From Promethearchaeia archaeon (lineage in GTDB: Archaea > Asgardarchaeota > Lokiarchaeia > Sigyniarchaeales > SOKP01), in NCBI GenBank assembly GCA_046497275.1, contig JAWOFX010000161.1, forward strand, positions 1 through 12,980: 12,980 nt of DNA, read 5' to 3'. Numbering within the stretch: the first letter of the stretch is position 1; every line of letters begins with the position of its first letter. The position numbers and the translations under genes are program-made. Under the pieces are notes generated by a model that saw nothing but the letters and a program-made list of their open reading frames with translations, made no database searches and had not been told where the DNA came from. Below are positions 1 to 12,980 of this stretch, piece after piece.

Positions 1-28
1 TTTGCTTGTTGAATTATTTATAAGTTCT

Positions 29-58
29 AAAAAAAATAATAGAAAAAGAAAAATTCAA
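29..58 (-). terminator. Probable oligo-T terminator downstream of tRNA-Sec
   Basis: The minus strand after the tRNA CCA reads TTGAATTTTTCTTTTTCTATTATTTTTTTT (T5, T5 and T8 runs), typical of archaeal intrinsic terminators. Confidence 0.5.
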
Positions 59-181
59 TGGCGGCCCAGGGGGGGATTTTCTTGATCTTAGCAAACTAAA
101 ACCATATCGAACCCCTATCCCTCCGCGGGATAACTGGATTTGAAGTCCAGCGTCAGAGACCACTCCAGACCGCCCCGGGCC
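59..181 (-). tRNA. selC: tRNA-Sec (anticodon UCA), 9/4 fold, with a 29-nt T-loop intron; 123-nt gene, 94-nt predicted mature tRNA, CCA encoded
   Basis: Manual fold of the reverse complement: 9-bp acceptor stem GGCCCGGGG/CCCTGGGCC, discriminator G, CCA; long D stem with TGGT loop; 6-bp anticodon stem GCTGGA/TCCAGT with loop CT-TCA-AA (anticodon 143-141); 6-bp variable arm TATCCC/GGGATA; 4-bp T stem GGGG/CCCC. SelB lies 3.3 kb away. Confidence 0.97.
77..105 (-). other. 29-nt tRNA intron at position 59/60 (T-loop), relaxed bulge-helix-bulge motif
   Basis: 36 nt separate the T-stem strands instead of 7. They fold as central helix TTCG/AGAA (one G.A pair), 3-nt bulges ATA and AAT, and a 9-bp hairpin TGGTTTTAG/CTAAGATCA. 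Cutting after the 2nd nt of each bulge restores the canonical T-loop TTCGATT. Confidence 0.9.
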
Positions 182-201
182 ATAGGTTTTAGTTGGGATT
201 C

Positions 202-211
202 TTTTATATTT
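202..211 (-). promoter_or_regulatory. Candidate TATA box for tRNA-Sec
   Basis: Minus strand AAATATAAAA lies about 21-30 nt upstream of the tRNA 5' G (181), the expected archaeal spacing. The AT-rich background limits specificity. Confidence 0.45.
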
Positions 212-294
212 GAGTAAATTCTTTATTTTTATTGAAATTTATCATTTTATTTTATTGATTATAGTCTTTTTTATATTTAACTCAATAGTAAGAA

Positions 295-978
295 TTATTT
301 TTGGTTTTTTCTAATTCTCACCTTAAAATCCTCACAATTTAATCGTCTATATCCTGGTCGCATCAATCTTAATTTGTATACTTTTTCAAGGTAATGAACA
401 ATTAAATGAGAGGTTGCCCCGAATACAATATATTTTTTCCCTATAGATGGGCGATAGACATATTTACCTACAGCAATTTTTTTTCCATGTAACAAATAAG
501 TTCTTTCTTTATAATTCTCTTTATTAGCAAAAAATGTAATAGGAATTTTTACAATCTCTTTTACCTCGCTCTCTTGTTTCACCATTTCCTGATTAGGTGA
601 AATGTATCCTACAATTGGTGTGATAATAAAAAGTTTCGGCGTTATATGATCATCGAAAGAACCTATAATTTGAATATTTTGTTTAGGTATACCTAACTCT
701 TCTTCTGTTTCCCTTAATGCAGTATCTATATATGAATTGTCTCTATTTTCTTCAAATTTTCCTCCTGGAAAACTCATCTCTCCAGAATGTTTATCCCCAT
801 CTCTATGGGTACGACGAATTAAAACGAGTTCATATGGTTTGTCATGATGAGCAATTATGAGAAATACGACTGCTCCTTTAGTAAAGTTCTCATCTTCCAA
901 ACAAAGTCTTGATTCCGAATCATAAGACAAAAGCCTTTCGGAAATAAAACGCCCATCAAAAATAAAGGAATTCATCAT
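295..978 (-). CDS. Nudix hydrolase, CoA pyrophosphatase (NudL/NUDT7-like) family, paralogue 1
   Basis: Family motif RR...HSGEMSFPGG precedes the Nudix box GGKFEENRDNSYIDTALRETEEELGI; later motifs ESEV and FGATS. Confidence 0.9.
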   Translation of the reverse strand: MMNSFIFDGRFISERLLSYDSESRLCLEDENFTKGAVVFLIIAHHDKPYELVLIRRTHRDGDKHSGEMSFPGGKFEENRDNSYIDTALRETEEELGIPKQNIQIIGSFDDHITPKLFIITPIVGYISPNQEMVKQESEVKEIVKIPITFFANKENYKERTYLLHGKKIAVGKYVYRPSIGKKYIVFGATSHLIVHYLEKVYKLRLMRPGYRRLNCEDFKVRIRKNQK

Positions 979-1077
979 AAGTGGTTGAATTTTCTATTAG
1001 TAATATTAAAATATTAGATTATAGAACTTAAAATAATTTTTTTTATTTTTTGAGAGTAAATCCTATAATAATTATAG

Positions 1078-1800
1078 TTATGTATCATCATTAAGTTGGG
1101 AGGTAATTTTATCTCGAGATCTTAGAAAATCTTTCAAAGATAGTATCTCATTTAGCTTAAATCTTTTAATTCCTAATTCTGACATCTCATAACCGTAAAC
1201 TCGTTCGATAAATCTCTCAATCAGGTGTGCTGTTGCGCCCCATATAAGATATTTCTTATTAAAGTGTGGATCTTTATATGTAAAATAGAAAACAGGAAAC
1301 TTTTTTCCTTCAATTTTAAATGCTTGTTCTCTGAAATTTGTCTTTTTTATGAAAAAATCGATTGGTACTTTCAAAATTTTCTGTACTTCTCTTTCTTGTC
1401 GGACCAAGGGAGCATTTGGATTAATTTTAGCAACGTAAGGGCTAACTATATATTTTGTCATTGTAGGGAAATCATTTAAACATCCCAATAATGTAATATC
1501 GTTTCTAGAAACGCCGATTTCCTCTATAGCTTCTCTTATCGCTGTATCTAATAAATTTTTATCTTTCAAAGGATCGAATTTACCCCCTGGAAACGACATT
1601 TCTCCTCTATGCTTCGTTCCTTTATTGGTTCTATGGATTATTATTAACTCATATGGTTTATTCTCATAAGGAACGATCGAAAATAAGACTGCAGAATTAA
1701 TAAATAACTTATCAGTCAATTGAATTCGTTTCGGATCATCACAAGGAATTAATTTCTCCCTAATCAATTTCTCGTCGAAAACAAAATCTACTGGAACCAT
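1078..1800 (-). CDS. Nudix hydrolase, CoA pyrophosphatase (NudL/NUDT7-like) family, paralogue 2
   Basis: HRGEMSFPGG, Nudix box GGKFDPLKDKNLLDTAIREAIEEIGV, EREV and WGATA. ATG at 1800 is preferred over the track's TTG at 1812 because MVPVDFVFD aligns with MMNSFIFD of paralogue 1. Confidence 0.9.
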   Translation of the reverse strand: MVPVDFVFDEKLIREKLIPCDDPKRIQLTDKLFINSAVLFSIVPYENKPYELIIIHRTNKGTKHRGEMSFPGGKFDPLKDKNLLDTAIREAIEEIGVSRNDITLLGCLNDFPTMTKYIVSPYVAKINPNAPLVRQEREVQKILKVPIDFFIKKTNFREQAFKIEGKKFPVFYFTYKDPHFNKKYLIWGATAHLIERFIERVYGYEMSELGIKRFKLNEILSLKDFLRSRDKITSQLNDDT

Positions 1801-1890
1801 AGATAAGAGCAAAAATTTTAAGATTATGCTTAATTGTTAATCATAATATTTGATTTAAAATAAAATTTTTAGTGGATTTGGTGGTTTCTT

Positions 1891-2187
1891 ATTAAATTAC
1901 CAAAAGAACTTAGAGAAAAGCAGGAATTAAGAACATCTGGTGGGAATACCAAAGCATGTTCTATAATAGATTGCAGAAAAGAAGCAGTTCGAAGCCTTTC
2001 TGAAAACAAATGGAAGGATTATGTTGAGCAAGCGAATTTAAAATATAAAGAAAATCGTTTAAATAAAATATATTTATGTAAAAAGCATTATAAGGAAGCT
2101 AAGAAAGTAAAACAAAAAGAAGAGAAACAATTTCAAAAAAAGGGCTTCTTAAATGATGTAAGACCTTCTGGACGTGAAAGAATCTAA
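1891..2187 (+). CDS. Unannotated 98-aa basic zinc-binding protein (C23-x4-C28...C63-x2-H66), probable ATT start
   Basis: Manual translation: (M)KLPKELREKQELRTSGGNTKACSIIDCRKEAVRSLSENKWKDYVEQANLKYKENRLNKIYLCKKHYKEAKKVKQKEEKQFQKKGFLNDVRPSGRERI*, TAA at 2185-2187. In-frame TAG at 1870-1872; SD-like GGTGG at 1880-1884. It fills an otherwise empty gap. Confidence 0.8.
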   Translation: MKLPKELREKQELRTSGGNTKACSIIDCRKEAVRSLSENKWKDYVEQANLKYKENRLNKIYLCKKHYKEAKKVKQKEEKQFQKKGFLNDVRPSGRERI

Positions 2188-2212
2188 AAGATAAACTTTG
2201 AAGTGTTAATTT

Positions 2213-2338
2213 TTAAGGAATAGCGGCCATCTGATTATAAAGTGGATTTATAAGGGTATACTGTGCAAAAATAATCCCATAAACTAGGAAAGATAATGCG
2301 ATTAATAATATGATGATCCCAATTAACTTTTTTCTCAT
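2213..2338 (-). CDS. Unannotated 41-aa single-pass membrane microprotein
   Basis: Manual translation: MRKKLIGIIILLIALSFLVYGIIFAQYTLINPLYNQMAAIP*. Basic N-terminus followed by about 20 hydrophobic residues; co-oriented 66 bp downstream of the zinc-ribbon gene. Confidence 0.6.
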   Translation of the reverse strand: MRKKLIGIIILLIALSFLVYGIIFAQYTLINPLYNQMAAIP

Positions 2339-2404
2339 TATATAATTCCCAAATTAATTATCTTCAAAAATCAATAAAAATAAATAAAGATTTAGATTTG
2401 ATTT

Positions 2405-3283
2405 CTACTGGAGTAATTTTTCAACAGTGTCGATTTTAGCTTTTACTTTCTTTAATTTGAACTCTAAATCATTTCGAATTTCCTTATATTCATCTTCTTC
2501 AATCTCTTTAGAAGAAAATCTTCCTTTATTGAGTTTTAGATCCCCAATTAAATCATTTTCTTCAATTTTTAATTCCTGTATCCACTCTTTCATACCAGCC
2601 CTTAAATCAGATAACTCTTCTTCTATTTCTTCTTTAGATTTTTTATATTTAGATTTCAAGTTATCAAAGGTATTCTTATCCACTTTTTTTAATCTGTATT
2701 GTCGGGTGAGGTTCTTGAGTTGAAAAACTTTAGCATCTAACTCATTTTTAAGCTTTTGAATTATGAATGTATCACTCATTTCTTTTTCTAATTTCTTTTC
2801 TCTCTCTTTTAGCTCTTTAATCAATGTTTTTACAGCTTCAAATTTTATATTTGTTTTCTGTTTAAAATTAAAATCATATTCATATTTCTCTTCTTTCATC
2901 ATGTTAGAAACATTTTCTAGTTTCTTTCCCAATGTTTCTTTATGAAATTGAATGTCTGAATATTCTGCATAATGTTCGATTTGTTTTTTCACATCTTCTG
3001 GTAAGGGTTTAACTTCTTTTATCTCTTCCTCTTCTTCTTTTTCTTCTTCTTCGATCTCTAATTCCTCTTCTACTCCTTCTGGTTCCTCTTCCTCCTTAAC
3101 TTTCTCTTTTTCTTTTTTACCTTTTGATTCTTTTTTTGCTTGTGCAATATCTTCTTGCATTTTCTTCTCTGCTTGTTGCTCAGCTTTCTTCGAAAGATCT
3201 GCCAATAAAGGCTTTCCGCAGATAATGCAATATTTATCATTAGGTTTAACTGGGTTACCGCAGTATGGACAAAATTTAGCCAT
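2405..3283 (-). CDS. Zinc-ribbon (CPYC...CIIC) + acidic linker + CdvA-like coiled-coil protein
   Basis: N-terminal C4 ribbon (aa 5-22), Glu-rich tract (aa 64-90), helical C-terminus with two related turn motifs (YRLKKVDKNTFDNLK and FSSKEIEEDEYKEIR). SD GAGGT at 3297-3293. Confidence 0.85.
   Translation of the reverse strand: MAKFCPYCGNPVKPNDKYCIICGKPLLADLSKKAEQQAEKKMQEDIAQAKKESKGKKEKEKVKEEEEPEGVEEELEIEEEEKEEEEEIKEVKPLPEDVKKQIEHYAEYSDIQFHKETLGKKLENVSNMMKEEKYEYDFNFKQKTNIKFEAVKTLIKELKEREKKLEKEMSDTFIIQKLKNELDAKVFQLKNLTRQYRLKKVDKNTFDNLKSKYKKSKEEIEEELSDLRAGMKEWIQELKIEENDLIGDLKLNKGRFSSKEIEEDEYKEIRNDLEFKLKKVKAKIDTVEKLLQ
3014..3094 (-). repeat. Low-complexity GAA/GAG (poly-Glu) coding tract
   Basis: 19 of 27 codons (aa 64-90) encode Glu; mixed GAA/GAG, not a perfect tandem repeat. 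Confidence 0.7.
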
Positions 3284-3436
3284 GCAAAATATACCTCTGA
3301 TATATTAATAATATTTTTAATTGATAGTTATAATTTACAATAAAATTTTAATAATTAAATGTTAAGTAGTTCAATAATTATTTGCATTTAGATTTAATTT
3401 ATTTTATTTTGACAAGAAAATTACATATAATTAAGA

Positions 3437-4855
3437 ATGGACATTAAAAAGAAAACTCCAGTGAATTTAGGATTATTTGGGCATATCGATAGCGGAAAGA
3501 CTGCTATAGCAGAGGTGCTATCAGAAATAATTTCAACAGCGGGTATTGATGCCCATCCTCAGAGTAAGGAACGAGGGATTACAATAGATTTAGGATTTAC
3601 AAGTTTTATTCTTGATAATTTTTTAGTAACTCTTGTGGACGCTCCTGGACATGCTGATTTATTGAAAATTAGCGCCTCCTCAATAGAAATAATCGATGTA
3701 GCACTGATAGTTATAGATATTAATAAGGGACCTCAAATTCAGACCGGTGAGCATTTAGTTATGATTGAATCTTTAGGAATAGAAGAGATAATTGTTATCC
3801 TAAATAAAACTGATTTATTTAAAGGAAATATTGAAGATCAAATTAATAATACTCGAAAATTCTTTGAGTCAACATCTTTTGGTCCAAATATTCCTATATA
3901 TGCCGTATCTTCAAAAGAAACAACAGGATTTGAATCATTAAAAACAGGTATTCTAAAGAAAGTCAATACTTTAGAATTAAAACGCGCCTACAATGAAGAT
4001 ACAGTTATACCAATAGACCATCATTTTTCAGTTAAAGGAATAGGGTCTGTATTGACGGGCACAGTTGTCTCTGGAAGAGTTCATTTAGGAGATCAATTAT
4101 CAATCCTTCCTATTAATATAAAGGGAAGAGTGAAGAATATACAGATCTTTCATGAAAATGTAGATTCTGCGGGAGCTGGGCATAGAGTTGGACTAAATAT
4201 GAAAAATATTGATGTGAAAAATATTTATCGTGGATGCTATGCGACAAATAACATAAATGTATTTGAGTATTGTACCATTGCAAATGTGAAAGTTAAGAAG
4301 TCAGAAATCTTTAAACCGAAAATAAATTTTGGCACCCAATTACATATAACTATAGGTATGGCAACTTCTGTAGGTAAAATCTATCCTTACAATGAGAGAG
4401 ATAATAAGAGGATTAGAAAATCCATTTCAGCTGAACAAACTGAATTTAATGCGATAATTTGGTTTAATGAAAAGGTTTTAATGAGAAAAAAGAGAAATAT
4501 TATGCTTCTTAGTCGATTAGATTTACCTCCAACCACTTTAAGAATTCTAGGATCAGCTAAACTCATCCAGATTCTTGATAAACCCCCTATTTTGCATAAA
4601 TACAAAACTAAAATAGGTAAAATCACAAATCCTGATCATTCTCAAGGAATCATATGTACTGGATTGGCTAGAAGCGTCGAAGGTGCGAGGAAGATTGTCG
4701 GTCGTGAATTAGAATCGCCATTTACCAAAATCAAAGATACATTTGGAACGAAGGGGGCAGTTATCGTAGGTGTAGAAAAAGGAAAAGCAGAGATTCAAAA
4801 AAATGATCCAGTAATTCTTAAAGAATTACGATATTTCAAGTTAAAAAACATTTAA
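3437..4855 (+). CDS. selB: Selenocysteine-specific translation elongation factor SelB/EFSec (archaeal type, with domain IV)
   Basis: G motifs GHIDSGKT, RGITIDLGF, DAPG and NKTD. Domain II has DHHF and HRVG (the SelB-type Arg where EF-Tu/EF1A has Asn). Short archaeal domain IV with TFGTKG. tRNA-Sec nearby. Confidence 0.95.
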   Translation: MDIKKKTPVNLGLFGHIDSGKTAIAEVLSEIISTAGIDAHPQSKERGITIDLGFTSFILDNFLVTLVDAPGHADLLKISASSIEIIDVALIVIDINKGPQIQTGEHLVMIESLGIEEIIVILNKTDLFKGNIEDQINNTRKFFESTSFGPNIPIYAVSSKETTGFESLKTGILKKVNTLELKRAYNEDTVIPIDHHFSVKGIGSVLTGTVVSGRVHLGDQLSILPINIKGRVKNIQIFHENVDSAGAGHRVGLNMKNIDVKNIYRGCYATNNINVFEYCTIANVKVKKSEIFKPKINFGTQLHITIGMATSVGKIYPYNERDNKRIRKSISAEQTEFNAIIWFNEKVLMRKKRNIMLLSRLDLPPTTLRILGSAKLIQILDKPPILHKYKTKIGKITNPDHSQGIICTGLARSVEGARKIVGRELESPFTKIKDTFGTKGAVIVGVEKGKAEIQKNDPVILKELRYFKLKNI

Positions 4856-4895
4856 ATTTTGAAATAATATTATAATTATAAGTGAGGTTTTTAAA

Positions 4896-5318
4896 TTGGC
4901 AAGTAGTCATTGGTCTGAATTAGAAGGAGTTGACAAGGAAGTATTAGCTGAATTAATGAAAAGCTTAGAATGGTTGGAAAGCTCAACAGATTTAGAGGGA
5001 ACTGCGATAGTTTCCAAAACAGGTCTTCGAGTAGCCAGTTCTGAGACAGCTGACGTTGTTGCGGACATATACAGCGCAAGTCCGGCAACCTTACTCTCAT
5101 TAGGAGAGAAAATTAGTAATAGTTTAGACCAAGGGGAACTTCGTGAAATTGTAATTAGAGGGACGAATGGGTATACCATTATAGTTGTAGGTTCTGCCGA
5201 GAAAAACTTTATGTTATTTACTAATTGTAAAAAAGGTTATAAACTCGGATATTACTTTCATAAGATTCGAAAGGCTTTTCGGTCTATGGAACCGCTTTTA
5301 GATAAGATTAAAGCTTAA
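4896..5318 (+). CDS. Roadblock/LC7 (MglB-like) domain protein
   Basis: Typical pattern: EGTAIVSKTGLRVASS, helix, then ELREIVIRGTNGYTIIV beta strands and a C-terminal helix. TTG start with SD GAGGT at 4884-4888. Confidence 0.85.
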   Translation: MASSHWSELEGVDKEVLAELMKSLEWLESSTDLEGTAIVSKTGLRVASSETADVVADIYSASPATLLSLGEKISNSLDQGELREIVIRGTNGYTIIVVGSAEKNFMLFTNCKKGYKLGYYFHKIRKAFRSMEPLLDKIKA

Positions 5319-5361
5319 TGTTCTTATATTTAAAATAAAAAAGAAAAAATTCATATTTTTA

Positions 5362-7125
5362 TTAAGATTTAAAAGTCCATTTAACAGTATCTCCACTCTT
5401 AAGATTATATTTATTTGACGCAGTACTGACAGACTCTCCATTAATAAGATATATCCAATTTCCATCTTTATAATCAATACTTTCAATTAAGTATCCCGAT
5501 TCCCCATAATCTGTATATTCTACAACACACCATTTGTTTAAAGCATCAAAAGCGGTTGTTTCATAGTTATCCAATTCAAAATTTTCTTTGATCTTGATTG
5601 TTCCATTCCCATAATCAACAATTAAATCAATATCGCTGACATATTCTTCGGGAGTATTAATTTCAGGGGTGTTTATACTTGTAGCAAATATCAATAGTGA
5701 ACTAAAACTCGCAATAGCTATAATCGCAATTATCGCATATTTATTATACTCTTGGATGAAATTATTGTATTTCGAAGCAATTAAGATTGCTGAAAAAGAT
5801 ATCAATGAGATTGATCCTATTATCAGATATGGAAAAATTTCTTCTAAAAAATTTTTTGATGGTACTATATTATTTGATTTACTTAGATCTGGATCATAAC
5901 CCTCTATTACAAATTCCAATAGAAAATATGACAGAGATGTTTTAGAATACAATAATAGTCCTGTCTTTTTTTCATAAATCATTTCGTTCTTTTGGGAACC
6001 CTCATCTTGAGAAAAAGTTATTCTAATAGTCAGATTTGTTTCTTCAATATCAACATCCCCAGAAATAAATCCACTTTCTTCTTGTATAGCCAATTGTTTA
6101 ATTCTAGTTATATTATCCATCTCGGGTATAAGAAAACCAGATTGAAAATCATTATAACCAAGTATTAATGCAAAAGCTACTTCTTTATTAGATATGTTCA
6201 TCTGAGTGAAATTAAGATGAAGAGAACCTTCAGATATGTCATAAATTTTAATATCATAATATGGAATTTTCTCGGGAAAGACATCACCTGTATCATTTTC
6301 AAAACGATCAAAATACCCAGTAAAATTGATACTAATTAATCCTCCGGGACTTGTTTCATAATATCCTTTTGGATTATAATCATACCAATAAGCAGGTTGA
6401 TCTAAAAAATCATTTACGCTGTAATTAAATGTATTATTAAAATCTAGACTAAAATTTAGAGATGAAATTTCGAGTTCAAAACCGAAAGCATTGGTATATG
6501 CCCATACCAACAATCCACTTTTTTGCTCATAAATTAAGGAAGTTTTTTGAGAATTATCATCTGCTTTAAAATCTAAGGAAAAAAAATGATAAGATTTTTC
6601 GATGATCACGTCTCCTTTTACAAATCCTTCAGTTGCTTGTTCTGCATAGATTTCTGAAATTGTTAAGTTACTTATAGGTATTAAGAATCCTGGTTGAAAT
6701 GAATTATAACCAAGAATTAGATTTCTACTGATTTCGGTATTGGATCTATTAGATAACGTGAAATTAGTTTCAAGATTAGACTTCAGAATTTCAATATCCA
6801 TCCATGGAATAGGTTCTTCATAAGGAGTTGCATCATTAGGATGTTTATCGTAAAAGCCCGTTAAGTTTATTTTTATTTGTCCTCCCGATCCAGATTTAAA
6901 ATCACCCTCATAAGATGGTTCAGGATAGGCAGTCATATTATACCAACCAGCGGATCCACCAAATTTGGAGATATTATAAACATAGTGAGTATTTAGATTT
7001 AGGTTCTTATAATAATTTTCTGGAGTTTCTCCATTTGCTTGTACGAATATTCCATTAGAATTAAAAATTAATTGAAAAAATATTAAAAATAAAGTGAAAT
7101 ATAATAAATTTTCCTTATTTTTCAT
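5362..7125 (-). CDS. Cell-surface membrane protein: signal peptide, two tandem ~180-aa domains, two TM helices, C-terminal DUF4430 (transcobalamin-like) domain
   Basis: Signal peptide ending VQA; internal repeat (aa ~45-225 and ~230-410); TMs at aa ~430-450 and ~463-484; aa 499-587 match the DUF4430 pattern (LIVDYGNG, TAFDAL, YLIESI, WIYLING, LKSGDTVKW). Confidence 0.8.
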   Translation of the reverse strand: MKNKENLLYFTLFLIFFQLIFNSNGIFVQANGETPENYYKNLNLNTHYVYNISKFGGSAGWYNMTAYPEPSYEGDFKSGSGGQIKINLTGFYDKHPNDATPYEEPIPWMDIEILKSNLETNFTLSNRSNTEISRNLILGYNSFQPGFLIPISNLTISEIYAEQATEGFVKGDVIIEKSYHFFSLDFKADDNSQKTSLIYEQKSGLLVWAYTNAFGFELEISSLNFSLDFNNTFNYSVNDFLDQPAYWYDYNPKGYYETSPGGLISINFTGYFDRFENDTGDVFPEKIPYYDIKIYDISEGSLHLNFTQMNISNKEVAFALILGYNDFQSGFLIPEMDNITRIKQLAIQEESGFISGDVDIEETNLTIRITFSQDEGSQKNEMIYEKKTGLLLYSKTSLSYFLLEFVIEGYDPDLSKSNNIVPSKNFLEEIFPYLIIGSISLISFSAILIASKYNNFIQEYNKYAIIAIIAIASFSSLLIFATSINTPEINTPEEYVSDIDLIVDYGNGTIKIKENFELDNYETTAFDALNKWCVVEYTDYGESGYLIESIDYKDGNWIYLINGESVSTASNKYNLKSGDTVKWTFKS

Positions 7126-7153
7126 TTTACTAATAATTTTTCTAAGTCATTTT

Positions 7154-7173
7154 AATAGGCTAGATTACCTATT
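7154..7173. promoter_or_regulatory. Operator-like palindrome, copy 1 (AATAGG-N8-CCTATT)
   Basis: Perfect 6-bp inverted arms, and a 16/19 match to the second copy 61 bp away. It lies just downstream of a minus-strand TATA-like TTTATATA (7186-7179). Confidence 0.55.
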
Positions 7174-7215
7174 TTTTTTATATAAATTTAGGAATATTGA
7201 TTGATTTATAAATTT

Positions 7216-7234
7216 ATAGGTTAGATTTCCTAAT
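7216..7234. promoter_or_regulatory. Operator-like palindrome, copy 2 (ATAGG-N8-CCTAAT)
   Basis: ATAGGTTAGATTTCCTAAT versus ATAGGCTAGATTACCTATT of copy 1. It lies just downstream of TTTATAAA (7205-7212). Confidence 0.5.
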
Positions 7235-7546
7235 AACAAAAATAGAATATTTTCGGTAAATGATACTTAAAATATACTTAAGGTTGAATTAATATTAATT
7301 AGACTAATAGAATTATTATATACACTTTTAAAATTGTTAAACTTAATATTATACTAACCAATAAAAAAATTTTTTCTTAAACTTGAGGTTTTTTTTTGAA
7401 TCTGAAATTAAATAGCCACCAAAATATTCTTCTTATTTAAATTTATTATAATGGTTCGATTTCTCATATTTTTTAGTAAAAAGGATAATTTTAAAATAGT
7501 CTAAATTCTATTTATAAATATAAAATGTAAATCGGTCAACTTATCC

Positions 7547-7554
7547 TATAAATA
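7547..7554 (+). promoter_or_regulatory. Candidate TATA box for a leaderless ECF S-component transcript
   Basis: TATAAATA lies 25-32 nt upstream of ATG 7579, and there is no SD before the ATG. Confidence 0.35.
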
Positions 7555-7578
7555 TTTGTTCAAAAATAGAATATTATA

Positions 7579-8280
7579 ATGAGTATAGAAAACGATAATG
7601 AATTAACAACTAAAAACGGATACAGAGAATTAAAAGATAACTTTAAATCAATTAAAGCGGGAGAGAAAAGCCAAGAAACATCAGATATATACGAAGATGA
7701 GAATCATGTTCATTCAGTATGGCTAGAAAAATACTCATTTCGGATTGCCTTACTGAGTATGTTTACAGCGTTTAGTGTTGTCTTAGCTTATATCTTAGCA
7801 TCAATCCCAAATATCGAATTGTTCACCTTATCAATCTTCTTAGGGGGGTATATAATGGGGAAAAAAGAAGGAGTGGTAATTGGCTCATTAAGCGCCCTAA
7901 TTTTCGTATTTTTTAATCCATGGGGGGTATCACCACTTCCCTTGATAAGTTATCAAATACTTCATTACGCTCTTACAGGATTAGCAGGAGCATTAACACA
8001 TGATTTTCTGAAGGAAAAGTCTTATTATCGTCCACAAAATGATTTATATACATTACCTCTTATGAGTTTATTTGGATTTATAGGATTACTCATTACTCTT
8101 TCGTTTGATTTAATAACATCTATAATTGGTGTAGTTATTGCTTATGGAACATTAGATGCATTTTTCTTATATTTTCTTAGCGGAATTGTTTTTACAACGG
8201 TTCATGAAATAGGAAATACCTTAGGATTCATATTCATCTTACCGGGTTTGATCCAGCTCGTTTATAAAATGCTCCATTAA
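7579..8280 (+). CDS. ECF transporter substrate-binding S component, CbrT-like (probably cobalamin/corrinoid)
   Basis: Hydrophobic multi-TM core with S-component hallmarks: IALLSMFTAFSVV, IPNIE, GYIMGKKEGVVIG, NPWG. About 50-aa hydrophilic N-terminal extension. Substrate is inferred from the PN motif and the DUF4430 neighbour. Confidence 0.8.
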   Translation: MSIENDNELTTKNGYRELKDNFKSIKAGEKSQETSDIYEDENHVHSVWLEKYSFRIALLSMFTAFSVVLAYILASIPNIELFTLSIFLGGYIMGKKEGVVIGSLSALIFVFFNPWGVSPLPLISYQILHYALTGLAGALTHDFLKEKSYYRPQNDLYTLPLMSLFGFIGLLITLSFDLITSIIGVVIAYGTLDAFFLYFLSGIVFTTVHEIGNTLGFIFILPGLIQLVYKMLH

Positions 8281-8378
8281 GTAAAACATTCTTAATTTGG
8301 AGAATAAAGTAAGATAGAATTGAAATAAAAAGAGAAAACTCATTAAAATTAGATTATTAAAAAATAAGATTCAAACAA

Positions 8379-8867
8379 TTATTCTTGCTCTTCTGAATAA
8401 AGAAAATTAACTTTTCCTCCAGCATCCTCGATTTTCTGAATAGCATTCTTAGAGGCTTTTTTAACAGTCAAATTTACTTTTTTGTTAATTTGTCCCTTCC
8501 CCAATACTTTTTGGATATTCATATCAACTAAATTAATCGAATATGTATCTCCAGATTTTGTTGCTTTTTCTTGTTGTACTAGATCTTCAAGTTTTAAATC
8601 TATATCCTTAACATTAATCGTGTTTACTTTTGAGAGACGAACTATATCCTGTGGGCGTTTAAACCCTGTTTTTCCTATTATCCAGTCGGGATCTGGAAAA
8701 CCTAATTCTTTTTGTTTGAGATAATAACTTTTTTTGCTTTTTTTCCACTGTGTGGTTTTTCCTCTTCCAGCCCGTTGACCAGTCCCTCTGTGTTGCCCAA
8801 CACGACCATATCCAAAAGTTCTTTTCCCTCTTTGCTTTTTAGTCTTTTTTTTGTGTTTCCTTGTCAT
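8379..8867 (-). CDS. rpl15: 50S ribosomal protein uL15
   Basis: RGKRTFGYGRVGQHRG, GKTGF, KVLGKG and ASKNAIQKIEDAGGKV motifs; position after uL30. Confidence 0.97.
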   Translation of the reverse strand: MTRKHKKKTKKQRGKRTFGYGRVGQHRGTGQRAGRGKTTQWKKSKKSYYLKQKELGFPDPDWIIGKTGFKRPQDIVRLSKVNTINVKDIDLKLEDLVQQEKATKSGDTYSINLVDMNIQKVLGKGQINKKVNLTVKKASKNAIQKIEDAGGKVNFLYSEEQE

Positions 8868-8880
8868 CTAGATTCCCTCT

Positions 8881-9405
8881 TTATACCATTCTATAAATTA
8901 ATTCATTAATATAATTTCCAACATATCCCAGCGTTCCACCCTCATTAAAAGCTTTTTTAATTGAGCCTCGATGTCCTTTGATGGGAGGGTGCAATCGAAA
9001 TACGGGTTTGACCTTATAAAGGTGATCAGTATTATATTTTATTTTACCACTATGTAAATCCTTAGCGAATTCCTTAATAGTTTTATAATCTGTAAGATTT
9101 TTAATATAATCATCCGTGAGGTGTTTATTCCCTTCTGCCCTTCCTCGCACACGTAATAATCTAACCAATGTTTTTTCATCAATCTCCCCAAATGCTATAA
9201 AATCTTTCACTTTTTTTAGCATTCCTACAACACTCTTTGTGCCCCATAATAAAACTCCGTGATTTACTTTATGCATTCGTAACATTTTAAGCGTGTCATC
9301 TAATTTTTTGCTCATCCCGGGGCTTCCTCTTATACGGATTGCAAAGTATAATTTTGGTTCCTCAATTTGTTCCAACTTTAATTTCTTTTTACTCATATTT
9401 GCCAT
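8881..9405 (-). CDS. rpl30: 50S ribosomal protein uL30 (long archaeal form)
   Basis: AIRIRG, TLKMLRMHKVN, FRLHPPIKG and GYVGNYINELIYRM. ATG 9405 is preferred (8 nt after SD GGTGG at 9418-9414); the track starts at GTG 9420. Confidence 0.96.
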   Translation of the reverse strand: MANMSKKKLKLEQIEEPKLYFAIRIRGSPGMSKKLDDTLKMLRMHKVNHGVLLWGTKSVVGMLKKVKDFIAFGEIDEKTLVRLLRVRGRAEGNKHLTDDYIKNLTDYKTIKEFAKDLHSGKIKYNTDHLYKVKPVFRLHPPIKGHRGSIKKAFNEGGTLGYVGNYINELIYRMV

Positions 9406-9424
9406 AACCATATCCACCACTCAA

Positions 9425-10039
9425 TTAAACATTAAAAGCATATTTATGTGCATTTTTTAAGGCATTAATAGTTGCCTTAACTAGATTTTCACTCGTTCGA
9501 GTATCTCCAAAAGTTTTACTCCAAATGTCTTCTATTCCTGCTAATCTTAACACTTGTTTCACAGTATCCGCAACGGCGAGACCGACACCTTGCGGGGCGG
9601 GAATTAATTGGATTTTTACTGATCCTGTTTTTCCCTCGACTCTGAAGGGTATACTATGAGTTCCTCCACAACCACATTCTCTGCTTCCGCAACCTCTTAA
9701 AACTGGAAATATATTTAATTTCGCTTTCCCAATTGCTTTTCGAATTGCAGGACCAACTTCTTTACTTTTTGCTGAAGCTACTCCTAAAAATCCTTCTGCG
9801 CCAACAATCACAACTGCCTTAAATCTTGATTTTTGACCGCTTTGAGTCATCTGCTGAACCATTTTGATTGTTATTACATCTTCTTGAAGTTGTGGAAGTA
9901 GCGCATCAACTATTTGTTGTTCTTTAACAACAAGATTTTGTTGGAATATTTTATCCAATGTAATTAATCCCTGCTGTACGAGATCTCCTAATTTGGTCCT
10001 TGGAACCCATGCCTCTTCGTTATCTCGTCTTCTAGACAC
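9425..10039 (-). CDS. rps5: 30S ribosomal protein uS5
   Basis: WVPRTKLG, AIRKAI, GCGS.EC.C, LIPAPQGVGL and AGIEDIW; GTG start with SD AGGTGA. Confidence 0.98.
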   Translation of the reverse strand: MSRRRDNEEAWVPRTKLGDLVQQGLITLDKIFQQNLVVKEQQIVDALLPQLQEDVITIKMVQQMTQSGQKSRFKAVVIVGAEGFLGVASAKSKEVGPAIRKAIGKAKLNIFPVLRGCGSRECGCGGTHSIPFRVEGKTGSVKIQLIPAPQGVGLAVADTVKQVLRLAGIEDIWSKTFGDTRTSENLVKATINALKNAHKYAFNV

Positions 10040-10050
10040 TTTTTTTCACC

Positions 10051-10641
10051 TTATACATTGCTCTCAATCTTTTTTAAAGTTTTATTAAATATATCAGTGA
10101 ATTTTTGCGGATTTATCTTAGATTTTAAATATCCAGAAAATATTTGTTCATATTGTTCTGAATCTTCTTTTTTTAGAAATCGAGCATAATTCTCAATATG
10201 GGAACCATCAATCCTCTCTTCTAAGCTCCCTGTGAAAAATTCATCACGGTGAGGAAGGATTATTTCAGCATCGAGAATCCCCTTAAAAGCAGCAAGTACT
10301 CGATTACGATGGTATAAAAGGCCGAGATCAAGAATTGCCTCTTCAATTCCTTCCTTTTTCGCTCGTAAGCCAGCTAAATATCCTGTTAAATACGCTGCTG
10401 GAATATTTCCAGTATTTGCTTCCCATTCAAAGTCTTTAAGTAATTCTTTAGAATGTGCGGATGCTAATACTTTATCTCCACCCATCTTTGATTGAATTAT
10501 TTGAACAATTATATGATTTTCAGAGGCACGAATCACAGCTCGTAGTTTTCGTGACTTAATTAATTTTAAACGTCTATGATAATTCGTTTTACCTTCTGCT
10601 CTTCTTCTTAAAGGTTTTCTATATCGTGGTCCTTTTGCCAT
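10051..10641 (-). CDS. rpl18: 50S ribosomal protein uL18
   Basis: MAKGPRY, RRAEGKTNY and NIPAAYLTGYLAG; its start overlaps the eL19 stop (TAATG). Confidence 0.98.
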   Translation of the reverse strand: MAKGPRYRKPLRRRAEGKTNYHRRLKLIKSRKLRAVIRASENHIIVQIIQSKMGGDKVLASAHSKELLKDFEWEANTGNIPAAYLTGYLAGLRAKKEGIEEAILDLGLLYHRNRVLAAFKGILDAEIILPHRDEFFTGSLEERIDGSHIENYARFLKKEDSEQYEQIFSGYLKSKINPQKFTDIFNKTLKKIESNV

Positions 10642-11096
10642 TATCGTCCTCTCCTTATCATTTCGTTTTCCTTAATATATCTATTTAAATGTGTTACGGA
10701 GTCAAACATACCTCCTTTCGCATTTTTATACAACTTGCGATAGGTTGATTTTGTTATTAATTTCCGATCTCGTAATTTTTTAAGTTCTTTTCGGATAGGT
10801 CGGATTTTTTTAATCCACGCTTGTTTTTTTGGAGTTCGTGCTCCTTTCTTTCCTTTGCGCTTCCCTAATCCTCGAGCCCTACCTTTTTTCTTGCGTTCAT
10901 GTCTCTCCTTTTTGCGAAAATTTGAGATTCCCTTTTCATATTTTTTACGAATGACACCTTCATTAATTAAATTACGAATATCCTCTCGAGTAATTGCCAT
11001 TTTTATTTCATCTATTAAATATGGATCGAAATATACCCGATTCTCTCCGCAGTTTAATATTTCTGCGGCCATTCGTTTTTGAGCGTTAAGATTCAT
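10641..11096 (-). CDS. rpl19e: 50S ribosomal protein eL19
   Basis: QKRMAAEILNCGENRV, AITREDIRNLI, GKRKGKKGAR and YRKLYKNAKGG. Confidence 0.98.
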   Translation of the reverse strand: MNLNAQKRMAAEILNCGENRVYFDPYLIDEIKMAITREDIRNLINEGVIRKKYEKGISNFRKKERHERKKKGRARGLGKRKGKKGARTPKKQAWIKKIRPIRKELKKLRDRKLITKSTYRKLYKNAKGGMFDSVTHLNRYIKENEMIRRGR

Positions 11097-11135
11097 TTTT
11101 ATTACCTTTATTGCTATTTTTATGCGTATTCATAA

Positions 11136-11633
11136 TTAATAATCAAAATCTTCTAAATCTTCTAATTCCTCTTCATCTAATAACTCTTCGTCAGATAACT
11201 CTGGAACGCTTGTTTCTAACATTTTTTCAAGCTCTTCCAATTCTCTTTGAGAGATTCCAAGATTCAATATTTTAAACCCTCTTTTCTGAGCATAATCGAT
11301 TAAAGGGATCCGCTTCCTTGCCCCTAGTCGACTAGAAATTTTTATCGCATGCTGTTTAGGATTTAATCCTTCTAAGTCTTTTTTGGTTATTACACGTACT
11401 TCCTCATACCCAGAGGGATGTAATCCTCTAACCTCTTTCGGAGTACGATATCCAACATTCGGAGATTTTACGCCCGATTTTGTTTTTTTCCTTGTTTGTG
11501 AATCTATACCTCGGGCTTTCCTCCATGAGTCTTTCACTCTTTTATAGCGCCAAGACTCTACTCTTCTGAACTTAGGGCGCTTTTTCTTCATTTTCTTCCG
11601 AAGTTCCATTAAACTTTCTTTTTTTCGTGTCAT
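11136..11633 (-). CDS. rpl32e: 50S ribosomal protein eL32 with an acidic C-terminal extension
   Basis: RPKFRR, WRKARGIDS, GYRTPKEVRGLHPSGY and KILN, followed by a ~35-aa Asp/Glu-rich tail. Confidence 0.97.
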   Translation of the reverse strand: MTRKKESLMELRKKMKKKRPKFRRVESWRYKRVKDSWRKARGIDSQTRKKTKSGVKSPNVGYRTPKEVRGLHPSGYEEVRVITKKDLEGLNPKQHAIKISSRLGARKRIPLIDYAQKRGFKILNLGISQRELEELEKMLETSVPELSDEELLDEEELEDLEDFDY

Positions 11634-11656
11634 AAATTATCTCCAATTAGCGTTAA

Positions 11657-12241
11657 TTATTTGATTTGCCATAATATTTCATCCCCATGTAAGATTTTAT
11701 ATAAATAAACTCCATCCTGGAAGACTCGGGGATCTTTCTTTTTAATACGACAAACCTTTTTCAAATCTGCCGCTGTTTGTCCTAATACTTCCTTGTCAGC
11801 ACCAGAGAGTGCTACGTCGTCTTCCTTCACATCCACTTTTACTTTCTTTGGATTATATTTTATTACTCGAGGTGCTCGTTCACCAAGAAAATTAATCACA
11901 TGTATTTCTTGTTTATTTGGTTTCGCTTCCACATTAAATGGAAAGTGGCTGTAACATATTTTTGAAACATATGAATAATTTTTCAGAACACCTTCAATTA
12001 AATTATTAATAAGATTGATGATGGTATTCGCAAGCGCGAGCGTTGGCCCACGTGGAAAATTTGCTGTAAATACCAGTTTATTATCTTCCTTTGATACATG
12101 AATACCTCTAATATGAGAAAAATCCTTCGTGATCGGTCCTCCCTCTGGACCTTTAACTGTAATATGATGATTCCCTTCTAATGTGATCTCAACATCTTCG
12201 GGAATTGTTAGTTCTTCTCTAAAAAATGCTTGTTTTACCAT
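11657..12241 (-). CDS. rpl6: 50S ribosomal protein uL6
   Basis: IPEDV, VKGPEG, YSHFP, NFLGERAPR and KDPRVFQDGVY. Confidence 0.98.
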   Translation of the reverse strand: MVKQAFFREELTIPEDVEITLEGNHHITVKGPEGGPITKDFSHIRGIHVSKEDNKLVFTANFPRGPTLALANTIINLINNLIEGVLKNYSYVSKICYSHFPFNVEAKPNKQEIHVINFLGERAPRVIKYNPKKVKVDVKEDDVALSGADKEVLGQTAADLKKVCRIKKKDPRVFQDGVYLYKILHGDEILWQIK

Positions 12242-12262
12242 TTATTATCCACCTTTTTTCAA

Positions 12263-12646
12263 TTAATATACATAACAGAGTGCAATTCCACCGATCCCTT
12301 TCTCCTCTGCTTCTTCCATTGTCATTATTCCTTCATTTGTTGTTAATACTATTATTCCTAATCCAGGCGCCGGAAGTAAGCGTCTTTCAAGTGCCTCAAA
12401 CTGATCAAATTTGTAATTTAATCGTAAGAGCGCCTCGCATTGATTTATCCTTCCCAATAGCGCTATTTTGAACTTTCCTTGGCGGCCGTCATCGTAGCGT
12501 TCAAACTCACCCACATAAGCGTGTTGTTGGAAGATTCTAAGTACACGTTGAACTAGTTTGGACGCAGGGCTCACAATAACCTCTTTTTGACGCGCTCGTT
12601 CCGCATTTTTTATTTGAACCATACAATCTGCTAGTGTATTTACCAA
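12263..12646 (-). CDS. rps8: 30S ribosomal protein uS8
   Basis: LADCMVQIKNAE, YVGEFE, DGRQG, LPA, TTNEGIMT and AEEKGIGG. TTG start; in-frame TGA three codons upstream. Confidence 0.97.
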   Translation of the reverse strand: MVNTLADCMVQIKNAERARQKEVIVSPASKLVQRVLRIFQQHAYVGEFERYDDGRQGKFKIALLGRINQCEALLRLNYKFDQFEALERRLLPAPGLGIIVLTTNEGIMTMEEAEEKGIGGIALCYVY

Positions 12647-12692
12647 TTCATCTCACTACTTTAATTTTTTTTAATATTAATATTAATTTTCA

Positions 12693-12842
12693 TTATTCAT
12701 ATCGCTTAAATCCTATATCATCCGCGATCTCGTAAAAACATCGTCTACAGATGTTTAACCCATATCTACGAATGATACCTCGATGGGTCCCACATCTGCG
12801 ACAAACTCTCTGCCCTTTTCCTTTATTACCACCTTGGGGCAC
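12693..12842 (-). CDS. rps14: 30S ribosomal protein uS14 (zinc-binding type), 49 aa, missing from the ORF track
   Basis: Manual translation from GTG: [49 protein letters not shown]. Two CxxC motifs; SD AGGTGA; canonical position between uL5 and uS8. Confidence 0.97.
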
Positions 12843-12905
12843 TTTTTTTCACCTAATAGTTGTAATATTTTATTTTATATTATTTTTTTTAATTCTCTAA
12901 TTAAT

Positions 12906-12980
12906 TTAATACTCCTCTTCAAGTTTTTCGACTATTCGAGCATTAAAATATTTTTCAAGAAAATATTGAGCTTCTTCTCG
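12906..12980 (-). CDS. rpl5: 50S ribosomal protein uL5, C-terminal fragment (truncated by the window edge)
   Basis: Manual translation ...REEAQYFLEKYFNARIVEKLEEEY* resembles the archaeal uL5 C-terminal helix; canonical position upstream of uS14. Confidence 0.85.
   Translation of the reverse strand, partial: REEAQYFLEKYFNARIVEKLEEEY

Follow-up and report, generated by a model that had tools for sequence, protein, structure and literature searches.

A bulge-helix-bulge intron in the T-loop of the single-copy tRNA-Sec gene of a Loki-type Asgard archaeon

The tRNA-Sec gene and its surroundings

The window analyzed here, a stretch of 12,980 nucleotides from a Promethearchaeia archaeon (GenBank assembly GCA_046497275.1, contig JAWOFX010000161.1), carries a tRNA-Sec gene close to its first position (Table 1). 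It is encoded on the minus strand (181-59), a point on which the earlier note on this DNA was silent. It has the 9/4 fold, the anticodon UCA, G73, and an encoded CCA, together with the 9-bp acceptor stem, 4-bp T-stem, and long variable arm of archaeal tRNA-Sec, and the PSTK identity pairs G2-C71 and C3-G70 are intact in the sequence. The Rfam model RF01852 matches at 181-63 with 49.4 bits (gathering score, 47; E value, 1.3e-7), and the stretch that the model leaves unaligned falls in the T-loop. ARAGORN does not call the unspliced gene, either with or without the -i option, but after in silico removal of 105-77, it reports a 94-nt tRNA-SeC(tca). The earlier expectation that tRNA finders may miss the gene is therefore borne out for ARAGORN but not for the Rfam/Infernal search. 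The TATA-like element, a putative promoter 20 to 30 nt upstream of the gene, is weakly conserved among relatives, and a scan for sigma-70 promoters, a model that is not apt for archaea, returned only chance-level matches.

The gene order at the locus is SelB (on the opposite strand, 3.3 kb upstream of tRNA-Sec), a zinc-ribbon protein, two Nudix genes, tRNA-Sec, ilvD, and SepSecS. In most relatives, SepSecS directly follows tRNA-Sec; here ilvD stands between the two, and an ilvD gene also follows the tRNA at one other locus (L178). The tandem Nudix pair upstream of tRNA-Sec is retained in many relatives. Besides SelB and SepSecS, the genome encodes a PSTK-like protein, which scores below the curated cutoff, and a SelD with an in-frame TGA, so that both the machinery for Sec and a selenoprotein are present. 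A second and weaker PSTK-like match (C35:1794-2345, L171) contains one TGA and one TAA and may represent a kinase gene that is broken or split by an intron.

Table 1 Features of the tRNA-Sec locus and related tRNA genes (window positions unless a contig is named)
Feature	Coordinates	Strand	Basis or remark
tRNA-Sec 5' exon	106..181	-	Sequence, RF01852, ARAGORN on spliced form, fold parse
5' exon: acceptor 5' strand; D-arm; anticodon arm (UCA)	181-173; 170-152; 151-133 (143-141)	-	
5' exon: variable arm; T-stem 5' strand; T-loop 54-59	132-116; 115-112; 111-106	-	
Extra bulged U, 5' strand of 7-bp D-stem	167..167	-	Fold parse, survey of relatives, runs X1 and X6
BHB intron, 29 nt, between positions 59 and 60	77..105	-	
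Intron: h' stem; central-helix partner	104-96/91-83; 82-79	-	
tRNA-Sec 3' exon	59..76	-	Begins with U60
3' exon: T-stem 3' strand; acceptor 3' strand	75-72; 71-63	-	
3' exon: discriminator G; encoded CCA	62; 61-59	-	
TATA-like element, putative promoter	201..211	-	Sequence; consensus of the upstream regions in 118 relatives
U-rich 3' trailer	1..58	-	Runs on into contig C33
CoA-pyrophosphatase-like Nudix hydrolase genes (two, codirectional)	295-978, 1078-1812	-	
Zinc-ribbon coiled-coil protein	2405-3283	-	
SelB/EFSec, Sec-specific elongation factor	3437..4855	+	TIGR00475, 234 bits (cutoff, 242); PF21440 aSelB_III above cutoff
Roadblock/LC7 gene	4896-5318	+	Right after SelB
Ribosomal protein cluster (L15, L30, S5, L18, L19e, L32e, L6, S8)	8379-12646	-	Named by sequence
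ilvD-like dehydratase	C33:199-1911		Continues from window position 1
SepSecS	C33:2081-3445		
Eight other tRNAs with T-loop introns	C34:37189, C158:20790(-), C156:4408, C156:83679, C85:8694, C32 (two genes), C25:39448		

The tRNA-Sec gene of this Loki-type Asgard archaeon is a single-copy gene. A second Rfam match at C33:11-129 was rejected as a separate gene; it falls in a 191-nt overlap of contig ends, of which the assembly has many. For this reason, the break between contigs at this tRNA does not signal an integrated element either, a reading that was also rejected. Neither an intron-less copy nor the spliced junction occurs in the 98.9%-complete assembly. Because the only copy is interrupted and the spliced junction is found nowhere else, Sec decoding would depend on splicing, as the earlier note had proposed.

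The T-loop insert and its removal

The insert is real and was correctly read in the earlier note. The cut register is unique, since no other placement of a 29-nt cut yields the same product or the conserved T-loop. The fold parse likewise bears out a bulge-helix-bulge (BHB) motif with U54-U55-C56-G57 in the central helix. The T-stem (115-112/75-72) forms helix h; U54-A79, U55-A80, and C56-G81 are paired and G57.A82 is a mismatch, giving three of four central pairs; and helix h' consists of nine unbroken pairs closed by a 4-nt loop. The two 3-nt bulges (107-105 and 78-76) place the junctions where a cut after the second bulge base is expected. This complete hBHBh' fold, together with the unique register, supports an intron at 59/60. 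Both flanking helices are present (the 4-bp T-stem and the 9-bp intron stem), removal restores a conserved tRNA, and intron-less orthologues exist. At least three central pairs alone arise in 23% of 200,000 shuffles of the insert, and at least three central pairs with an unbroken 9-bp h' arise in 0.0105% of them (about 1e-4). The minimum free energy fold of the free RNA leaves the central helix open, at -13.6 kcal/mol versus -11.7 kcal/mol with the BHB forced, a difference of 1.9 kcal/mol. Under the strict rule of a recent preprint (Goswami et al., bioRxiv 10.64898/2026.10.13.758758), which demands all four central pairs, the motif would rank as relaxed.

The locus was compared with one DNA run (X1) and three RNA runs (X5, X6, and X9). 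The DNA run retains the insert over positions 1 to 715 without any difference. The same run also holds, as its record 2, a rarer second relative whose tRNA-Sec has a different acceptor stem and no T-loop intron. The RNA runs X5 and X9 have no coverage of the gene and are uninformative. In X6, a salt-lake metatranscriptome, the 211-nt contig X6-8 (depth, 2.7) spans positions 199 to 1 and 41 further bases; exactly 29 letters (77-105) are absent from it, and it is otherwise identical, with 0 differences over 170 aligned bases, the D-stem U included, and with the leader and trailer flanks present. As a single low-depth contig from one run, it would be one exact spliced molecule. With leader and trailer retained, it would represent a spliced but untrimmed precursor, and since its first base lies 18 nt upstream of the gene, near the TATA-like box, it would have to stem from read-through transcription. 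In the literature, no RNA evidence for the splicing of this intron was found.

The genome encodes two EndA paralogues (C46:30059-30664 and C168:8025-8627). The catalytic-type protein aligns over its full length with the alpha subunit from Aeropyrum pernix (3P1Z; E value, 3e-38), and the alignment takes in the Crenarchaea-specific loop, whose lysine is K59 (K44 in A. pernix). It retains Y142, H150, and K181, which are presumably the catalytic triad, and the second paralogue lacks the His. By these sequence features, the enzyme is predicted to be of the (alpha-beta)2 type with a CSL/L1 loop, as reported for Asgard archaea (PMC5829648); the broad-specificity EndA that the earlier note considered necessary for relaxed motifs at sites other than 37/38 thus appears to be encoded here, as indicated by the loop lysine, the triad, and the second paralogue. 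Two full-length RtcB ligase genes are also present (C100:5154-6461 and C145:7959-9266), a number that may be related to the heavy load of BHB introns.

In the proposed pathway, the 4-bp T-stem of the precursor would serve as helix h, T-loop bases 54 to 57 would form the central helix with the 3' end of the intron, which would also fold a 9-bp stem of its own. The putative (alpha-beta)2 EndA with its Crenarchaea-type loop would cut each bulge after its second base, that is, after U59 and before U60, and RtcB would join the exons. Splicing could precede the trimming of the 5' leader and 3' trailer, and the mature tRNA would then pass through SerRS, PSTK, and SepSecS before reaching SelB.

Intron sites among relatives and in known systems

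Of the 154 genomes of the order, 135 gave matches when searched with the 5' exon, and 133 genes were parsed; five loci, mostly at contig ends, could not be parsed, and the G171 gene is incomplete. The f7 genes were kept out of the counts because they had been chosen by model score, which favors intron-less genes. One or two introns interrupt 64 of the 133 tRNA-Sec genes, and none is present in 68. The D-stem 5' strand is interrupted in 49 genes, 37/38 in 12, and 59/60 in 49, and introns at all three sites together occur in none of the 133 parsed genes (L041-L169 and L178). The D-stem introns of five genus g2 genomes (G147, G199, G207, G212, and G224) fit a BHB one base off the parsed register and probably occupy a neighboring site. 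One metagenome-assembled genome (MAG), G177, has two different tRNA-Sec genes, one intron-less and one with two introns (L054 and L109), which is probably due to mixed binning. Since ARAGORN misses the present gene and nearly half of the surveyed genes are interrupted, Sec use can be under-called.

The closest tRNA-Sec belongs to a genome of the same genus (G268), is identical at 91 of 93 bases, and carries the T-loop intron plus an intron at 37/38. In a metagenome relative that is very close (its SelB is 95.6% identical), this intron recurs with the stem preserved, alongside a D-stem intron. Within the family, the T-loop intron is present in 48 of 121 genes (about 40%) and absent from 73, and it occurs in 1 of 10 genes of the sister family. 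Forty-five of the 48 have a second intron; the T-loop intron stands alone in the other three, among them the present gene. At least three of the four central bases are paired in each of the 44 distinct 59/60 introns (29 to 32 nt), whereas shuffles give a mean of 9.3 and a maximum of 19; positions of h' are paired in 80% of cases in the relatives' 59/60 introns versus 42% in shuffles, with two-sided changes. Beyond the BHB, no conserved intron motif was found, and a search for a donor of the intron elsewhere in the genome gave just chance matches of 12 to 14 nt.

The T-arm intron mentioned in the earlier note was indeed already reported for Lokiarchaeota tRNA-Sec. The gene described by Mariotti et al. 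(2016; PMC4989117) has a 31-nt intron in the T-loop and EFSec nearby on the opposite strand, and later papers restate it (among them Santesmasses et al. 2017; PMC5330540). That gene shares with the present one the 9/4 fold, the 7-bp D-stem, the T-loop intron, and an EFSec gene a few kilobases upstream on the opposite strand, and it differs in the intron length (31 versus 29 nt here), the distance to SelB (about 6 versus 3.3 kb), and the bulged U in the D-stem of the present gene; its intron is assumed here to occupy 59/60 as well, and the text consulted offers no splice register, BHB analysis, or RNA evidence. The word "intron" is absent from the text of Sun et al. 2021. The present locus is thus a new instance of a feature published in 2016, to which the RNA evidence, the intron-linked T-stem pair, and the unique D-stem U are small additions. 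The earlier view of the intron as lineage-typical rather than new stands as regards novelty, but "typical" overstates its occurrence in the family and the sister family.

Other Asgard archaea offer partial parallels. The supplementary tRNA table of Valentin-Alvarado et al. (2024; PMC11291895) includes intron-bearing tRNA-Sec, with three introns in Atabeyarchaeia and one in Freyarchaeia, which was found by Secmarker only. These lineages belong to other classes, 92 to 95% of their tRNAs are interrupted, and the positions of the Sec introns are not listed (PMC11291895). Noncanonical tRNA introns in Asgard archaea, with the T-arm as a main site and strong BHB motifs, are described by Goswami et al. 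(bioRxiv 10.64898/2026.10.13.758758), with repeated intron gains and turnover and widespread (alpha-beta)2 EndA; that preprint focuses on Jordi- and Atabeyarchaeia without RNA evidence, states that splicing has been demonstrated for none of its newly found sequences, and leaves the route of arrival open. Outside the Asgard archaea, the pre-tRNA-Cys of ARMAN-2 has an intron at the same 59/60 position; the paper on it also covers EndA of the CSL/L1 type, and an L1 loop with the conserved Lys has been reported for Asgard EndA (PMC5829648). The ARMAN-2 motif is a relaxed hBH, whereas the present one has both flanking helices.

Origin of the spliced contig, gene function, and intron turnover

The RNA evidence could be questioned if contig X6-8 derived from the DNA of an intron-less strain carried over into the RNA library, a reading that touches this evidence only and leaves the intron itself real. 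The libraries cover intergenic DNA as shallowly as genes, X6-8 spans leader and trailer, and intron-less alleles are frequent in the family, even beside near-identical SepSecS genes. However, the contig matches without a difference and includes a D-stem U exclusive to this genome; the intron is present in both of the public DNA sequences that match this acceptor haplotype, with no intron-less DNA form of the haplotype across two collections; and intron loss among relatives is usually accompanied by exon changes. Carry-over is an unlikely source of X6-8. The same D-stem U bears on whether the gene is decaying into a pseudogene, through the D-stem insertion or the insert. The D-stem has seven pairs, a 4-nt loop, and one bulged U at 167, on account of which the mature tRNA is 94 nt long rather than the 93 nt of 130 of the 133 parsed genes. 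This U is exclusive to the present gene among the surveyed tRNA-Sec genes and is confirmed by both X1 and X6-8. It was not taken as the scar of a lost D-stem intron, as it sits 3 nt off the D-intron site. The bulge could lower activity, with a D-arm energy of -4.8 versus -8.6 kcal/mol. The C-terminal domain of archaeal PSTK binds the D-stem (PMC3035459), but the enzyme depends chiefly on G2-C71 and C3-G70, and the D-arm is only a minor element for it (PMC2330242). Against decay, every stem is paired, and the gene is the sole tRNA-Sec copy in a genome whose SelD itself requires Sec, which makes a pseudogene extremely improbable.

The earlier note had also raised splicing as a possible control point, which would mean that removal of the intron is regulated and Sec-specific, for example, slowed when selenium is scarce, and sets the level of mature tRNA-Sec. 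The single copy of the gene, its proximity to SepSecS and SelB, and the G57.A mismatch, which is found in all 21 genes of the family that have the G-rich acceptor haplotype (the present gene included) and could tune the cleavage rate, are compatible with such a role. On the other hand, eight other tRNAs of this genome bear T-loop introns, a count that covers only rechecked cases from a rough cloverleaf census in which some anticodons are miscalled. Introns at 59/60 interrupt tRNA-Asn(GTT), Trp(CCA), Val(TAC), Val(CAC), and one gene on C85, and introns at 58/59 interrupt tRNA-Thr(CGT), Lys(TTT), and Ala(GGC); for the anticodons of tRNA-Asn(GTT) and tRNA-Trp(CCA), no further gene was found, and ARAGORN calls none of the eight correctly. 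In addition, the state of the T-loop intron changes at least 18 times on the SepSecS tree (101 family members, quick IQ-TREE, SH-aLRT only; 18 loci with insufficient SepSecS omitted), including between the near-identical neighbors G135 and G181. Neither conserved presence nor a Sec-specific feature, the marks of a regulatory intron, was found. Because other tRNAs need the same step and most family genes do without the intron, a control point is not supported; a switch function of the intron is unlikely, and regulated removal in the form outlined above is very unlikely. The gene is, with high probability, an ordinary working archaeal tRNA-Sec gene whose BHB intron at 59/60 is constitutively removed, and the intron a tolerated passenger with fast turnover rather than a Sec-specific device.

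The turnover itself leaves a trace in the T-stem. Outside the G-rich acceptor haplotype, to which the present gene belongs, A52-U62 is the usual pair in alleles with the intron, and G52-C62 or C-G in those without it; of the 26 family genes with A52-U62, 25 carry the T-loop intron. Among 13 independent pairs of relatives on well-supported branches, 10 show the 52-62 pair changing together with the intron, and none shows the opposite direction (sign test, P = 0.002). The mature tRNAs of G135 and G181 differ solely at bases 52 and 62. The G-rich haplotype occupies three separate tree positions, always with the intron and the G.A mismatch. The T-loop intron is also tied to the D-stem intron, in about 10 of 14 independent pairs and almost never in the opposite direction. 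Unlike in a clean cDNA loss, both flanks change, which points to recombinational exchange of the T-arm allele. Tentatively, with slightly less than even chances, the T-loop intron may be gained and lost in the family when alleles recombine and exchange the entire T-arm or a larger part of the gene, rather than by clean insertion or cDNA loss; the alternatives are chimeric MAGs and selection that links the intron to the stem pair. This reading concerns the family, and for the present gene gain and retention are indistinguishable.

For the coming and going of tRNA introns in Asgard archaea, the locus offers a compact test case. If X6-8 is what it appears to be, it would count among the early RNA-level records of splicing of an Asgard tRNA intron before end trimming, and if the exchange of T-arm alleles is true, it would give Asgard tRNA introns a concrete way of turning over, a point that the 2026 preprint left open.

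Follow-up and report, generated by a model that had tools for sequence, protein, structure and literature searches.

A divergent gene pair for a DUF4430 surface protein and a CbrT-like S-component, a candidate corrinoid uptake module of Asgard archaea

Two divergent genes of a Promethearchaeia archaeon (assembly GCA_046497275.1) very probably encode parts of one ECF-type uptake module. They lie in a 12,980-nucleotide stretch of contig JAWOFX010000161.1, referred to hereafter as the window, and were delimited as open reading frames and translated. P0001 (5362-7125, minus strand, 587 aa) is a fused surface protein and P0002 (7579-8280, plus strand, 233 aa) is a CbrT-like ECF S-component. The spacer between them is 453 bp long (7126-7578; 18% GC), and these coordinates match exactly the divergent pair and intergenic region given in a preliminary description of this DNA. 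We regard the pair as a large-cofactor uptake unit that carries cobalamin or other cobamides by the full mechanism proposed below, with a probability of roughly 0.6; corrinoid is the best-supported candidate substrate, and heme is its main rival. Uptake systems of the transcobalamin-like/ECF-CbrT kind were predicted for bacteria in 2007-2009, and the Asgard system is an archaeal variant of them. The design is thus known from bacteria, and what is most likely new in the Asgard pair is the partner domain and a protein-bound control site.

In culture, Asgard archaea have grown only as syntrophs, and their growth is very slow. Which cofactors they import, and how, bears on cultivation and on models of metabolic dependence before eukaryogenesis. 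In a phylum survey of 121 sampled Asgard genomes, B12-binding domains were present in 117 and CbiC in 2, so that corrinoid import is a phylum-wide need. We know of no described route for it, and the P0001/P0002 module is a concrete, testable candidate. The host itself needs imported corrinoid: its genome (98.9% complete) yielded about 20 B12-binding-domain protein hits, while CbiC, CobS and CbiB were not found in it. With CbiC missing from nearly all sampled Asgard genomes, a phyletic correlation with B12 synthesis is uninformative. Neither module gene occurs in f11, the sole family without a B12-binding domain. Counting against a corrinoid cargo, families f16, f18 and f21 are rich in B12-binding proteins yet lack the module, and a BtuC/BtuD/Peripla_BP_2-type ABC importer encoded beside an MttB-family gene in the host genome could alone supply corrinoids.

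The P0001 gene, all on the minus strand, divides into five segments. An N-terminal hydrophobic stretch (aa 10-28, 7042-7098; Kyte-Doolittle window at least 1.6) is predicted to be a signal peptide or anchor. It is followed by two beta-rich repeats, aa 31-228 (6442-7035, no Pfam family) and aa 229-415 (5881-6441), by two transmembrane helices forming a hairpin (aa 429-453 and 461-486, 5668-5841; from hydrophobicity and the model) and by a DUF4430/transcobalamin-beta-like (SLBB) domain (aa 494-587, 5365-5646; from PF14478 and structural matches). The AlphaFold2 model (pLDDT 84.8) has a helix at residues 2-23, then a low-confidence linker, and helices 426-453 and 455-483 at the hairpin. Fifteen of the 16 N-X-S/T sequons fall within aa 31-424, and a segment so rich in sequons is typical of archaeal extracellular proteins. 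Since the transmembrane helices form a hairpin, the parts that flank them lie on the same side of the membrane. From the N-terminal hydrophobic signal, the two preceding helices and the 15 sequons, the DUF4430 domain is predicted to be extracellular. Full-length homologues of P0001 (40-95% identity) occur in many Promethearchaeota contigs.

The C-terminal domain of P0001 had been described as transcobalamin-C-terminal-like, and both family and fold bear this out. PF14478 (DUF4430) matched aa 523-586 with 36.2 bits against a cut-off of 23.8, and a six-frame search of the genome (40 bits) found this copy of the domain and no other. Residues 494-587 of the model gave a Foldseek probability of 1.0 to beta domains. 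Superposed with VIA-align (rmsd 1.7-2.5 Å over 88-94 residues), they scored Z 13.2 with 3u7z, a bacterial DUF4430 protein, 12.8 with haptocorrin (4kkj), 11.5 with intrinsic factor (2pmv), and 12.2 and 11.7 with transcobalamin (2bb6 and 5no0). Strands 535-539 and 545-550, which follow a helix at 525-532 in the model, probably correspond to the hairpin specific to the transcobalamin clade. The Pfam match, together with Z scores of 12-13 against haptocorrin/transcobalamin beta domains as compared to about 7 against other beta-grasp proteins, places the domain in the transcobalamin clade specifically. The solved proteins that match it and have a known ligand all bind corrinoids.

The N-terminal two thirds of P0001, taken in the preliminary description for a surface scaffold only, turned out to be a conserved third component of the module. 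The two repeats, of about 190 aa each, are 39% identical to one another (E 1e-34) and are homologous to stand-alone proteins of 253-300 aa encoded beside DUF4430 and S-component genes in other Asgard families. Of 12 other families, 8 encode the repeat domain by a neighbouring gene of its own, and we therefore view P0001 as a fusion of two adjoining genes. The hairpin fits the joining of a repeat protein anchored at its C-terminus to a DUF4430 protein anchored at its N-terminus; the two are separate genes in loci L074, L081 and L096, and stand-alone DUF4430 relatives carry a single N-terminal transmembrane helix. Searches with the repeats for a known fold gave nothing convincing: Foldseek returned only LolA-like and BFA1 matches (TM about 0.1-0.3), VIA-align matched 4fvs (Z 7.2 at an rmsd of 5.2 Å), and an Atlas feature search yielded unnamed clusters only. 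The beta-rich repeat is a new protein domain that may bind corrinoids.

P0002 begins with a charged 45-aa N-terminal extension. Its score against PF12822 (21.9 bits, E 2e-4) lies below the cut-off of 30.7 and it matched no NCBIfam model; many of its homologues (50-85% identity) are recorded with PF12822 or PF07155. The model (pLDDT 75.7, low only in aa 1-36) has the six-helix S-component fold, with Foldseek probabilities of 0.96-1.0 to PanT, ThiT, FolT, RibU and BioY and target TM-scores of 0.51-0.69 against solved S-components. The only significant solved relative is chain A of 6FNP, that is CbrT, the B12 S-component of Lactobacillus delbrueckii (E 3e-7 by profile and 2.6e-5 by single sequence); the next solved S-components had E values above 6. 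Identity to CbrT is about 25%. P77-N78 and H209/G212/N213, invariant in the P0002 family, align with the PN and H..GN of CbrT. P0002 is CbrT-like, as first proposed, and in a specificity check set beforehand it grouped with CbrT and with no other solved specificity. The other S-component of the genome, unlike P0002, matches 4HZU_S. No B12 enzyme gene, adenosyltransferase gene or cobalamin riboswitch was found in the window at the level of Pfam, NCBIfam and Rfam, and P0002 was therefore filed as CbrT-like rather than as a CbrT orthologue. Its link to B12 genes is indirect, through its linkage to DUF4430 and through a CobT-like gene about 1 kb from the module in one relative. A complex prediction for P0002 aa 45-233 with P0001 aa 455-587 (TM2 plus DUF4430) scored 0.25/0.16, against a mark of 0.32, and speaks neither for nor against binding.

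A second check set beforehand, on whether the pairing is conserved, did not go against the module either: the two genes keep together across the Asgard phylum, in several orders and contexts. DUF4430 was found in 84 of the 121 sampled genomes and the P0002-family S-component in 69; 65 genomes have both, 62 on the same contig and 59 no more than 2.5 kb apart. Four gene orders occur (divergent; DUF4430-S; DUF4430-beta-domain-S; S-DUF4430), and in relatives whose two genes adjoin, about 110-400 bp separate them. The pair turns up again in independent contexts, at L074, L081, L080 and L073 and on one Logan contig. In loci L084 and L098 the module adjoins an EcfT gene and lies about 1 kb from the CobT-like DBI_PRT gene (378 aa).

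Neighbours might also be kept by inherited synteny with no joint function. In Lokiarchaeia the entire block from the ribosomal protein cluster to SelB is syntenic; the S-component always adjoins ribosomal protein L15, the DUF4430 gene adjoins Roadblock/SelB, and in 21 of 51 loci unrelated genes (AHSA1, HxlR and others) lie between the two. This synteny and these insertions make adjacency within Lokiarchaeia alone weak evidence. The pairing goes beyond inherited Loki synteny, however: it persists in other Asgard families with different neighbours and orders, often in tight operons with gaps of 84-400 bp, and a palindromic motif described below follows both genes. Synteny without joint function, already disfavoured, is therefore highly improbable. 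A different question is how a single module would be energised. The window holds no EcfA or EcfT gene, as had been noted for the immediate neighbours of the pair, and most related loci likewise have none adjacent. P0002 could then be a BtuM-like solitary S-component fed by the surface protein without an ECF module, and S-component-type B12 transporters that work alone are documented (PMC6072759). Against this, the host genome has a stand-alone EcfA-EcfA'-EcfT module on another contig (G000:C156:17915-20399, equal to L008 3916-6400), with two ABC ATPases that best match TIGR04520/TIGR04521 and a CbiQ/EcfT protein; it lies between a DHH-family gene and a CGI-121-family gene and has no S-component gene as a neighbour. 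EcfT/CbiQ is present in all 121 sampled genomes, so the lack of an ECF module that marks BtuM-type proteins does not hold here. In L084 an EcfT gene lies directly beside the module, and CbrT of L. delbrueckii gave no support of growth without its ECF module (PMC5997447). A solitary P0002 is accordingly improbable, and the shared energiser suggested in the preliminary description fits the genome.

The identity of the cargo is a separate matter. With the same architecture and mechanism, the pair might import heme, another tetrapyrrole or a metal chelate. Heme uptake fell when the ECF-like operon lsa1836-1840 of L. sakei, with its genes for transcobalamin alpha- and beta-like proteins, was deleted (bioRxiv 10.1101/864751), an ECF heme transporter exists in S. 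lugdunensis (PMC7299338), and in bacteria the genes for relatives of the S-component adjoin cytochrome c genes and occur together with, or fused to, those for TonB-dependent receptors. According to a caution by Burroughs et al. (PMC1796856), the metabolite that archaeal SLBB proteins scavenge might be a different one, but this caveat rested on archaea that make B12, whereas neither the host nor 119 of the 121 Asgard genomes sampled have CbiC. Hemin is no substrate of CbrT (PMC5997447), the ligand-bearing matches of the DUF4430 domain are corrinoid binders throughout, and in one relative the module lies beside a CobT-like gene. A tetrapyrrole or chelate other than a corrinoid is thus unlikely. 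We give equally little credence to an unrelated small molecule, bound by a generic beta-grasp domain with its specificity set by the beta-rich domain. The ligands of the SLBB superfamily are indeed diverse (PMC1796856), the fold searches found no relative for the beta-rich partner, the window contains no B12 gene, and a profile search of the PDB detected no significant sequence similarity between the DUF4430 domain and transcobalamin. The membership of the domain in the transcobalamin clade, by Pfam match and by Z score, and the position of CbrT as nearest characterised S-component argue against such a generic ligand binder and favour corrinoid as the cargo.

In the mechanism that we infer, from substrate and hand-over to the use of a shared energiser and the identity of the regulator, P0001 would be exported and held in the membrane by its transmembrane hairpin, displaying the two beta-rich domains and the SLBB/DUF4430 domain outside. 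At the cell surface the cofactor would be bound by these domains, with the beta-rich domain standing in for the alpha/alpha toroid by which transcobalamin and its bacterial homologues sandwich B12. The cofactor would then pass from P0001 to P0002, which would dock on the shared EcfA-EcfA'-EcfT encoded elsewhere, and ATP hydrolysis would drive import. Both genes may be controlled from the divergent spacer by twin TAGG-N8-CCTA operators and a repressor, for which a DUF4443 winged-helix protein is a candidate.

A CbrT cobalamin system was reportedly predicted by Rodionov et al. in 2009. ECF-CbrT transports cobalamin and cobinamide, and in L. delbrueckii cbrT lies in an nrdJ-cbrS-cbrT-pduO cluster (Santos et al. 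2018, PMC5997447, PDB 6FNP). A DUF4430 gene of L. rhamnosus adjoins rtpR (PMC9963975), and CbrS is on this ground probably of the DUF4430 type. For transcobalamin-like SLBB proteins in CbiO/CbiQ operons, Burroughs et al. (2007) predicted a role as B12 scavengers (PMC1796856). The earlier statement that DUF4430-type proteins accompany CbrT systems in Firmicutes thus finds indirect backing only, through these three papers. The Asgard pair resembles ECF-CbrT in having a group-II S-component that would share one EcfAA'T, in the PN and H..GN motifs and in the small accessory gene beside the S-component. It differs from the L. delbrueckii locus in its archaeal host, in the low identity (about 25%) and in having neither B12 enzyme genes nor a riboswitch at the locus; its accessory protein is fused to two new beta-rich domains via a transmembrane hairpin, and its control appears to be via a protein operator. 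With the bacterial systems of Burroughs et al. it has in common an extracellular transcobalamin-clade SLBB domain and an ECF-type importer in hosts without B12 synthesis, and a predicted mechanism of capture followed by import. The bacterial SLBB partner is an alpha/alpha toroid, however, whereas the Asgard partner is a beta-rich domain of about 190 aa without a known family, and the Asgard energiser is encoded elsewhere in the genome. Burroughs et al. doubted a B12 role in archaea on the ground that the archaea then known make B12 (PMC1796856); Asgard archaea, unlike these, mostly do not. Lsa1836-1840 of L. sakei (Verplaetse et al., bioRxiv 10.1101/864751) likewise combines an S-component with a secreted transcobalamin-beta-like protein and a proposed tetrapyrrole-type hand-over, but is bacterial, reportedly acts on heme, and has an alpha-toroid partner and, within its operon, an A/T module of its own. 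In Bacteroides, the surface high-affinity binders BtuG and BtuH similarly feed a membrane transporter, BtuB (PMC10404256, PMC13616437), although BtuG, a beta-propeller, and BtuB, which is TonB-dependent, have folds unrelated to those of the Asgard proteins, and the relay works at an outer membrane.

The spacer contains two palindromes of the form TAGG-N8-CCTA. One, TAGGCTAGATTACCTA (7156-7171), is a putative operator 31 bp upstream of the P0001 start codon; the other, TAGGTTAGATTTCCTA (7217-7232), lies 61 bp from the first and is the putative operator of the rightward, S-component promoter. The preliminary description had not connected this palindrome, common to both genes, with the pair. The 3.85-Mb genome has 11 such sites, two of them in this spacer. 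Among 59 related loci, 24 carry 31 sites no more than 500 bp upstream of the DUF4430 gene, where about 0.1 would be expected. Of 20 loci in which insertions split the two genes, 9 have the motif upstream of the S-component and 5 have it upstream of the DUF4430 gene; in split loci L012, L018 and L022 it precedes both. Copies adjoin the module in L073, L081, L084 and L096 too, and in L084 twin copies stand before each of three module genes. A regulon search with the motif revealed no B12 regulon, the other nine sites of the genome being mostly within ORFs or before a cold-shock gene and a histone-deacetylase-family gene. An Rfam scan of the window (E up to 1) found tRNA-Sec only, with no riboswitch in the 453-bp spacer; to our knowledge cobalamin riboswitches are not known in archaea. 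A DUF4443 winged-helix protein adjoins the module in other Asgard lineages and is a candidate repressor, and the conserved operator could lead to an archaeal B12-responsive regulator. That all this amounts to an Asgard-wide tripartite B12-capture system, with a new beta-rich SLBB partner, a CbrT-like S-component and a repressor (possibly DUF4443 as corrinoid sensor) in place of a riboswitch, is a tentative proposal that we think doubtful in this complete form. If true, the archaeal lineage nearest to eukaryotes would gain its first defined route of B12 uptake and, in the repressor, its first transcription factor that responds to B12.

The spacer also contains exact 15-bp direct repeats (7237-7251 and 7561-7575). 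The 309-bp segment that they bracket is unlikely to be a MITE, as no other copy occurs in the genome or in related loci. Unique in the genome and placed just before the P0002 start codon, the segment with its repeats (7237-7575) is a possible insertion.

The window, contig C165, comes from a genome of 3.85 Mb with about 31% GC and 98.9% completeness, and homology searches return relatives of its proteins under the names Promethearchaeota and Lokiarchaeota. The preliminary description reported a divergent gene pair with a 453-bp intergenic region, and the open reading frames lie exactly as described: one encodes a 587-aa surface protein, P0001 (window 5362-7125, minus strand), and the other a 233-aa protein, P0002 (7579-8280, plus strand). 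The spacer between them is 18% GC.

The layout of P0001 was taken from hydrophobicity and an AlphaFold2 model (pLDDT 84.8). A signal-like N-terminal helix (aa 10-28) is followed by two beta-rich repeats (aa 31-228 and 229-415; 39% identical, E 1e-34), which hold 15 of the 16 N-glycosylation sequons, by two transmembrane helices (aa 429-453 and 461-486) with a 7-residue loop between them, and by a compact C-terminal domain (aa 494-587). Because the helices form a hairpin, the model would place the repeats and the C-terminal domain on the same side, and use of the N-terminal signal would put that side outside the cell. That the C-terminal domain resembles the transcobalamin C-terminus, as first proposed, is borne out. 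It matches Pfam DUF4430 at 36.2 bits against a cut-off of 23.8, and structural alignment of its model gives Z 13.2 to 3U7Z, a bacterial DUF4430 protein, 12.8 to the beta domain of haptocorrin, 12.2 and 11.7 to that of transcobalamin and 11.5 to that of intrinsic factor, compared with about 7 for unrelated beta-grasp proteins. Foldseek agrees with the transcobalamin-type match. The repeats matched no Pfam or NCBIfam model, and structure searches gave no convincing fold match for them.

P0002 had been called a CbrT-like ECF S component. PF12822 scored 21.9 bits, under its cut-off of 30.7, and no NCBIfam model matched, but the P0002 model has the S-component fold (probability about 1.0 to PanT, ThiT, FolT and RibU). 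Among solved structures, the sole significant sequence relative is CbrT, the 182-aa membrane protein that forms chain A in the ECF-CbrT structure from L. delbrueckii (6FNP), with E 3e-7 against the P0002 family profile (the next solved S-components have E above 6) and 2.6e-5 against the single sequence. P77-N78 and H209/G212/N213, which do not vary within the family, fall opposite the PN and H..GN of CbrT in the alignment. Besides P0002 the genome has one clear S-component, on contig C169; it matches 4HZU_S instead, so P0002 is the only CbrT-like S-component in this genome.

Within Lokiarchaeia, synteny over 59 related loci takes in L30, L15, the S-component and DUF4430 genes, Roadblock, SelB and the zinc-ribbon gene, and the adjacency of the pair could be inherited along with it. 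In 21 of 51 Loki loci the two genes stand 1-4 kb apart, with unrelated genes such as AHSA1-like and HxlR-like ones in between. The phylum-wide survey covered 121 Asgard genomes sampled from 25 families. DUF4430 was found in 84 of them and the S-component in 69; 65 have both, 62 carry them on the same contig, and in 59 they lie no more than 2.5 kb apart. Four arrangements were seen (divergent; DUF4430 gene then S-component gene, with a gap of 84-200 bp; the same order with an intervening gene; and S-component gene then DUF4430 gene), and the genes flanking the module differ wholly from lineage to lineage. The pairing put forward in the preliminary description is thus conserved.

An HMM built from the P0001 repeat was searched in 12 other sampled Asgard families. 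On the first pass a repeat-domain protein of 235-300 aa was encoded directly beside the DUF4430 and S-component genes in seven of them (E 2e-18 to 2e-8), and one HMM iteration added an eighth. These stand-alone proteins consist of a signal peptide, a single repeat-type domain and a transmembrane helix at the C-terminus; the beta-rich repeat is a third component of the module. Loci L074, L081 and L096 likewise encode the repeat protein, and there a gene of its own encodes the DUF4430 protein, which is about 150 aa long and has its transmembrane helix at the N-terminus. P0001 is therefore a duplicated type-I anchored repeat protein fused to a type-II anchored DUF4430 protein, and the joining of C-terminally and N-terminally anchored proteins accounts for its transmembrane hairpin. 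In a sister genus (L096) the split version is likewise found between L15 and Roadblock.

The palindrome TAGG-N8-CCTA, a putative operator, is present twice in the divergent spacer (window 7156 and 7217). Only 11 copies occur in the genome, and 31 sites lie directly upstream of the DUF4430 gene in 24 of the 59 related loci, where about 0.1 would be expected. In the 20 loci whose genes are separated by insertions, the motif is upstream of the S-component gene in nine, of the DUF4430 gene in five, and of both in three. L073 and L081 also have it in their divergent spacers, and L096 before the S-component gene; in L084, from a distant family, the beta-domain, S-component and DUF4430 genes are each preceded by two copies. 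Since the palindrome stands upstream of each gene even when they are separated, the module genes have in common a putative control element besides their location. Together, the phylum-wide linkage, the third component and the shared palindrome overturn the doubt that the pair is merely an inherited adjacency. Eight loci, drawn from no fewer than five other families, have a DUF4443/PH0730-type winged-helix gene adjoining the module (L074 7717-8382, L081 7992-8678, L086 5092-5742, L087 7743-8378, L088 5399-6040, L090 5652-6281, L091 4913-5593 and L093 1988-2647). The window's own genome has a single copy, unlinked to the module (contig C59, 60451-61119), and we infer that its product is a candidate operator-binding regulator.

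An exact 15-bp direct repeat (CAAAAATAGAATATT; window 7237-7251 and 7561-7575) flanks an AT-rich spacer segment of 309 bp, and its second copy abuts the start codon of the S-component gene. The flanked segment occurs once in the genome, and its removal would leave a spacer that fits the roughly 110-400 bp of the relatives; it may have arisen by insertion with duplication of the target. The divergent spacer of Lokiarchaeia (a subset of L012-L056) is a hot spot for insertions, with recurrent genes for a 154-aa AHSA1-like protein (17 loci), a protein of roughly 135 aa (12 loci) and one of roughly 234 aa that faintly matches DUF6144 (7 loci).

The ecfA and ecfT genes, absent beside the pair, were located on another contig (C156, 17915-20399). 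One of the two CbiQ/EcfT genes in the genome belongs to a CbiM-CbiQ-CbiO cobalt/nickel system and the other to this stand-alone EcfA-EcfA'-EcfT cluster, whose ATPases best match TIGR04520/TIGR04521. The cluster is flanked by DHH-family and CGI-121-family genes, has no S-component gene adjacent to it and is a classic group-II shared energiser. EcfT/CbiQ is present in all 121 sampled Asgard genomes.

B12-binding domains gave 20 hits in the genome, made up of small corrinoid proteins and many proteins of radical-SAM size. CbiC, CobS and CbiB/CobD were not found in this 98.9% complete genome, so complete corrinoids must be imported. In the Asgard sample CbiC occurs in 2 and B12-binding domains in 117 of 121 genomes, and the sole family without such domains likewise lacks the module. 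The module is also absent from several B12-rich families and so is not the only route. A possible second one is encoded on contig C136 (L009 1477-11871), where an MttB-family methyltransferase gene and divergent CbiM and CbiQ-CbiO genes accompany a Peripla_BP_2/FecCD/ABC importer of the BtuC/BtuD/Peripla_BP_2 type, the permease of which best matches BtuC. The cobalt/nickel transporter there occurs in a genome without corrin synthesis. In G002, from the one sampled Asgard genus in which CbiC occurs, the module (L084/L098, contig C65) adjoins an EcfT gene, and a 378-aa CobT-like DBI_PRT gene lies about 1 kb away; an AsnC-type regulator and a NifX-like FeMo-cofactor-binding protein are also encoded next to the module.

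CbrT was reportedly predicted by Rodionov et al. in 2009. The prediction was proved by Santos et al. in 2018: CbrT, encoded in an nrdJ-cbrS-cbrT-pduO cluster, binds and transports cobalamin and cobinamide, not hemin (PMC5997447). Because a DUF4430 gene adjoins rtpR in L. rhamnosus (PMC9963975), CbrS is probably a DUF4430 protein. The same parts in L. sakei (Lsa1836-1840) have been tied to heme uptake (bioRxiv 10.1101/864751), and for this reason heme is still a live rival as cargo. Burroughs et al. (2007) defined the SLBB superfamily, and B12 scavenging was predicted for extracellular proteins of the transcobalamin clade whose genes accompany CbiO/CbiQ but doubted for archaea, those then known being B12 synthesisers (PMC1796856); for Asgard archaea this objection falls away. 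We consider that the S-component, DUF4430 and repeat domains form one functional module (probability about 0.9) and that a corrinoid is a reasonably probable cargo. As a predicted function, the originally suggested surface capture protein that hands corrinoids to a shared-energiser or stand-alone S component is supported at the level that computation allows.

The system is an archaeal variant of bacterial uptake systems and is itself new. Where the bacterial versions have an alpha/alpha toroid, it has a new beta-rich domain, fused in part of Lokiarchaeia to the DUF4430 protein through the transmembrane hairpin; its energiser is encoded elsewhere in the genome, and control is apparently by the putative palindromic operator, in contrast to the bacterial riboswitch.

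Some bacterial relatives of P0002 are 766-902-aa fusions in which an N-terminal S-component precedes Plug and TonB-dependent beta-barrel domains, and others lie in operons that run from the S-component through a 612-653-aa protein without a Pfam family to a TonB receptor or cytochrome c gene (proteins P0253, P0263, P0265, P0296, P0313 and P0377; loci L071, L075 and L077). The fusion of an inner-membrane carrier with a receptor of the outer membrane poses a topological puzzle.

The window further contains a zinc-ribbon protein gene, the end of a ribosomal protein cluster (L15, L30 onwards) and, on the minus strand, tRNA-Sec (63-181) and tandem Nudix paralogues (295-978 and 1078-1812), both best matching the CoA pyrophosphatase model NF007980 below cut-off. 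An archaeal SelB gene (3437-4855, plus strand), 3.3 kb from tRNA-Sec, is directly followed by a Roadblock/LC7 gene (4896-5318, plus strand), an adjacency kept in every related locus that reaches it. Selenocysteine genes share this neighbourhood in 59 of 59 Loki loci examined, and in one relative SepSecS (L007 15921-17288) lies about 6 kb further on from tRNA-Sec/SelB.
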